Source: Betaproteobacteria bacterium TMED22
GTDB lineage: Bacteria; Pseudomonadota; Gammaproteobacteria; Burkholderiales; Eutrophovitaceae
Assembly: GCA_002167745.1 (NCBI GenBank)
Contig: NHCB01000010.1
Location: 30,852-94,851, forward strand
Direction of reading: 5' to 3'
DNA: 64,000 nucleotides
In this document: piece after piece, positions 1 through 64,000 of the stretch
How positions within the stretch are numbered: the stretch's first letter is position 1
Layout of the letters: every line of letters begins with the position of its first letter
Made by a program: the position numbers and the translations under genes
The notes under the pieces: model-generated
Told to the model about the DNA's origin: nothing
What the model saw: only the letters and a program-made list of their open reading frames with translations
The model's database searches: none

Positions 1-923
1 AAACCAAAGACTTCTCAGGAGTCACCGAATATGAACCTACCGAATTGGTTTTAACCGCCAGAAGTGGTACACCACTGAAAGACATTGAACGTACGTTAGA
101 GGAGAACAATCAGATATTGCCATTCGAACCTCCCCACATGGGATCAGAGGCTACATTTGGTGGGTGCATCGCCTCAGGGTTTTCTGGTCCAAGGCGCGCA
201 TCACAGGGGGCTGTCCGTGACTTCGTACTTGGAGCCAGAATACTTAATGCAGATGCTGATGATCTTCAATTTGGCGGAAAAGTTATGAAAAATGTCGCAG
301 GCTTTGATGTATCTAGGCTACTAGCAGGATCATTCGGGACACTCGGATTGATCCTTGAGTCGTCTATCAAAGTTCTACCAAAACCAGAAGTGGAACGCAC
401 AGTTTTCTTTGAGTTAGACCATCGGTCCGCCCTGGATAAAATGAATACATTAGCCGGTACACCAATTCCATTATCGGCTACCTGCTTCGACGGAAACCGA
501 CTCGCAGTACGTTTATCTGGCTCAGAAATTGGAGTTACCGCAGCACGGAAAAAAATTGGCGGTGAGACCACTGAGGAAAGCTCTTACTGGGAATCAATAA
601 AAGAACAAACGCACCCTTTTTTCGAGGCTGAGGGATGTCTTTATCGTTTGTCAATTAACCCAACCGCGCCAATAGATCAATATGACGATGCGTTAATTGA
701 GTGGAATGGGAGTACCCGATGGATTTGGAATAATGGGACGTTAAGCGAGCACCAGGAATTTGCTAATCAATATGGCGGATACGCGACTGTGTTTCGCGGT
801 AACCGGCTAGGTGAACCAATCAACATGATGTCTCCAGCGCTACAAAAGCTTCAACAAAAGATAAAAATCTCCATGGATCCTGACGGCATATTCGGGAAAA
901 AAAGATTATTTACCGAATTTTAA
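1..923 (+). CDS. glcE: glycolate oxidase FAD-binding subunit GlcE, 5' end cut by window edge
   Basis: Frame 3 is open from nt 3 (TKDFSGVTEYEPTELVLTARSGTPL...), so the TTG at 45 is not the true start. The sequence is GlcE-like and glcF follows 27 nt downstream. Confidence 0.75.
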   Translation, partial: TKDFSGVTEYEPTELVLTARSGTPLKDIERTLEENNQILPFEPPHMGSEATFGGCIASGFSGPRRASQGAVRDFVLGARILNADADDLQFGGKVMKNVAGFDVSRLLAGSFGTLGLILESSIKVLPKPEVERTVFFELDHRSALDKMNTLAGTPIPLSATCFDGNRLAVRLSGSEIGVTAARKKIGGETTEESSYWESIKEQTHPFFEAEGCLYRLSINPTAPIDQYDDALIEWNGSTRWIWNNGTLSEHQEFANQYGGYATVFRGNRLGEPINMMSPALQKLQQKIKISMDPDGIFGKKRLFTEF

Positions 924-950
924 TTTACTCCTAAACCGTAAAACGTATCG

Positions 951-2195
951 ATGAAAACAAATTTAGAAACTGCGATCCTAGAGACCCGCGAAGGTAAGGA
1001 AGCGAACGACATATTGCGGTCCTGTGTCCACTGTGGATTTTGCACAGCTACATGTCCAACTTACCAACTGCTGGGTGACGAACTTGACAGCCCAAGAGGA
1101 CGTATTTACCTAATCAAAGAGTTACTCGAAGGTCAAAAACCTACAGAAGCGACTCAAACCCATTTAGACCGTTGTCTTACATGCAGGTCCTGTGAATCAA
1201 CATGTCCATCAGGAGTGCAATACGGCAGACTAGTCGACATTGGACGCAACATCGTTGAAAAAACCGTATCGCGCCCGATAGGGGAGCGCGTAAAACGCCA
1301 TGCTTTAGAAAAAATCATCACCAAAAGGACAATTTTTCGTTCGTTAATCACTCTCGGTAAGATAGCTAAACCAGCGTTACCTAAAGTACTTCAGAAAAAA
1401 ATTCCGATGGTACAAAAGGTCGTCATGAAGTGGCCCCAATCGAATCACTCTCGTAAAATGCTCTTCCTAGACGGATGTGTACAGCCTGTCTTAGCGCCAA
1501 ACATTAACATCTCGACCGCTCTGCTTCTTGACCGACTAAAGATAACGCTCATACCAACATCACAGGTTAACTGTTGTGGCGCAGTAACGTACCACCTGAA
1601 TAAGCAGACCGAATCGCTGGTCTTCATAAAGCAAAATATTGATGCTTGGTGGCCACTCATCGAAAGCGGGGCCGAAGCAATCGTTATCACTGCAAGCGGA
1701 TGCGGTACGATGATAAAAGAATATGGTCATCTTTTAGCAGAGGACCCAATGTATGCGCACAAAGCTAAAGTCATCTCTGACATGACTAAAGATCTTTGTG
1801 AGGTGTTCACGGACGAATTCGCGTTACTCAAAGAAAAAGTATTGGAGCCGGTCAAACAAAAACAAAGTGAACCGTCTAGAGTTGCATTTCACGCACCATG
1901 TAGTTTACAACACGGGCAACAAATTAAGGGTGTTGTAGAGACGTTTCTCACGAGTGCTGGTTATACATTAACAACCATAAAGGATTCACACCTTTGTTGC
2001 GGTTCAGCTGGAACATATTCGTTGCTTCAACCTGACTTATCCGAGAAACTACTGGATAGTAAAATAGAAAATATTGAACGCGAACATCCAAAGTTAATCG
2101 TGACCGCTAATATTGGGTGTCTCACCCAACTTCAGGGAGGCACTAAAACTAGAGTATTGCATTGGGCTGAATTGTTAGAAGAGGCGCTGGCCTAA
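951..2195 (+). CDS. glcF: glycolate oxidase iron-sulfur subunit GlcF
   Basis: Two ferredoxin-type cluster motifs (CVHCGFCTATCP, CLTCRSCESTCP) plus two C-terminal Cys-rich CCG-type regions. Sits directly after glcE. Confidence 0.85.
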   Translation: MKTNLETAILETREGKEANDILRSCVHCGFCTATCPTYQLLGDELDSPRGRIYLIKELLEGQKPTEATQTHLDRCLTCRSCESTCPSGVQYGRLVDIGRNIVEKTVSRPIGERVKRHALEKIITKRTIFRSLITLGKIAKPALPKVLQKKIPMVQKVVMKWPQSNHSRKMLFLDGCVQPVLAPNINISTALLLDRLKITLIPTSQVNCCGAVTYHLNKQTESLVFIKQNIDAWWPLIESGAEAIVITASGCGTMIKEYGHLLAEDPMYAHKAKVISDMTKDLCEVFTDEFALLKEKVLEPVKQKQSEPSRVAFHAPCSLQHGQQIKGVVETFLTSAGYTLTTIKDSHLCCGSAGTYSLLQPDLSEKLLDSKIENIEREHPKLIVTANIGCLTQLQGGTKTRVLHWAELLEEALA

Positions 2196-2222
2196 ATAAC
2201 ATCGTTTACCAAGGGGATCTTA

Positions 2223-2969
2223 ATGAAAAAAATTGCACTTATTACAGGAGCAACAGCTGGATTCGGGAATTCGTCCGTTAAAAAATTCATTGATAACGGT
2301 TGGAAAGTGATTGCTACGGGGAGACGCGAAGAACGTCTCCTTAAGCTAAAGGAGCAATTTGGAGATGCACTACACCCCCTCACTTTCGACATTCAAAATA
2401 GCAAGCAAATCAATCAAGCAATCGACTCATTACCCTCAGAATTCAAGGATATTGACTTACTGATTAACAATGCAGGCCTCGCATTAGGAACTGCTGCTGC
2501 TCAAGATTGCGACCTAGAACAATGGAATACTATGGTCGATACAAATATCCGAGGACTTATGGCCATGACACACAAAGTGCTTCCTACACTTATCCAGCAG
2601 CGGGGTGCGGTAATCAATATTAGCTCTGTGGCAGCAAGTTACCCTTATCCCGGAGGAAACGTGTATGGGGGCACTAAAGCATTCGTTGTGCAATTTTCAC
2701 TTGGATTAAGGTCAGACCTTCATGGCACCGGAGTTCGAGTTACATGCGTAGAGCCGGGAATGTCAGAGACCGAGTTCACACTGGTGCGCACAAAAGGCAA
2801 TCAATCCGCTTCAGATAAGCTTTATGAAGGCGCAAATCCAATGACGGGAGAAGATATCGCTCAAACACTGCATTGGATTGCCACGCTCCCACCTCATATG
2901 AATATCAATCGAGTAGAACTCATGCCGGTAAATCAATCATTTAGTCCCTTCCAAATACATCGAAACTAA
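2223..2969 (+). CDS. short-chain dehydrogenase/reductase, YdfG-like NADP-dependent 3-hydroxy acid dehydrogenase
   Basis: Rossmann motif TGATAGFG, NNAG, catalytic YGGTKAF (YxxxK); 248 aa. Confidence 0.75.
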   Translation: MKKIALITGATAGFGNSSVKKFIDNGWKVIATGRREERLLKLKEQFGDALHPLTFDIQNSKQINQAIDSLPSEFKDIDLLINNAGLALGTAAAQDCDLEQWNTMVDTNIRGLMAMTHKVLPTLIQQRGAVINISSVAASYPYPGGNVYGGTKAFVVQFSLGLRSDLHGTGVRVTCVEPGMSETEFTLVRTKGNQSASDKLYEGANPMTGEDIAQTLHWIATLPPHMNINRVELMPVNQSFSPFQIHRN

Positions 2970-2993
2970 ATCTTAGATTTACCATAAGCCAAT

Positions 2994-4073
2994 CTAAGTT
3001 CCTAGCGTAATTAGCGCTTCCCTCAGTCGAACCATAAACGCCTCGGCGTGAAATGGATTAATCCACCTCACTATGGTTACAGCATTTAACTCAGGATCGA
3101 TCCAGGTGTATGAACCACCAGCACCAATGGCAAAGATACTTGACTCCGGCAATCTGGGAAATAAAATGCGATCGGTATTCAACCAGGTCAAATAACCATA
3201 ATATGGCGCGAGGTGTGATGGCGTAAACATCGAATTAATCCAATTTTCGCTAACCAATGTATCGGCTCTCCAACGACCTTTTTGCAGCAGCAATTGTCCG
3301 ATCAATACTTGATCTTGGCTTGAAATTCTCACACCCCCACCCCAATGACTTCCACCTGGAAGTGTTGGCATCGAGATACCATCGATATTAATGTGAGCGT
3401 CTGCGTAAGGCGTCCAAGCCCAATCGCACGAACAACCAATAGGCGCAAGAATCCTCTGTTCGAACACTTCGTCAAGAGGTTGTCGAAAAAGATGTAACAA
3501 GGCAAGTGATAATTGATTAATTCTGACATCGTTATACTCCCAATACGTCCCGGGGTCATTCAGCTTGCGTTTTGTTCCTTTCTGTAAATTACTTCTATAC
3601 TGCGAATCCTGAAATGATAAATATCGGTAATGGTCTACTTGATCAGGAACACCACAACAAACCCCTTCCCATTCACTTGTCTGGTGCAACAAATGCCTCC
3701 ACGTTACAGATTTGTTGTGTGAAGAGTCGAATCCAATACCTGGTAATGATGTCTCTACGCATTCATCAATATCTCTGATTAAACCTGCGTCGAACGCAAG
3801 ACCGCATAGGACGGCCAGATAAGTCTTTGCAACACTGAACGTTAAATCTGGACGCCGAAAATCACCCCAAGAAATGAGATTTTCTCCATTTAAAACAACC
3901 GCTCCAGAAACACCACCTCGAGGAAATACAGGCCCCCGCATACTATTCCAAGGTGGCATATCATCTTCATGAATACCCCAAGGGCTAGAGTTATCCCGAG
4001 TCCAATCGATTTCATTATTTAAAGCGAAAGATATACAATCTTCCAAGATATCTTCTGCCAAAAAAGAGGTCAT
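2994..4073 (-). CDS. serine hydrolase, beta-lactamase-related family
   Basis: SxxK motif (FSVAKTYL) in a ~360-aa protein with a beta-lactamase/transpeptidase-like layout. No signal peptide seen. Confidence 0.55.
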   Translation of the reverse strand: MTSFLAEDILEDCISFALNNEIDWTRDNSSPWGIHEDDMPPWNSMRGPVFPRGGVSGAVVLNGENLISWGDFRRPDLTFSVAKTYLAVLCGLAFDAGLIRDIDECVETSLPGIGFDSSHNKSVTWRHLLHQTSEWEGVCCGVPDQVDHYRYLSFQDSQYRSNLQKGTKRKLNDPGTYWEYNDVRINQLSLALLHLFRQPLDEVFEQRILAPIGCSCDWAWTPYADAHINIDGISMPTLPGGSHWGGGVRISSQDQVLIGQLLLQKGRWRADTLVSENWINSMFTPSHLAPYYGYLTWLNTDRILFPRLPESSIFAIGAGGSYTWIDPELNAVTIVRWINPFHAEAFMVRLREALITLGT

Positions 4074-4079
4074 GACAAT

Positions 4080-4352
4080 CTATAGATCGTCACGTCGACT
4101 TTCGCCATCGAACACTCTACCTTCCTCGGGTGCCTCTCTGAATCTCTTTCTCACATGGCGTGTCTTCCACCAAAAATAGACAATCAGCAGTAGCGCTAAT
4201 ATCGCCGCAATAGCCAGCAAAACAATCGAAAACATAAATGCCAACACTAGTCCTACGAGTCCTACTATTGCCAAAAGCACCCGGCTAAAAATTGACCACC
4301 CACCGACGGATGTTTGATCATTAACACTGAAACGGTAAATTTTCTTTTTCAT
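4080..4352 (-). CDS. small membrane protein, unknown function
   Basis: 90-aa ORF with two strongly hydrophobic helices and a basic/acidic C-terminal tail. Lies 6 nt upstream of the serine hydrolase gene on the same strand. Confidence 0.4.
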   Translation of the reverse strand: MKKKIYRFSVNDQTSVGGWSIFSRVLLAIVGLVGLVLAFMFSIVLLAIAAILALLLIVYFWWKTRHVRKRFREAPEEGRVFDGESRRDDL

Positions 4353-4426
4353 TTCTTAGATTTAATTTCTCCTCAAATAATCCTTATGATCAGCCCTTAT
4401 CAGCATTCATGCAAATCTAATTTAAT

Positions 4427-5311
4427 TTATGACATAGCCCACAAATGCGCGGCAAGTAATCCACGCCATGGTCGATACTGAGCTAACCATTGCTCCACTT
4501 CCCCTGCCGACATCATTGATTTTTTTAATAGTTGCTGTATTCTTTTGCGGATTACGACATCTCCATGTAGCGAACCGTCCAAAAAAGCATAGCCTCTTAA
4601 CAGAGTATAGTTAACTGTCCATGGACCGACGCCCTTCACGCAAAGCAGATCACGCGACAGTATCTCGAAATAGTTACTGGTACTTACTTCATTCAGTGAG
4701 AAAGCGCCTGAATCGATCGATGTAGCTAATCGATGAATCGTGCTCGCTTTTGCAAATGACATACCAAACTTGCGCAACTCATCAACGTTTAGCGCGGCAA
4801 TAGTTACGGGGTTTGGGAAGCAATGCAGGCCAGACGAATGTGGTACACCCAATCCTTTGATGAATCTAGATCTCATCGCGGTCGCAGCAACAACACTGAC
4901 CTGTTGACCAATAATCGATCCAACTAAAGCTTCCCATGCGGAGACTGCTTGAGGCACACGTAACCCTTTTGTTTTACGTACCATTCTCCTTAATACGCGA
5001 TCAGCAAACGCTATTGATTCAAACTCAGCAACTGGCTGAGACAATCCTAAGACACGTAAAACAACCGACTCGACCAATAACTTAAGGTGTTCTTTCTTTA
5101 ATCTTGCGTCAACACTGGCCTCTATATCAGCGTGTATTCCGCGAAAATGAACCGCGAAATAAGCTGGGCAGTTTTTTATCCATAATGCTTTTTCAAAGCC
5201 TTCTTTTCCAGCCTTCTCAGAAGACCCCGTTTGATCCCTACCGTAATATTGGAGCACCTCCTGAATTCTATAATTTTCAGGCAAGGAAATGGTTAAGTTG
5301 ATAGCAGTCAT
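4427..5311 (-). CDS. alkA: DNA-3-methyladenine glycosylase 2 (AlkA family)
   Basis: HhH-GPD region (VKGVGPWTVNYTLLRGY...DG) with an AlkA-type N-terminal domain; 294 aa. Confidence 0.7.
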   Translation of the reverse strand: MTAINLTISLPENYRIQEVLQYYGRDQTGSSEKAGKEGFEKALWIKNCPAYFAVHFRGIHADIEASVDARLKKEHLKLLVESVVLRVLGLSQPVAEFESIAFADRVLRRMVRKTKGLRVPQAVSAWEALVGSIIGQQVSVVAATAMRSRFIKGLGVPHSSGLHCFPNPVTIAALNVDELRKFGMSFAKASTIHRLATSIDSGAFSLNEVSTSNYFEILSRDLLCVKGVGPWTVNYTLLRGYAFLDGSLHGDVVIRKRIQQLLKKSMMSAGEVEQWLAQYRPWRGLLAAHLWAMS

Positions 5312-5413
5312 TTATCTACCTTTCAAAGCGAGCTTCCACAATAATATTGTTAAAATTATATCCTCGGTAAGACTCGGCATTGATGACTATAACTAAATAA
5401 TAAAAGGTACGTT

Positions 5414-6151
5414 ATGGCGGATTCGATTATCCAAAAAGTTCGAGAAGAACTCACAGAAAAAAATATTATTCGAATTGGCATTAACGCATCTAATTTTTTA
5501 CTTGTTTCGAGTCTCAATTCAAATGGCTTACCATTTGGCATAGCTCCCGACCTGGGGCGTTTTTTTGCACAAGCCTTAGATGTTTATCCTAACTTCATAG
5601 TATTTGATAACCCCGGGGAATTAGCTGATGGAGGCTTAAAAGGCGCGTGGGATATTGCCTTCGTTGGCAATGAACCACAAAGGGCTAAGGATATTGCATT
5701 TTCTGCGCCGTATTTAGAGATACCGGTAACTTTTCTAGTACGGGAAGGCTCGAAAATTCAAGTTTTATCTGATGTCGATCAGGTGGGGAATCGTATTTCA
5801 GTCATGAATCGCAGTGCTTATGATCTCTACTTATCGGCCACAATCAAAAATGCGACGATTGTGCGAGCACAATCAATTAACGAATCATTTGAACAGTTCA
5901 TTCGAGATGACCTTGAGGTATTAGGTGGTTTAAAACCTCGGCTAGTTTCTGATTGTAAAAAAATACCTGGGAGTCGAATACTTGATGGACGAATAACAAC
6001 AGTTAAGCAATCAGCAGGTACGCTCCCCATACATAAGGAGAGCGCTCAATATCTACATGACTTCATTGAGCAGGCTAAAGCAACTGGACTGGTAAGCGAT
6101 TTAATAAAAAAATATAGTGTGCATGGAGTCCTCGTCGCCCCACCCGCTTGA
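5414..6151 (+). CDS. family-3 solute-binding-domain protein (ABC-type substrate binding-like)
   Basis: PBPb-like sequence pattern and length. No obvious signal peptide, so localisation is uncertain. Confidence 0.5.
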   Translation: MADSIIQKVREELTEKNIIRIGINASNFLLVSSLNSNGLPFGIAPDLGRFFAQALDVYPNFIVFDNPGELADGGLKGAWDIAFVGNEPQRAKDIAFSAPYLEIPVTFLVREGSKIQVLSDVDQVGNRISVMNRSAYDLYLSATIKNATIVRAQSINESFEQFIRDDLEVLGGLKPRLVSDCKKIPGSRILDGRITTVKQSAGTLPIHKESAQYLHDFIEQAKATGLVSDLIKKYSVHGVLVAPPA

Positions 6152-6171
6152 CGGATTCCAATATCCTCACC

Positions 6172-6825
6172 TCAGATACGTTTGAATTGCTTCATTACTT
6201 CTGTGAAGCTGATTCCGCGTCGAATTTCTGACGCCGCCTGGATATCATCCGCCTGATACTGAGTTGCTCTTTCTAGTACCGTTTGTGCCTGATCTTCAGG
6301 CACCACGACTAGTCCAGTGGAGTCCCCAATAATGATATCTCCACAGTTCACACTAATTCCATCTAAATTAATTTCATTACCTATTGATTTCACATTAAGT
6401 CGAGTACGACCGGTGGTGGGGATGACATAACGGCTAAACACATTAAATCCACAGGCATTAATCTCATCTACATCACGGACCGATCCATCCACGACCAGCC
6501 CGGCAATACCTTTAACTGTTGCAGCCAATGAGGCCATACCTCCCCATATAGAGACCTTGGCTCCCTTTGCAGATACCACAAGAACATCTCCACTTTGAGC
6601 TGCATCTATCATGGCTCCTACTCGAAAATTTTCCGATGAGAAGTCTCCGACCTCGCCAACCTCAATCTCAACCGTGACGGCAGGGCCAATCAATCGCATC
6701 CCCTGATGAATAGGACGTATTGCTACAGAACTGTTAATGAACTTAGCTACATCATCTAATGCGTTCGCAATAGTCGCGGTCGGGATCCCTTTCAACCCTT
6801 TTAAAATTTCATCGATATCTGTCAT
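6172..6825 (-). CDS. RraA family protein / 4-hydroxy-4-methyl-2-oxoglutarate-type aldolase
   Basis: RraA-like pattern (TATIANALDD..., GPAVTV, GGMASLAA..G..GLVVDGSVRD); 217 aa. Immediately downstream of the IlvD/Edd dehydratase gene. Confidence 0.7.
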   Translation of the reverse strand: MTDIDEILKGLKGIPTATIANALDDVAKFINSSVAIRPIHQGMRLIGPAVTVEIEVGEVGDFSSENFRVGAMIDAAQSGDVLVVSAKGAKVSIWGGMASLAATVKGIAGLVVDGSVRDVDEINACGFNVFSRYVIPTTGRTRLNVKSIGNEINLDGISVNCGDIIIGDSTGLVVVPEDQAQTVLERATQYQADDIQAASEIRRGISFTEVMKQFKRI

Positions 6826-6893
6826 TCATATCCATATACAATTTAAGATAATGAGCATCTACGGAAGACGAAGCCATTGTTATTGATCAATAA

Positions 6894-8735
6894 TTAATGA
6901 TTGTCCCTCGGTATACCTTTTTTGCGATCAATTTTCTGATACTTGATCGCGGGCTTAAGCACCATACCCTCTGACAACTCATCGACATAAGCTCTTTGAA
7001 TTTCTTGCCAGGGTGTCTGACTATCTGGAATTGGATGACCTCCCCCAGACCTTAACTTGCGCTGTCGACGGATAATTTCGGCCTTGGAAATACAGATATC
7101 AACCGATCGCTTATTGAGGTCAATCCGAACAATGTCGTTAGTTGCAAGAATAGCAAGGTTTCCGCCAGTCGCAGCCTCTGGAGAGGCATTCAAAATTGAC
7201 GGAGATCCTGAGGTTCCTGACTGTCTTCCATCTCCAATACAAGGTAATTCTTGAACGCCAGCTCTAATTAACCGAGCTGGCGGCTGCATGTTAACCACCT
7301 CGGCCGCGCCTGGATAACCCACTGGTCCCACACCACGCACAAACAACATACAAGTGTCATCTATTTTTAATTTTGGATCGTCAATTCTTTTATGATAGTC
7401 CTCAGGACCTTCAAAAACGATTGCGCGTCCTTCAAATGCATTCGGGTCATCAGGATTAGACAAATACTTTTCTCGAAAGGAATCAGAAATAACGCTGGTC
7501 TTCATAATCGCGCTATCGAAAAGATTACCCTTCATATTAAGGAATCCCGCCTTATCCTTCATTGGTTTTTTTATTGGCCAAATAACAGCCTCATCCAAGA
7601 CCTTGAATTTCTCACAGTTCTTGTAGAGTGTCTTCCCGTTAACAGTTGTAGCTGCCTTATTAATCACCCCTGCTTTGATTAGTCGACTCACAACACCAGG
7701 AACACCTCCGGCATGATGGAAGTCCTCTCCCAGATACTCACCCGCTGGCTGCATATTGACAATTAGAGGGACGTTATAACCCACACGCTCCCAATCATGG
7801 TTATCTAATTCAACGCCTAAATGCTTTGCAATCGCATTAAAGTGAATCGGCGCGTTAGTCGACCCACCAATCGCAGAATTAACTGCAATCATGTTTTCGA
7901 AAGCCGCCTTAGTCATAATTTGTGATGGACGAAGATCTTCCCAGACCATTTCAACAATACGCTTACCAGTAAGATAAGCGTTCTCAGCACGCTCACGATG
8001 TGGCGCTGGTATGGCAGCGCCACCGGGTAATGACATGCCAATAGCCTCTGCAAGCGCATTCATGGTGGATGCCGTTCCCATCGTGTTGCAGTGTCCCGCA
8101 GACGGCGCTGATGAAGCGATTATCTCTATATATTGTTCGTGGTTGATTTCTCCCGCTGCCAGTAGTTTTCTGGCTTCCCAAACTATCGTCCCCGACCCAG
8201 TCCGCTTTCCTCTAAACCAACCGTTAAGCATTGGGCCACCAGATAGTACGATTGCAGGTATGTCTACGGTTGCAGCAGCCATCAGTTGTGCAGGCGTGGT
8301 TTTATCGCAACCCGTAGTCAGCACTACGCCATCAATAAAGTACCCGTAAAGTAATTCAACAAGTCCTAAATAACATAGATTTCGATCCAAGGTGGCACTC
8401 GGTCGCTTACCTGTTTCTTGAATGGGATGGACCGGAAATTCAAAGGCAATGCCTCCCGCCTCCCTTATACCCTCCCGAACCCTTTTTGCAAGCTCCAAAT
8501 GATGTCGATTACACGGCGAAAGATCTGATCCAGATTGGGCAATACCTATGATCGGCTTACCAGACTGTAACTCCTCACGACTGATACCCCAATTCATGTA
8601 GCGCTCAATGTAGAGCGCAGTCATATCAGGATTGCTAGGATTATTAAACCATTGCCTTGATCTCAATCGAGATGAATCTTCGATACCCTTGGCGGTAACT
8701 TTCTTTTTTTTAACTTTTTTCTTCTTCTCGTTCAT
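6894..8735 (-). CDS. IlvD/Edd family dehydratase (sugar-acid dehydratase type, e.g. arabinonate/xylonate-like)
   Basis: Motifs [25 protein letters not shown] and a C-terminal [20 protein letters not shown]. Lys-rich N-terminus. Confidence 0.8.
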
Positions 8736-8854
8736 CTGCTCCCCCTTATTCTTATATATTCTAATACCTATTATGCTCAGTTTTTAACTATCGATCTAGG
8801 AATGAGAATAAGACATTTAATAGAAGGCCCGCAAGATCGTAAGAGTTAGCGATC

Positions 8855-8885
8855 AAAAAAAAGCCGTCTTCAACAATAGACGGCT
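8855..8885 (-). terminator. rho-independent terminator after the response-regulator gene
   Basis: 8-bp perfect stem AGCCGTCT (8862-8869) / AGACGGCT (8878-8885) with an 8-nt loop. On the minus strand it is followed by a run of 8 T (plus-strand A-run 8855-8862). Confidence 0.7.
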
Positions 8886-9009
8886 TAGTATTACAGAAGG
8901 AGTATGTATACGTTACAACCCTAACAATACGCTGGTAACCATTTACTCGCACGAGCCAATTCAACGGTTTGCACACGGGAATTCTTCCCAAGATCCCGTT
9001 TTTATGTCC

Positions 9010-9660
9010 CTAGGACTTGTCTACCGAGGATATGACACCATGATCAATGGCGATACGAACAATTTGTGCGGCAGTCGTTGCGCCCAATTTTTGTCTTATG
9101 TTTGACTGATAATTTGCCACGGTCTTATACGAGATATGCAGCGCTGCAGATATCTCATTCAGCGTTTTTCCCTGAACAAGTAAATGAAAGATCTCAAATT
9201 CACGACCAGACAGCGAATCAAGATCCTTCCCGCTGTCAGATATTGTCTGACTCGCTATCGATTGTGCCATTTCATGGCTCAAATACAGCTTACCCAATGA
9301 AACCTGACGCACGGCCTCAATTAACGCCTCTGGTGCTGCAGACTTGGTTACGTAGCCCTTCGCACCAGCTTGAAACGCCCTATTCACGAATACCATATCC
9401 TCGTGCATACTGAATATCAGAATTTTTTGGCCAGGAATCTTACTTAAGATCCGGCGCGTCACCTCAATTCCACTCATTCCTGGCAACGTGATATCCATTA
9501 CTACGACATCCGGCTGCTTATCGCAGACTAAACGATACCCGTCGCCTGCCGTCTCGCCTTCGGCTAGAACTTGGATATGAGAATCTCTCTCCAGCAGTCT
9601 TCGATAGCCTTCTCGGACGACCGCATGATCATCAATGAGGATTACAGTAATATCTTGCAT
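9010..9660 (-). CDS. NarL/LuxR-family response regulator
   Basis: Receiver domain (ILIDDH..., VVVMDITLPGMSG) plus a GerE/LuxR HTH (LSGREFEIFHLLVQGKTLNEISAALHISYKTVANY). Confidence 0.85.
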   Translation of the reverse strand: MQDITVILIDDHAVVREGYRRLLERDSHIQVLAEGETAGDGYRLVCDKQPDVVVMDITLPGMSGIEVTRRILSKIPGQKILIFSMHEDMVFVNRAFQAGAKGYVTKSAAPEALIEAVRQVSLGKLYLSHEMAQSIASQTISDSGKDLDSLSGREFEIFHLLVQGKTLNEISAALHISYKTVANYQSNIRQKLGATTAAQIVRIAIDHGVISSVDKS

Positions 9661-9686
9661 AGCTCTCTTGAGTTAGTTTTTGGCTA

Positions 9687-10637
9687 TTAATTAGTTGGAA
9701 ATGATGCAAACACCAAAAAGCCGTTAGGCTGAATGATTCCAGATTCAAATGATCCACCCAGACTTTCAATTCTCTCCCTCAAACCCACTAATCCGACACC
9801 ATCGTCACTTTCCGTGTTTTCCTGTATAGAACCATTATCACGCACACTAAGAGTGATTCTTCCATCCACCCCATTACCGTTAACCATAACTGATACTTCA
9901 GTCGCGTCACTATGTTTCACTATGTTCGTCAAAGCCTCTTGAACGAATCTAAAGATAGTTATGTTGGTAGTCTCATCAAGATTTTCATATTTAATGTCTA
10001 TCTTAGACCGCCAAACTATTTTCTCGAAGCGCCTGCGCCAGTCATCAATCATCGTATCTAAGGCTGCTGATAACCCTAACTCATCAAGAGCCACTGGTCG
10101 GAGCTGTTTCAATAACCCCCTCACGCCCGAGAAGAGCTTGCCGGAAACATCAACAATAGACTTGGCTTGCGCGTGCAGTTCAGTCCCCTCCTCAACTGCA
10201 TTCCGAATCGCAACACCGTCAATCATAATCGCATTCATACTTTGCCCGAATTCATCATGCAACTCGCGAGCAATTGAGCGCCGTTCTGCCTCTTGTATTT
10301 CAATATTTTTTCTCGTAAGACGACGGTTCTGATCTAATACAAACGTCAGTTTTTTTTGCGCGTCGATTTGAAGATTTATTTGCTTTCGTAATTGACGAGT
10401 ACGATGCACAAGAACGCCAGCCATCAAAATAAAAATTACCAAAAGTACCAACGGAAGCTCATCCAACTGCCAAGCCTCCATCGAGTCAGTCACACGTGAA
10501 ACTTCCTCACTCAGCTCGAGGTAAGACGCGCCCACAAAAGAAAGGGCTGCTATACCAAAGATGATGAGCATATCTCTCCATACAATGGGTGGTCGCAAGC
10601 CAGTAATTTGCGTTTCTTTTTTTCGATCAAAGAGCAC
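9687..10637 (-). CDS. sensor histidine kinase, HisKA_3 (NarX/LiaS-like) with minimal extracytoplasmic loop
   Basis: Two N-terminal TM helices separated by ~18 aa, H-box ARELHDEFGQ, and ATPase boxes (DNG..., GVGLVGLRERI). GTG start. Confidence 0.8.
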   Translation of the reverse strand: MLFDRKKETQITGLRPPIVWRDMLIIFGIAALSFVGASYLELSEEVSRVTDSMEAWQLDELPLVLLVIFILMAGVLVHRTRQLRKQINLQIDAQKKLTFVLDQNRRLTRKNIEIQEAERRSIARELHDEFGQSMNAIMIDGVAIRNAVEEGTELHAQAKSIVDVSGKLFSGVRGLLKQLRPVALDELGLSAALDTMIDDWRRRFEKIVWRSKIDIKYENLDETTNITIFRFVQEALTNIVKHSDATEVSVMVNGNGVDGRITLSVRDNGSIQENTESDDGVGLVGLRERIESLGGSFESGIIQPNGFLVFASFPTN

Positions 10638-10680
10638 TGTTCTCTATCCTGCGGGTGAGTAGTATTTACTATTCTAGTTT

Positions 10681-10720
10681 AAAAAAAACGGCCGCGAATG
10701 CGGCCGAAATTTTTTATTTA
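10681..10720. terminator. bidirectional rho-independent terminator between the TonB-dependent receptor gene and the kinase gene
   Basis: GC stem CGGCCGC (10689-10695) / GCGGCCG (10700-10706) with a GAAT loop, flanked by A8 upstream and a T-rich run downstream. Confidence 0.8.
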
Positions 10721-10730
10721 TTTTTTCAAC

Positions 10731-13142
10731 TTAAAAGCTTGCGTTAACACCAAAAACTACACTTCGGGGTGCACCAACACCTACAAAGCGGTTATCCGTG
10801 AAACCGGCAAATCCAGGCACTTCATTGGGTTCACCTAATAATCCAAAGCTGTGATACTCCTCGTCCAGCAGGTTATCTACCCGAGCGAAGAGATTGAACG
10901 ATTGATTAAGTTGATATCGACTTCTAATATTCACCGTTTCATAGTCATCAAGACGACCAAGCTGATTGGATTCATCACCACGGACAAATACACCAGAGTT
11001 GTACTGCAAGTCACCGCCGATACTAAGGGCTTGCGTGAATGCATAATCACCACCCAACTTCAAGGTATGCTCTGGGATACCAGGAATAAAATCGCCGGCT
11101 TGTACCTGAATCAGATCATTAGCATCCTTTAGAGTGTGATTGGCACTGGTGACCTGGAAGTTTGACTCAAAGGTCGCCTGGACAAGACTATAATTTAAGA
11201 ACCAGTCGAAGTCGTTCGAATCTCCGGTTAAGCTTAATTCAATACCTTGACGTAGCGTATCACTGACGTTATCGAAAAAACCTTGATTACCTGATACGCC
11301 ACCGGTGTTTTGAAAAATGATGTCGTTATTAATTGGAGTATAAAAAGCCCCGATTTTGAAACGGACGTTCTCAGAGACTGATCCGCGGAAACCACCTTCA
11401 AAACTCTTGGCTACTACCTGATCCAGTGGCGGATCAGCAAGAAATCCATTTGGCAGGCTACAAGGAGCAGTCGGTTCAGCACAGGCCAGTTCAACAGCTG
11501 TAGGTGCCCTAGAGGACTCGCTATAGCTGAAGTAGGAATTTAAACCAGCATCGCTCTTATACGTTAGACCAAATGCCGGATTAACGCGATGAAACTCATG
11601 CTCACCAGTTAATGCTGGACGGGCTGTTGTGAAGCCTCTACCACCCTTATCGGTTAATTTAACATTGGTGTGGTTCCAACGAGTCGAAAACGTCAGATCA
11701 AGTTTATCGGTTGCCGAAAAGGTATCGGTAAAGAATAGCGACATCGTGGAAACCTCGGAGTCCACACCTGTTCCCTCATCGGGAACGAAATTGTTACTGC
11801 CCCGAGTGGATCTGTCCGCGTTCAGCAGAGCTAACTCTTGACTGGAATTAAAGACGACGTCGCCGGAGGTATAACCCGCACCAGCAATCAATTGATTAGG
11901 TTTCTCAAACAGGTCGTTGTAAAAAGCATTTTGCAACGTGAAGCCAAAGTACTTTTGGGTACGGTCACTTCGATTTTGCAATCCGTTTAGGTCATCTGGC
12001 TCAAAACCGGTGTTAGCTTCACTGCTTACAAGCCCGTTTTGATTTTCCACAACTTCACCGCCAATGCCCTCTAGCTGCCCCGACGTTATTCCGCCAGCGC
12101 AGTCCAAACCTTCCAAGTCATCCTCATCAGCTTCAACCAATACTTCGACGCCATCAACAGTACACTCTTCGAATTCCGTCCCGTCACCGTTGAATGTGTC
12201 GGTTTCCGTGCGGCGATAGAAGGCGTTACCGGAAATCTGATGGTCATCATTAAACCAGTGGTCTCCCTGAGCCTGAACCATTATCATTTCATTTAACGTC
12301 TGATCCGGAGAGGTGAAGATACCGTCGTAATCCAGATTCGCGAACTCGATAGGGATTGCCCCATTACCAATGAGATCGGTATTAGCGTAATTCAAGTTCA
12401 AATCCAACGAGGTCGTGTAATCGTCGCGGTAGCTCCAAGCACCGAATAAGTTCAGCGCATCGGATGGCGATGCATCTCGCCACCCCTGTTCATCGAAATG
12501 TTGCACCGTCGCGTAATAACCGAACGTGCCGTCGTTACCACCAGTCTCAAAGGTAAACACGTTGCGATCATGAGTAGACGCATGATAAAGTTCGACATTG
12601 GTCCCACTAAAATTGAATCCATTTTTCGTCTCGATACTGATCGTCCCACCTAATGTATTTAAACCGAAAACGGGGTTGGAACCACCGATCAGATTCATGG
12701 AATGAATAGATCCTTCCGGAATCAGATCCCAGTTAATGGTGTCACCAAACACTTCATTCAAACGCACACCGTTTTGGTAGACTGCTAGCCCCTGTGGCAG
12801 ACCAAGTAGAGGCGAGGCGGTAAAACCGCGATATTGAAGATCTGGTTGTAACGGATTATTTGCTGCCTCATTGATGTTGACGCTATTAAAACTGCGCTCC
12901 ATAAAGTCTGTTATATCTAGGTTAGCTCCTTGATCAAGATCAGAGGCCGAGGAAGACTGAACGTTATAGGGGATTTTTTCCAAAGGCAAGCCAACACCCA
13001 GCGCTGGAGTAACGCTAATCACGTCGACAACAACTGGAGCAATTTCCACGTTAGATGTCTGTCCGGCATCTTGGGCATAGACGTGACCGCAGAACAAGCT
13101 CAATACAGATGCACTAACTATGGGGCGAAGGTCATGCTTCAT
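10731..13142 (-). CDS. TonB-dependent outer-membrane receptor
   Basis: Signal peptide (...GHVYA/QDAG), 803 aa with plug plus beta-barrel sequence character, and a terminal aromatic residue (...GVNASF). Confidence 0.85.
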   Translation of the reverse strand: MKHDLRPIVSASVLSLFCGHVYAQDAGQTSNVEIAPVVVDVISVTPALGVGLPLEKIPYNVQSSSASDLDQGANLDITDFMERSFNSVNINEAANNPLQPDLQYRGFTASPLLGLPQGLAVYQNGVRLNEVFGDTINWDLIPEGSIHSMNLIGGSNPVFGLNTLGGTISIETKNGFNFSGTNVELYHASTHDRNVFTFETGGNDGTFGYYATVQHFDEQGWRDASPSDALNLFGAWSYRDDYTTSLDLNLNYANTDLIGNGAIPIEFANLDYDGIFTSPDQTLNEMIMVQAQGDHWFNDDHQISGNAFYRRTETDTFNGDGTEFEECTVDGVEVLVEADEDDLEGLDCAGGITSGQLEGIGGEVVENQNGLVSSEANTGFEPDDLNGLQNRSDRTQKYFGFTLQNAFYNDLFEKPNQLIAGAGYTSGDVVFNSSQELALLNADRSTRGSNNFVPDEGTGVDSEVSTMSLFFTDTFSATDKLDLTFSTRWNHTNVKLTDKGGRGFTTARPALTGEHEFHRVNPAFGLTYKSDAGLNSYFSYSESSRAPTAVELACAEPTAPCSLPNGFLADPPLDQVVAKSFEGGFRGSVSENVRFKIGAFYTPINNDIIFQNTGGVSGNQGFFDNVSDTLRQGIELSLTGDSNDFDWFLNYSLVQATFESNFQVTSANHTLKDANDLIQVQAGDFIPGIPEHTLKLGGDYAFTQALSIGGDLQYNSGVFVRGDESNQLGRLDDYETVNIRSRYQLNQSFNLFARVDNLLDEEYHSFGLLGEPNEVPGFAGFTDNRFVGVGAPRSVVFGVNASF

Positions 13143-13292
13143 AATATATTCCTCACAAACTTCTACTTAAAGGCAAAGGAAGATACGCATAACGAGCGCA
13201 GGAGTATATGGGAATTATTCCCAAAATGGTTCAAAATGGAAATTGAGTAAATCAGTTAAACTGATTTCACGGCACTAAAACAAAGGGAAAAC

Positions 13293-13997
13293 ATGCCAAA
13301 AGCACTCATTTTTGACGTCTTCGGCACCGTTGTCGACTGGCGCGGCAGCATAACCAGAGAAGTGCGCACACTTGCCGAGCGCAAAGGAATTCGCCTCAAC
13401 GCAGGTAAATTTGCAAATGAATGGCGCTCTGGATATCAACCAGCCATGGATCGGGTGAGAAGAGGCGATTTACCCTGGCTAAATATAGACGCGCTTCATA
13501 GACTGATTCTGAGCGAATTGTCCGCCAAATATCAATTGAACCAATTATCTGAAAAAGAAATGGACGCATTGAACCGTGTATGGCATCGTCTTAAGCCTTG
13601 GCCTGACTCGGTTCGTGGCCTGAAAAAACTGAAGCAAACGTACACTGTCTCCACGTTATCGAATGGAAATTTTTCTTTGTTAAACAATATGGCTAAGCAC
13701 TCTCAACTACCTTGGGACTGCATTATCAGTGCTGAGCTCTTCGGTCATTACAAACCAGACCCCGAAACGTATCTCGGGGCAGCCAAATTATTAGATCTAG
13801 AGCCCGGTCAAGTCATGCTTTGCGCAGCACATAAAGATGATCTGCTTGCCGCTAAGGCTTGCGGTTTAAAAACTGCATTTATTAAACGGCCAAGAGAATT
13901 CCCACCGTCTGTGAATTTGGATCTATCGTTCGACAAAAGATTCGACTTTAATGCCGAGAGTATTGTTGATCTCGCTGACCAACTAAGCTCTGGATAA
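13293..13997 (+). CDS. haloacid dehalogenase type II (HAD superfamily)
   Basis: Nucleophile motif IFDVFGTVVDW and a HAD type II core; 234 aa. Confidence 0.7.
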   Translation: MPKALIFDVFGTVVDWRGSITREVRTLAERKGIRLNAGKFANEWRSGYQPAMDRVRRGDLPWLNIDALHRLILSELSAKYQLNQLSEKEMDALNRVWHRLKPWPDSVRGLKKLKQTYTVSTLSNGNFSLLNNMAKHSQLPWDCIISAELFGHYKPDPETYLGAAKLLDLEPGQVMLCAAHKDDLLAAKACGLKTAFIKRPREFPPSVNLDLSFDKRFDFNAESIVDLADQLSSG

Positions 13998-14017
13998 AAT
14001 AGCAGTGTATCTAACAA

Positions 14018-14683
14018 GTGAATCCAAACTACAAGACTAAAATTTGGGATACTTCAGTTCGAATTTTTCACTGGACCATTACCGTCCTTCTAGGTTATCA
14101 ACTTATTACTGGCTTATCTGAGAACGGCCCCTCTGACCTTCATGTCACCATCGGTTATTGCATATTGGGATTGGTACTCTTCAGAATTTTTTGGGGATTT
14201 TGGGGCAGCATAACCGCTAGATTCTCTAACTTCTTGAAATCACCAATAGCAGTTGTGAAATATGTAACGAGCGAACAGGCTGCCGACTCTGCGCCCGGAC
14301 ACAATCCACTAGGTGGCTATTCGGTTATAGCGATGATTTTATCTCTCGTCATTCAAGTCACAAGCGGTTTATTTTGTGATGATGATCTTCTGCTGTCTGG
14401 TGGGTTGAGTCATCTGGCCTCAGATAGTTTCACCTCGGTCGCAAATCTTATTCATGCCATTAATTCAAAGGTACTATTAATACTGATTTTCATCCACGTA
14501 ACCGCTATCGTTTGGTATCAGTTAGTAAAAAAACAAAATCTAATAAGACCAATGATTGTAGGCTACTCGACCGATAAAAAAGTAAGCCCTGATAAATTTC
14601 AAATCAACGAACACCCTAAACGAGCTTTTATTATCGCGATTTTTTGTGCATTAAGCGTAATTTTCCTAATCTCTTGGCAGTAA
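14018..14683 (+). CDS. cytochrome b561 / Ni-Fe-hydrogenase-type b cytochrome family membrane protein
   Basis: Four predicted TM helices with conserved His positions (IFHWT, LHVTIGY, IHAINS, FIHVTA). GTG start. Confidence 0.65.
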   Translation: MNPNYKTKIWDTSVRIFHWTITVLLGYQLITGLSENGPSDLHVTIGYCILGLVLFRIFWGFWGSITARFSNFLKSPIAVVKYVTSEQAADSAPGHNPLGGYSVIAMILSLVIQVTSGLFCDDDLLLSGGLSHLASDSFTSVANLIHAINSKVLLILIFIHVTAIVWYQLVKKQNLIRPMIVGYSTDKKVSPDKFQINEHPKRAFIIAIFCALSVIFLISWQ

Positions 14684-14715
14684 GCTTAAGCACATCACAA
14701 AAGGATAAAACTGAA

Positions 14716-15162
14716 TTACTTTTTACGATACTCGTCGTGACAGGACTTGCATGTTTTCCCAAGCTTAATTGCTGCTCGTTTAGATGCGTCATAATCGCCA
14801 GATAGGCTGACCACAGAAAGATTAAGAGCCGCCTCTTGCATCAGCTTCATTTTGCCCTCGAAGTCCGCAAAGTTTTCCCATATCTCGAACTTTGACTTGG
14901 TCTGTCCTTCGGAGGACTCAGTCAAAAAGCCCTCTATGGGAGCAAGACTAACGTCTGATATGATCTTTGCCCTTCGAGCAAAATCTTCTTGATCAAAAGG
15001 ACGCTTACCCTTGATCATGTCAACGATAGCTCCGAAATTCCAACCCATAACTGCGAACGCACCTTGACGGTATTTAATCGCTTTCTCAATAGATTGTGCT
15101 GAAGCAACGCCCGTGACGATTAACATCAGCAAGCCCAAAGATCCAAACAAATAGCGTTTCAT
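14716..15162 (-). CDS. cytochrome c' (class II c-type cytochrome)
   Basis: Signal peptide (...GVASA/QS) and a single C-terminal haem site CKSCH. Start moved from TTG 15177 to ATG 15162, which is preceded by a GGGGAGA Shine-Dalgarno. Confidence 0.7.
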   Translation of the reverse strand: MKRYLFGSLGLLMLIVTGVASAQSIEKAIKYRQGAFAVMGWNFGAIVDMIKGKRPFDQEDFARRAKIISDVSLAPIEGFLTESSEGQTKSKFEIWENFADFEGKMKLMQEAALNLSVVSLSGDYDASKRAAIKLGKTCKSCHDEYRKK

Positions 15163-15186
15163 CACATTTCTCCCCAATAAACAAAC

Positions 15187-15220
15187 ACGATGTCGATAAA
15201 TAAACGATGTTGATAAATAA
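15187..15220. repeat. tandem 17-bp direct repeat upstream of the cytochrome c' gene
   Basis: ACGATGTCGATAAATAA (15187-15203) is followed directly by ACGATGTTGATAAATAA (15204-15220), with one mismatch. Confidence 0.8.
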
Positions 15221-15273
15221 ATTTAGATGCTTTAAAAATAAAGCCTACTGTACATTAATCTTCACACAGTCAA

Positions 15274-16347
15274 TCAAAAATGCTCATCTAAGGCCCATGC
15301 AACATGCTCTCTGACCAAAGCTGAATCATGGGATTTCTTCGACTCAAGTGCCCGGATTATTTCCGGCGTCGTTGGCGCATTTCCCAGTGCACACGCTATA
15401 TTACGCAGCCACCTTTCATAGCCAATACGACGAATCGCACTACCCTCGGTAAATTTACCAAACTGCGCTTCGGTCCATGAAAACAGGCTCACCAATGTCT
15501 TACCATCTAGGGGATCTCGAGCATTGAAATCTGTAATAGCCGTCACTGAGGCATACTTGTTCCATGGACAAACAAGCTGACAATCATCACAACCATAAAT
15601 ACGGTTGCCGATCAATTTTCTATACTTTTTTGGAATACTGCCTTTGTGCTCTATTGTCAAATACGAGATGCATTTACGAGCATCCAATTTATAAGGCGCA
15701 ACAATCGCATTTGTTGGGCAAATATCGATGCACCGGTTGCACGTTCCGCAGTGCTCAGTTTCCGGGTTATCAATGGGGAGATCTAAATCTGTGTAAATTT
15801 CACCGAGAAAAAACCAAGATCCGACATCTTTATTGAGTAGCAAAGTATGCTTGCCGCGCCAACCCAAGCCTGACTTAACGCCGAGCTCTACCTCCATAAC
15901 AGGAGCACTATCAGTAAACACACGATACCCAAATGGACCGATAATAGATTTCATCTTGCGAGCAACTTTTTCTAACCGCCCTCTGATCACCTTATGATAA
16001 TCACGGCCCAACGCATAACTTGAGACAAACCCTTTATCAGATGCATTAATGAACTGCATCCCACTCATGCTCTTATCTCGAGTCTGAAAATAATTCATTC
16101 TTAACGTAACAATCCGCTTAACTCCGTTAACGAGCTTGTTCGGATCAATTTTCATATCTAGTCGCTTAGCGATAAAATCCATGTCACCTGCATAACCCTT
16201 GTCGATCCACTCCTTCAGTCGCGGGGCAGATTCGGATAAGTCGCAATTTGCTATTCCTACATCATCGAACCCGCATTCGGCAGCAATAACTTTGATCTGG
16301 GACTTTAGCTGTTCGACTCCTATTTTGGACTCATTCAATGAATTCAT
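15274..16347 (-). CDS. queG: epoxyqueuosine reductase
   Basis: Two 4Fe-4S motifs (CGTCNRCIDICP, CDDCQLVCPWN) with QueG-type N- and C-terminal regions; 357 aa. Confidence 0.85.
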   Translation of the reverse strand: MNSLNESKIGVEQLKSQIKVIAAECGFDDVGIANCDLSESAPRLKEWIDKGYAGDMDFIAKRLDMKIDPNKLVNGVKRIVTLRMNYFQTRDKSMSGMQFINASDKGFVSSYALGRDYHKVIRGRLEKVARKMKSIIGPFGYRVFTDSAPVMEVELGVKSGLGWRGKHTLLLNKDVGSWFFLGEIYTDLDLPIDNPETEHCGTCNRCIDICPTNAIVAPYKLDARKCISYLTIEHKGSIPKKYRKLIGNRIYGCDDCQLVCPWNKYASVTAITDFNARDPLDGKTLVSLFSWTEAQFGKFTEGSAIRRIGYERWLRNIACALGNAPTTPEIIRALESKKSHDSALVREHVAWALDEHF

Positions 16348-16371
16348 AAATCGTAAGCTATTAACCCGGTG

Positions 16372-17025
16372 TTATATCCTGTCGTTTTCAAGCCGTTCTT
16401 CTAAATCCACAATTACCGGTATGAGATGGTCTAAATTTGGATTAATCGCGATAGCTTGTGAGAGATAATTGTAGGCTTTCCTTGCTTGCGAGCGCTCCAT
16501 CCAAATACTCGCACAGCTTTGCATAACTCCGTAATGGTAAGGGTTGAGCTTCAGCGCTACCTCATAATCAGCAAGCGCACGATCAAGGTCATCGAGCCTA
16601 AGCCAAGCATCTCCACGTTTGTTCCAAGCTTCAGAAAAGGATGGCTCGGCCTCGATGACCGCATCAAGATGTACAATCGCCTGCTTTGCCTGTCCACTTT
16701 GTAATGCACCAATTGCCTTAACAAAAAGGCGCTTTGCGGAGAGATTATCAAGTCTGAGCCAAAGACCCGTTATCGCCTGATCCGCCATACCGCGAACTGA
16801 AAAGTTATCATCCCGCAATAATCGAAGCATGTAGGGCACATCTTCATCAACACCTGTTTCCGCCAAACGTGCCAAAGCACCACGTCGCACAGATGGGTCA
16901 AAATCTTTAAGCTCTTCAAGGGCCTGCTCACGCCCAGACTTGGATCCCCAATCTTCAGCCAAAGTCGACTGCCCCAAAGACAAAAACACGCTTGCTAAAA
17001 TTAAAAACTTAAAGACGCAACCCAT
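16372..17025 (-). CDS. exported HEAT-like/TPR repeat protein
   Basis: HEAT-like repeats (DPSVRRGALARL..., LRDDNFSVRG) followed by TPR repeats. The ATG at 17025 gives a clean signal peptide (MGCVFKFLILASVFLSLGQSTLA); the track's GTG at 17064 is the alternative. Confidence 0.6.
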   Translation of the reverse strand: MGCVFKFLILASVFLSLGQSTLAEDWGSKSGREQALEELKDFDPSVRRGALARLAETGVDEDVPYMLRLLRDDNFSVRGMADQAITGLWLRLDNLSAKRLFVKAIGALQSGQAKQAIVHLDAVIEAEPSFSEAWNKRGDAWLRLDDLDRALADYEVALKLNPYHYGVMQSCASIWMERSQARKAYNYLSQAIAINPNLDHLIPVIVDLEERLENDRI

Positions 17026-17133
17026 AGCTTTCGAATCCTTTACAATTTCTGATCGAGCACACACAGTACGCTTGATGCATCAGGGGCTCAAGAACAATAT
17101 TACATTTTAAGAGACATTTTGAATTCATGCTGT

Positions 17134-17149
17134 CTAGGGTATACCCTAG
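17134..17149. promoter_or_regulatory. perfect 16-bp palindrome, candidate operator in a divergent promoter region
   Basis: CTAGGGTATACCCTAG is its own reverse complement. It lies 41 nt upstream of the 17190 start. Confidence 0.35.
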
Positions 17150-17189
17150 CAATATACTTATGCGATTTTTAACTTAATAGGTCTAGTTT

Positions 17190-17534
17190 ATGAGCAATAA
17201 AGTTCCGCTACTACTTAACCCCTTCATTCTCGTAGGCATCTTGCTAGTCCATCCATTATCAGCAGCACCCTACCCACTCGGGACCATGACCTGCGATGAT
17301 ATTGGGGCATTTGCGTCTGAAGCAATGCGGTGGCGTAAAGAGGAAATGATTACCTATGAGGACGCAATGACTCGGTTAGATCAGAGAACATTCGCAGATC
17401 CGGTTGAAAAAAAGAACTTATCGATAGTTGTAGATTACGTTTTTGGAAACTATGGTCGGAATTGGAACGTTGAAAGTGCCGGCAATGTTTTTCGTAGTGA
17501 CTGCAAAAAAGGACGTGATGACCCAATCGAATAA
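17190..17534 (+). CDS. small secreted protein, unknown function
   Basis: 114-aa ORF with a signal-peptide-like N-terminus (...LLVHPLSA/AP) and two Cys. No recognisable family. Confidence 0.4.
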   Translation: MSNKVPLLLNPFILVGILLVHPLSAAPYPLGTMTCDDIGAFASEAMRWRKEEMITYEDAMTRLDQRTFADPVEKKNLSIVVDYVFGNYGRNWNVESAGNVFRSDCKKGRDDPIE

Positions 17535-17625
17535 TTATCGATTGATTGTCCTAAACAAAAGTTCAGATTGATAGAATATAACAAAACACACTAATTACCC
17601 CTTTAAATAAAATGTTTATCAAACA

Positions 17626-18912
17626 ATGTCAGATTACCGCGATTATAAACTAGAGACTCTAGGGCTCCATGCCGGACAAGAACCCGACAGTGATCATGGA
17701 TCCAGAGCTCAGCCTATTCATTTCACAACGTCCTACGTCTTTCCGGATGCTGACACTGCTGCATCACTCTTTAACATGGAGCGTGGCGGGCATGTCTACT
17801 CACGAATCTCAAATCCTACTAATGCCGTTTTAGAGGAACGTATCAGCGCTATGGAAGGCGGTGTCGGCGGCATAGCTACTGCAAGTGGTCAAGCAGCCAT
17901 GCATCTGGCGATCACAACATTAATGGGACAAGGCGGACATATCGTAGCTTCTCAAGCTTTGTATGGTGGATCACATAATCTACTCCAATACACAATGCCC
18001 CGGTTTGGCATTGAGACTACATTTGTCAATTTTAGAGACCTCGATAGCGTAGAGGCAGCGATCAAACCTGAAACAAGACTAATATTCAGTGAAACATTAG
18101 GAAATCCTGGCTTGGACGTTTTAAATATTCCTGCTGTTTCAAAATTAGCGCATAAGCACTCCCTACCTCTTATGGTCGATTCGACGTTTACAACGCCATA
18201 CCTGATTGAACCATTCACTCACGGCGCAGACCTTATTTTCCACTCAGCGACCAAATTTCTTGGAGGACATGGTGTAGCCATCGGGGGAATCCTGATAGAC
18301 AGTGGAAACTTTAATTGGTCGCAAAGCGATAAGTTTCCCACTCTCTCCGAGCCATATAAAGGTTTTCACAATATGGTCTTTACAGAGGAATCACCAGTCG
18401 CCGCGTTTTTACTTAGAGCTAGACGCGAAGGCTTACGTGATTTTGGTGCGTGTATGAGTCCGATGAATGCTTTTCAAATCATGCAAGGAGTAGAAACTCT
18501 CGGTCCTCGTATGCAACGACATATAGAAAATACCCGCTCGGTGGTCGACTTTCTAAATGATCACGAATCCGTGAGCCAAGTTATCTACCCAGAGTTAGCA
18601 GATCATCCAGATCAAAAATTAGCGGCTCAAATTTTGCCTAAAGGATGTGGGGCAGTTTTCACCTTTGAATTAAAAAATGGTCGGCAAGCGGGTCAGAAGT
18701 TTATTGAAAAGCTCAAAATATTCTCTCATCTTGCTAATGTAGGAGACGCTAAATCCCTCGTTATTCACCCGGCCTCTACAACCCACTTTCGAATGAGCGA
18801 CGAGGATTTATTAGCAGCTGGCATACACCCCGGAACAGTCCGACTATCTATCGGACTAGAAAATATCGATGATTTACTAGGGGATCTTAAACAAGCACTG
18901 AAGTCTCGTTAA
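17626..18912 (+). CDS. metY: O-acetylhomoserine sulfhydrylase (Cys/Met-metabolism PLP enzyme)
   Basis: PLP-lysine motif HSATKFLGGHG; MetY-like length (428 aa) and N-terminus (LETLGLHAGQEPD). Confidence 0.8.
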   Translation: MSDYRDYKLETLGLHAGQEPDSDHGSRAQPIHFTTSYVFPDADTAASLFNMERGGHVYSRISNPTNAVLEERISAMEGGVGGIATASGQAAMHLAITTLMGQGGHIVASQALYGGSHNLLQYTMPRFGIETTFVNFRDLDSVEAAIKPETRLIFSETLGNPGLDVLNIPAVSKLAHKHSLPLMVDSTFTTPYLIEPFTHGADLIFHSATKFLGGHGVAIGGILIDSGNFNWSQSDKFPTLSEPYKGFHNMVFTEESPVAAFLLRARREGLRDFGACMSPMNAFQIMQGVETLGPRMQRHIENTRSVVDFLNDHESVSQVIYPELADHPDQKLAAQILPKGCGAVFTFELKNGRQAGQKFIEKLKIFSHLANVGDAKSLVIHPASTTHFRMSDEDLLAAGIHPGTVRLSIGLENIDDLLGDLKQALKSR

Positions 18913-18926
18913 AAGCCGAATTCATC

Positions 18927-19724
18927 ATGATCATTACTGTCGACAATCAAGCAACGTATATCTATACCGCGACTCAAAAAATACAAAATGACAAGCCAAC
19001 GATTCTATTTATTCATGGGGCTGCAAATGATCATAGTGTCTGGAATACGCAATGTAGATATTTTTCAACCCATGGGTGGAACGCATTGGCTATAGATCTC
19101 CCGGCACACGGACAAACAGATGGATCAGCATTAGATAGCATTTCCGCATTATCTGACTGGATTCAGAAATGCACCGAGATTCTCGAAATTGAAAAACTCT
19201 CGATCGTCGGACACAGCATGGGATCCTTAATTGGCCTGGAATTAGCGTCAAAATCTAACACCATTGTGAGTCGCTTAGCGTTAGTAGGTACCAACGCACC
19301 CATGCCTGTTTCAGAGCATTTATTAGAGACTTCAAAAAATAAGGCTGAGATAGCCTACCAAATGATCAATCAATACTCATTTAGCAGTCGAGCAAAACTT
19401 GGGAAAAATGATATTCCGGGTATATCAATGCTAGGCGTAAGTATTAAACTGATGCAACGGACTAAACCTGGTGTGTTACATGCAGATTTTGTAGCGTGTA
19501 ACTCATATGTAAACGGCATTACGGCGGCGGAAAAAATCGCCTGCCCCACTTTATTATTGCTCGGTTCTCAGGATAAGATGACGCCTGCACCTCGAGCAAA
19601 AGTAATGGGAGAAGTAATACCCAATAGCACTGTAAAAGTACTATCAGGTACTGGACATGCGCTGATGGCAGAACAACCTAATCAAGTGACCGACTGCCTA
19701 AAGGATTTTCTAATTGGTAATTAG
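18927..19724 (+). CDS. alpha/beta hydrolase
   Basis: HG oxyanion motif (FIHGAAND) and nucleophile elbow GHSMGS. Sits 14 nt after metY. Confidence 0.7.
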   Translation: MIITVDNQATYIYTATQKIQNDKPTILFIHGAANDHSVWNTQCRYFSTHGWNALAIDLPAHGQTDGSALDSISALSDWIQKCTEILEIEKLSIVGHSMGSLIGLELASKSNTIVSRLALVGTNAPMPVSEHLLETSKNKAEIAYQMINQYSFSSRAKLGKNDIPGISMLGVSIKLMQRTKPGVLHADFVACNSYVNGITAAEKIACPTLLLLGSQDKMTPAPRAKVMGEVIPNSTVKVLSGTGHALMAEQPNQVTDCLKDFLIGN

Positions 19725-19763
19725 ATGAAAGTCTTTATTTAAAAATAACACTAAAATCCAGAA

Positions 19764-20267
19764 CTAGACCTGTTTCAGCATTGTCTCGGCATCGCTTACA
19801 TCCATGCCGCGAGGAGCCTCTTCAAGGTTTACGGTTTTTACAATCCCATCTTCGATCAACATAGAGTAACGCTTTGAACGCACACCCAAGCCTCTTGCAG
19901 TTAGATCAACATCCATCCCAACAGCTTTAGTAAACTCAGCGCCACCATCTGCCATCATTCGAACTGATCCAGTCGCATTATTTTCTCGACCCCACGCACC
20001 CATCACAAAAGCATCATTGACAGATATGCACCAAATTTCATCAACTTTTTGCTTTAGCTCTGCCGCCTTTTCAACATAGCCAGGTAAATGTCTCACAGAG
20101 CAAGTCGGGGTGTACGCTCCTGGTAACGCGAACAGAGCGATCCGCTTACCTTTCACCAAATCCGACATCTTGAACTCATTGGGCCCAATGCTGCACCCTT
20201 CGGTTTCCTCGTCAATATATTCGCGTAGCGTACATTCCGGGATTGTATCCCCTACTTTGATAGTCAC
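19764..20267 (-). CDS. Prx5-type peroxiredoxin
   Basis: MTIKVGDTIPE N-terminus and peroxidatic Cys motif PGAYTPTCS. GTG start preceded by AAGGAG. Confidence 0.8.
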   Translation of the reverse strand: MTIKVGDTIPECTLREYIDEETEGCSIGPNEFKMSDLVKGKRIALFALPGAYTPTCSVRHLPGYVEKAAELKQKVDEIWCISVNDAFVMGAWGRENNATGSVRMMADGGAEFTKAVGMDVDLTARGLGVRSKRYSMLIEDGIVKTVNLEEAPRGMDVSDAETMLKQV

Positions 20268-20404
20268 TTGTTACTCCTTGTGAGAATAATTTTAGTTTTT
20301 CTTGACGGCCGCAATTATACTATTATGACCTTAGCTAATCTCAAGTATTTAACCCTAATGTGGGCGGGGACAATATACGACTTTTATATAATGATTTTTT
20401 CTGT

Positions 20405-20911
20405 ATGGCGTTAAAAAACTACATCACACCGAGCGGCATGAAACGACTCAAAAACGAAGCACTGCACTTGCTTGACGTTGAGCGACCTGAGCTTGTCAAA
20501 GTCATCCACTGGGCGGCATCTAACGGTGATCGATCTGAGAATGGTGACTATATTTACGGAAAGAAAAGACTTCGAGAAATTGATAAGCGCATAAGACTAC
20601 TCACTAAAAAGTTAGATAGCGCTGTAGTAATTGATCCCGAACACAGGGACGGTACAGACCAAGTCTTCTTCGGTGCAACTGTCTCATTTCAGCGGGCTGA
20701 CTCTTGTAAAGACACCATTTCTATCGTCGGCGTTGATGAGGCAGATGCAAAAAAAGGATTAGTTAGCTGGATTTCTCCGCTTGCAACCTGTTTATTGAAA
20801 GCTCGATCCGGTGACACAGTCTACCTTGACACACCGAGCGGCAAGGAGAAAGTGACACTAATAGCTGTTGAATACAAACGTATTGACATCGATTGCCCTC
20901 CCCTTCGCTAA
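20405..20911 (+). CDS. greB: transcription elongation factor GreB
   Basis: Strong resemblance to E. coli GreB (WAASNGDRSENGDYIYGKKRLREIDKRIRLL). Start moved to ATG 20405 because the 15-aa extension from 20360 has no counterpart in GreB. Confidence 0.85.
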   Translation: MALKNYITPSGMKRLKNEALHLLDVERPELVKVIHWAASNGDRSENGDYIYGKKRLREIDKRIRLLTKKLDSAVVIDPEHRDGTDQVFFGATVSFQRADSCKDTISIVGVDEADAKKGLVSWISPLATCLLKARSGDTVYLDTPSGKEKVTLIAVEYKRIDIDCPPLR

Positions 20912-21603
20912 CCTATTGACGCGTAAGCTGGACTCGATCGACCGAGACCATCAAACAAATCCAAAAGTCTCTCCTGATAATCAAAAACGTCATCAGACAC
21001 CTCAAAAACTTTTAGGCGCGATCCACAACGCATCCATTGAAAAATTCCAACCATAATATAGTCAGAGAAATTAGGCTCGAGTCCTCCCAAAAAATTTTGA
21101 GTTCTCAAGGTGTGTCTTAATGGGTCTAGTGCCTTTAAAAACTCAACACGTGCAGCTTCTGGATTACCACCCCAATCTTCTAGAGCGATGCCAAAACGAC
21201 TCTCCCGGGTCTTCCTGAAATGCTTTTTATCCGGCTCCTTTTGCGCATCATAAAAATCCAAAATTCCCATCCGAGAGACTAATGAGTGCAGCACTGTCTC
21301 CGTCCAATTTTTCACGAATAATGACTGCGCTCTTGACTCATTACCATCAAACAATGAGGCTTTAGGATACTTTCGATCTAAATACAGTGCGATATCCCAT
21401 GAATCGAAAACAACATGGTCATCATCAATTAAAACTGGCACCTTACCCTCGTTGGGTTTAGGCAAAAGATCTTTCTCTGTGAAGCATATTGGAATTTCCT
21501 TCCACACCAATCCCTTATGGGCTAATGCGTACTTAATTCTCCAGCAAAAAGGAGAAAATCGAATGTCGGGATACTTCGTCGCTAAATCATAAAGTTTAAT
21601 CAT
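20908..21603 (-). CDS. glutathione S-transferase family protein
   Basis: Thioredoxin-like N-terminal GST domain (SPFCWRIKYAL, VPVLIDD) plus a helical C-terminal domain. Confidence 0.6.
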   Translation of the reverse strand: MIKLYDLATKYPDIRFSPFCWRIKYALAHKGLVWKEIPICFTEKDLLPKPNEGKVPVLIDDDHVVFDSWDIALYLDRKYPKASLFDGNESRAQSLFVKNWTETVLHSLVSRMGILDFYDAQKEPDKKHFRKTRESRFGIALEDWGGNPEAARVEFLKALDPLRHTLRTQNFLGGLEPNFSDYIMVGIFQWMRCGSRLKVFEVSDDVFDYQERLLDLFDGLGRSSPAYASIG

Positions 21604-21606
21604 GGA

Positions 21607-22311
21607 CTAACCTTTTCTTCTAATTGTATGAGAACCTTGCCCAAACAGAATTTTCTTTGAATCCTCGTCCACAACGGGGCCCCGGCTGATATCTTTACCC
21701 TTCGCATACGCTCGAACTACCGATTCTTTCGATCGAATGCGTGCGTACCATTTTTTTATGGCTGGAAAATCGTCTAGATCCTGTCGCTGCCTTTTATGTA
21801 AAACGACCCAAGGATAGCAAGCCATATCCGCGATCGAGTAGTCTTCCGCTATATATTCACGCCCGTCCAGTTGTTTATCCAAAACAGCATACAAACGAGC
21901 AGTCTCATTCACATAGCGCTCTATCGCATAAGGAATCGGATCAGGTGCATACGACACGAAATGGTGATTTTGACCTGCCATCGGTCCGAGGCCACCCATT
22001 TGCCAAAATAACCACTCCATAACCTGAGCCTTCTTACGCAGATCATTCGAAATAAACTGACCAGTCTTTTCCGCTAGATATTGGAGAATAGCACCCGATT
22101 CAAAAATAGAAATAGGCTCTCCCCCATCCATGGGTTCATCATCAATGATCGCCGGCATACGGTTATTCGGAGCAATCTTTAAAAAGGAGGTTTCAAATTG
22201 CTCTCCACGGCCAATATTGATTGGGACAATCTCATAACCCAAGTTTGCCTCCTCTAAAAACATCGTAATCTTATGACCATTAGGTGTAGGCCAATAAAAT
22301 AGCTTGATCAT
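21607..22311 (-). CDS. glutathione S-transferase, Nu-class YfcG/YghU-like
   Basis: N-terminus LFYWPTPNGHKITMFLEE..., NNRMPAIID, ESGAILQYLAEK. Confidence 0.7.
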   Translation of the reverse strand: MIKLFYWPTPNGHKITMFLEEANLGYEIVPINIGRGEQFETSFLKIAPNNRMPAIIDDEPMDGGEPISIFESGAILQYLAEKTGQFISNDLRKKAQVMEWLFWQMGGLGPMAGQNHHFVSYAPDPIPYAIERYVNETARLYAVLDKQLDGREYIAEDYSIADMACYPWVVLHKRQRQDLDDFPAIKKWYARIRSKESVVRAYAKGKDISRGPVVDEDSKKILFGQGSHTIRRKG

Positions 22312-22329
22312 TTCTTCCTCCTCACCGAA

Positions 22330-23013
22330 TTAATCATATTTTGTCTCATGAGCCGCACAAATTTGGTCTGCAATTAACTTAAAGCTCTCCGCGATAATCG
22401 TAGGTTTGGGTGCAATCGGATTAGCCGCGATACCAACCCTTTTAATTAATGCACCTTTACAGCCAATAGCCATCGCACCGGCTACGTCCCAGGCATGCGC
22501 GGCTATTAAATAAGCATTACTGGGTTCGACATCTATTTTCTGGGTCGCGTGCACATAAACTTTCGCGTCTGGCTTGAGTGTCTTAACTTCCTCAACTGAT
22601 ATAACTGTTTCAAAAAAATCTATCAGTCCAGCGTACTTTAATTGCTCCTCGGCCACAGCAACCGGCGAGTTTGTCAGCGCAACCATACGAAAACCAGCCG
22701 ACTTTAGTATGGTTAAGCCAGGTATTACATCGTCATGTGGTGGCAACTTTTTCATCCCGCCAACAATATCGACTAATGCATCCTCTGTGAGCGAGAGTTC
22801 ATGACGGTCGACAACCATTGCCAAGGCTGAGCGACCGACCTCCGCAAAGTTTCTAGACCACCCAAGAATTACAGATAACATTGCTGTCTGAATGACTTGC
22901 TCAAACCACTCACTGACAACGATCTTATCGCCAAAATGAGATTTGAAGTGAGGTTCTAAAACTTTCAAATCAAGTAGGGATTCATTCACATCAAAAAATA
23001 ATACTGGGCGCAT
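22330..23013 (-). CDS. haloacid dehalogenase type II (HAD superfamily)
   Basis: Nucleophile motif FFDVNESLLD. Start moved to ATG 23013 (MRPVLFFDV...); the upstream 22 codons in the track look non-coding. Confidence 0.65.
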   Translation of the reverse strand: MRPVLFFDVNESLLDLKVLEPHFKSHFGDKIVVSEWFEQVIQTAMLSVILGWSRNFAEVGRSALAMVVDRHELSLTEDALVDIVGGMKKLPPHDDVIPGLTILKSAGFRMVALTNSPVAVAEEQLKYAGLIDFFETVISVEEVKTLKPDAKVYVHATQKIDVEPSNAYLIAAHAWDVAGAMAIGCKGALIKRVGIAANPIAPKPTIIAESFKLIADQICAAHETKYD

Positions 23014-23143
23014 GTGTGTCCTTTCTTTACAGCAACACGGTTTATTCACTAAGGCTTCCTCTTGTGCCTCCCAAGTCACAAAGTAAAGCGTGTATTCGTA
23101 TAAACTAAAGAAGATACAAAGAACTAATTATGTAAAGGGTAGC

Positions 23144-24517
23144 ATGTCTAACTACGATCTTATTGTAATAGGTGGCGGAAGCGGCGGCGTCGCAACAGCC
23201 AATCGCGCGAGCTCTTACGGGGCGAAAGTTGCGTTGATAGAAAAAGGGCGAATGGGTGGCACCTGCGTTAACGTTGGGTGTGTGCCCAAAAAAATTATGT
23301 GGTCGGCCGCCAGCCTTCATGAGGCGTTCACAGAAGCAAAAAACTATGGATTTGAAGCTCAAATCAATGGGCTGGATTGGGCGAAGCTCAAAGATCAGCG
23401 AGATAACTATATTCAAAGGCTCAATGCCGGTTATGAACGTGGGTTGGATGGGAATAAAGTTGAAGTTATTAAAGGTGAAGCAGTTTTTGAATCAAAAAAT
23501 ACAATCGTTGTTGGAGAAAAAAGGTTTGAAAGCTCTCACATATTAATTGCAACCGGTGGCTATCCAATGGTTCCGGATACTACTGGCGCTCAACTAGGCA
23601 TTACATCAGATGGTTTTTTTGAACTTAAAAAACAACCTAAAAAAGTCGCTGTTATTGGTGCAGGTTATATTGCTGTGGAATTCTCCGGCCTTCTCAATGC
23701 TCTTGGTTCGGATGTATCACTCTTTCTGAGAAGAAACGAGTTTTTACGTCATTTTGATCATTCGATTCGCGCACGCTTAACGGAGGAGATGGACAAGGAC
23801 GGAGTTCGAATAGTTAAAAATACAGCGATCAAAGAGCTCATCAGCCAAAACGGTACGCTTTCCTTAAAATCAACCTCTGATGAAATACACACTGATTTTG
23901 AAGAAGTCATATGGGCAGTAGGCCGCACGCCGAATACACACACGCTCAATCTCAAAAGTACAGGGGTACGCACGACAAAATCGGGGCATGTCACGGTCAA
24001 TAAATATCAAGAGACTAATATCTCTGGAATCTATGCCGTTGGAGACATAACGGGACATCACGAATTAACACCCGTTGCTATTGCAGCGGGTAGGCGTCTG
24101 GCTGATCGATTATTTGATGGGCAGGAAGATCGTCACCTAGTTTATGAAAACATACCAACGGTCATATTCAGCCATCCTCCAATCGGAACCGTGGGACTAA
24201 CCGAAGAAGAAGCCATCGAAAAATTCGGCATCACCAACGTTAGGGTCTATGAAAGCCAATTTAAACCTATGCACTACGCATTTAATCCAGAGGGAGCCCG
24301 TTGTCTAATGAAGTTAATCGTAGCCGGACCAGAAGAACAAGTCATAGGATGCCATGGCATCGGGATGGGTATGGATGAAATGATGCAAGGCTTTGCAGTT
24401 GCAGTTCGTATGGGCGCAACCAAAAAAGATTTCGATGAAACCGTGGCGATTCATCCAACGGCTGCAGAAGAAATGGTCACCATGAAAACATCTAGAGCGG
24501 CTGAAAATAATAATTAA
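23144..24517 (+). CDS. gor: glutathione-disulfide reductase
   Basis: GGGSGG FAD motif, redox-active [13 protein letters not shown], and a C-terminal HPTAAEE His-Glu pair. Start moved to ATG 23144 ([12 protein letters not shown]). Confidence 0.85.
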
Positions 24518-24554
24518 AAATACTTTTAAATATAAACCTAACCGGGAGCCACAC

Positions 24555-24905
24555 ATGAGCATCACCAGAATCGATTCAAATGAGCGCATGTCTCAGGTCG
24601 TAATACACGGCAATATCATCTACACAGCCGGCATTGTGGCTGGAGACCCAAATACCGATGTACAAGGACAAACGGGTCAGATACTAGATACCATTGACCA
24701 GCACCTCCAATCAAATGGCTCAGACAAAACAAAAATACTCTCTGCAACTATTTGGTTAGCGGATATGAATGAATTTGACGACATGAATGCAATATGGGAT
24801 ATGTGGGTAGCTAAAGGGAACCCTCCAGTCAGAGCTTGTGTGGAGTCAAAACTCGCAGCACCACAATACAAGGTGGAAATTCAAGTAACTGCGGTAAAAG
24901 AGTAA
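24555..24905 (+). CDS. RidA/YjgF family protein
   Basis: 116 aa with a YjgF-like pattern (VIHGNIIYTAG..., RACVESKLAAPQYKVEIQ). Confidence 0.7.
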   Translation: MSITRIDSNERMSQVVIHGNIIYTAGIVAGDPNTDVQGQTGQILDTIDQHLQSNGSDKTKILSATIWLADMNEFDDMNAIWDMWVAKGNPPVRACVESKLAAPQYKVEIQVTAVKE

Positions 24906-24942
24906 ATCACCACTAAAATTTTAATGCTTATATCCGTTGCGC

Positions 24943-25818
24943 CTAGGATTTTCTAGGACCTAGTGCAACGTATAGCCCTGCTCCAACAATAACCACCATA
25001 CCTAAAAATCCCATGTCAGTAGGGAGATGATCAAAAGCAAAATAGCCTAACAAAGTCGCCCATATCAATTGCACGTAGGTTAGCGGTGATAAAAACGATG
25101 CGTCCTCGAGCTCCATGGCCTTGATCAGCATAAAATGTCCGAACGCTCCAGCAAACCCTAAAAACACAAATAGCGGTAAATCTTCAAGATGCGGAGTCAC
25201 CCAGAAAACTGGGACGACAAGACTAATTAATATAGACCCAACAAATCCCGTATAAAAAAGTGTGGTGACGGGGTACTCGGTCGCACTAAAGCGACGCGTC
25301 ATGATTTGATAAAGGCTATAACAGACAGCTGCCAAAAGCGGAAGTACAAAATACCAACTAAAAGTACCTGTCGGACCAACCACGAGTAATACGCCGAGCA
25401 ATCCAACAACAACGGCGATCCAACGACCTCTGGACACACGTTCTTTAAGAAACCAAAAGGCAAAGATCGTCACGAGCAACGGGGACACAAAACTAATCGA
25501 CTTTGCCGTAGCGAGGGGCAGACCGCTCAATGCCGTAAAGTAAAGTAACGTCGATCCCATTAATAACAACGCTCTGATCACCTGCGCTTTAGTATTTTTT
25601 GTTTTGATCAAGCGAGAACCATACCTCGGACCAAGTAGCACCACCATCAGAAAAAAATGTGTTACGTACCGAAACCAAACTATCAATGGTACTGGATAGG
25701 ATTGGCTAAGTGATTTGGCTACCGTCTCCAACATAGCAAATAAAAGGACCATCCCCATCATGAACAGTATGGCTTGATGCGTCGGTTTTAAATCAGAGAG
25801 AATAAGAGACAAAAACAA
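24943..25818 (-). CDS. DMT superfamily (EamA-type) transporter
   Basis: Ten predicted TM helices in two EamA-like halves. The start is uncertain: TTG at 25818 or an internal Met. Confidence 0.7.
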   Translation of the reverse strand: MFLSLILSDLKPTHQAILFMMGMVLLFAMLETVAKSLSQSYPVPLIVWFRYVTHFFLMVVLLGPRYGSRLIKTKNTKAQVIRALLLMGSTLLYFTALSGLPLATAKSISFVSPLLVTIFAFWFLKERVSRGRWIAVVVGLLGVLLVVGPTGTFSWYFVLPLLAAVCYSLYQIMTRRFSATEYPVTTLFYTGFVGSILISLVVPVFWVTPHLEDLPLFVFLGFAGAFGHFMLIKAMELEDASFLSPLTYVQLIWATLLGYFAFDHLPTDMGFLGMVVIVGAGLYVALGPRKS

Positions 25819-25983
25819 CTTTCAAAAATATTTATATAGAAACGCCGGCGATGGGATTTTACGTCATTCCAAAATTAATAGACACGTACTCCAAAAAACT
25901 TAGGAGCAACAGTCAACTTTAAAAACTACAATGTATGTCTTGTGGGCATATTCGAATTAAGACAATTCAACAAAGGACCATAA

Positions 25984-27258
25984 ATGATAAAAATCAAAAT
26001 AACTGTGTATTTTTTTCTGGTAGCTTTCGCATTCTGCTCTACGCACTTAAGTTACGCGAACCCATTACCTACCGTTGAACCAGAGTCCGTCGGTATGTCT
26101 TCGGAACGGCTCAATAGAATCACCCAAACGTTTCAGCGTCATATTGATGCTAAACGCCTTCCTGGAGTTGTCATTCGTATCGCGCGCGAAGGGAAAATCG
26201 TCTACTCCAGTGCTCTTGGCTGGCAAGATATCAATTCAGATATACCCATGGCACACGATTCAATCTTTCGCATTTATTCGATGACTAAACCCATCGTAAG
26301 TGTCGCTGCTATGACGCTAGTAGAAGCTGGTTTTCTTTCTCTATCTGACCCAGTATCAAAATATATACCGCTATTTCAAGATGCACGAGTCGGAATAGAA
26401 ACAATCAGCAGCGACGGAGTTAACTCACTGCAAACTACTAAAGCTCGAAAACCCATAACAATTCAAGATCTCATGCGACACACATCCGGGTTGACCTATG
26501 GTCGGTTTGGAAAAAGAACACTAGTAAAAGAGAAATATTTGGCGGCAAATTTGAGCTCGCTTGATTGGACTCTTGAAGCATATGCGAACACGCTTGCCAC
26601 ACTACCCTTAACAAGTGAGCCAGGAACTACATGGGAGTACGGGCGATCAACGGATGTTTTGGGTCGAGTTGTCGAGATCGTCTCAGGCATGTCGCTTGAC
26701 AAATATTTAAGTAAAACTATTTTTTTCCCGTTACGCATGCACGACACTAGTTTCGGGGTCCCAAAACGAAAGCATGGTCGTATTGCAGAAAATATGGAAG
26801 ACATCAAAACGGGGAAGAAAATTAATCTTATCAACGTCAGAGAACCTATGACGCTATTCGCAGGCGGGCATGGTCTATCTTCCACGGCCGACGATTACAT
26901 TCGTTTTTGTCAAATGATGTTAAATGGTGGTGAACTCGATGGAATTCGGATCCTATCACCGACCACAGTAAGCTTCATGTCGGCGAATCACTTAAATAAA
27001 AAAATAAGCAACGGCTCCCTATACCTCCCTGGGCCCGGCTACGGTTTTGGTTTAGGGTTTGCAACAAGGCTAGAGGAGGGTCAATCAGTATGGCCCGGAT
27101 CAACAGGAGAATACTTTTGGGCTGGATACGGCGGAACCTACTTCTGGATTGATCCAAGAGAGTCGTTAACCGTATCCTTCATGTCACAAGATCCGTATAG
27201 ACGAAATGAACATCGAGTGCTCTTACGCAACTTAGTCTATCAATCCATTATTAAATAA
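25984..27258 (+). CDS. exported serine hydrolase, class C beta-lactamase/esterase family
   Basis: Signal peptide, SxxK motif (YSMTKPI) and a YGR-type second motif; 424 aa. Confidence 0.7.
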   Translation: MIKIKITVYFFLVAFAFCSTHLSYANPLPTVEPESVGMSSERLNRITQTFQRHIDAKRLPGVVIRIAREGKIVYSSALGWQDINSDIPMAHDSIFRIYSMTKPIVSVAAMTLVEAGFLSLSDPVSKYIPLFQDARVGIETISSDGVNSLQTTKARKPITIQDLMRHTSGLTYGRFGKRTLVKEKYLAANLSSLDWTLEAYANTLATLPLTSEPGTTWEYGRSTDVLGRVVEIVSGMSLDKYLSKTIFFPLRMHDTSFGVPKRKHGRIAENMEDIKTGKKINLINVREPMTLFAGGHGLSSTADDYIRFCQMMLNGGELDGIRILSPTTVSFMSANHLNKKISNGSLYLPGPGYGFGLGFATRLEEGQSVWPGSTGEYFWAGYGGTYFWIDPRESLTVSFMSQDPYRRNEHRVLLRNLVYQSIIK

Positions 27259-27268
27259 CGGAGTACAT

Positions 27269-28054
27269 ATGTCAGACAGATTATTCTCAGTCAAAGACCA
27301 AGTCGTTCTGGTTACTGGTGGAAGCCGCGGTATTGGCAAAGAGCTTGCCTTGGCGTTTGCAAGTAGAAATGCGCACGTCATCATAGCTGGTCGACACAAA
27401 CAAACGCTCGATGAAGCAGCAACTGAAATATCTACACCATCAAACCAAGTCACCGCAGAAATTTGTGATATTTCGAGGACTGATGATGTTGATGCATTAA
27501 TTGAATCCGTAATCTCTCGACATGGCAGGATAGATACGCTTATAAACGTAGCCGGCATCAATAAACGAATGAAAGCCGAAAGTTACACGGCAGAAGAATA
27601 CGACTCCATTACAAATATAAATGCCAAAGGAGTATGGCTCACCACTCAAGCGGTCGGGAGAGAAATGATCCCTCAAGGCAGTGGAGCTATTATCAACGTA
27701 GACTCACTTAATACTTACGCGCCGCTGCGCGGAACGACGCCTTATGCAATGAGTAAGGCAAGTGTGCTGATGATGACACGGGGATTAGCAAATGAGTGGG
27801 GACGTCACGGTATACGGGTCAATTCGATTGCTCCCGGATTCATCCTGACAGATTTAACAAAAAAAGTATGGGCTGATGAAACCATGCAAGAGTGGGGAAA
27901 CATCAACACGCCACTTGGGCGACTCGGGACAGTTTCAGACCTAATAGGTGCAGCAATATTCCTTGCCTCTAGCGCATCACAATTTATGTCCGGACAAACA
28001 TTGAGAGTAGATGGCGGATTCACCGCAGGGATCAATTGGCCTATCGAACTGTAA
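27269..28054 (+). CDS. short-chain dehydrogenase/reductase
   Basis: TGGSRGIG, NVAG, and catalytic YAMSKAS (YxxxK). Confidence 0.75.
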   Translation: MSDRLFSVKDQVVLVTGGSRGIGKELALAFASRNAHVIIAGRHKQTLDEAATEISTPSNQVTAEICDISRTDDVDALIESVISRHGRIDTLINVAGINKRMKAESYTAEEYDSITNINAKGVWLTTQAVGREMIPQGSGAIINVDSLNTYAPLRGTTPYAMSKASVLMMTRGLANEWGRHGIRVNSIAPGFILTDLTKKVWADETMQEWGNINTPLGRLGTVSDLIGAAIFLASSASQFMSGQTLRVDGGFTAGINWPIEL

Positions 28055-28099
28055 GAGATACCGTTAAGTAAAAACCCTAGCCTATCGACAGACACACAT

Positions 28100-29374
28100 A
28101 TGACATTGTTCTCGCTCAACGAGGTGAAGAATCGGATAATAAAAGGCGCTAGCGGCGTAAAGCTACTTTTCAGTCTTGCGCTATGTTTTCCGCTATCGAC
28201 GCATTCAGCCTCGGAGGTAACAACACTAGGAGGTGAAGCTTTTCAAACTCGATGGGTCATTCCTTTCTTAATTAGCGGTTCTTGGGGTCGAGGTCCACAC
28301 TCTAACGCCGAATCTTGTTTAGATTGTCATCAATCTGGTAATAATCCATTTCTACTTGAGTCAGCCAGTAACGAGATAAGCCCTGTAATCTTAAAAGTTC
28401 GCGACAGAAACGGACTGAAGGGACATAGAAATTACGGCAACGAAATCAGTCGATTTGGGATTGCCGGCAAGTTACATCCCGAGGGAGATTTCTTGCTAAA
28501 TTGGGAAACAAGACAAATCGAAGACTATGTACTTAGTTACCCATCTGCTCAAATTACACAATTAAATTTTGAGCCACTAAACTCAAGCTATGCTTTATCT
28601 GTTCGTATGGGACGTGCTTTAAACGATATTGGCGCACTTGAATCAATTTCACCGTCACAGTTACAAGAAATAGTCGACGAACAAAAGCTACTCGGATTAA
28701 ATGGACGTATTAATTACGTAGTCGATCCAAATACAAAAAAAGTGAGCATTGGACGTTATGGGTACAAAGCATCCTCCCCCTCCTTATTTGACCAAATCAG
28801 TAAGGCCTTTAGGGATGAACTGGGAGTCACATCCGCTTCCTACCCGGCTAATCCCTGCGCGGCAAAGCCTGGGGTTTGCTCAAGCCTAAATACAGTTGGA
28901 GGCCTTGAGATTTCTAAGGATAAAATAATTGCTTTGACAACATTCATCCGAAATCCTAAACCACAAAATCCGCCTAAGCCAGACATACGTAGAGGTACTG
29001 GTAAAGATCTATTTGCAAAAATAGGTTGTAACCGATGTCATCGGTCTGACCTTTATGCTTCCTCGCAGTACCAAGCAGATCCAAAATATGATCGTCCGCT
29101 CTATACAGATCTACTCATTCATGACATGGGTATCGGTTTAGCTGATGGAATGAAGGAGTTTCTTGCTGGCCCTCAAGACTGGAGAACCCCACCTTTATCT
29201 GGAATAAAAAAACACTTAAGTTTAGGAGGCACATTACTTCACGATGGTCGGGCTCAATCGATACAAGAAGCTATCCTTTGGCATGACGGCGAAGCTAAAG
29301 ATGTTAGAGTAAACTATTTATCATTGAATGACGACCAAAAATTATTGCTAGAATACTTCATTAACCAGTTGTGA
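28100..29374 (+). CDS. di-haem c-type enzyme (DUF1111 / thiol oxidoreductase-like)
   Basis: Signal peptide and two CxxCH haem sites (CLDCH, CNRCH); 424 aa. Confidence 0.65.
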   Translation: MTLFSLNEVKNRIIKGASGVKLLFSLALCFPLSTHSASEVTTLGGEAFQTRWVIPFLISGSWGRGPHSNAESCLDCHQSGNNPFLLESASNEISPVILKVRDRNGLKGHRNYGNEISRFGIAGKLHPEGDFLLNWETRQIEDYVLSYPSAQITQLNFEPLNSSYALSVRMGRALNDIGALESISPSQLQEIVDEQKLLGLNGRINYVVDPNTKKVSIGRYGYKASSPSLFDQISKAFRDELGVTSASYPANPCAAKPGVCSSLNTVGGLEISKDKIIALTTFIRNPKPQNPPKPDIRRGTGKDLFAKIGCNRCHRSDLYASSQYQADPKYDRPLYTDLLIHDMGIGLADGMKEFLAGPQDWRTPPLSGIKKHLSLGGTLLHDGRAQSIQEAILWHDGEAKDVRVNYLSLNDDQKLLLEYFINQL

Positions 29375-29404
29375 CCATACAAACCAAAAAAATAACACTT
29401 ATCC

Positions 29405-30043
29405 ATGATCTCAGTTGAAGTATTTTCCGACGTCGTGTGTCCTTGGTGCTTCATCGGCAAAAGAAATTTAGAAAAAGCCTTAAAAAGCCTCGATACAAGC
29501 GAGCAAAAATATAAAAATATAAAAATAAATTGGCGCTCTTTTCAGCTAAATCCGCAGCTACCGATTCAAGGTATAGCCCGATCGGATTATACTGCCACGA
29601 AATTTGGTGGTACAGAACGCGCAGCACAATTTTATGAACGAATCAGCGGTGCCGCAACAGAGGTTGGACTGGATCTTAATTTTGACAAGATCGTAACGCA
29701 ACCAAACTCTTCTCGCATGCACGCCTTAGTTTATGCGGCAGAGTCAGTACAAAAAGACCATCAACTCGTCGAAGACCTGTTTAAAGCGTTTTTCATTGAC
29801 GCCGTCGACCTCACCAAAAGAGATAATGTCTCGTCAATCGCACAATCAATAGGGCTTAAAAAAACATTGATCGATAGTGTTTTTGATGATGATCTTTTCA
29901 TGGACAGAATCACCGAAGACATACAGCAATCAGCCAAGATCGGCATTCAAGGTGTTCCGTTCTTCATAATTAATCAAAAAATCGGATTATCTGGTGCGCA
30001 GCCTCCAGAATCGATAGTCAAAGCTATTAAGCAATTAATCTAA
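29405..30043 (+). CDS. DsbA-family (FrnE-like) dithiol oxidoreductase
   Basis: N-terminal VEVFSDVVCPWCFIGK with a CPWC active site. Confidence 0.75.
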   Translation: MISVEVFSDVVCPWCFIGKRNLEKALKSLDTSEQKYKNIKINWRSFQLNPQLPIQGIARSDYTATKFGGTERAAQFYERISGAATEVGLDLNFDKIVTQPNSSRMHALVYAAESVQKDHQLVEDLFKAFFIDAVDLTKRDNVSSIAQSIGLKKTLIDSVFDDDLFMDRITEDIQQSAKIGIQGVPFFIINQKIGLSGAQPPESIVKAIKQLI

Positions 30044-30069
30044 AAAGCCTTTGAAAATACTAGGAAATA

Positions 30070-31095
30070 TTAGCTGAGCGCCGCTGTCAGCTCAGTGACG
30101 AATGCATCAATATCCGCATCTCTCAGATCTAAATGAGTCACCAACCGTACAGACTTACCTGGGGTAATAAGAATATTTTTATCCTTAAGCTGATTAGCGA
30201 TTTCGCTCACATCAACCTCCTTAAATGATAGGAATACCATATTCGTTTGGGCTTTGGACGCAATGACCTTGGGGTGATTTAAAGCCTGTATTCTCTCAGA
30301 TATAGCGGTCGCTCTTGCATGATCTTCTCGCAACCGATCAATGTGGTTTTTCAACGCATAGATTCCCGCAGCAGCTAAAATTCCAGCTTGACGCATACCA
30401 CCACCCAACATCTTACGCCACCGCCTTGCCTTCCTAATCAAGTCTTGAGGCCCACACAAAACAGAACCGACTGGAGCGCCCAATCCTTTGGATAAGCAAA
30501 TTGAAACAGTATCGAAATACTGTGTGATGGTCCTAACATCAGAATTTAATGCAATACTTGCATTAAATAATCGAGCGCCGTCTAGATGCAAAGACAGACC
30601 AGTATTATTACAAAAATCTCGAGCATTCTTAAGATAGTCGATTGGAAGTGGTTGGCCTGCTTGAGTATTTTCCAGACACAGCAATTTTGTTCGCGCAAAA
30701 TGCGGATCATCCGGTTTAATTGCCGCGGCTACATTTTCTAATTTGAGAGTACCGTCATGTTCGTAATCTAGTGGTTGAGGTTGAATACTTCCTAGAACCG
30801 CAGCACCGCCTCCTTCATATTTATATGTGTGGCCTTGTTGACCAACAATGTACTCGTCCCCGCGCTCGCAATGCACCAAAAGTGCGAGCAAGTTACTTTG
30901 AGTACCACTAGGCACAAAAATCGAAGACTCTTTGCCGCTCACTCTAGCAGCTAAAACCTCTAACTCATTGACCGTAGGATCCTCGCCGTACACATCGTCA
31001 CCCACCACAGCGATGGCCATCGCAGACCGCATATGGTTTGTGGGCTGTGTAACCGTGTCACTGCGAAAGTCAATTATGCGCTCCAAAGACACCAT
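30070..31095 (-). CDS. ltaE: low-specificity L-threonine aldolase
   Basis: N-terminus DFRSDTVT and PLP-lysine region [12 protein letters not shown]; 341 aa. Confidence 0.8.
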
Positions 31096-31178
31096 CTCCT
31101 AAGATACATCAGTAAAATTTCTATGTGCCACACCGACATCCATATTGAAACGTAATCGTAGCTTAGTTTAACCCAACC

Positions 31179-31535
31179 TCAATTGACCACACCTAGACTG
31201 CATCTCGCCATTTTTTTAACTGACTCAAACGTCTCTCCATTAGCATAGGCACGCGCTCCGGAATGCATGGGAATGGCCGCATCGGCGGAATTGTCAGGAC
31301 TATCCAAAACAGCATTACTCTCGTGCATTAATGCCGAAGTTACAAGCCAAGCATGCTCCATCGGAAACTCAGCTGACGCAACTAAAATAAAGTCTTTTTA
31401 CCGTTAAACACCACTTTAGGCTTCCTGACCAAGATGACCTCTTCTCAAAATATGTTCCTTGAGCGCTCGAATGTTAAGGATGCCTGATCCTATTGGTAGC
31501 ACAGACCGGGCACCGTTAATTTCTATTGTTGACAT
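31179..31535 (-). pseudogene. possible degraded gene remnant
   Basis: One minus-strand frame of 119 codons starts at ATG 31535. It is interrupted by three TAA codons within 21 nt (31416-18, 31404-06, 31398-400) and then continues as the 60-aa track ORF. No family recognised. Confidence 0.2.
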
Positions 31536-31551
31536 ATAGTACATGCACTGC

Positions 31552-31580
31552 CGGACAATGACGAGCTAATGGCATATAAT
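31552..31580 (+). promoter_or_regulatory. candidate sigma70 promoter for the DUF3460 gene
   Basis: Perfect -10 TATAAT (31575-31580) with a partial -35 cgGACA (31552-31557) and a 17-nt spacer, 46 nt upstream of ATG 31626. Confidence 0.35.
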
Positions 31581-31625
31581 CAAATTTCGAATTATGTCGA
31601 ATAAAAACTCATACATTGGTTGTTT

Positions 31626-31811
31626 ATGCCCAAAAAACCCTACGAATCAGACACTACAACGTTCATCAAATCTTTATTCGTGAACAAACCTGAATTACGA
31701 AAACAGCAACTTGATGCCAGGAGTTTGTGGTGGGACAGAGAACAAGACTTAAAGGAACAGGCCGAACTAGATAAGTCGAAAATTAAGAAAACGCCCTACG
31801 AATACTACTAG
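31626..31811 (+). CDS. DUF3460-like small protein
   Basis: 61 aa. The pattern YESDTTTFIKSL...ARSLWWDREQDL...YY matches my recollection of the DUF3460 family. ATG 31626 is preferred over TTG 31620. Confidence 0.5.
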   Translation: MPKKPYESDTTTFIKSLFVNKPELRKQQLDARSLWWDREQDLKEQAELDKSKIKKTPYEYY

Positions 31812-31935
31812 AACGTTCATCTGAATCGTTCTCAGTAAACGAAGTGGTTGGCAAAACATGCTTTTACGAATATTAAAATAATCAAAAAATAAACTAATAC
31901 TGGAAACTCAAAAAAATAAAAACAATAGATTCATT

Positions 31936-31958
31936 GAGAGGGCGAAAGCTCTCTTTTT
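31936..31958 (+). terminator. weak candidate rho-independent terminator
   Basis: GAGAG (31936-40) pairs with CTCTC (31949-53) around a GAAA-containing loop, followed by T5. The stem is short, so confidence is low. Confidence 0.3.
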
Positions 31959-32047
31959 ATTTAAACGCTGGCGAACCCGTAAAACACTTACTTTAAAAAA
32001 AATTTTAGGAGCCTACGTAAAAGTTGGTTACTAACTGATTTTACAAC

Positions 32048-32830
32048 TTATAAAAATGTAGCAGATACACTGCCGAGTGCAGACGATTTACACTCAACTA
32101 ACTTTTTGTCCTGAATGGGAATAGGCGGTCCAAATGCACCAGTTAAAATAAGCTCGCCTTTTTTTAGCTTAATTCCTTTTTTTGCTTGTTGGTCAATAAG
32201 CCAACCGAGCGCGGATAACATGTCATGAGGCCATCGTTTATCTTTCCAAGCATCCACAACCTCTCCATCGTAGACTAGTTCTAGGTCCGTTGACATTCTG
32301 TCCTTGCAGTCAATAACACTATTACCCAAAACCACCCCGGAGTGTATTGCATTATTCGCTAATAATTCAGGACCTTTCGGGTGTTCCCCTCGAAAAACAA
32401 AATTATGAATTTCAATAACTGGGTGAACAGAGGCAATCGCATCAATGATGTCCTCAAATTCAGCTTTAGCAGGATCAATGTCACTCCCTAAAACGATTCC
32501 GAACTCGGCCTCCATCGAAGGATTATCGTAATCGCTTTTTTGTAACTGCGCGCCATCGGTATGTCGCTCTGTATCCCATAATCTACCCCAAGCTGGATGA
32601 TTAATTCCAATCATTTTTTGATTGCCCTCATCAACACAACCGATCTTATAACCTACCGGCTTTTCCCCACGCTTAATTCTCAAACTTGCGACTGCGGTTT
32701 TGAGTTGCCACGCCTCATCCACATTCATTCTTAAACCCTCGGCAAATAACATACCTGGATTTTTTGAATCGTAGTCATCAAGCATTCTCTGCGCCAATAC
32801 ATCGATATTTTTAAATTCAAATTTAGCCAT
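32048..32830 (-). CDS. 2-keto-4-pentenoate hydratase-like (FAH/MhpD family)
   Basis: Hydratase/decarboxylase family pattern (GYKIGC..., EAEFGIVLG..., LTGAFGPP); 260 aa. Confidence 0.6.
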   Translation of the reverse strand: MAKFEFKNIDVLAQRMLDDYDSKNPGMLFAEGLRMNVDEAWQLKTAVASLRIKRGEKPVGYKIGCVDEGNQKMIGINHPAWGRLWDTERHTDGAQLQKSDYDNPSMEAEFGIVLGSDIDPAKAEFEDIIDAIASVHPVIEIHNFVFRGEHPKGPELLANNAIHSGVVLGNSVIDCKDRMSTDLELVYDGEVVDAWKDKRWPHDMLSALGWLIDQQAKKGIKLKKGELILTGAFGPPIPIQDKKLVECKSSALGSVSATFL

Positions 32831-32935
32831 AATTTTTACTCTCAGTGACTATTTGTGAATCAAAGTGATGCCCATGATTTTGTTTGGGGCCCTCTGGACT
32901 TTTAATAGAAAGAGGCCGCATGACAAATTATTGCC

Positions 32936-33352
32936 TTACTCAGCTGGCGGAGGCGTCTTAGCCAACGACTTAATTTCGAGCACGTTACGGTTTGGATCCA
33001 TTACAAAAAAAGTTTGCTGCTCGTACTCAGTATCAGCGAAACGGATGTAAGGCTTATCCAAAAAGCCCACAGTGTTCTCCACGCTTGCTTTTACTTTATT
33101 GAATACTTCCTTCTCTAGGTGCACTCCAAAATGCGGCACCACAACTGCACCCATCTCAACGTCATGGCGTTCTCCATGCATATCAGATCGAGGCTTTGAT
33201 GAATGAAGCGTTAACTCGTTACCCCAAAAATCTATATCTACCCATTTACCTTCTTCAGAGTTATCAGTTTTACAAAATAATACGTCTGTATAAAACTTGA
33301 CCGTCTCATCCAAGTTACCTGCCTCTACTGCACAATGAAATATATTACTCAC
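32936..33352 (-). CDS. VOC (glyoxalase/bleomycin-resistance/dioxygenase) family protein
   Basis: 138 aa with N-terminal FHCAVEAGNLDETVKFY and paired beta-alpha-beta-beta-beta module character. Confidence 0.6.
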   Translation of the reverse strand: MSNIFHCAVEAGNLDETVKFYTDVLFCKTDNSEEGKWVDIDFWGNELTLHSSKPRSDMHGERHDVEMGAVVVPHFGVHLEKEVFNKVKASVENTVGFLDKPYIRFADTEYEQQTFFVMDPNRNVLEIKSLAKTPPPAE

Positions 33353-33611
33353 AATTTCCCTCCCTATATAAGAACTCTGATTTTACTAAGTTTTTGACAT
33401 TTGTGATCCTAATAATTCGATTTCTTTATAGCGAACCCTTCAAATTTATCGGGTTTCGCTCTCACCGACCAAAACATTCGTAATTGTGGATAAAAAGTAT
33501 TCATCAGCTTAAATCTTGAAAGACGCAATGAAAACATAATTTTACTGGCATACGACAGATAACTTAACGTAAACTACGAGGTATAAAATCAAGAAAAATT
33601 TGACTGGCGTT

Positions 33612-33627
33612 GGTGATTTTGATCACA
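33612..33627. promoter_or_regulatory. CRP/FNR-like binding site candidate upstream of the fasciclin gene
   Basis: GGTGA-ttttga-TCACA matches TGTGA-N6-TCACA at 9 of 10 core positions. It is embedded in an 18/20 palindrome (33613-33632), about 68 nt upstream of ATG 33688. Confidence 0.35.
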
Positions 33628-33687
33628 ATCACAGATGAAAATCATCAGCAAACTTAAATTCACGAACTAGCGCGATAGGGGAACCCA

Positions 33688-34305
33688 ATGAAAATGAAGT
33701 CACTTAGATTCGTACTTACGGCTATGGTTATAGCTATGTTGCCGCAGCAAGGTTTAGCCGATAATCACAAAAAAACGATGTGGGACGTGATTACGAACGA
33801 TGATCGATTTGCCACCTTTGCAGTAATGGTCGAGAACGCAGGTGTTGAGCATTTATTTAACGGTAAAACAGCAATAAATGCAACAGTTTATGTCCCAACG
33901 AATTTTGCGTTTTCAACAGTACCGCAAGCCATGACCTCCGCATTGAGATTCCCAGAAAATAAGGGGCCATTGAGCAAGTTAATTAAAAGTCACTATTTCA
34001 TAGGTACAGTGAATAATATGGAGGAAGGCGATTACTTCATGACTACCAATATTAACGGCGACCAAATCAGAATTGAGCAAGAAAAAAATCTGTTTGTTAA
34101 AGACATGATCGTTCAAGCCGATCCAATCATGATCGGACGCAACAAGATTGTTCCCATTGAGTGCGTCATGTTCGTTCAACCTAGCATATCCGACTATCGT
34201 CTAAGCTTGGAACAACAGCAGGAGTATCCGATTACCTCATGCTGCATTAGGACCATAGCTGAGGTATCAGCGTTCGTGAGAAGTACCGATTTCACAGCCG
34301 ATTAA
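33688..34305 (+). CDS. exported fasciclin (FAS1) domain protein
   Basis: Signal peptide and FAS1 motifs (TVYVPTNFAFSTVP, KSHYFIG). Confidence 0.65.
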   Translation: MKMKSLRFVLTAMVIAMLPQQGLADNHKKTMWDVITNDDRFATFAVMVENAGVEHLFNGKTAINATVYVPTNFAFSTVPQAMTSALRFPENKGPLSKLIKSHYFIGTVNNMEEGDYFMTTNINGDQIRIEQEKNLFVKDMIVQADPIMIGRNKIVPIECVMFVQPSISDYRLSLEQQQEYPITSCCIRTIAEVSAFVRSTDFTAD

Positions 34306-34428
34306 ACATATTCATTGGGAGTATTCTTAAGAAATTAGTAGGCTGGTACAACTTAGAAAAAGAGAGTTTTTCTTTCGAATGCTCTCTTGCCTCTCAAATG
34401 ATCAAAGCCAGACACTTACGTCAAAAAC

Positions 34429-35457
34429 ATGCACTCACAAACCGATACCTCTGACGCAGTGAAATTATCAATACTCGATCAAAGTCCGATCATAAAAGGA
34501 CATTCACCGAATGCAGCAATTGAACAGACAGTTAATTTAGCGAAAATAGCCGACGAACTTGGATTTCACCGATATTGGTTAGCAGAACACCATAACATGC
34601 GAGGATTGGCCAGTTCATGCCCGGAAGTACTGCTTACCGCAATCGGACAACAAACAAAGCAGATTAGAATAGGAACCGGCGCCGTACTTCTACCCTATTA
34701 TAGTTCGGCTAAAATCGCTGAAACATTTAGAATGCAAGAAGCGCTATGCCCAGGACGTATTGACCTCGGCATCGGCCGTGCTCCAGGCGGCGATATGTTA
34801 ACAGCCAAAGCGATCAACGAGCAGGCACTTTATTCCATTAATGAGTTTCCACAACAAGTAGTAGATCTTGTGGGATGGCTCCGTGATGACTTAGATGACG
34901 AGCACCCCTTTAATGCTGTAAAGGCAATGCCGAAAGGAAATTCTTGTCCTGAGATTTGGTTACTCGGATCTTCAGACTACAGCAGTACGCTTGCCGCTCA
35001 TCTTGGAGTCCGCTTTGCGTTCGCACACTTCATTAATCCAATTGGGGGTGACGCCGTTAGCCGACAATATCGAACAACATTCACGCCATCTTCTTTGGAG
35101 ACACGTCCAACTTCGATGGTTTGCATTTTCGTTGTTTGCGCAGAATCCAATGAGGAGGCTGAACATCTAGCAGCATCAATAGATCATCGCCGCGTTATGA
35201 TGGCGACAGGGAAAGAGACCGAAATATTACCGAGCGAAGAAGCGATAAATTGGCCATACTCAGAGAGAGAAAGACAAATTATCAGGCAAGAGCGCAATCG
35301 AATTGTTTTGGGCACTCCCGAGAGCGTCAAAAACCAATTATCAGAGCTTAAAAGTGACTTTGGGGCAGATGAACTGATGATTCTCACAATAACCGGAGAC
35401 TATGGAACTCGAATCAAGTCATATGAATTAATAGCGGAGGAATTTGCGATTAATTAA
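34429..35457 (+). CDS. LLM-class (luciferase-like) flavin-dependent oxidoreductase
   Basis: LSILDQSP N-terminus and FHRYWLAEHHN motif typical of the YhbW-like LLM class; 342 aa. Confidence 0.75.
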   Translation: MHSQTDTSDAVKLSILDQSPIIKGHSPNAAIEQTVNLAKIADELGFHRYWLAEHHNMRGLASSCPEVLLTAIGQQTKQIRIGTGAVLLPYYSSAKIAETFRMQEALCPGRIDLGIGRAPGGDMLTAKAINEQALYSINEFPQQVVDLVGWLRDDLDDEHPFNAVKAMPKGNSCPEIWLLGSSDYSSTLAAHLGVRFAFAHFINPIGGDAVSRQYRTTFTPSSLETRPTSMVCIFVVCAESNEEAEHLAASIDHRRVMMATGKETEILPSEEAINWPYSERERQIIRQERNRIVLGTPESVKNQLSELKSDFGADELMILTITGDYGTRIKSYELIAEEFAIN

Positions 35458-35481
35458 TATAAATTTATCTCCATCTAAGCT

Positions 35482-36345
35482 CTAGCGTGCCTCAATCATC
35501 TTAGCAATCGATAGCACCCGATACATGGATCGAACAACTGGTAATTCAATCAGCTCATCATCAACCACTACCAAGCCTGTATCACTACCCTCAAACGCCG
35601 CACATACCCGTCGGGCGCGATCAATTTCATCTTGGGAGGGGGTAAAAATCTGATTAATAATGGATAGATGCTTTGGGTGTACCGCCGCTCTACCAGTAAA
35701 ACCCAAATCGCTACTAGATGCTGTTTCCCGCTCTAAGCCCTCACTATCCTTCAAATCGAGGTACGGCACATCAAGCAAATCGATACCCGCACTCGCTGCC
35801 GCGTGTACCAGCCGAGACCGGGTATAGAGCATTGACTGCCAATCTCTTTTGCATCGAAGATCTGCAGACATATCCACGCCACCTAAAATTAAAGAGGTCA
35901 CTCGGGAGCACGAGCCTGCGATATCAATTGCCTGCTCTAGTGCTGAGTTCGTTTCAATGATCACACAAAAACTTAAATGCCGCGTATTTTCCGTCGACAG
36001 TAGATCATCGAGAATACGTATCTCGTTAGCCGACTTAATCTTAGGTAACATTAGCGCATCAGGCGGACACTCAAGATCAAACAACGCATCTAAATCACTT
36101 AAGCCTTGACGAGTCGTGATCGGATTAATTCGCACCATTTTTTCGGATTGTGTTTCGTATGATTTTGAAAATAAATCCATAGTTAGATTTCTTGATTCAT
36201 CTTTTCTTGGGAGCGCCACTGCATCCTCTAGATCGATACAAACAATGTCAGCGGGTTGTGCAAGCGCCTTAAGAAACATGTCTGGGCGTAAGCCGGGAAC
36301 GAATAAGAGGCTACGTCTCGCTCTCGAAATATCTTCAATACTCAT
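35482..36345 (-). CDS. HpcH/HpaI aldolase / citrate lyase beta subunit-like (CitE family) protein
   Basis: RRSLLFVPG N-terminus and DLEDAV motif; 287 aa. Confidence 0.7.
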   Translation of the reverse strand: MSIEDISRARRSLLFVPGLRPDMFLKALAQPADIVCIDLEDAVALPRKDESRNLTMDLFSKSYETQSEKMVRINPITTRQGLSDLDALFDLECPPDALMLPKIKSANEIRILDDLLSTENTRHLSFCVIIETNSALEQAIDIAGSCSRVTSLILGGVDMSADLRCKRDWQSMLYTRSRLVHAAASAGIDLLDVPYLDLKDSEGLERETASSSDLGFTGRAAVHPKHLSIINQIFTPSQDEIDRARRVCAAFEGSDTGLVVVDDELIELPVVRSMYRVLSIAKMIEAR

Positions 36346-36381
36346 AAATATTCCTTTATTTTTTACAGAAAAATTTAACCA

Positions 36382-37950
36382 TTACTCCGCTGCTACAAGT
36401 TGCGATTCTTTCACGTTCTTTCCTCCACCACGTCCTTTTATCTCCACCCTGCGTATCAAGAAAACAATAGGAATCGCCATAAACGAGGCTATTGCTAGGA
36501 CAAAAAAACTTGCGACATAGCCTTGCAATTCGGCCTGTCGATCAACTTCGTTTTCCAGCATAGTCAACGACTTAGACGTCTCAAGATTATATCCCTCACT
36601 AGCGACGGGTGCGTTAACCAAAGCGTCATTAAAAACATTAACGTTCTCCACAAGCTCAGTTCGTCCCGTAGCGCCCGCATAAATAAATATTGCTAATATC
36701 ACTGAAACACCAACACTACTGAACATAGTTCGAACTAAATTGAAAACTGCTGCTCCCTCGTTACGCTTAGCCGCAATAACACGAGAAAAAGCAACCATCT
36801 GTGCGGGCACCATCAAAATACCTGATCCAATACCACTTACAAAACCAGTCCATAAAATCGGCCAAACACCAACATCGCTCGTCCAAAATGCAATGGTAAG
36901 TGCAGATATGCCCAAACACGAAAGCCCAAAGGCTATTTGAACTTTTACGTTAATAATGCCTGCGATCTTATTACTAAGAAACATAGCCAATAAAACACCA
37001 AGTCCCCTTGAGGACTGAAGGATTCCCACATCTACGATCTCGTACCCAATTAAACCCTCTAGAAAAGCAGGGAGTAAAACCATGGGCGGCACCGTTAACA
37101 AACCGTAAAAAGCGACCAAAATTAATGCGAGAAAAAAATTTCGCTCGAGGAATAACTTGGGATCTAAAAATGGATTTTTTTTGGTCATTACATGCACGTT
37201 AAACATGTACAAAGCGGTTAGAGCGAGACAACCTTCGAAAATAATTTCTCCTGAATCGAACCAATCCAATCTTTGTCCCCGATCCAACATCATTTGAAGT
37301 GATGCAATCCCAATCGCTAACGTCAAGAAGCCAAACCAATCTAACTGTTCTTTTATTTTGCTCGGAACATCTTTAGGTAAAAATAATAAACAACCAATCA
37401 AAGCAACTATTCCGAATGGAATATTGATGAAAAATATATACCGCCAAGACAAGTATTCAGTGAGCACCCCACCAAGTATCGGCCCGATAAAAGACCCTGC
37501 CCAACCGATACCCCAGATGGCCATTGCCTTTGGGTGCTCTTCCTCTGGAAAGGCATCCAACATAATAGCTAAAGATAACGGCACTAAAAATGCACCACAC
37601 ATCCCTTGTGCAACACGGGCGATAACCTCAAAAGTTAGCGTGCTTACAGAGCCGCAAACAATCGATGTCAAAGTAAAACCAGCTACGGCGAGCACATAGA
37701 CCCGCTTTCGACCAAACCGATTACTTAGCCAACCCGCCATAGGAATCATGATTGCAGAAGCAACGATATACGAAGTTATTACCCAACTGATTTGATCCTG
37801 GGTCGCGGAAAAAGCGCCCTGCATGTGCGGTAAAGCCACTACTGCTATGGTCCAATCGATTGAATATAACAACGAAGCAAGTACGACGGAGAAGCTAATC
37901 AAGTATGGATGCTTGGCCCCTTGACTCGCAGTGTGTTGGGCTTGTGCCAT
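36382..37950 (-). CDS. emrB: DHA2-family MFS multidrug efflux transporter (EmrB-like)
   Basis: 522 aa with a 14-TM layout. Downstream of an HlyD-type adaptor and a MarR regulator, in E. coli emrRAB order. Confidence 0.8.
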   Translation of the reverse strand: MAQAQHTASQGAKHPYLISFSVVLASLLYSIDWTIAVVALPHMQGAFSATQDQISWVITSYIVASAIMIPMAGWLSNRFGRKRVYVLAVAGFTLTSIVCGSVSTLTFEVIARVAQGMCGAFLVPLSLAIMLDAFPEEEHPKAMAIWGIGWAGSFIGPILGGVLTEYLSWRYIFFINIPFGIVALIGCLLFLPKDVPSKIKEQLDWFGFLTLAIGIASLQMMLDRGQRLDWFDSGEIIFEGCLALTALYMFNVHVMTKKNPFLDPKLFLERNFFLALILVAFYGLLTVPPMVLLPAFLEGLIGYEIVDVGILQSSRGLGVLLAMFLSNKIAGIINVKVQIAFGLSCLGISALTIAFWTSDVGVWPILWTGFVSGIGSGILMVPAQMVAFSRVIAAKRNEGAAVFNLVRTMFSSVGVSVILAIFIYAGATGRTELVENVNVFNDALVNAPVASEGYNLETSKSLTMLENEVDRQAELQGYVASFFVLAIASFMAIPIVFLIRRVEIKGRGGGKNVKESQLVAAE

Positions 37951-37983
37951 TAACTCAAAAAGTTAGATTCAGTAAAAATACAA

Positions 37984-39084
37984 TTAAGGTCTTAAAAACG
38001 CAGGCAGCCATCCCTGTGCGACGAATTGATCTATTGGGCCCGGCAAACCTCTGCTTACGCCAGTACTGACGCCCACGGTAACCGTCATTCCTGCACGAAG
38101 AGGCGGAAATCCCTGCGGCTGTTCAACACCAATGTGGACCGGCAGTCGCTGGACAACTTTAACCCAATTACCAGTTGCGTTTTGTGGTGGAAGAATCGCG
38201 AACTCAGCACCTGTTGCGGGAGCAATCGCAGTAACGGAACCAGTCCATTTAAAGTCAGGATATGCATCGACGCTAATATCAACTTCTTGCCCTACTTCCA
38301 TCCAAGTTAGCTGGGTCTCCTTGTAGTTGGCTTCTATCCATAATCGATCACTAGCAATGATGCTAAAGATGGACGTGCCGCGATTCACATACTCTCCTGC
38401 CTGAAGTTTCATATTGCTAACTATCCCACTGACAGGTGCGTAGACAAATGAATCCTTAATTCCTAACTCAGCTCTATCAAAACTGGCCATTGCCTCTAAA
38501 TATTTAGGATGTCTCTCCGGGTCTAAGCCCGAATCCCCCAGTAATCCTGCGAGTACCTTCTTAGCATTTTGATCGAGAGTCATTAGACGAGCTTTGGCCA
38601 AATCCAACCTGTGCAAAGCCTCATCATATTGGTCAGCTCGACCCATGCCATGCTCACGAAGCGTCTCTTGCCGCTCGAGTTGTTTTTGGTTGAATGTAAT
38701 GATCGACCTCACCTCTTCCTTTTCAACCTGAGCAGCCTGATATTCTGCTTTGAGCGAGGCAACTTCGCTACGAACCATAGCCATTTGTGCATTCGCACGC
38801 TGTTTTTCTACAACGTAACCCGCGTGCTCCATACCGAATAGGAGTGCACCTTTCTCCACAAATTGGTTATCCTTAACTTCCACATTGGTCACTCTCGATG
38901 AAACCTCTGGACTTACTATTACGATGTCGGCTTTTACGTAAGCATTCTCAGTCTCAACAATAGCGCCCCCATGCGAGTACAGATAAATTCCTGAAGTTGC
39001 CGCAAAAATCGGTAATAAAACTATAAAAAAAGCGCGCACAACCCACAACAAAGCTACGTAAATATTTTTCTCTTGCCTACTCAT
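37984..39084 (-). CDS. emrA: HlyD-family membrane fusion protein (EmrA-like)
   Basis: N-terminal TM anchor, long coiled-coil segment and beta-barrel C-terminus. 4-nt overlap with the MarR gene. Confidence 0.8.
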   Translation of the reverse strand: MSRQEKNIYVALLWVVRAFFIVLLPIFAATSGIYLYSHGGAIVETENAYVKADIVIVSPEVSSRVTNVEVKDNQFVEKGALLFGMEHAGYVVEKQRANAQMAMVRSEVASLKAEYQAAQVEKEEVRSIITFNQKQLERQETLREHGMGRADQYDEALHRLDLAKARLMTLDQNAKKVLAGLLGDSGLDPERHPKYLEAMASFDRAELGIKDSFVYAPVSGIVSNMKLQAGEYVNRGTSIFSIIASDRLWIEANYKETQLTWMEVGQEVDISVDAYPDFKWTGSVTAIAPATGAEFAILPPQNATGNWVKVVQRLPVHIGVEQPQGFPPLRAGMTVTVGVSTGVSRGLPGPIDQFVAQGWLPAFLRP

Positions 39085-39575
39085 TTTGCAACCGACCCCT
39101 TATTTTTACCCAATGAACCCTCTAAAGAAGGGAGTGAATTTTCTAATGAGGCAAGATTACTTTTAAGTTTCAGCAAAGTATCTACAAACTGCTCTTGCTC
39201 GGCCTTAGAAATCCCAAGCAGCGCTTCCCTCCTTGTCTCAGCTGCTGCCGCTCTCATCGCTTTCATGGCAGGTCCTACTTCCTTGGTAAGCAAAACTCGT
39301 TTCGCACGACGATCCTTTTCATCTTCCTCTCGAGTTAACCACCCACTCGACTCCATTCGATCCAAAAGTCGACCCAAAGATGGTTTATCAATTTCAAGAA
39401 TCTGCGCTAACTCAGACTGCGTAACGCGATCATTGCGATATAACTGAGTCAAAACCCACCATTGTGATCGTGTTAGACCAAGAGACTTCATTCGACGGTC
39501 ATAACTTAGACGCAGTAGCCTAGCCACGTCATGCAAGATAATTCCAAAGTTTCTCGAGAAATCTTCACGGAACAA
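39081..39575 (-). CDS. emrR: MarR-family transcriptional regulator (EmrR-like position)
   Basis: Winged-helix region (LGLTRSQWWVLTQLYRNDRVTQSELAQILEIDKPSLGRLLDRME). TTG start preceded by GAGGAG. First gene of the efflux operon. Confidence 0.75.
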   Translation of the reverse strand: MFREDFSRNFGIILHDVARLLRLSYDRRMKSLGLTRSQWWVLTQLYRNDRVTQSELAQILEIDKPSLGRLLDRMESSGWLTREEDEKDRRAKRVLLTKEVGPAMKAMRAAAAETRREALLGISKAEQEQFVDTLLKLKSNLASLENSLPSLEGSLGKNKGSVAK

Positions 39576-39605
39576 AATTAGTTTCTCCTCAACAGTGACA
39601 CCTCT

Positions 39606-39619
39606 AATTAATATTAATT
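39606..39619. promoter_or_regulatory. perfect 14-bp AT palindrome, candidate MarR operator
   Basis: AATTAATATTAATT is self-complementary and lies 31-44 nt upstream of the MarR gene start. Confidence 0.4.
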
Positions 39620-39625
39620 GTTAAC

Positions 39626-39679
39626 ACAATTATATACAAAACAATTATAGTCATAACAACTATGTATATGACAATTATA
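39626..39679. repeat. three direct copies of ACAATTATA in the marR/HCCA-isomerase divergent region
   Basis: Copies at 39626-39634, 39641-39649 and 39671-39679 (15- and 30-bp spacing), plus a degenerate copy ACAACTATG at 39656-39664. Confidence 0.6.
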
Positions 39680-39766
39680 ACGGATCTTTATATGCCATGC
39701 CCATCCCACTGGAAACTGTTGGGTTACAATATGAAATCCTAATTTACCAAGCCCCGTGAGTCACTG

Positions 39767-40369
39767 ATGTCTAAAACCATTGATTACTTCCTAACTCCTA
39801 TGTCGCCTTGGACCTATCTAGGGCATGAGCCTCTCCAGTCGTTAGTCGATAGATTTGGCGCTACGGTTAATGTTCTTCCGATTGATCCCGGAAAATTATT
39901 TGCTGCAACAGGTGGCGTTCCCGTAGCTCAACGACCGGTACAACGCCAAAAATACAGGCTGTCAGAACTAAAACGATGGAAAACATATCTGGGATCTCCA
40001 ATCATTATCGAGCCCGCACATTTTCCATATGACTCCGAGCTGGCATCTTTAGTCTCGGTCGCTGCAGTGCGTTCTCATGGAACGAACAAAGGAATGGAAT
40101 TAATCCTAAGTTTGATGAAAGGCTGCTGGGTTGAGAATCGAAACATGGGGGCACGAGATGAAGTTAAAAAATCTATCGAATCGTGCGGCTTGAGTGGTGA
40201 AGATTTAATTGCAGCGGCTGCTAGCGATCAGACATCAAAAAATTTAGATAAAAATACCCAACACGCGATTGACGTCGGTGTTTTTGGCGCACCGACTTAC
40301 ATAATTGATGGAGAACTATACTGGGGACAAGATCGACTCAACTTTGTTGAGCGAAGTCTGATGAGCTAG
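39767..40369 (+). CDS. 2-hydroxychromene-2-carboxylate isomerase family (DsbA-like fold) protein
   Basis: IDYFLTPMSPWTYLG N-terminus and C-terminal GAPTYIIDGELYWGQDRLNFVE. Confidence 0.7.
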   Translation: MSKTIDYFLTPMSPWTYLGHEPLQSLVDRFGATVNVLPIDPGKLFAATGGVPVAQRPVQRQKYRLSELKRWKTYLGSPIIIEPAHFPYDSELASLVSVAAVRSHGTNKGMELILSLMKGCWVENRNMGARDEVKKSIESCGLSGEDLIAAAASDQTSKNLDKNTQHAIDVGVFGAPTYIIDGELYWGQDRLNFVERSLMS

Positions 40370-41566
40370 ATTCGTGACCGCATAACCATGCTCGCTTAAT
40401 ACTCGAATAATATCCTCGATGTGCTGATGATCACGGGTCTTAATCGAAAATGCGACCTCAGTAGTCTGAATTGGTAAGGTCGTGAACGTACGTTGATGGT
40501 GAACCTCGTCAATATTAGCGTTACATTCTCCAAAAATCTTAGAAACGGTAGAGAGGGACCCAGGCATATCTGTAATCTGCACGTTTAAACGTGCCAAACG
40601 ACCAGCTTTAACCATACCTCGATCAATAATAGCCGTTAATGTCAAAGGATCTACATTACCGCCACACAAAATTAACCCCACATTCTTATCCTGAAATAAT
40701 TCAGTTTGTTTTTTAAGAGCAGCTAAACCAATAGCCCCAGCACCTTCCACAAGAGTCTTCTCGATTTCCAGCAAGAGGAGCATAGCCTCCTCTATCTCAT
40801 CCTCTTCAACAAGAAAAATACCATCAACAAGTTCAGAAACAATTTTTGACGTCAACTTACCAGGCTCTTTTACAGCTATTCCGTCGGCGATCGTGACAGA
40901 GCCGAAACTAGGAGCAACTCCATTGATATGCGCATACATCGAATTAAAGCATGCAGACTCCACTCCATAAACCTTTATCTCTGGATTCATTGCCTTGGCC
41001 GCGGTTGCGATACCAGATATGAGTCCACCGCCACCAATGGGTACTAATATCGCATCTAAATTAGGAACATCCTCCAACATTTCTATGGCTATGGTGCCTT
41101 GACCCGCTATGACCTTAGTATCGTCGTAGGGATGAATAAATATCAGCTCCATTTTCTCAGCAAGTAACAAAGCATGCTCGTAAGCCTCGTCAAAATTGTC
41201 ACCATATAGAACGACTTCTGCACCTAAAGCTCGCGTATGAGTCACTTTAACCTGCGGGGCAATACGCGGCATGACGATAACCGATCGAATACCGTGCTGG
41301 TTTGCGTGATACGCCAATCCTTGAGCGTGGTTTCCGGCGGAGGCAGCAATAACTCCCTTTGTTCGCTCCTCTGCACTCATAGACAGGATTCGGTTTAACG
41401 CACCTCGCTCTTTAAACGAAGCTGTAAATTGGTGATTCTCAAATTTTAAAAACACCTGACAAGAGAGTAAATCTGACAAAGTAGTGGATTGCACGAACTG
41501 CGTGCGCTTAATGGAAGATTCGACGTCTTCGCGCGCCTGACGGATGTCCTGAAAAAGTTGATTCAT
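40316..41566 (-). CDS. ilvA: threonine ammonia-lyase (threonine dehydratase) with a single ACT-like domain
   Basis: PLP-lysine motif FTASFKERGA, glycine loop PIGGGGLISG, and a C-terminal regulatory domain; 416 aa. Confidence 0.8.
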   Translation of the reverse strand: MNQLFQDIRQAREDVESSIKRTQFVQSTTLSDLLSCQVFLKFENHQFTASFKERGALNRILSMSAEERTKGVIAASAGNHAQGLAYHANQHGIRSVIVMPRIAPQVKVTHTRALGAEVVLYGDNFDEAYEHALLLAEKMELIFIHPYDDTKVIAGQGTIAIEMLEDVPNLDAILVPIGGGGLISGIATAAKAMNPEIKVYGVESACFNSMYAHINGVAPSFGSVTIADGIAVKEPGKLTSKIVSELVDGIFLVEEDEIEEAMLLLLEIEKTLVEGAGAIGLAALKKQTELFQDKNVGLILCGGNVDPLTLTAIIDRGMVKAGRLARLNVQITDMPGSLSTVSKIFGECNANIDEVHHQRTFTTLPIQTTEVAFSIKTRDHQHIEDIIRVLSEHGYAVTNLAHQTSLNKVESILSPV

Positions 41567-41660
41567 TAATGACTCTAATTAAGCATGTGAAAAGTAGCGT
41601 CTATAATAAACGTGTCTCTTTTCATTCTCCAGAAGAATTTCTTCTTACAGTTGACGCATT

Positions 41661-43061
41661 ATGTTTTCAGGTGATTTTGTTTTTCTTGATTTAGAAACAA
41701 CGGGGGCCACTGCTGGTACAGATCGCATCACCGAAATTGGTCTAATATCGGTCAAGGACGGCAAGTATGAAAATGAATGGCAAACGCTCATTAATCCTCT
41801 AAGAAGTATTCCCAACAACATCCAATTAATTACAGGCATTTCTAATGAAATGGTTGAAAACAAACCAACTTTCGAGGAGATCAGCGACGGCTTAATCAAA
41901 CGCTTAGAAGGGAAAATTTTAGTCGCCCACAATGTACGTTTCGACTACGCTTTTTTAAGAAACGAATTTAAGTCTTGCGGTATCAAATACGCACCTAAAC
42001 GGCTATGTACAGTCAAACTGTCTCGCCTTCTATATCCAGAGGAAAGAAAACATGGATTAGACAGCATCATAAAGCGCCTCAAATTAACCAGTGGCGTACG
42101 CCATCGGGCAATGACGGACACCCAAGCAATCTGGGATTTCGCACAATATATTCAGAAAAAATTTGAACCTTCTTTAATCTCGTCATCCATTAAAAGACTC
42201 ATCAAAGAACCCTCCCTACCGAACGGAATCGATCAAGAAACCATCGATTCCATCCCCGCTTGCCCAGGTATATATATTTTCAAAGGTGAGAACGACTGCG
42301 TCTTATATGTTGGGAAAAGTAAGAATATTCGCTCGCGTGTTATTTCGCACTTCAGTGGAGACCATTCAAACAAAAAAGATCTTAAAATCAACCAAAATAT
42401 AAATAAAATCGATTGGTGTGAATCAGCTGGCGAACTTGGTGCATTAATGCTTGAATCTCAGCTCGTAAAGACGCTGAGTCCAATCTTTAATCGACAACTA
42501 CGCCAACGAGAAGATAGCTTTACCATTCATTGGGACCCCATCGATCAACCAAAAACACCGTTGATCAAAACGCTATCTAGTTTTGAAGAAATTCCATTTG
42601 GCACGATATATGGTATTTTCGCGACCCACAAACAAGCTTCAAAAACACTTAAGGATTTAGCGAAAGTTCATAATTTATGTTTGAAAAAATTAGGCTTAGA
42701 GTCTGGAGAGGGCCCTTGCTTTTCCCATCAATTAGGAAACTGTAAGGGTGTCTGCGTAAACAGGGAACCAAACCTCAACCATGCAATGCGACTATCAATG
42801 GCGTTAAATAGGTATTTAATTCCCAATTGGCCTTTTGAAGGAGCAGTACTTTTAGTGGAAAAAAGTCAACTCAGCGGGCTTATAGAAAAACATACAGTCA
42901 ACAACTGGACGCATTTGGATTATAAGATAGAAGGACAAAATGAGCCGTCCGAGTATCGGTTATCTCCCCCTACAAAATTCGATCATGATACATTCCAAAT
43001 TTTACGCAAACTGATTTCAAAGCCTACCTCTGATATAACGATTATTCCCCAAAACCTATGA
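41661..43061 (+). CDS. DnaQ-like DEDDh 3'-5' exonuclease fused to a GIY-YIG (Cho/UvrC-like) nuclease domain
   Basis: Exo motifs FLDLETTG, AHNVRFDYAFL and HRAMTDTQA, followed by GIY-YIG (PGIYIFKGENDCVLYVGKSKNIRSRV) and a UvrC-like Cys-containing segment. Confidence 0.7.
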   Translation: MFSGDFVFLDLETTGATAGTDRITEIGLISVKDGKYENEWQTLINPLRSIPNNIQLITGISNEMVENKPTFEEISDGLIKRLEGKILVAHNVRFDYAFLRNEFKSCGIKYAPKRLCTVKLSRLLYPEERKHGLDSIIKRLKLTSGVRHRAMTDTQAIWDFAQYIQKKFEPSLISSSIKRLIKEPSLPNGIDQETIDSIPACPGIYIFKGENDCVLYVGKSKNIRSRVISHFSGDHSNKKDLKINQNINKIDWCESAGELGALMLESQLVKTLSPIFNRQLRQREDSFTIHWDPIDQPKTPLIKTLSSFEEIPFGTIYGIFATHKQASKTLKDLAKVHNLCLKKLGLESGEGPCFSHQLGNCKGVCVNREPNLNHAMRLSMALNRYLIPNWPFEGAVLLVEKSQLSGLIEKHTVNNWTHLDYKIEGQNEPSEYRLSPPTKFDHDTFQILRKLISKPTSDITIIPQNL

Positions 43062-43084
43062 ATCTAAGTACTCTTATCTAACTG

Positions 43085-43876
43085 TTAGCTCGAGTACTGA
43101 TTTAAAAAGGCAAGCATCGCCTCATTAAACTGCTGAGGTTGCTCAATATTGGACAAATGAGATGCGTTCTTAATTACTGAAAGATCCGATCCCGATGCCG
43201 CGGATTGTATGTCTAACGACATAGAAACAGGCGTACTCATATCCGCATCACCAGCTATTATTTTTATGGGTACGTTAATCTCATTGAGCCGATCCGTACA
43301 ATTAACTTTCGAAACGGCATGGCAACATCCGATATATCCAGTGACAGATGTCTGCTGTATGAGATTCGAAATAAAATCTAACTCCGGTCTTGGTTGACTG
43401 AGAAAAGACTTCGTAAACCATCGCGCCAAAACTCCAGGCACCATACTCTTTATTCCGTGGTTTTTTGCTGAGTCGATTCTTTCCTGCCAAACGGATTGAT
43501 TTTCCAGGGGCATTCGACTCGTCGTATTACACAACACTAATGAAGAGAAGGAGTCGGGAAAGTTAATCGCATAAGTCATTCCAATCATGCCTCCCATGGA
43601 CAAACCCACCCAGTGAGGACGATTTATCTTCAAACTATCAAGCAACGCTTTTGAATCGGACGCTAATTGATCAAATGAATAAGCTCCCTCTGTCGCCTCA
43701 CTTCCACCATGTCCACGTGTGTCAAATGCTAATACGCGATAATTATTCTTTAACGCGTCTATTTGCGGCCCCCACATTGTTAAATCACACAACAACGAAT
43801 GACTTAAAACGACCCAAGGACCAGACTCACCAAAAACTTCGTAATTAAGTGTTACGCCATTTACTCGCTTTTGCAT
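43085..43876 (-). CDS. alpha/beta hydrolase, 3-oxoadipate enol-lactonase-like
   Basis: Nucleophile elbow GLSMGG and a C-terminal His region (ASHLSNIEQP). ATG 43876 with a GAGGA Shine-Dalgarno is preferred over TTG 43885. Confidence 0.65.
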   Translation of the reverse strand: MQKRVNGVTLNYEVFGESGPWVVLSHSLLCDLTMWGPQIDALKNNYRVLAFDTRGHGGSEATEGAYSFDQLASDSKALLDSLKINRPHWVGLSMGGMIGMTYAINFPDSFSSLVLCNTTSRMPLENQSVWQERIDSAKNHGIKSMVPGVLARWFTKSFLSQPRPELDFISNLIQQTSVTGYIGCCHAVSKVNCTDRLNEINVPIKIIAGDADMSTPVSMSLDIQSAASGSDLSVIKNASHLSNIEQPQQFNEAMLAFLNQYSS

Positions 43877-44010
43877 TATTCTCAATCCTCTAATTAATTA
43901 CTAAATACTAAATTATAGATTTTCAATCATTATAGATTTATATAAATGTTTCATTAGAATAAACAAATCCGTAATTAAATATCAAAACAAAAAAATTCTG
44001 GAGGGTAATC

Positions 44011-45009
44011 GTGAGAATCATTCAATACAGAGGAAAAGATGGCGCTAGAAGAGTCGGCACAGTTTCTAATGATGGGAACGTACGCACGATCAGGGGGGCT
44101 ACCAACACTTACGAACTCGCTATGGAGGCTATAAGAAAAAGACAATCCATTGAGGGAGTCATTGAGGAGCGGATCAGTGACGAGAAGGATCTAATCGAAA
44201 AGATCACCTCAGATAAGAGAATTCATATTCCGTTTCACCATCCTGATCCCTACCATCAATTCATCACAGGAACCGGGTTGTCTCATCTTGGAAGCGCGGC
44301 CGCTCGAAACTCAATGCATACAAAACTGTCTGAAGATGAGTCTTCGATGACGGACTCGATGAAAATGTTCAAATGGGGTCTTGATGGCGGGAAACCCGAG
44401 ACTGCAGAAATTGGAACACAAGCTGAATGGTTCTATAAAGGGAATGGCGACTGGGTTGTCGACCCAGAGGCGCAACTTAGTTGGCCAACGTACGCACTAG
44501 ATGGTGGTGAAGAGGTCGAGATCGCTGGTATATACGTGGTCGATGAAAAATGTAGCGTTTGGCGTGTCGGATATGCACTAGCTAACGAATATGCTGATCA
44601 CGTAATGGAAAAACAAAATTATCTCTATCTGGCTCACTCAAAATTGAGGCACTGTTCATACGGGCCAGAGTTATTAATTGGAGAATTACCTGATGACGTC
44701 ACAGGTAAGGCAAGACTACTCAGGTCTGACAACGTCATTTGGGAGGAAGACTGGCTATCAGGAAATAAAAATATGTCGCATTCAATTGAGAATCTAGAGC
44801 ATCATCACTTCAAATACACAGAGTTCAGACGACCAGGCGACGTCCATATTCATTTTTTTGGCGCAGCAACGGGCAGTTTTACTAAAAATATTGAAACAAA
44901 AGACGGTGATATCTTCGAAATTGAATCAGAAACTTTTGGGAGCCCATTAAGAAATACATTATCGAAAAAAGAAACTAGAGATGAAAAGATAACGGTTAAA
45001 ACGTTATAA
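44011..45009 (+). CDS. FAH-superfamily protein, GguC/AraD1-like
   Basis: The N-terminal RVGTV...YELAMEAI pattern and C-terminal NLEHHHFKY...PGDVHIHFFG recall GguC-type proteins. From memory only. GTG start. Confidence 0.45.
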   Translation: MRIIQYRGKDGARRVGTVSNDGNVRTIRGATNTYELAMEAIRKRQSIEGVIEERISDEKDLIEKITSDKRIHIPFHHPDPYHQFITGTGLSHLGSAAARNSMHTKLSEDESSMTDSMKMFKWGLDGGKPETAEIGTQAEWFYKGNGDWVVDPEAQLSWPTYALDGGEEVEIAGIYVVDEKCSVWRVGYALANEYADHVMEKQNYLYLAHSKLRHCSYGPELLIGELPDDVTGKARLLRSDNVIWEEDWLSGNKNMSHSIENLEHHHFKYTEFRRPGDVHIHFFGAATGSFTKNIETKDGDIFEIESETFGSPLRNTLSKKETRDEKITVKTL

Positions 45010-45210
45010 GCCATTGTTAATGACAGACTGAACAAGATCATACTAGACTCATTATTTGGGCACTTAATAAGAAAATGAGATAATCTACATACGTATTTAA
45101 GCATATCCGCTCCGACATTCATTCAAAAATATAACGAGCGTTGAAAGCTAAGAATCGCACAGTCAAGTACCGTTTAAACACAAAAAATATAAAAGCAAAT
45201 CACCCAGACC

Positions 45211-46278
45211 ATGACACAAGAACTTATTAACAATTTAAACGTTAAAACTCAACAGATACTATCGACTCCACAAATTATAAAAAAAGAAATACCCGTTCCT
45301 GAAACAGCAACGTCGACAATCATCCAGGGCCGAAAATCTATTGAGTCTATTTTAGACGGAAGTGATAAGCGTCTTCTAGTCGTTGTTGGGCCTTGCTCGA
45401 TACACGACACGAAAGCCGCTATGGATTACGCCAACAGACTAAAGGCACTCTCAGAGAAAGTATCTGAGACGATGATGATCGTGATGCGCGTTTATTTTGA
45501 AAAGCCTCGCACGACGGTCGGATGGAAAGGACTTATTAATGATCCACACATGGATGAGTCCTTTGACATCGAAGAAGGGCTTCGTATCGCTAGACGTTTA
45601 CTAATTGACATCAATGAAATGGGATTACCAGCTGGGACGGAAGCTCTGGACCCAATTAGCCCACAATATTTAGGCGATCTTATTTCGTGGAGCGCCATTG
45701 GTGCTCGCACAACTGAATCCCAGACCCATCGAGAGATGGCTAGCGCACTGTCATCTCCGGTTGGATTTAAAAATGGCACTGATGGCGGTCTTTCGGTAGC
45801 GGTTAACGCCCTTCACTCGGTATCTAACCCACACAGTTTCTTAGGCATCAATAGCGACGGCCAAGTAGCGATCACACACACCAAGGGTAATCGTTATGGT
45901 CATATCGTTCTGCGTGGAGGTTCGAATGGTCCCAACTACGACTCAGTTTCGATCTCTTTAGTCGAAAAAGAGCTTAAAGAGGCAAGTTTACCCTCGAATA
46001 TCATTGTCGATTGCAGTCATGCAAACTCAAATAAAGATCATAACTTACAACCTCTGGTCTTTAATGATTGCGTCAATCAAGTAGTTGACGGGAACGAATC
46101 CGTTATAGGTATGATGCTCGAAAGCAATATTGGAGCCGGAAACCAAAAACTTCTTAAAGACCCAAGCCAAATGGAATATGGCGTGTCAATTACCGATGCA
46201 TGTGTTGACTGGCCCATCACCGAAAAAACCATGATCGATGCACATCAAAAGCTCCTACCGATCATTTCCAAACGTTAA
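45211..46278 (+). CDS. 3-deoxy-7-phosphoheptulonate (DAHP) synthase, class I
   Basis: VVVGPCSIHD, EKPRTTVGWKGLINDP and IVDCSHANS motifs; 355 aa. The isoenzyme (aroF/G/H) cannot be assigned. Confidence 0.85.
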   Translation: MTQELINNLNVKTQQILSTPQIIKKEIPVPETATSTIIQGRKSIESILDGSDKRLLVVVGPCSIHDTKAAMDYANRLKALSEKVSETMMIVMRVYFEKPRTTVGWKGLINDPHMDESFDIEEGLRIARRLLIDINEMGLPAGTEALDPISPQYLGDLISWSAIGARTTESQTHREMASALSSPVGFKNGTDGGLSVAVNALHSVSNPHSFLGINSDGQVAITHTKGNRYGHIVLRGGSNGPNYDSVSISLVEKELKEASLPSNIIVDCSHANSNKDHNLQPLVFNDCVNQVVDGNESVIGMMLESNIGAGNQKLLKDPSQMEYGVSITDACVDWPITEKTMIDAHQKLLPIISKR

Positions 46279-46290
46279 TTCAAACAAGTC

Positions 46291-47103
46291 TTAATCGTTT
46301 AATTCATTTGTTGTGGAATCGATTGAGCTCGACCTAAGTCTTTGTATAGTCGAATAGCTTAGAGCGATCAGAGCGACTTCAAACGGCAATACCAGCCAAA
46401 CCAATACAGCACCGATAAACTCGGCTAAGGGGACTCCGGTAGAGCTAAACCAATTAATGCCAAGCGCAATCGCTAAAGGAAAGATCACAGCAAGCAGCAT
46501 TAAAACCAAACCATTTCCCTTGGTCGCTAGCCATGACCATTTCAAAGCCTCGAATACGCCAATATCCGGATTTTTACTCACCTCTGGAAAGACGAGTATT
46601 AAACGCGCAGCGATATAAATTGGTGGTAAAAAGTTCGCCATCGCAAAAAAACCAATGTCTCCAAAAACGTTAAAAATACTGACAAGAATAGTGCTCGATA
46701 TAGCCAATACGAACATAAAAATCATTCCCAAGGAAAACATAGCCAAAGTGAACTTAGTTTCGGATAAACCCCAGGAAATTGGTGAGCGCTCAGCAAGATC
46801 ACATTCCAATAACACTCGATATGCACGCACAGACGCAATAATTGTTATGAAAAACATAGCGATAACGACAAAATACATTAACCCAAAACTCCTGGTATCG
46901 GCAGATAGTTCATTACCCTCTCCAGTCACGCCAAGCTCTCCACCGACATCAACTCCAAAAGAATCGGCAAAAGATAAGGACATACCAATCACAAATGGCA
47001 ACCAAAGCGAACGGGCAAGCACGAAACGCTTCTCGTAGGCAAAGATTGCCGCACCAAATATCAATTTGAGCAGCGGTAACTTACTGTTTACATTCTCTAT
47101 CAT
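46291..47103 (-). CDS. polytopic membrane protein, unknown function
   Basis: 270 aa with at least 6 hydrophobic helices. No recognisable family. Confidence 0.45.
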   Translation of the reverse strand: MIENVNSKLPLLKLIFGAAIFAYEKRFVLARSLWLPFVIGMSLSFADSFGVDVGGELGVTGEGNELSADTRSFGLMYFVVIAMFFITIIASVRAYRVLLECDLAERSPISWGLSETKFTLAMFSLGMIFMFVLAISSTILVSIFNVFGDIGFFAMANFLPPIYIAARLILVFPEVSKNPDIGVFEALKWSWLATKGNGLVLMLLAVIFPLAIALGINWFSSTGVPLAEFIGAVLVWLVLPFEVALIALSYSTIQRLRSSSIDSTTNELND

Positions 47104-47119
47104 GTGTTTTTAATCTTTA

Positions 47120-48412
47120 TCAAACTTTTTTGGCGTGTTGATGTTTTAAGTATCCAAGGAACATCCAAGTAAAGCCTAACACCTGAAGAAACAAAAAAAT
47201 ACTAAAAGCACAAACATATCCCTCTGGAGCATAACCACCACCCTCCGCAGCATCCCAATGGTTCAATATAATACCGAACAGCCACTGGCACGCGAAGGCG
47301 GTAAGAAATGCCAATAGATTTAACGCGGTTGTAGCGCGACCAGTCAGTTGGGCAGGAAAACTATGAGAAATAATCGAAAATGCTAGGCTACCCGATGTGC
47401 CGAGCAATCCCCACCCAATCCATATTATCCATGACATCTGAGTGACCTCCAAAACCAAGAGGAGCTGCAAAGCCATATAAGCGATCGTGGCCCAGATGAG
47501 AACTAATATAGGCTGAATACCACGACGACTCATACGCGTCGCAAATGCTCCCCAGAATAAAAAGCCGAGCATCGTAGCAAGCCCTAATATCAACAAGTGT
47601 AATGCCACACCGGATCGTTCTAACCCAGCTACGTCTGATAACCAAGGTCCAGCCCATAATCCTTGAACCGACATGTTAAACGCTTGTGGCAGCACCGAAC
47701 CTAACGCTAAACGCCAAAATATTGGCGCTTTATATACGTTCAGCGCACCAATTAATTGATCTTTCGTCGAACCAATGGCATAGGTGTTTTTCTTGTCAGG
47801 AGCAATATAAAAAATAAGAGCTGAGGCAATAACAGTGGCAAAAAATAAAGCTACGAAAATTTCCCTCCACCCAGTAAAAGCGAGCATAAACTCTACTGGT
47901 GCCGTTGCAGAAATTGCCCCAAGTCCGCCCACAAACATAATTCTTCCCGTCATCTCAGGAAGTTTTTCCTTTGGGAACCACTGGGAAAAAATCTTAATAC
48001 TCGACATCAGACAAGCGGCCACACCAAAGCCTATAAACGCTCGGCCCAGCAGTAGTGTTTGAAAATCATCCGCTTTCGAAAATATCAGGGCACCGATAGA
48101 TGCCAGAACCAATAGAGTAGCGTTAACACGCCGCGGACCAAATCGATCTAAAAAAACACCAATTGGGATTTGCAATGATGCAAATGTTAAAAAATAAACC
48201 GATGTTAGAAGTCCTAACTGACTGGCACTTAAGTCAAATTCGGAAATGAGGTTTGGCGCGATAACCGCATTAACAGAACGAAACAAATAAGATAAAAAAT
48301 ATCCAACGGCAAACGGCAAAAAAACCAGCAAAGCTTGTCGTGTAGAAGTCGAATATCCGTCATCATCCGGATTCGAACTCGAGTCATCTTCCCTCAGCTT
48401 AATCACCACCAA
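47120..48412 (-). CDS. MFS transporter
   Basis: About 12 TM helices and an MFS loop motif (GVFLDRFGPRRV). GTG start overlaps the pmbA 3' end by 14 nt. Confidence 0.7.
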   Translation of the reverse strand: MVVIKLREDDSSSNPDDDGYSTSTRQALLVFLPFAVGYFLSYLFRSVNAVIAPNLISEFDLSASQLGLLTSVYFLTFASLQIPIGVFLDRFGPRRVNATLLVLASIGALIFSKADDFQTLLLGRAFIGFGVAACLMSSIKIFSQWFPKEKLPEMTGRIMFVGGLGAISATAPVEFMLAFTGWREIFVALFFATVIASALIFYIAPDKKNTYAIGSTKDQLIGALNVYKAPIFWRLALGSVLPQAFNMSVQGLWAGPWLSDVAGLERSGVALHLLILGLATMLGFLFWGAFATRMSRRGIQPILVLIWATIAYMALQLLLVLEVTQMSWIIWIGWGLLGTSGSLAFSIISHSFPAQLTGRATTALNLLAFLTAFACQWLFGIILNHWDAAEGGGYAPEGYVCAFSIFLFLQVLGFTWMFLGYLKHQHAKKV

Positions 48413-49745
48413 CAGTCATTGAATCAATCAACAAAGAGCCAACTTTAAATGAAGAGCGATTTAAAGAGTCATTACCAACACCTTGAATCGCTTTAAACAT
48501 ATCTTTGAGGTTCCCAGCGACAGTGACCTCTTGAACTGGATGAATTATTTCTCCGTCCTCAATCCAAAATCCCGATGCACCACGGGAATAATCTCCAGTT
48601 ACCATGTTAGTTCCGTGGCCAAGTAAGTCTGTAACTAGAAACCCTGTACCCATCATGTTTAATAATTCACTGAATTCATGCGTATGAGTTCCAGCATGAA
48701 CGGACAGATTATGGGCTCCGCCTGCATTTCCAGTTGACGTCAGTCCCAGTTTTTTCGCTGAATAGGTACTTAAAAATAAACCCTCTACCTTTCCAGATGA
48801 CACAATTGAGCGCTTTTGAGTTTGGACGCCCTCATTGTCAAAGGCAGAGCTGGATAGCCCACGCCGCACGAATGGATCCTCTTTAATTGAGATAAATTCG
48901 GGAAAGACACTTTCTCCGATAGCGCCCTCTAGAAAAGATTGTTTACGATATAAACTACCACCACTGACGGCCGAAATAAAATGCCTCAATACGCCAGAGG
49001 CAATCGGAGCCTCGAAGACAACCGGGATCTTTTTAGTAGGGATTTTTTTTGCACCTACCTTTCCAAGAGCACGACGACCCGCTTGTCTCCCGATATCAAG
49101 GGCCGCCTCCAGATCATCGGCACATCGCGCCGTACTCCACCAACCATCTCTTTGCATTTGATCGCCCTCACCGGCCGTTACAGAGCAACTAATATAATGT
49201 CGGGTACTCGGGAACCCATGGACGAAATCATTTGAATTAGCGTATACGAACTGACCTTCCTGAACAGACACACTCGCACCCTCCGAATTTTTAATTTCTG
49301 GGCTTACATCAAATGCTGCTTGCTCACATTCCCGAGCGAGACCGATTGATTCGTCCATCGATATATCCCATGGATGATAAAGATCAAGTTCCACGATATC
49401 TTTAGCCAACTGATTCGGATCGGCTAATCCAGAGAAAGGATCTTCTGCGGTCAACTGAGCAATCGCTACAGCAGCCTCGACCGTGTCACTGATTGCTTTC
49501 TCTCCAAGATCAGAGGTGCTGGCAAATCCCTTTCGGTGCCCTACATAGACCGTGACGCCTAAACCCTTGTCTCGGTTGTACTCTAAATTTTCAGTTTCAC
49601 CCTTCCGCACGGATACAGCGCTGCCAAGCCCCTCATTAAGATCAACCTCGGCAGCACTCGCACCTAGGCGTTTCGCGGTTTTGATAGTTTGTTGGGCAAT
49701 TTTTTTGAATTGGTCTATGCTGTAGGCGAACTGTTTCTGGGACAT
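48399..49745 (-). CDS. pmbA: metalloprotease PmbA (TldE)
   Basis: PmbA/TldD family sequence, 448 aa, divergent from yjgA as in E. coli. Confidence 0.85.
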   Translation of the reverse strand: MSQKQFAYSIDQFKKIAQQTIKTAKRLGASAAEVDLNEGLGSAVSVRKGETENLEYNRDKGLGVTVYVGHRKGFASTSDLGEKAISDTVEAAVAIAQLTAEDPFSGLADPNQLAKDIVELDLYHPWDISMDESIGLARECEQAAFDVSPEIKNSEGASVSVQEGQFVYANSNDFVHGFPSTRHYISCSVTAGEGDQMQRDGWWSTARCADDLEAALDIGRQAGRRALGKVGAKKIPTKKIPVVFEAPIASGVLRHFISAVSGGSLYRKQSFLEGAIGESVFPEFISIKEDPFVRRGLSSSAFDNEGVQTQKRSIVSSGKVEGLFLSTYSAKKLGLTSTGNAGGAHNLSVHAGTHTHEFSELLNMMGTGFLVTDLLGHGTNMVTGDYSRGASGFWIEDGEIIHPVQEVTVAGNLKDMFKAIQGVGNDSLNRSSFKVGSLLIDSMTVGGD

Positions 49746-49860
49746 TGTATTTAATTACTCACGATTAACTTAGCATCAATTGATAATGCTTAAAATTTAG
49801 AACCCTCAATACGAGTTAAGTATTGCATGATAGCACCACCACCAATTTCCGATCAGACTT

Positions 49861-50349
49861 ATGGATTCATCACGGCCAAGCAAAACAAAACAAAAAAAAG
49901 AGATGCAAGAGCTTCAAAACATCGGTAAAGCACTCGTCGCACTTCCTAAGGACATTTTAAAAAAATTAGACCTTCCAGAATCCTTAAGAGATGAAGTGCT
50001 CAAAACCAAAGAAATTCCTCAAAATGGAGCCAAGCGGAGGCAGTTACAATTCATCGGAAAAATAATGCGAAATGTTGACGTTGGGCCAATCCGAGCGCAA
50101 CTTGAGGAGATCAAACAACCCTCCGCTCAAAAGGTAAAGCTCTTACACGCGGCGGAATCGTGGCGCGAAAGAATGATCAACGGAGAAAACGGTTTAAAAG
50201 AATTCGTCAAACTCTACCCAAAAACAGACTCAAACAATCTGAAAGTCCTAATTGTAAGCTGTCGCGAGACAATGAATTCAAAATCAAAAACCTCTTACAG
50301 AGACTTATTTAAAGTTATTTCTATTTCTTTAGAAGAAGATAGCGACTGA
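49861..50349 (+). CDS. yjgA: ribosome-associated protein YjgA (DUF615/DarP)
   Basis: Basic helical 162-aa protein (RRQLQFIGKIMR motif) in the conserved position divergent from pmbA. Confidence 0.75.
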   Translation: MDSSRPSKTKQKKEMQELQNIGKALVALPKDILKKLDLPESLRDEVLKTKEIPQNGAKRRQLQFIGKIMRNVDVGPIRAQLEEIKQPSAQKVKLLHAAESWRERMINGENGLKEFVKLYPKTDSNNLKVLIVSCRETMNSKSKTSYRDLFKVISISLEEDSD

Positions 50350-50427
50350 GATTAACTATTTCGATTTGTTATAGTCCTAATAAATTAAGGATTAGTACAA
50401 AACTAGACCTAAGGATTAAACGTTTAC

Positions 50428-51018
50428 ATGAATGAAGAAAAAATACGTATTGGACTCGTCTCAATCAGCGATCGAGCTTCTAGCGGGGTGTATAAGGACG
50501 AGGGGTTACCCTCTTTGAAGCAATGGCTAGATAGCGCCATATTAAATCCGATCGAATATTTTGAAAAGCTAATACCTGATGAGAAAAAAATGATTGAATC
50601 CACCTTGATAGAGATCATTGATCAAGCCAAATGTGACCTTGTCCTGACGACTGGCGGCACTGGACCCTCGCCGAGAGACGTAACTCCTGAGGCCACCTTA
50701 GCGATCGCAGACAAAACAATGCCGGGTTTTGGTGAACAAATGCGTCAAATCAGTCTGAATTTTGTTCCCACCGCCATCCTTTCCCGGCAAGTAGCAGTCG
50801 TTAGAAAACAGAGTCTTATAATTAATTTACCCGGGCAACCTAAAGCCATTAAAGAGACGCTGGAAGGACTAAAAGATCGCGAAGGACAGGCAATAGCACA
50901 CGGGATTTTTGCTGCCGTACCCTATTGTATCGACTTAATCGGCGGGCCCTACATTGATTGCCAAAAGAATCTCTGCAATGCTTTTCGGCCTAAATCAGCA
51001 AGACGAAACAAAAACTAA
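50428..51018 (+). CDS. mog: molybdopterin adenylyltransferase
   Basis: RIGLVSISDRASSGVYKDEG and TTGGTGPSPRD, closely matching the E. coli Mog pattern. Confidence 0.85.
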   Translation: MNEEKIRIGLVSISDRASSGVYKDEGLPSLKQWLDSAILNPIEYFEKLIPDEKKMIESTLIEIIDQAKCDLVLTTGGTGPSPRDVTPEATLAIADKTMPGFGEQMRQISLNFVPTAILSRQVAVVRKQSLIINLPGQPKAIKETLEGLKDREGQAIAHGIFAAVPYCIDLIGGPYIDCQKNLCNAFRPKSARRNKN

Positions 51019-51033
51019 CAGAAATATTTGAGA

Positions 51034-52329
51034 CTAATACTCGTTGTCAGCGGCCAAAGCACCTCGCTCAGTATCAACTGATAGAAGGATAACAAGACCT
51101 ATGACAAACAATACGACCAAGGATAAAATCGCATTTCGATGGTCACCTCCGGTCAGCCACGTGAGTCCGCCATAAGTGATAGGACCAACAATTGATGCGC
51201 ACTTAACCGAAAGACCCCAAAGTCCGAAAAACTCAGCATGTCTATTCGTTGGCGTCAAAATCGAAACAAATGCACGAGCGTTAGATTGACACGCTCCTAA
51301 CAATAATCCTACAAGATTTGCTGCAATCCAAAAAGTTGATCGATCATCGGATAGCCAAGCCAATACAGTCGTGCCAATCCATCCGCATAGGATGATGGCA
51401 AGTGAATTTCGGTGGCCCAGAACATCATGTAAACGTCCGAACCCATAAGCTCCTAGGGCAGCAGTAACGTTAACAACCATGATTAGTAATATCGTCTCAG
51501 AGAAAGAGAATCCGATTACCTTTTGTGCGTAAATCGCGGCTAGGGCTATTACCGCCTGAACTCCTCCTTGAAAAAAAACTGTACTGAGCAAAAAACGATG
51601 TAAATCGGTAAACCGACGACCTTGATCAAAAGTCTCAAAAAATCTTTTTTTTACGGGCACATGGCTAACTTTAGCTATTTTTTTACCGTCATGGTCAGTG
51701 AGATATATAAACGTTGGTAATGCTGCGGCGAAGAAGAGTACTCCAGTAATGATTAAAGTAACGGGTACATACTCTTCCGCCTCCCATCCTATAGCCTCCA
51801 ACTGAGTGATGACGACAAGACACAATGCCAACGTTAGAATACCACCGACATATCCGACCGCCCACCCAATCCCAGATACACGACCAACCCTTTCTTTTTT
51901 TGCAAGATCGGGAAGATAAGACGCAATGACGTTTTCACCAAGGCTAAAAAAGATATTCGATGAAACTAGAAAAAACGCAGCGAACCAAAGATCTCCTGGA
52001 CCCACCCTTGACAGAGAAACGGTACTCATAGCGCAACCTAATGTGAGCACCAACAAAACTCTTTTCCTCGTCCCACTAACATCGATATATGCGCCTAATA
52101 TTGGCCCCACAATCATTACGATTAAGTATGAAAGCGACAACACGAATGTCCATAAAAAAGTTGCCCAAACAGCGTTATCAGCAACGACCGATACGAAATA
52201 GGCATTAAAAATAGCCGTAATAACAACAGTCGTATAGCCAGAATTAGCAAAGTCATACATTGCCCACGCCCAAAGATGACGCTTGGTATATCCGTCATTC
52301 AACAGACTAGATGTTTTACTACGGCTCAA
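51034..52329 (-). CDS. MFS transporter, UMF1/Atg22-like
   Basis: N-terminal WAMYDFANSGY motif, ~12 TM helices, TTG start. Confidence 0.65.
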   Translation of the reverse strand: MSRSKTSSLLNDGYTKRHLWAWAMYDFANSGYTTVVITAIFNAYFVSVVADNAVWATFLWTFVLSLSYLIVMIVGPILGAYIDVSGTRKRVLLVLTLGCAMSTVSLSRVGPGDLWFAAFFLVSSNIFFSLGENVIASYLPDLAKKERVGRVSGIGWAVGYVGGILTLALCLVVITQLEAIGWEAEEYVPVTLIITGVLFFAAALPTFIYLTDHDGKKIAKVSHVPVKKRFFETFDQGRRFTDLHRFLLSTVFFQGGVQAVIALAAIYAQKVIGFSFSETILLIMVVNVTAALGAYGFGRLHDVLGHRNSLAIILCGWIGTTVLAWLSDDRSTFWIAANLVGLLLGACQSNARAFVSILTPTNRHAEFFGLWGLSVKCASIVGPITYGGLTWLTGGDHRNAILSLVVLFVIGLVILLSVDTERGALAADNEY

Positions 52330-52379
52330 TTTAGCGTCCTTCTTTACGATGGATCATGGCACCTGATACTAGGTCAATT

Positions 52380-53567
52380 TTAAATTATTTTATGGCGGCG
52401 AAAATATTCAATCTCCATCGCTTTATATCCTGCCGCGGATAAGACTTCATCAGTGTGTTCGCCGAGATCCGGCCCTAGCCAATAAGTCTTACCAGGAGTG
52501 TCCGACAGTTTAGGAACAATCCCTGGTATCAGTAAACTCTCATCTTTTGATAATTTATATTTCTCAATCATATTTCTGGCGTGATAATGCACGTCAGAGA
52601 CAATATCGCGCACATCATATATTTTCCCTGAGGGAACCTCAGCTTTCTCCAATACGTGTAAAACATGCTTTAGTTCGTGTAACGCACACCAAGAACCTAT
52701 AACGGTATCTAATTCTTTACTGCGCCTTGCGCGACCATCGTTGTGTGACAGATCGGGATCGTTTGCTAAGTCCTCTCTTCCTAAAGCAAACATCATTCTC
52801 TTGAAAATAGAGTCGCCGTTAGCACCAATGACCACGTACTTGTCATCCTTGGTCAAATACGAGTTAGATGGAGCAATTCCTGGAAGCGATGAGCCTGTTC
52901 TTTGACGCACGAAATCATAGTAGTCAAATTCTGGGACCATACTCTCCATTAAACTGAAAACCGCCTCATATAGAGCTACGTCAACGACTTGTCCCTTTCC
53001 ACTAATTTCACGCTGCCTCAGAGCCATTAACGCTCCAATAACGCCATATAGTGACGCTACGGCATCGCCCAAACTAATACCAACTCTTACCGGTGGCCTA
53101 TCAGGATATCCTGTGATGTGACGTAAACCACCCATAGCTTCGCCAATCGCACCGAAGCCTGGTCTATCGCGGTAAGGTCCTGTTTGGCCGTAGCCTGATA
53201 AGCGAACCATGACCAAACCAGGATTCTCTTTTACAAGTGAATCATAATCCAAACCCCAATTTTCCATAGCGCCTGGTCGAAAATTTTCCACGAGGATATC
53301 TGCATTTTTCGCTAAGCGTCTTACGATTTCCTGACCTTCTTTTTCTTTTAAATTGATCGTTACTGATTGTTTGTTTCTAGCTTGTAAAAGCCACCAGAGA
53401 GATTTCTCTTTATATAACTTTCGCCATTTTCTCAGTGGATCGCCTCCTTTCGGAGACTCAACCTTAACGACTTGCGCACCAAATTCGGCCATAACTCTCG
53501 TGCAAAATGGCCCTGCAATTAATTGCCCCAATTCGAGAACCTTTACATCTTTAAGCGGTCCATTCAT
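52380..53567 (-). CDS. family III CoA-transferase (CaiB/BaiF)
   Basis: N-terminus PLKDVKVLELGQLIAGPFCTRVMAEFGAQVVKVE and overall CaiB-like layout; 395 aa. Confidence 0.8.
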   Translation of the reverse strand: MNGPLKDVKVLELGQLIAGPFCTRVMAEFGAQVVKVESPKGGDPLRKWRKLYKEKSLWWLLQARNKQSVTINLKEKEGQEIVRRLAKNADILVENFRPGAMENWGLDYDSLVKENPGLVMVRLSGYGQTGPYRDRPGFGAIGEAMGGLRHITGYPDRPPVRVGISLGDAVASLYGVIGALMALRQREISGKGQVVDVALYEAVFSLMESMVPEFDYYDFVRQRTGSSLPGIAPSNSYLTKDDKYVVIGANGDSIFKRMMFALGREDLANDPDLSHNDGRARRSKELDTVIGSWCALHELKHVLHVLEKAEVPSGKIYDVRDIVSDVHYHARNMIEKYKLSKDESLLIPGIVPKLSDTPGKTYWLGPDLGEHTDEVLSAAGYKAMEIEYFRRHKII

Positions 53568-53619
53568 TTAATGTGTTCCTCGCGAACAGTTTGAAGCAGA
53601 TTAGTTTACGATAATCAAT

Positions 53620-54171
53620 ATGGGAATTTTCTCAATGCTTAAAAATATCTTGTTTTTTATTTTCACTCTACTATTCACTCAAACCGCTATGTCAAACGAT
53701 TGCCCGAAGGTATTGAACACCAATTTGAATAACCTAACAGGTGAGCCTGTTGATTTTTGCGACTATCGAGGTAAAGTTATTCTCGCAGTTAACACGGCTA
53801 GCTTCTGCGGAAATACACCCCAGTATGAGGCATTAGAGGCTCTTTATCAAAAATACAGCGATAAGGATTTCGTAGTAATTGGATTTCCGGCGAATAATTT
53901 CGGCAATCAAGAGCCTGGATCTAACGAGGATATCCAAAGCTTCTGCAAACTCAACTATGGCGTGAGTTTCCCAATGATCGAAAAAACAGATGTAGTCGGC
54001 CCAAATACCAACTCGGTGTTCAAAGAGTTACAAACAATGACTGGTGATGCGCCTCAGTGGAATTTCCACAAATATCTGATTTCTCGAGACGGTGAACGGG
54101 CTTTTAGTTTCACCGCATCTATGGATCCGATGAATGCAAAGTTGGTCAAGCAGCTAGAGGAATTGCTGTAA
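53620..54171 (+). CDS. exported glutathione peroxidase (Cys-type)
   Basis: Signal peptide and motifs NTASFCG (Cys codon TGC at 53806-53808), FPANNFGNQEP and WNFHKYL. Confidence 0.8.
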   Translation: MGIFSMLKNILFFIFTLLFTQTAMSNDCPKVLNTNLNNLTGEPVDFCDYRGKVILAVNTASFCGNTPQYEALEALYQKYSDKDFVVIGFPANNFGNQEPGSNEDIQSFCKLNYGVSFPMIEKTDVVGPNTNSVFKELQTMTGDAPQWNFHKYLISRDGERAFSFTASMDPMNAKLVKQLEELL

Positions 54172-54206
54172 ACAGTGGGGCGTTGAACTCCAAATTGATT
54201 GCAACG

Positions 54207-55886
54207 TTAGAAACTATCGTATTCACGAATCACTTGGCCAGCTAGAGGTGCCTGAGGTAGTACGCCTTTTCCGTTAGCTACTTGCCGCCCGTTAACCCAG
54301 ACACCATGAACACCAATGGGCGGAGTGGTTAAGCGTGAAGCACCTGCTGGAAGATCGTGTAGTCGATGCGAAGGTCCCCTGTTTACTGTTTTTGGATCAA
54401 AAAGTAACAAGTCTGCCCAAGCACCTTTATCGATATAGCCTCTATTCTTAATACCAAACAATCTCGCAGGTTCTAATGTTAACTTGTGCACCGCCCTCTC
54501 CAATGACAAGATTCCTTTATCCCTCACCCAATGTCCTAAAACATGTAAACCAAAACCCGCATCACACAAAAACGTCAAATGAGCCCCTGCATCGGATAAT
54601 GAAATAATTGCATTTTCATCATGCATCATTCGACCAACTGCATCTTCGTCCGAATTCATAATGGTTGCTGTAAACATTGTTTCAAGGTTTTCTTCGAGCG
54701 CTAGATCCAACATAAAATCAAAAGGAGGCTTTTTCGCCTCATCCGCCAAAACAGCAATTGATTTTCCTTCGAATACTAAATTATCAGGATTACCAACCTG
54801 GGCGACGTGGATTTTATCCCACTGCCCACTAAACACCTTCACCTCACCGTCATTCAACTCGTCCATAAACGATTTTCGGAAAACTGGATCAGCTAAGGAC
54901 GCCTTGTATGCATCAGCATTGAGACTCATCATCGGTTTCCAACATGAAAAACCTTCCAAAGGATAAGGAGACCAAAACGAAAAATCCATAGTTAATGGAC
55001 AAGGCGATACCGCGCCATATAAGCGATTACCACGCGCCTGGGCCTCCCTTATAGCTGACAGGTCGGAAAACGTCTTATTTGGAACAAGGTGAGAATGCAG
55101 AAGTGCCGCAATTAAATAAGGTCTTTCCGCCGCCGCGCTGAGTTTTTCAATATCGGAAATGGCCATATCAAAGGATTTAGTCATCATCAAAACGCCACGC
55201 CCGAGATCTTTCAAAGCGCTGGAGAGACTCATCATTTCAGCCTCATCAGCAAGCCGAGATGGCATTGGGATCCCATTCTCTCCATTGTGTCCCGGATACC
55301 GTGTCGTAGCAAAACCACAAGCTCCTGCCTCCATGGCCTCGATGACAATAGCTCTCATACTTTCAACTTCCTTGGATGTCGCCGCTCTTCTGGAGGCGTC
55401 TTCCTGAAGCACGTAGGTTCTCACACTGGAGTGCCCAACGAAACAGCTCACGTTCGGAGCAACCCCACGCCCTTCGAGCATATCCAAATATTCTGGAAAG
55501 GTCTCAAAACTCCAGTCAATACCGCTTTGTAGCGCATCAATTGACATCCCTTCCACTTGGGTCAAGTTCCTCATGGTGATATCGCGATCACTTGGATGAC
55601 ATGGCGCGATAGTAAAACCACAATTACCCATCACCAGAGTAGTTACTCCAAGCGCAGGTGATGGGTTACAGTACGGATCCCAGGTCACCTGGGCGTCATA
55701 GTGAGTATGATTATCAACGATACCCGGCATAAGACATAATCCGGAGCAATCTATCGTTTCTATTGCCAATGCTTCAACGGTACCAATCTCGGCGATACGA
55801 CCATCCTTAACGCCCAAAGAAGCCAAGAAACCAGGCTCTCCTGTTCCGTCAATAATGGTTACATTATCAAATCGAATATCGAGCAT
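54207..55886 (-). CDS. amidohydrolase, N-acyl-D-amino-acid deacylase (D-aminoacylase) family
   Basis: Metal-binding DNHTHYD near the N-terminus and amidohydrolase fold; 559 aa. Confidence 0.7.
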   Translation of the reverse strand: MLDIRFDNVTIIDGTGEPGFLASLGVKDGRIAEIGTVEALAIETIDCSGLCLMPGIVDNHTHYDAQVTWDPYCNPSPALGVTTLVMGNCGFTIAPCHPSDRDITMRNLTQVEGMSIDALQSGIDWSFETFPEYLDMLEGRGVAPNVSCFVGHSSVRTYVLQEDASRRAATSKEVESMRAIVIEAMEAGACGFATTRYPGHNGENGIPMPSRLADEAEMMSLSSALKDLGRGVLMMTKSFDMAISDIEKLSAAAERPYLIAALLHSHLVPNKTFSDLSAIREAQARGNRLYGAVSPCPLTMDFSFWSPYPLEGFSCWKPMMSLNADAYKASLADPVFRKSFMDELNDGEVKVFSGQWDKIHVAQVGNPDNLVFEGKSIAVLADEAKKPPFDFMLDLALEENLETMFTATIMNSDEDAVGRMMHDENAIISLSDAGAHLTFLCDAGFGLHVLGHWVRDKGILSLERAVHKLTLEPARLFGIKNRGYIDKGAWADLLLFDPKTVNRGPSHRLHDLPAGASRLTTPPIGVHGVWVNGRQVANGKGVLPQAPLAGQVIREYDSF

Positions 55887-55995
55887 ACGTAATCCCCCAA
55901 TGGAAGTGGCGCGCCTATTTAAACCTAACTACATAAACATACAGCAATATTACACGCAGGAAAGTAATGGGAGAATTTATTACAAAAGTCTTAGT

Positions 55996-57480
55996 TTAGC
56001 GGCGAATATAATACTTATCTAATAAGCGGGCATCATCAAAATGACGACGTCCGACAAACGCGGTGGCATGTCGACCCCATTGACGCATTGCTCCAGGACT
56101 CGCAATGCCAGAAGGCCATAACAAAAATCGTTCACCACGTTCAGAGCCAGAAACGATACCGTTTACTCCAAATAAGTTTCTATGTCCTTTAGCAGTCTTT
56201 ATCGAGCGAAGGTCATTATAGTCTCTCAATGCGTATACTCGCGCTTCTTGCTTGCGGGTGCCGAACGCAACGTCAGCCAAATAATGTGTTTTAGTTTGAA
56301 CCGTAATATTGACTGCCAAATCAGGTGTAACCTCATTAAATTGTTTGGGTGAGAATGCCCACTCAGTGTATTTGCTGGGCGAAACCGTGGGTGTTAAGCG
56401 ACCCGTAGGAAAAAACATGTGGTAACAACCGCAGGGATGGATCGAATCAAAAACTAATGGTCCTCCGTCGTAATCCAGCGTAACGCGCCACATAATGCCG
56501 TCTAAGTTACCACCAAGAAGATCACCTATATTCTCTTTAGGACGCGCTGAAAACCAAGCGACGTAAACAAGCTGCGGTAGTGTCTTACCTTCAAACCGAG
56601 TGTGCGTCAGATGAGTGTAAACGGTAGGCTCAGAGGTGTTTACTCCTGCTTTGCCCGAATTTGAAAAATTCACCGCCCCAATTCGATCGAACTCGCCCGA
56701 GTCCTCAATCGTTAATACAGGCGCATATGTAACAAATAATTTCGACAGAAGATCTGGAGGCAACGTTAGTCGACCTAGCGAATCGCGCTGCCTCAGTAAC
56801 TCCGCCACCTCGTTTGGTTGTAGTATTTTTTTTGCAGTCGGTTCGTACCGCCTACTGGAAGCAGCTTCGACGCCAACTTTCATATATCGGTCAAATGTAT
56901 CTCGCGCTTCCTTATGCCAGTCTCCGATACCTTGAACAAATGGAATTTTCAAAAATGAATAAAAACCTAATACTCTTTTGACAGTGCTATAGTCATCTGG
57001 AACCGATACGCGTTTACGTAGATGCGAAAGATTATCAAATGGCTTCTCTGTATAACTACGTTTAATGAGGACTGAACATCTACTGTCGACATCCTGAATG
57101 GTCAGGCGGTCATTACCCAACATCAACAGTCCAGTTTCACTCAAATTATTGATCTCAATTTGACGGCCTTCCCAGTTAAGATCAACCATAGCCGAGATCC
57201 AGTCATTAAATATACTCGGTTCTTTATGAACTAAGTCCGAAAAAGAAGCCAGAAAACGATTAACTCTCAGATAAGGATACCCCTCAACTCTCGTGGCTCC
57301 AAAATCACGAACGCCATCCTGCTTAATGACGCTATCAAGTTTATTGGACCAGTTACGACAAAACTCATCTGATATTTCGAAAGAGTATTTGTCTTTAAAC
57401 TCGAGAATAGAGGATGTGCGTATTGCACACCCAGTCATTAGCACAATCAAAATCGCCACAAACACTATCCGCTGATACAT
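55996..57480 (-). CDS. lipoprotein, unknown function
   Basis: Lipobox LMTG/C at residues 15-18; 494 aa. No family recognised. Starts 6 nt after the SRPBCC gene's stop, so probably co-transcribed. Confidence 0.5.
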   Translation of the reverse strand: MYQRIVFVAILIVLMTGCAIRTSSILEFKDKYSFEISDEFCRNWSNKLDSVIKQDGVRDFGATRVEGYPYLRVNRFLASFSDLVHKEPSIFNDWISAMVDLNWEGRQIEINNLSETGLLMLGNDRLTIQDVDSRCSVLIKRSYTEKPFDNLSHLRKRVSVPDDYSTVKRVLGFYSFLKIPFVQGIGDWHKEARDTFDRYMKVGVEAASSRRYEPTAKKILQPNEVAELLRQRDSLGRLTLPPDLLSKLFVTYAPVLTIEDSGEFDRIGAVNFSNSGKAGVNTSEPTVYTHLTHTRFEGKTLPQLVYVAWFSARPKENIGDLLGGNLDGIMWRVTLDYDGGPLVFDSIHPCGCYHMFFPTGRLTPTVSPSKYTEWAFSPKQFNEVTPDLAVNITVQTKTHYLADVAFGTRKQEARVYALRDYNDLRSIKTAKGHRNLFGVNGIVSGSERGERFLLWPSGIASPGAMRQWGRHATAFVGRRHFDDARLLDKYYIRR

Positions 57481-57486
57481 CAGAAC

Positions 57487-58083
57487 TTAATCTCCCATAT
57501 CCTTATGATTGCCTAACTTCTTCTTTTCTTTTTCAATCTGAGAAACGATTCCTAAAAATTGACGACGGATATTATTTCGAATGAAACGCTCTGCTATAAA
57601 ATTAGGTATCGGTAACGATGGATCTAGATAACCCGACCAAGATAAACCCCAAAGATCGTCATCTCCAACTTTAGACAAATGATACCCACCTGATAAATGG
57701 TCCAGATTTCCCGACACTAACTCAATATTTATAGAATAAGGCTTAATCTCGATAGATTTAACAATGACATCAACTGGAATTTTTAAAAAAAGTAAATTGG
57801 ACACTCCGTATTGCTCAACGAAAGCAATATGGCCCTCGTAGCGCAGCAAACGACTCGATTGCATGCCTGGAACGTATTCCGCTAACCGATTGTAATCCGT
57901 CAACACTCTCCATATGAGTTTATGGGGCGCCTTAATGATACTTTCAACTTCCACGTAGACCACACCGTTCTCAATTGAGGAAAAAACCCGCAATTGATCG
58001 CCTTTACTCAACGCGACGTTAGAGTTGGCCAGAAAGCATCCAAAAGAGAACAAAATCAAAATCAGTCGTTTTTTATGCTTCAT
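57487..58083 (-). CDS. exported SRPBCC (START/polyketide-cyclase-like ligand-binding) family protein
   Basis: Signal peptide, then an SRPBCC-like pattern (VEVESIIKAPHKLIWRVLTDYNRLAEYVPGM...); 198 aa. Confidence 0.5.
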   Translation of the reverse strand: MKHKKRLILILFSFGCFLANSNVALSKGDQLRVFSSIENGVVYVEVESIIKAPHKLIWRVLTDYNRLAEYVPGMQSSRLLRYEGHIAFVEQYGVSNLLFLKIPVDVIVKSIEIKPYSINIELVSGNLDHLSGGYHLSKVGDDDLWGLSWSGYLDPSLPIPNFIAERFIRNNIRRQFLGIVSQIEKEKKKLGNHKDMGD

Positions 58084-58166
58084 ATTAACCTCAATATATA
58101 CAACAAATAGTTATACCTATATTTTGTTAACATTTAGTTAATAATCCGATAACCAAGTGGTCATTT

Positions 58167-59126
58167 ATGCACGATACCCTATCACTTCTTAACACTCAGC
58201 AGTTCCCTGCCATTAGCAGGGAAAAAATTGAAACGGTACAGATCAACCTTGGCTACCGATGTAATCAAGCATGTCTCCACTGCCATGTTAATGCCAGCCC
58301 AGACCGAAAAGAACAAATGTCACGCCATACTATCCGGCAGGTAATTGAATTCATCGATAGGGTCAAGCCAACAGTAGTTGACCTCACTGGAGGTGCGCCC
58401 GAGCTGAATCCGCACTTCAGAGAACTAGTCTCAGAGATACGAGATCGAAGGATCTCAATAATCGACCGATGTAATCTGACAATTCTATTCGAGCCTAAAC
58501 AAGAGGACCTGCACAGCTTCTTATCGCATCATCAGGTGACCATCACGGCCTCACTGCCTTGCTATTCTGAAAGCAACGTCAATTCTCAAAGAGGCGATGG
58601 CGTCTTCAAAAAAAGTATTGACGGATTACGCTTACTTAATGACGTGGGTTACGGTCATGGGGATCCAAACTTACAGCTACATTTGGTTTATAACCCATTA
58701 GGGGCGTCATTACCGCCCCCTCAAGAGGCATTAGAAATTGAGTACAAGGAACATTTGGCCAAAAACTATGGAGTAAAATTTGATACGCTGCTCACAATTA
58801 CTAACATGCCTATTAAACGGTTTGGAAGTACCTTAGTGAGCCGTGGAGAATTTAAAAAATACATGCAGTTATTGAAGGATAACTATAGCGAAGAAAACGT
58901 AAGTTCAGTTATGTGTAAATCATTAGTCTCTATTGACTGGGAAGGTTACTTGTTTGACTGTGACTTTAATCAAATGCTTGGTCTACCCTTAGGAGACTCA
59001 ACACAAAAAACTCACATTCAAGACTTAAATACAGATCGCATTCACGGTAAATCGATTGCGGTCCGGGATCATTGCTTCGGCTGTACTGCTGGACGTGGCT
59101 CAAGCTGCAGCGGGGCTCTTCAGTAA
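58167..59126 (+). CDS. arsS: radical SAM/Cys-rich domain protein, ArsS-like (arsenosugar-type radical SAM family)
   Basis: Radical SAM CxxxCxxC (CNQACLHC, 58261-58284) inside LGYRCNQACLHCHVNASP, and a C-terminal Cys-rich tail CFGCTAGRGSSCSGALQ. Matches my recollection of the TIGR04167-type family. Confidence 0.75.
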   Translation: MHDTLSLLNTQQFPAISREKIETVQINLGYRCNQACLHCHVNASPDRKEQMSRHTIRQVIEFIDRVKPTVVDLTGGAPELNPHFRELVSEIRDRRISIIDRCNLTILFEPKQEDLHSFLSHHQVTITASLPCYSESNVNSQRGDGVFKKSIDGLRLLNDVGYGHGDPNLQLHLVYNPLGASLPPPQEALEIEYKEHLAKNYGVKFDTLLTITNMPIKRFGSTLVSRGEFKKYMQLLKDNYSEENVSSVMCKSLVSIDWEGYLFDCDFNQMLGLPLGDSTQKTHIQDLNTDRIHGKSIAVRDHCFGCTAGRGSSCSGALQ

Positions 59127-59281
59127 AGCCCGAACACATCTCCGTGGAATATTCCAAGGGTATGAAAATCTCGAAACGTGTTCATTCAAAGATGTCTATA
59201 CAGACTTGGTCCGCATAGAATATAGTTTGAATTACCTAACAAATCAGTGACGCAAACTCTATTTATCCAAAAACCTAAAAT

Positions 59282-61459
59282 ATGAACATCACAAACCTCC
59301 AAAAGAAATGGATTAGCTCAATCATTGGGTTTGTAATAGTCGCCATATTATTTATTTTATTTCGGGACACTTTTCTAAATTTTCTCGCGCAATTAAATCT
59401 TGAATTCTTAAAAGAGAACTACTCGGGACTAAGGATTTACTTTAAAAATCATCCGATCGAATCAAGCCTGATATATGTGGCCATATACACCTTAGCTACC
59501 GCTTTATCCATTCCAGGTGCCATAATTTTAACAATCGCCGGAGGAGCTATATTCGGATTATTATGGGGTACAGTTCTAGCATCCTTTTCCTCGACTATTG
59601 GCGCGACTATTGCTTTTTTGATTACGCGCTATTTTTTAAGAAACTCTGTTAGGGCACGCCTGGGAGATAAATTAAAAATAATCAATGACGGAATTAAAAA
59701 AGATGGAGCTTTTTATCTTCTAACACTCAGATTAGTTCCAATTTTCCCTTTCTTCGCAATTAATGTGCTGATGGCATTAACTCCGATTAAGGCCCATACG
59801 TTTTATATCGCTAGTCAAATCGGAATGCTGCTGGGAACAATCATATTTGTGAATGCAGGAACTCAGCTGGCCACGCTTAATTCAGCCGGCGAAATATTAT
59901 CCGTAAACTTAATTATTTCTCTTTGTATCATAGGATTATTTCCGATAACCGCAAAATTTCTATCAGACCTGATTGATAGACGAAGAATCTATACCAACTG
60001 GTCAAAACCAAAAAACTTTGACTATAACCTTATAGTTATTGGGGGAGGCGCCGCTGGACTTGTATCGTCCTACATTGGTGCCGCTGTGCATGCCAAAGTC
60101 GCCCTCATTGAAAAACATAAAATGGGTGGTGATTGCCTCAATACAGGTTGCGTGCCTTCAAAAGCGCTGATCAAAACGGCTCACTTTATTGAGGAAGCAA
60201 GACAATCCAAGAGATTGGGGATCCAAAAAACAGAAATTACCTTTAACTTCTCAGATGTAATGAGACGCGTCCACAGGATCATAAAGAAAATAGAGCCTCA
60301 TGATTCTGTAGAGCGGTATGAAAAACTTGGGGTAACTTGCCTGAAAGGGGATGCGAGAGTGGTATCGCCTTGGACGGTCTCGTACGCAGGCCCTAATGGA
60401 CAACAAGAAATTAGTGCTCGCTCAATCATTATTGCGGCAGGTGCAAGTCCCATAGTGCCGTACTTGCCCAATCTCAATGAAGTCAATTACTCTACATCAG
60501 ACACTATCTGGGATTTAAATGATCTCCCGGATAACTTGATCGTTATCGGAGGTGGTGCGGTCGGTTCGGAATTAGCCCAAGCCTTTCAACGCCTGGGTTC
60601 GGAAGTGATTTTGATTGAGTCCCAAGATCGCATATTACTTAAAGAAGATCCTGAGGTCTCAGAAACAATTAACAACCAACTATCAGATGAAGGCGTAGCA
60701 ATTCTCACCCGCCATCGCGCCAAAGGTTTCATAAAAGAAAAAAATATCCAGACATTAGTCTGCGATAGTCCTAACGGCGAGGTCAAATTGAACTTTGACC
60801 AAGTCCTTTTTGCCATCGGTAGACAAGCTAATATTCAGGGTTATGGCCTCGAGGACATTGAGGCCATAACCATAGAAGATATAGTTTTACCTACTAATGA
60901 ATTTCTTGAAACAAAATTCCCAAATATATATGCATGCGGTGACGTGACGGGCAGGATGCAATTTACTCATGCTGCTGCACACCAAGCATGGTATGCGGCA
61001 GTTAATGCACTTTTCGGTTATTTTAAAAAGTTTACTGTAGATTTTTCATATGTTCCATGGGCCACCTTCACACATCCGCAAGTTGCCCGGGTAGGATTAA
61101 ATGAGAAAGACGCGACGAAAAAAAAGATCGATTATGAGGTGACCACATACGGACTAGACGAATTAGATCGCGCGATTACTGATTCTGAAGATCATGGCTT
61201 CGTGAAAGTCTTAACAAGTCCAAATACAGATCGAATTATTGGGGTAACGATAGTTGGTGAAAACGCGCCAGAGATTATTTCTGAATTTGTACTTGCCATA
61301 AAACATAAACTGGGTCTCAATAAAATTCTCTCCACTACTCATATATATCCCACTTTTTCTGAAGCTAACAAATATGTTTCTGGTGAATGGAAAAGAAAAC
61401 ACGCTTCCAAAACAATATTAAAAATACTCAAAACCTATCATCGCATAATGCGCAAATGA
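59282..61459 (+). CDS. TVP38/TMEM64 (DedA-like) membrane domain fused to a class I pyridine nucleotide-disulfide oxidoreductase
   Basis: N-terminal ~240 aa have 5-6 TM helices with a TVP38-like pattern (RLVPIFPFFAINV). From nt ~60020: IVIGGGAAGL, redox CxxxxC GGDCLNTGCVPSK (60134-60151), a second GGGAVG NAD site, and HIYPTFSE. No C-terminal Cys pair. Confidence 0.8.
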   Translation: MNITNLQKKWISSIIGFVIVAILFILFRDTFLNFLAQLNLEFLKENYSGLRIYFKNHPIESSLIYVAIYTLATALSIPGAIILTIAGGAIFGLLWGTVLASFSSTIGATIAFLITRYFLRNSVRARLGDKLKIINDGIKKDGAFYLLTLRLVPIFPFFAINVLMALTPIKAHTFYIASQIGMLLGTIIFVNAGTQLATLNSAGEILSVNLIISLCIIGLFPITAKFLSDLIDRRRIYTNWSKPKNFDYNLIVIGGGAAGLVSSYIGAAVHAKVALIEKHKMGGDCLNTGCVPSKALIKTAHFIEEARQSKRLGIQKTEITFNFSDVMRRVHRIIKKIEPHDSVERYEKLGVTCLKGDARVVSPWTVSYAGPNGQQEISARSIIIAAGASPIVPYLPNLNEVNYSTSDTIWDLNDLPDNLIVIGGGAVGSELAQAFQRLGSEVILIESQDRILLKEDPEVSETINNQLSDEGVAILTRHRAKGFIKEKNIQTLVCDSPNGEVKLNFDQVLFAIGRQANIQGYGLEDIEAITIEDIVLPTNEFLETKFPNIYACGDVTGRMQFTHAAAHQAWYAAVNALFGYFKKFTVDFSYVPWATFTHPQVARVGLNEKDATKKKIDYEVTTYGLDELDRAITDSEDHGFVKVLTSPNTDRIIGVTIVGENAPEIISEFVLAIKHKLGLNKILSTTHIYPTFSEANKYVSGEWKRKHASKTILKILKTYHRIMRK

Positions 61460-62277
61460 CAAACTCTGCCCATCACGCGAGTCATTACGAAAAATTCACC
61501 CGACTAATAATGGTGGCGGTCAGCCTCCTTACCACGTCAACGGTAAATGCTTTTGACCATTCTCATCACGAATTTAATTTGCTACTCAAAAAATATGTGA
61601 CTTGGGAGTTGAGTGGACACAACAGTACTGTCGATTATTCTGGTTTTAACGAGGATCGGGCAATTATGAGGGACTACTTAGAAAAAATTGCTGCTGTCTC
61701 TGAAAACGAGTTCGAGACATTTAACAAGGAAGAACAGCTGGCGTTTCTCATAAATGTCTATAACGCTTACACCGTCTTCTGGGTGTCACAACATCACGAA
61801 AATATAGACTCTATTAAAGATTTGGGCTCATTATTTAACAGCCCATGGAAACACAAGCGCTTCAGTCTTTTCGGAAACATCGTCAGTTTAGATTTCATAG
61901 AGCATGAACTAATACGAGAAAAAGGACGGTTCGATGAACCGAGAATTCATATGGCTGTGAACTGCGCTTCGATTAGTTGTCCTGCACTGAGACCACACGC
62001 ATATAGACCCTCGACTCTTGATGCGCAACTTCACGATAACACTATCCGATTCCTGTCCGACAATCGTCGCAACCATCTTAAGGATGGGATTTTATACATT
62101 TCGCCGATATTCAAGTGGTACAAGGCTGACTTCGAGCAACGATCTGGGTCGGTACTTGAATGGCTGAGCGCTTACTCATCTCCTTTGAATAAGGACCTCG
62201 ACTTTGTTAACCGTGACAAGATAAAAATTAAATATACACACTACGATTGGTCATTAAATACACGTCGTCGCAAATAG
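61456..62277 (+). CDS. exported DUF547 domain protein
   Basis: DUF547-type motif EPRIHMAVNCASISCPAL. ATG 61456 overlaps the upstream TGA (ATGA) and gives a signal-anchor N-terminus, so it is preferred over 61387. Confidence 0.7.
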   Translation: MTNSAHHASHYEKFTRLIMVAVSLLTTSTVNAFDHSHHEFNLLLKKYVTWELSGHNSTVDYSGFNEDRAIMRDYLEKIAAVSENEFETFNKEEQLAFLINVYNAYTVFWVSQHHENIDSIKDLGSLFNSPWKHKRFSLFGNIVSLDFIEHELIREKGRFDEPRIHMAVNCASISCPALRPHAYRPSTLDAQLHDNTIRFLSDNRRNHLKDGILYISPIFKWYKADFEQRSGSVLEWLSAYSSPLNKDLDFVNRDKIKIKYTHYDWSLNTRRRK

Positions 62278-62288
62278 TACTCTCGGTC

Positions 62289-62975
62289 ATGAATCAAAAA
62301 GTCTCATTATCGGTAATCATCCCTGTGCGTAACGAAGAGGAGCGCCTTCCCATTTTGCTAACTGCGCTTCACAAGCAAAAATCAGCTACGACAGAAATCA
62401 TAGTGATCGATGGGTGTAGCGATGACAACACACTAAACGTCATTTGCCACAAAAAAAATCACGTACTTCATTCAGAGTCCGGCCGAGCCAAACAAATGAA
62501 CGTTGGCGCAAGATATGCTCGAGGAAACTATTTATGGTTCGTACATGCCGACTCTACGATTGACTTTGACTTTGAAACTATTATTGAAACAGCACTACAA
62601 AACCGTAATTGGGGTTGGTTTGACGTACGATTAGATAATCAAAAATTAATATTTCGTGTAATTGAATCGATGATGAACTTTCGAGCAAGAGTCACGCGTA
62701 TTGCTACGGGGGATCAAGGTATTTTTATTCGTAAAGATAATTTTTTAGAACAAGGCCTCTTTCCATCCATTGCATTAATGGAGGATGTCAGTTTTTCAAA
62801 AAAACTTAAGGCTATAGGAAAACCATTCGTAAGCAATATTCGAATAAAGACATCAACTAGACGGTGGGAACACTATGGCCCGATACGTACAATTTTTAAG
62901 ATGTGGAGTTTACGGCTACTATTTTTTTTCGGCGTATCACCAGACTGGCTGAATGACCAGTACAAAAAGTCATGA
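62289..62975 (+). CDS. family-2 glycosyltransferase-like protein (rSAM-associated type)
   Basis: LSVIIPVRNEE N-terminus, DGCSDD (DxD-like) and FVHADS motifs. Start moved to ATG 62289. Confidence 0.7.
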   Translation: MNQKVSLSVIIPVRNEEERLPILLTALHKQKSATTEIIVIDGCSDDNTLNVICHKKNHVLHSESGRAKQMNVGARYARGNYLWFVHADSTIDFDFETIIETALQNRNWGWFDVRLDNQKLIFRVIESMMNFRARVTRIATGDQGIFIRKDNFLEQGLFPSIALMEDVSFSKKLKAIGKPFVSNIRIKTSTRRWEHYGPIRTIFKMWSLRLLFFFGVSPDWLNDQYKKS

Positions 62976-63610
62976 TGAACGACACTAACCAAAAGATAGG
63001 CACATTAATCCAAATATTTACCAGAGCCCCGGTCGAGGGCGAAGTCAAGACAAGACTTATCCCTGAGTTAGGCGCACGTGGGTCGTGTGAACTTCACAAG
63101 CGTATGTCACTTCATATTTTGAACGTCGCGACAAAAGTATCACCTGCAATTGAGATTTGGAGTACGCCAGACATCGATCATCCTTTTTTCACGAGCTTAG
63201 ATTCTAACCCAGCCTTAAAAGTACAAGTTGGCGAATCTTTAGCCGAGCGAATGGCCTCCTCACTCATTCACGGGCTGAAAAAACATAAGAAAGTCGTGCT
63301 AATCGGTTGTGACTGTCCTATCATCGATGAAGAAATCTTGCTTAGGGCTTTTTCGCTTTTAGACAACCATGAATATGTGTTTATCCCTGTTGAGGATGGT
63401 GGATTTTCTTTAATTGGTTCGGTTTCATTCTCATCCTCAATCTTCCAAAAGGTCACATGGGGGAGTAACTTAGTGATGAGACAAGTCAGACATAATTTAA
63501 AAAAAAACCATTATTCATGGGCAGAACTGCCTACACTGTGGGACGTAGATCAATTCGCCGACTTTAAGCGGTTAAATCAGCAAATGCCTAGCGTAACAAC
63601 CGACCTTTAA
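62972..63610 (+). CDS. DUF2064 nucleotidyltransferase-like protein (rSAM-associated type)
   Basis: IFTRAPVEGEVKTRL N-terminus, IGCDCP and EDGGFSLIG motifs typical of DUF2064/CofC-MobA-like proteins. ATGA overlap with the upstream stop. Confidence 0.65.
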   Translation: MMNDTNQKIGTLIQIFTRAPVEGEVKTRLIPELGARGSCELHKRMSLHILNVATKVSPAIEIWSTPDIDHPFFTSLDSNPALKVQVGESLAERMASSLIHGLKKHKKVVLIGCDCPIIDEEILLRAFSLLDNHEYVFIPVEDGGFSLIGSVSFSSSIFQKVTWGSNLVMRQVRHNLKKNHYSWAELPTLWDVDQFADFKRLNQQMPSVTTDL

Positions 63611-63674
63611 CGAGTTAAGTCCGTAATCAATTGATAAATGCACTTACTTCGGCGTGATTGCTAAAAATGACAAA

Positions 63675-64000
63675 ATGAAGACGATCATACTCATCGGCGG
63701 AGGACATAGCCATCTAGAAGCAATTTATCGTTTAGGCGAAGGGTCGTTACTTAACGATTGCAAATTGATATTGATTAGCAGTGAGACACACACCTCATAC
63801 TCAGGGATGATTCCTGGATTAATCTCGGGTCATTACACATTCGAAGAATGTCATATCGATCTTCAAAGATTATGTAACAAATATAACTGTAGCTTTATAC
63901 AACAATCGGTTTCAAAAATCTTACCAACTGAGCAAAAAATACTCACCGAAAGCGAGACTTATCACTACGACCTTGCATCCATCAATACGGGCTCAATCCC
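63675..64000 (+). CDS. FAD-dependent pyridine nucleotide-disulfide oxidoreductase, SelD-N-terminal-type/NDH-II-like, 3' end cut by window edge
   Basis: Not in the ORF track. My translation from ATG 63675 is MKTIILIGGGHSHLEAIYRLG...THTSYSGMIPGLISGHYTFEECHIDLQRL...YDLASINTGSI, open to nt 64000. GGGHSH and YSGM(I/L)PG patterns match my recollection of the TIGR03169 family. Confidence 0.6.
   Translation, partial: MKTIILIGGGHSHLEAIYRLGEGSLLNDCKLILISSETHTSYSGMIPGLISGHYTFEECHIDLQRLCNKYNCSFIQQSVSKILPTEQKILTESETYHYDLASINTGSI

Follow-up and report, generated by a model that had tools for sequence, protein, structure and literature searches.

The DedA–reductase fusion and its operon

Towards the end of the window, the whole 64-kb stretch of TMED22 DNA analysed here, a gene at 59282..61459 (+) joins a YdjX/TVP38-type DedA (VTT) domain to a class I FAD/NAD(H) dithiol reductase, as seen from its open reading frame (ORF), Pfam domains, NCBIfam scores and AlphaFold 2 (AF2) model. 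Upstream on the same strand lies a gene for an ArsS-type radical SAM enzyme (58167..59126 (+); TIGR04167, 451 bits versus a cutoff of 300). Downstream follow genes for a DUF547 protein with a Sec-like signal peptide and an invariant CxxxxCP motif (61456..62277 (+)), a TIGR04283-family GT2 glycosyltransferase (62247..62975 (+), with the ATG at 62289 as the probable start; 249 bits versus a cutoff of 182) and a TIGR04282 (DUF2064) protein (62972..63610 (+); 174 bits versus 134), the last of which shares an ATGA overlap with the preceding gene. The DUF547 start overlaps the stop codon of the fusion gene in the same manner (ATGA), and from ArsS through to TIGR04282 neighbouring genes are spaced by 155, −4, 12 (or overlapping) and −4 nt in turn. 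The window closes within the 5′ part (63675..64000 (+)) of a gene for a TIGR03169 ('Nterm_to_SelD') FAD oxidoreductase, the full version of which occupies the same place in loci L001–L003; these loci and an Acinetobacter plasmid keep the same gene order.

The fusion lies in an ArsS/TIGR04283/TIGR04282 arsenosugar-type operon, with all three of these genes co-directional, tightly spaced with it and above their cutoffs. Within the 64-kb window we found no ArsM-like gene and no Rfam matches, and scans for promoters and terminators gave results at chance level. Genes for an SRPBCC protein and a 494-aa lipoprotein, located upstream, were considered as members of the module and rejected, being conserved among close relatives only.

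The fusion gene itself is a single ORF, with an ATG start and a TGA stop, that encodes 725 aa ending in ...TILKILKTYHRIMRK. Pfam places VTT_dom (PF09335; E = 8e-22, 78.4 bits versus a cutoff of 33.9) at aa 77–194, Pyr_redox_2 (PF07992) at aa 248–569 and Pyr_redox_dim (PF02852) at aa 591–696, in agreement with the initial annotation of this DNA, which had read a single 725-aa ORF combining a membrane part with a complete class I reductase. A single-sequence AlphaFold model was unusable (pLDDT 36), and an alignment-based AF2 model (pLDDT 92.6, pTM 0.83) was used in its place.

An ORF of this kind could arise if a sequencing or assembly error had merged two genes, an event that the initial annotation had named as fatal to its reading, and some other genomes do encode the two parts separately. 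However, the uninterrupted architecture and its conserved linker recur in thousands of independent assemblies, in complete chromosomes and on plasmids, which rules out an assembly artefact, and Logan assemblies yield an identical protein, P0001, recorded as a cluster with 14 members. The probability of an artefactual merger is negligible. The fusion of a TVP38/DedA-type domain with a flavoprotein reductase that had been proposed is borne out both by Pfam and by its homologues, which number at least 8000. The best 120 all combine VTT and reductase domains at lengths of about 710–737 aa, the fusion turns up in complete genomes as well as in 93 plasmid records, and VTT–reductase fusions can be traced down to about 32% identity. 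The 725-aa ORF is a genuine fusion that is very widespread among bacteria. Two proteins, P0204 and P0219, have the reverse domain order, and adjacent split genes are found as VTT|reductase|DUF547 at locus L085 and as VTT|reductase at locus L087. Because fusions occur in both domain orders and alongside adjacent split genes, functional coupling of the two halves is strongly backed.

The architecture is not new. PGAP/RefSeq names it 'bifunctional TVP38/TMEM64 family protein/FAD-dependent oxidoreductase', and Todor et al. (2023, PMC10127716) noted it as the commonest fusion of COG0398 DedA proteins. The TMED22 fusion is a further ortholog of this already named family: one polypeptide with an N-terminal VTT domain, C-terminal PF07992 and PF02852 domains and full-length homology. 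No functional study came up in literature searches covering the fusion, bacterial DUF547 and clusters of arsenosugar genes.

Membrane half and topology

Residues 1–231 (59282..59974 (+)) make up the membrane region, in which an N-terminal transmembrane (TM) helix (aa ~12–28) precedes the DedA core, as delineated by Pfam, identity to YdjX and YdjZ, hydropathy and the helices of the AF2 model. The core contains two helix–break–helix hairpin motifs, SIPGA (aa 76–80, 59507–59521 (+)) and LRLVPIFPFF (aa 149–158, 59726–59755 (+)), in which S76-P78-G79-A80 and R150-L151-P153-P156-F157 are invariant in the alignment of close relatives. The AF2 model breaks its helices at aa 75–79 and 152–156, giving the two re-entrant hairpins that characterize DedA proteins, and the VTT score above the Pfam gathering threshold places the domain in the DedA superfamily. 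R116 and R150 are its only conserved charged residues, and the family alignment contains no conserved Cys in this domain.

The DedA part is 32% identical to Escherichia coli YdjX (E = 2e-21) and 35% identical to YdjZ; these identities, the TVP38/TMEM64 name given by PGAP and the account of Todor et al. (2023, PMC10127716) suggest a place nearer to COG0398 than to the COG0586 proteins YqjA and YghB, in a comparison made against YdjX and YdjZ. That COG0398 DedA proteins are lipid scramblases has been put forward as a hypothesis only (Todor et al. 2023, PMC10127716).

A basic linker at aa 232–249 (DRRRIYTNWSKPKNFDYN; 59975..60028 (+)) connects the reductase to the final TM helix. Its conservation extends across the family alignment, where P243 is invariant and F246 and D247 reach at least 90%, and five K/R residues fall within aa 228–250. 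Hydropathy and charge analysis further finds a K/R-rich loop at aa 113–146 of the DedA region. The need for NADH places reductases of this type in the cytoplasm. Given the K/R-rich loop, the basic linker and this NADH requirement, the linker and reductase are predicted to face the cytoplasm, with both termini of the DedA domain probably cytoplasmic as well and aa 30–60 predicted to lie in the periplasm.

A tyrosine at the catalytic histidine position

The reductase half carries the FAD-binding motif GGGAAG (aa 254–259, 60041..60058 (+)), recognized from the sequence and the family alignment, the redox-active CLNTGC (aa 285–290, 60134..60151 (+)) and an NAD(H) site (60548..60619 (+)) consisting of GGGAVG (aa 423–428, 60548–60565) and Glu446, which closes the second beta strand; all three motifs had been read at their exact positions in the initial annotation. 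The Cys285/Cys290 pair is invariant in our alignment of closer relatives (A1) and at least 90% conserved in that of more distant relatives, which includes stand-alone reductases (A2). Glu446 is invariant, and its column holds Glu in dihydrolipoamide dehydrogenase (Lpd; 2eq7 and 1ebd) and Gln in mercuric reductase (MerA; 5x1y), an Lpd-like signature that suggests a preference for NADH. The family-specific motif EPHDS (aa 338–342, 60293..60307 (+)) is invariant in A1 and common in A2.

Near the C terminus, the sequence HIYPTFSE (aa 687–694, 61340..61363 (+)) had been taken for the His–Glu dimer-interface motif of a glutathione reductase (GR)-type enzyme. The sequence is present and Glu694 is kept, but the residue in the catalytic-His column is Tyr689. 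In HMMER alignments, Tyr689 pairs with the catalytic His of Lpd (2eq7, 1ebd; His452 in human E3, where the motif reads H450-A-H452-P...E457) and with the Tyr of MerA 5x1y, which we take to be Tyr605 in Bacillus numbering, and His687 pairs with the non-catalytic first His of the Lpd motif. At least 90% of fused and stand-alone relatives keep Y689 and P690; H687 is variable. A canonical glutathione reductase encoded elsewhere in the window (23138–24514) keeps its catalytic His, in 'AIHPTAAEE'. The reading of a GR-type His–Glu pair does not hold, Tyr689 being in a MerA-like state; the GR cutoffs are missed as well.

Foldseek searches against the PDB do not discriminate between Lpd and MerA: the fusion model gives target-normalised TM-scores of 0.90–0.95 to MerA structures and about 0.9 or more to Lpd. 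Could the fusion then be a true, if divergent, mercuric reductase that acts on Hg(II) directly or through the DedA domain and dispenses with the C-terminal Cys shuttle? Its best sequence match among solved structures is MerA 5x1y (1.7e-72), and it has both the class I core with CxxxxC and the Tyr of the MerA-specific column. However, its only Cys residues are 215, 285, 290, 353, 494 and 552, leaving none past residue 552, and a C-terminal Cys pair is likewise absent from the tails of the 27 closer and 44 more distant relatives listed; Pfam finds no HMA domain. In an alignment to 5x1y, with the position counted by hand, Ser342 of EPHDS falls in the column of the second active-site Tyr of MerA, presumably Tyr264 (Bacillus numbering), 52 residues past the second Cys. 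Glu446 replaces the Gln of MerA, the score against the MerA equivalog TIGR02053 is 368 bits versus a cutoff of 454.45, and no mer genes occur in any fusion neighbourhood inspected. On the Cys pair, Ser342, Glu446, the TIGR02053 score and the absent mer genes, we reject a true MerA as very improbable. The initial annotation had likewise held that the protein lacks an HMA domain and a C-terminal vicinal Cys pair and is probably not a mercuric reductase. As a check it had suggested an alignment to MerA, Gor, Lpd and CoA-disulfide reductases (CoADR); the alignments to MerA and Lpd and the equivalog scores favour it on MerA membership and also reveal a MerA-type Tyr689.

The same residue bears on whether the fusion is an ordinary low-molecular-weight disulfide reductase, resembling GR, Lpd or CoADR and tethered to the membrane by chance. 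Its class I fold, with the TM-score of 0.9 or more to Lpd, the retained CxxxxC and Glu694, and a score of 390 against the Lpd model TIGR01350, just under the cutoff of 408.8, are what such an enzyme would show. Yet at least 90% of the family has Tyr for the catalytic His, breaking the His–Glu dyad (H-P-T-x-x-E), the NCBIfam equivalog cutoffs for GR, Lpd, mycothione reductase and CoADR are all missed, and the window already encodes a canonical GR with HPT...EE. Further equivalog scores below cutoff are 290 versus 480 (NF004776) and 239 versus 556 and 260 versus 606 (TIGR01421/01424). We consider an ordinary disulfide reductase unlikely; Tyr689 weakens that reading and leaves room for soft-metal or metalloid chemistry.

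The best NCBIfam model, NF004991 (PRK06370.1-3), scores 458 bits, below its cutoff of 620, and covers the reductase together with a C-terminal basic amphipathic tail (aa 700–725, 61379..61456 (+)) that contains no Cys. The tail, recognized from its hydrophobic moment of up to 1.8, the AF2 model and alignments, is modelled with two helices at aa 694–707 and 710–724. Stand-alone relatives of ~475 aa share it. No solved structure offers an equivalent, and alignments to the PDB end at about aa 698–705.

A conserved tail of this kind in fused and stand-alone enzymes, combined with the NADH-type Glu446, raises the question of whether the protein is a membrane-surface NADH:quinone or lipid-hydroperoxide reductase for membrane redox or oxidative-stress defence, with the DedA domain as an anchor only and the amphipathic C-terminal helices helping to hold it at the membrane. 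NDH-2 and mycobacterial LpdA are membrane-associated comparators for such an anchored reductase. Peroxiredoxin-like, AhpD-like and DoxX genes neighbour the fusion in some loci, and Todor et al. (2023, PMC10127716) associate COG0398 with aerobes. Against this, Cys285 and Cys290 are at least 90% conserved although flavoprotein quinone reductases have no need of them, a complete and conserved DedA core with re-entrant-loop motifs exceeds what an anchor requires, and the repeated linkage to an exported DUF547 protein would go unexplained. This explanation too is improbable.

Gene neighbourhoods across relatives

We counted neighbours at 49 well-flanked loci from several phyla by direct phmmer searches, used in place of ORF clustering, which under-counted neighbours in high-GC loci owing to spurious antisense ORFs. 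Recurrent partners are present at 31 of the 49 loci and none of them at the other 18. The most frequent is DUF547 (16 loci, directly downstream of the fusion), followed by TIGR04283, DUF2064 and DUF3047 (13 each), ArsS (12) and TIGR03169 (11). The ArsS context is found in at least three clades. An ArsM-like gene lies 4–179 nt upstream of the fusion in four of the loci; the ArsM-like neighbours, all outside the window, fall below NCBIfam cutoffs. The Acinetobacter plasmid carries arsS, the fusion, DUF547, TIGR04283, TIGR04282, an ArsM-like methyltransferase and PiT, with mtnP nearby. Other contexts, namely bufferin-type DUF692 operons, CcdA/Trx and AhpD-like genes, are ones of metal stress or thiol redox.

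Co-occurrence with ArsS is therefore not obligate, and the arsenosugar-pathway link of the fusion is facultative. Because ArsS is adjacent in 12 of 49 loci and 18 have no partners, an arsenic-specific role cannot hold family-wide; for the same reasons, reduction of the pathway intermediate, which the initial annotation had offered as the function, is not general.

The DUF547 partner also adjoins stand-alone reductases, keeps its CxxxxCP in 24 of 24 cases and, in plants, is found fused to glutaredoxin. Exported, translationally coupled and equipped with an invariant Cys pair, it might receive reducing equivalents passed through the membrane domain, in the manner of DsbD or CcdA, and CcdA/Trx genes do lie nearby on one plasmid. 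But conserved Cys and other redox-active residues are absent from the DedA domain, which therefore shows no path for a trans-membrane thiol relay, and DsbD/CcdA-like transfer would require a diffusible or flipped small-molecule reductant. We regard it as highly unlikely.

Proposed mechanism

Our preferred reading, plausible but tentative, is that the fusion is an inner-membrane flavoenzyme with a cytoplasmic reductase, that its DedA domain handles a metalloid or chalcogen substrate, and that in this operon it keeps arsenicals trivalent for ArsS. Like every class I enzyme with this fold, the fusion is probably homodimeric. Electrons would pass from NADH, the donor suggested by Glu446, to FAD and on to the Cys285/Cys290 disulfide. 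Tyr689 would stand in for the usual His acid–base catalyst, a state otherwise seen in mercuric reductase and one that suggests As, Se, S or a metal, in a soft metalloid or chalcogen centre, as the target of the dithiol in place of an ordinary disulfide. The substrate may be taken from, or handed to, the DedA domain and moved across or within the membrane, with the translationally coupled DUF547 protein and its invariant CxxxxCP on the periplasmic side. This logic would be akin to that of MerP/MerT/MerA, 'bind outside, translocate, reduce inside', built from different parts.

In the TMED22 operon, the most likely job would be to keep arsenicals trivalent, for example by reducing DMAs(V) to DMAs(III). 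The trivalent form, which ArsS requires, would then be used by it to form the adenosyl-arsenical precursor of arsenosugars or arsenolipids; DMAs(III) is a substrate of ArsS (PMC13598754). Both the substrate and the direction assigned to the fusion are what we infer from its sequence and context. A broader proposal, possible but doubtful, is that the DedA–reductase fusion and the exported DUF547 protein, often with TIGR03169 and DUF3047, form an unrecognised trans-membrane 'translocate-and-reduce' module for metalloid or chalcogen substrates (As, Se, S, possibly lipid-linked).

For the YdjX/TVP38 (COG0398) branch of DedA proteins, in bacteria and arguably in eukaryotes too, domain fusions provide some of the scarce hints at the substrate. 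The fusions in both orders, the split genes, the MerA-like Tyr, the coupled DUF547 and the recurrent ArsS, ArsM-like, TIGR03169 and bufferin-type neighbours narrow the question to one enzyme. Should the fusion indeed hold arsenicals in the trivalent state for ArsS, it would supply a reductive step that is missing from arsenosugar or arsenolipid synthesis in bacteria; if not, it stays an ordinary, already annotated gene. The module, if it exists, would recreate Mer-like logic from unrelated parts and provide the first concrete biochemical handle on COG0398/TVP38-type DedA transport.

Comparison with known systems

The closest known system is the PGAP-named family of COG0398 DedA proteins joined to PF07992/PF02852, with which the TMED22 fusion has domain order, length and conserved motifs in common and from which it shows no essential difference; annotated plasmid copies in Pseudoalteromonas, Acinetobacter, Burkholderia glumae, Salmonella and others are 48–54% identical over 95–99% of the query. 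Its DedA core shares the re-entrant-loop motifs of E. coli YdjX and YdjZ (COG0398, to which the VTT domains of eukaryotic TVP38, TMEM41B and VMP1 correspond). Unlike these, it begins with an additional TM helix and continues into a reductase of 480 aa. A YnjF-like CDP-alcohol phosphatidyltransferase flanks the fusion in 9 of the 49 loci and a YnjC-like ABC permease in 6, just as such genes flank ydjXYZ in E. coli.

On the reductase side, the stand-alone NF004991 'FAD-containing oxidoreductases' (~475–509 aa) have the Tyr-Pro, the PHDS motif and the tail in common with the fusion and differ in that their reductase is not joined to a membrane domain; some stand-alone relatives of this type are encoded beside a separate VTT gene, a DUF547 gene or both. 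Lpd and GR share the fold, the FAD and NAD(H) motifs and Glu694, and Lpd also the NADH-type Glu, whereas the fusion has Tyr for the catalytic His, scores below their cutoffs, is fused to a membrane domain and bears an extra C-terminal tail. MerA (TIGR02053; PDB 5x1y, 1zk7 and 4ywo) has the class I fold, CxxxxC and the Tyr at the catalytic-His position in common with the fusion, which in contrast has no C-terminal Cys pair or NmerA, Ser for the second Tyr, an NADH-type Glu and a score below the cutoff; a basic amphipathic helix pair forms its C terminus in place of the Cys pair of MerA. Finally, the Mer system as a whole, including MerT and MerP, offers a probable parallel, in that a flavoprotein reductase in the cytoplasm is combined with a transporter in the membrane and a Cys-pair protein in the periplasm.

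A conserved two-domain architecture

The fusion gene is a single unbroken open reading frame of 725 aa (59282–61459, +), as the initial annotation described it. The N-terminal half carries a VTT/DedA domain (PF09335, aa 77–194; 78 bits against a Pfam gathering score of 34), and its first 240 residues share 32% identity with Escherichia coli YdjX (E 2e-21) and 35% with YdjZ, in keeping with the TVP38/TMEM64-like character assigned to it. The C-terminal half is, by Pfam, a complete class I pyridine nucleotide-disulfide oxidoreductase (Pyr_redox_2, aa 248–569; Pyr_redox_dim, aa 591–696), with GGGAAG (aa 254–259), CLNTGC (nt 60134–60151; Cys285/Cys290), GGGAVG (aa 423–428) and HIYPTFSE (aa 687–694) all located where they had first been read. 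An alignment-based AF2 model of the fusion reaches a pLDDT of 92.6.

An artefactual merger of two genes by sequencing or assembly error is rejected on several grounds. A word-indexed search returned at least 8,000 homologues, of which the best 120 (54–100% identity) share the same architecture at around 710–737 aa, except for a few shorter, apparently incomplete entries. Exhaustive HMMER searching found 54,890 relatives among 50%-identity representatives, in which the fused architecture reaches down to around 32% identity. Conservation extends to the linker, in which P243 is invariant, and the gene is present on complete chromosomes and in 93 plasmid records.

The two halves also occur in other arrangements, which count as evidence that they work together. 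In two relatives (P0204 and P0219) the order is reversed, with an N-terminal reductase and a C-terminal VTT domain, and the P0204 gene adjoins a DUF2064 gene. Split versions include a VTT gene (232 aa) that shares 11 nt with the reductase gene (491 aa) after it, with DUF547 following (L085, 341–3253), a VTT gene followed by a reductase gene (L087, 833–2919), and a reductase gene followed by DUF547 (L088). These reverse-order fusions and split versions indicate that the same two functions have been joined repeatedly and independently.

Within the membrane half, both of the helix-break-helix hairpins that characterise DedA proteins are kept, as the invariant SIPGA (aa 76–80) and LRLVPxFPFF (aa 149–158). 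The family alignment contains no conserved cysteine in this half, and R116 and R150 are its only conserved charged residues. From the lysine- and arginine-rich loop at aa 113–146 (8 K/R) and linker (5 K/R), together with the need for NADH, we infer that the reductase half is cytoplasmic. The last 26 residues, ending ...TILKILKTYHRIMRK, form a conserved basic amphipathic helix pair; the solved structures have no equivalent of this tail, which is present in stand-alone relatives of around 475 aa.

Tyrosine in the catalytic histidine column

The proposal that the protein is probably not a mercuric reductase is borne out by several comparisons with MerA. Its cysteines lie only at positions 215, 285, 290, 353, 494 and 552, so that it has no C-terminal pair, and a Pfam search of the 725-aa protein finds no HMA domain, both as initially annotated. 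In alignments, the second MerA tyrosine position is Ser342, within the invariant family motif EPHDS, and the second NAD-domain strand ends in an invariant Glu446, the residue of NADH-using Lpd, where MerA has Gln. The score with the MerA model TIGR02053 is 368, short of the cutoff of 454, and the inspected neighbourhoods contain no mer genes near the fusion. Cutoffs for Lpd, glutathione reductase (GR), mycothione reductase, RclA and CoADR are likewise not reached; the top-scoring model is NF004991, 'FAD-containing oxidoreductase' (458 bits against a cutoff of 620). Foldseek searches with the AF2 model gave target-normalised TM-scores of around 0.9 for Lpd and MerA structures alike; as modelled, the fold is simply class I.

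HIYPTFSE was initially taken as a His–Glu dimer-interface pair in a glutathione-reductase-type enzyme, and neither reading holds for the catalytic dyad. HMMER matches the H-A-H-P-T-L-S-E of Lpd structures (2eq7, 1ebd and human E3) to H687-I-Y689-P-T-F-S-E694, so that the catalytic base (human His452) corresponds to Tyr689 and His687 falls at the non-catalytic first His; MerA (5x1y) also has Tyr in the Tyr689 column. In an alignment of 45 relatives, both fused and stand-alone, conservation of Tyr689-Pro690 is at least 90%, and residue 687 varies (Y, F, L, V and R besides His). An internal control is provided by the housekeeping GR that the genome encodes besides the fusion (23138–24514, +; NF004776, 641 bits against 480), which retains 'AIHPTAAEE' with its HPT..EE dyad intact. 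Given the conservation of Tyr689 and the His kept by this GR, the fusion is not of the GR type at the dyad, which on these alignments is in a MerA-like state.

Genomic context

In the window, the fusion gene belongs to a compact cluster of co-directional genes. The gene for the radical SAM enzyme ArsS (58167–59126; TIGR04167, 451 bits against 300) lies 155 nt upstream, and the start of a DUF547 gene (61456–62277, +) overlaps the fusion stop codon as ATGA. A TIGR04283 glycosyltransferase gene follows, joined by another ATGA overlap to a TIGR04282/DUF2064 gene, and the window ends within the 5′ part of a gene for a TIGR03169 'Nterm_to_SelD' FAD oxidoreductase (63675–64000, +), a family fused to selenophosphate synthetase SelD in some organisms. 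We found no ArsM-like gene within the 64 kb and no Rfam family at gathering score anywhere in nt 1–64000; around the operon, sites resembling promoters or terminators are as frequent as expected by chance. Divergent from the operon, a 494-aa reading frame with a lipoprotein-type signal, LMTGC (55996–57480, −), and no Pfam or NCBIfam match adjoins a gene for an exported SRPBCC/polyketide-cyclase-like protein (57487–58083, −); both are kept only in close relatives (L001–L003, L011 and L041).

We compared 80 loci from Gamma-, Beta- and Alphaproteobacteria, Desulfobacterota, Magnetococcales, Gemmatimonadota and Chloroflexota, counting partners in the 49 with at least 5 kb on each side. Of the 49, 31 have one or more of the recurrent partners, nearly always in the same orientation and a short distance away, and 18 have none. 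DUF547 is the most frequent (16/49) and always immediately downstream, followed by TIGR04283, DUF2064 and DUF3047 (13 each), ArsS (12), TIGR03169 (11), a YnjF-like CDP-alcohol phosphatidyltransferase (9) and a YnjC-like ABC permease (6). A TIGR03169 gene comes after the cluster in 18 of all 80 loci, in four an ArsM-like methyltransferase gene precedes the fusion by 4–179 nt, and a neighbour-joining tree spreads the ArsS context over at least three clades.

The Acinetobacter portensis plasmid pJNE5-X3_NDM-1 (L091, 6983–15274) carries arsS, the fusion, DUF547, TIGR04283, TIGR04282, an ArsM-like methyltransferase and a PiT phosphate transporter, flanked by a convergent MTA phosphorylase gene and CcdA/Trx/peroxiredoxin-like genes; the presence of the whole set on an NDM-1 resistance plasmid argues that the module is mobile. 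On Burkholderia glumae plasmid bglu_2p (L092, 5503–10130) and a Salmonella IncC plasmid (L090, 6207–12197), the fusion comes straight after a DUF2282-DUF692-DUF2063-DoxX operon, a gene set that matches the copper-binding 'bufferin' RiPP systems, and adjoins a TIGR03169-like oxidoreductase gene. ECF sigma/anti-sigma genes are also close by.

The DUF547 protein has a Sec-like signal peptide. Its H-x-A-x-x-C-A-S-[IV]-[GS]-C-P motif (CxxxxCP) is invariant in all 24 copies, which often contain no further cysteine. DUF547 also occurs in plant class IV GRXs, as a fusion with a glutaredoxin domain (PMC13621322).

Proposed mechanism

The active site of class I enzymes is formed jointly by two subunits, and the fusion would be a dimeric inner-membrane enzyme in which cytoplasmic NADH reduces the Cys285/Cys290 disulfide through FAD. 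The dithiol, with Tyr689 in place of the acid–base His, would probably have a soft metalloid or chalcogen centre as its target and not a simple disulfide, and substrate would be exchanged with the fused DedA domain. This domain keeps the arginines that in other DedA proteins are thought to bind anionic head groups (PMC10127716). The exported DUF547 Cys-pair protein would act on the periplasmic side. ArsS adenosylates DMAs(III) to DDMAA (PMC13598754), and the simplest role in the window operon would be to supply or regenerate trivalent arsenicals, with MTA phosphorylase, TIGR04282 and TIGR04283 as plausible downstream steps. We hold this model as a whole tentatively, at somewhat below even chances. 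The broader version, in which thiol-based reduction is coupled to DedA-mediated translocation, is likelier than the one specific to arsenic, because many loci lack arsenic genes.

Relation to known systems

The fusion is genuine and looks like an ordinary member of a named, functionally uncharacterised family. RefSeq already has a name for the architecture, which is the commonest COG0398 fusion according to Todor et al. 2023 (PMC10127716), and PGAP would annotate the whole operon with existing names. What may be new is the Tyr-for-His observation, the occurrence of fusions in both orders alongside split genes, and the linkage with DUF547, TIGR03169 and DUF3047; as comparative findings these are modest. 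The fusion offers a moderately interesting way into the function of DedA/TVP38 proteins and the reductive step of organoarsenical synthesis.

A parallel is found in E. coli K-12 (L084, 1833401–1841403), where ydjX and ydjZ lie with ynjA (AhpD-like), ynjBCD, ynjE (sulfurtransferase) and ynjF. YnjF-like or YnjC-like genes stand beside the fusion in loci L030, L036, L048, L050, L057, L078, L079 and L081, and a Grimontia neighbour is 60% identical to YnjF. In several genomes the genes that flank the fusion thus mirror the ydjXYZ-ynjABCDEF arrangement of E. coli, a hint that COG0398 DedA proteins may be connected with a pathway for phospholipid head groups.
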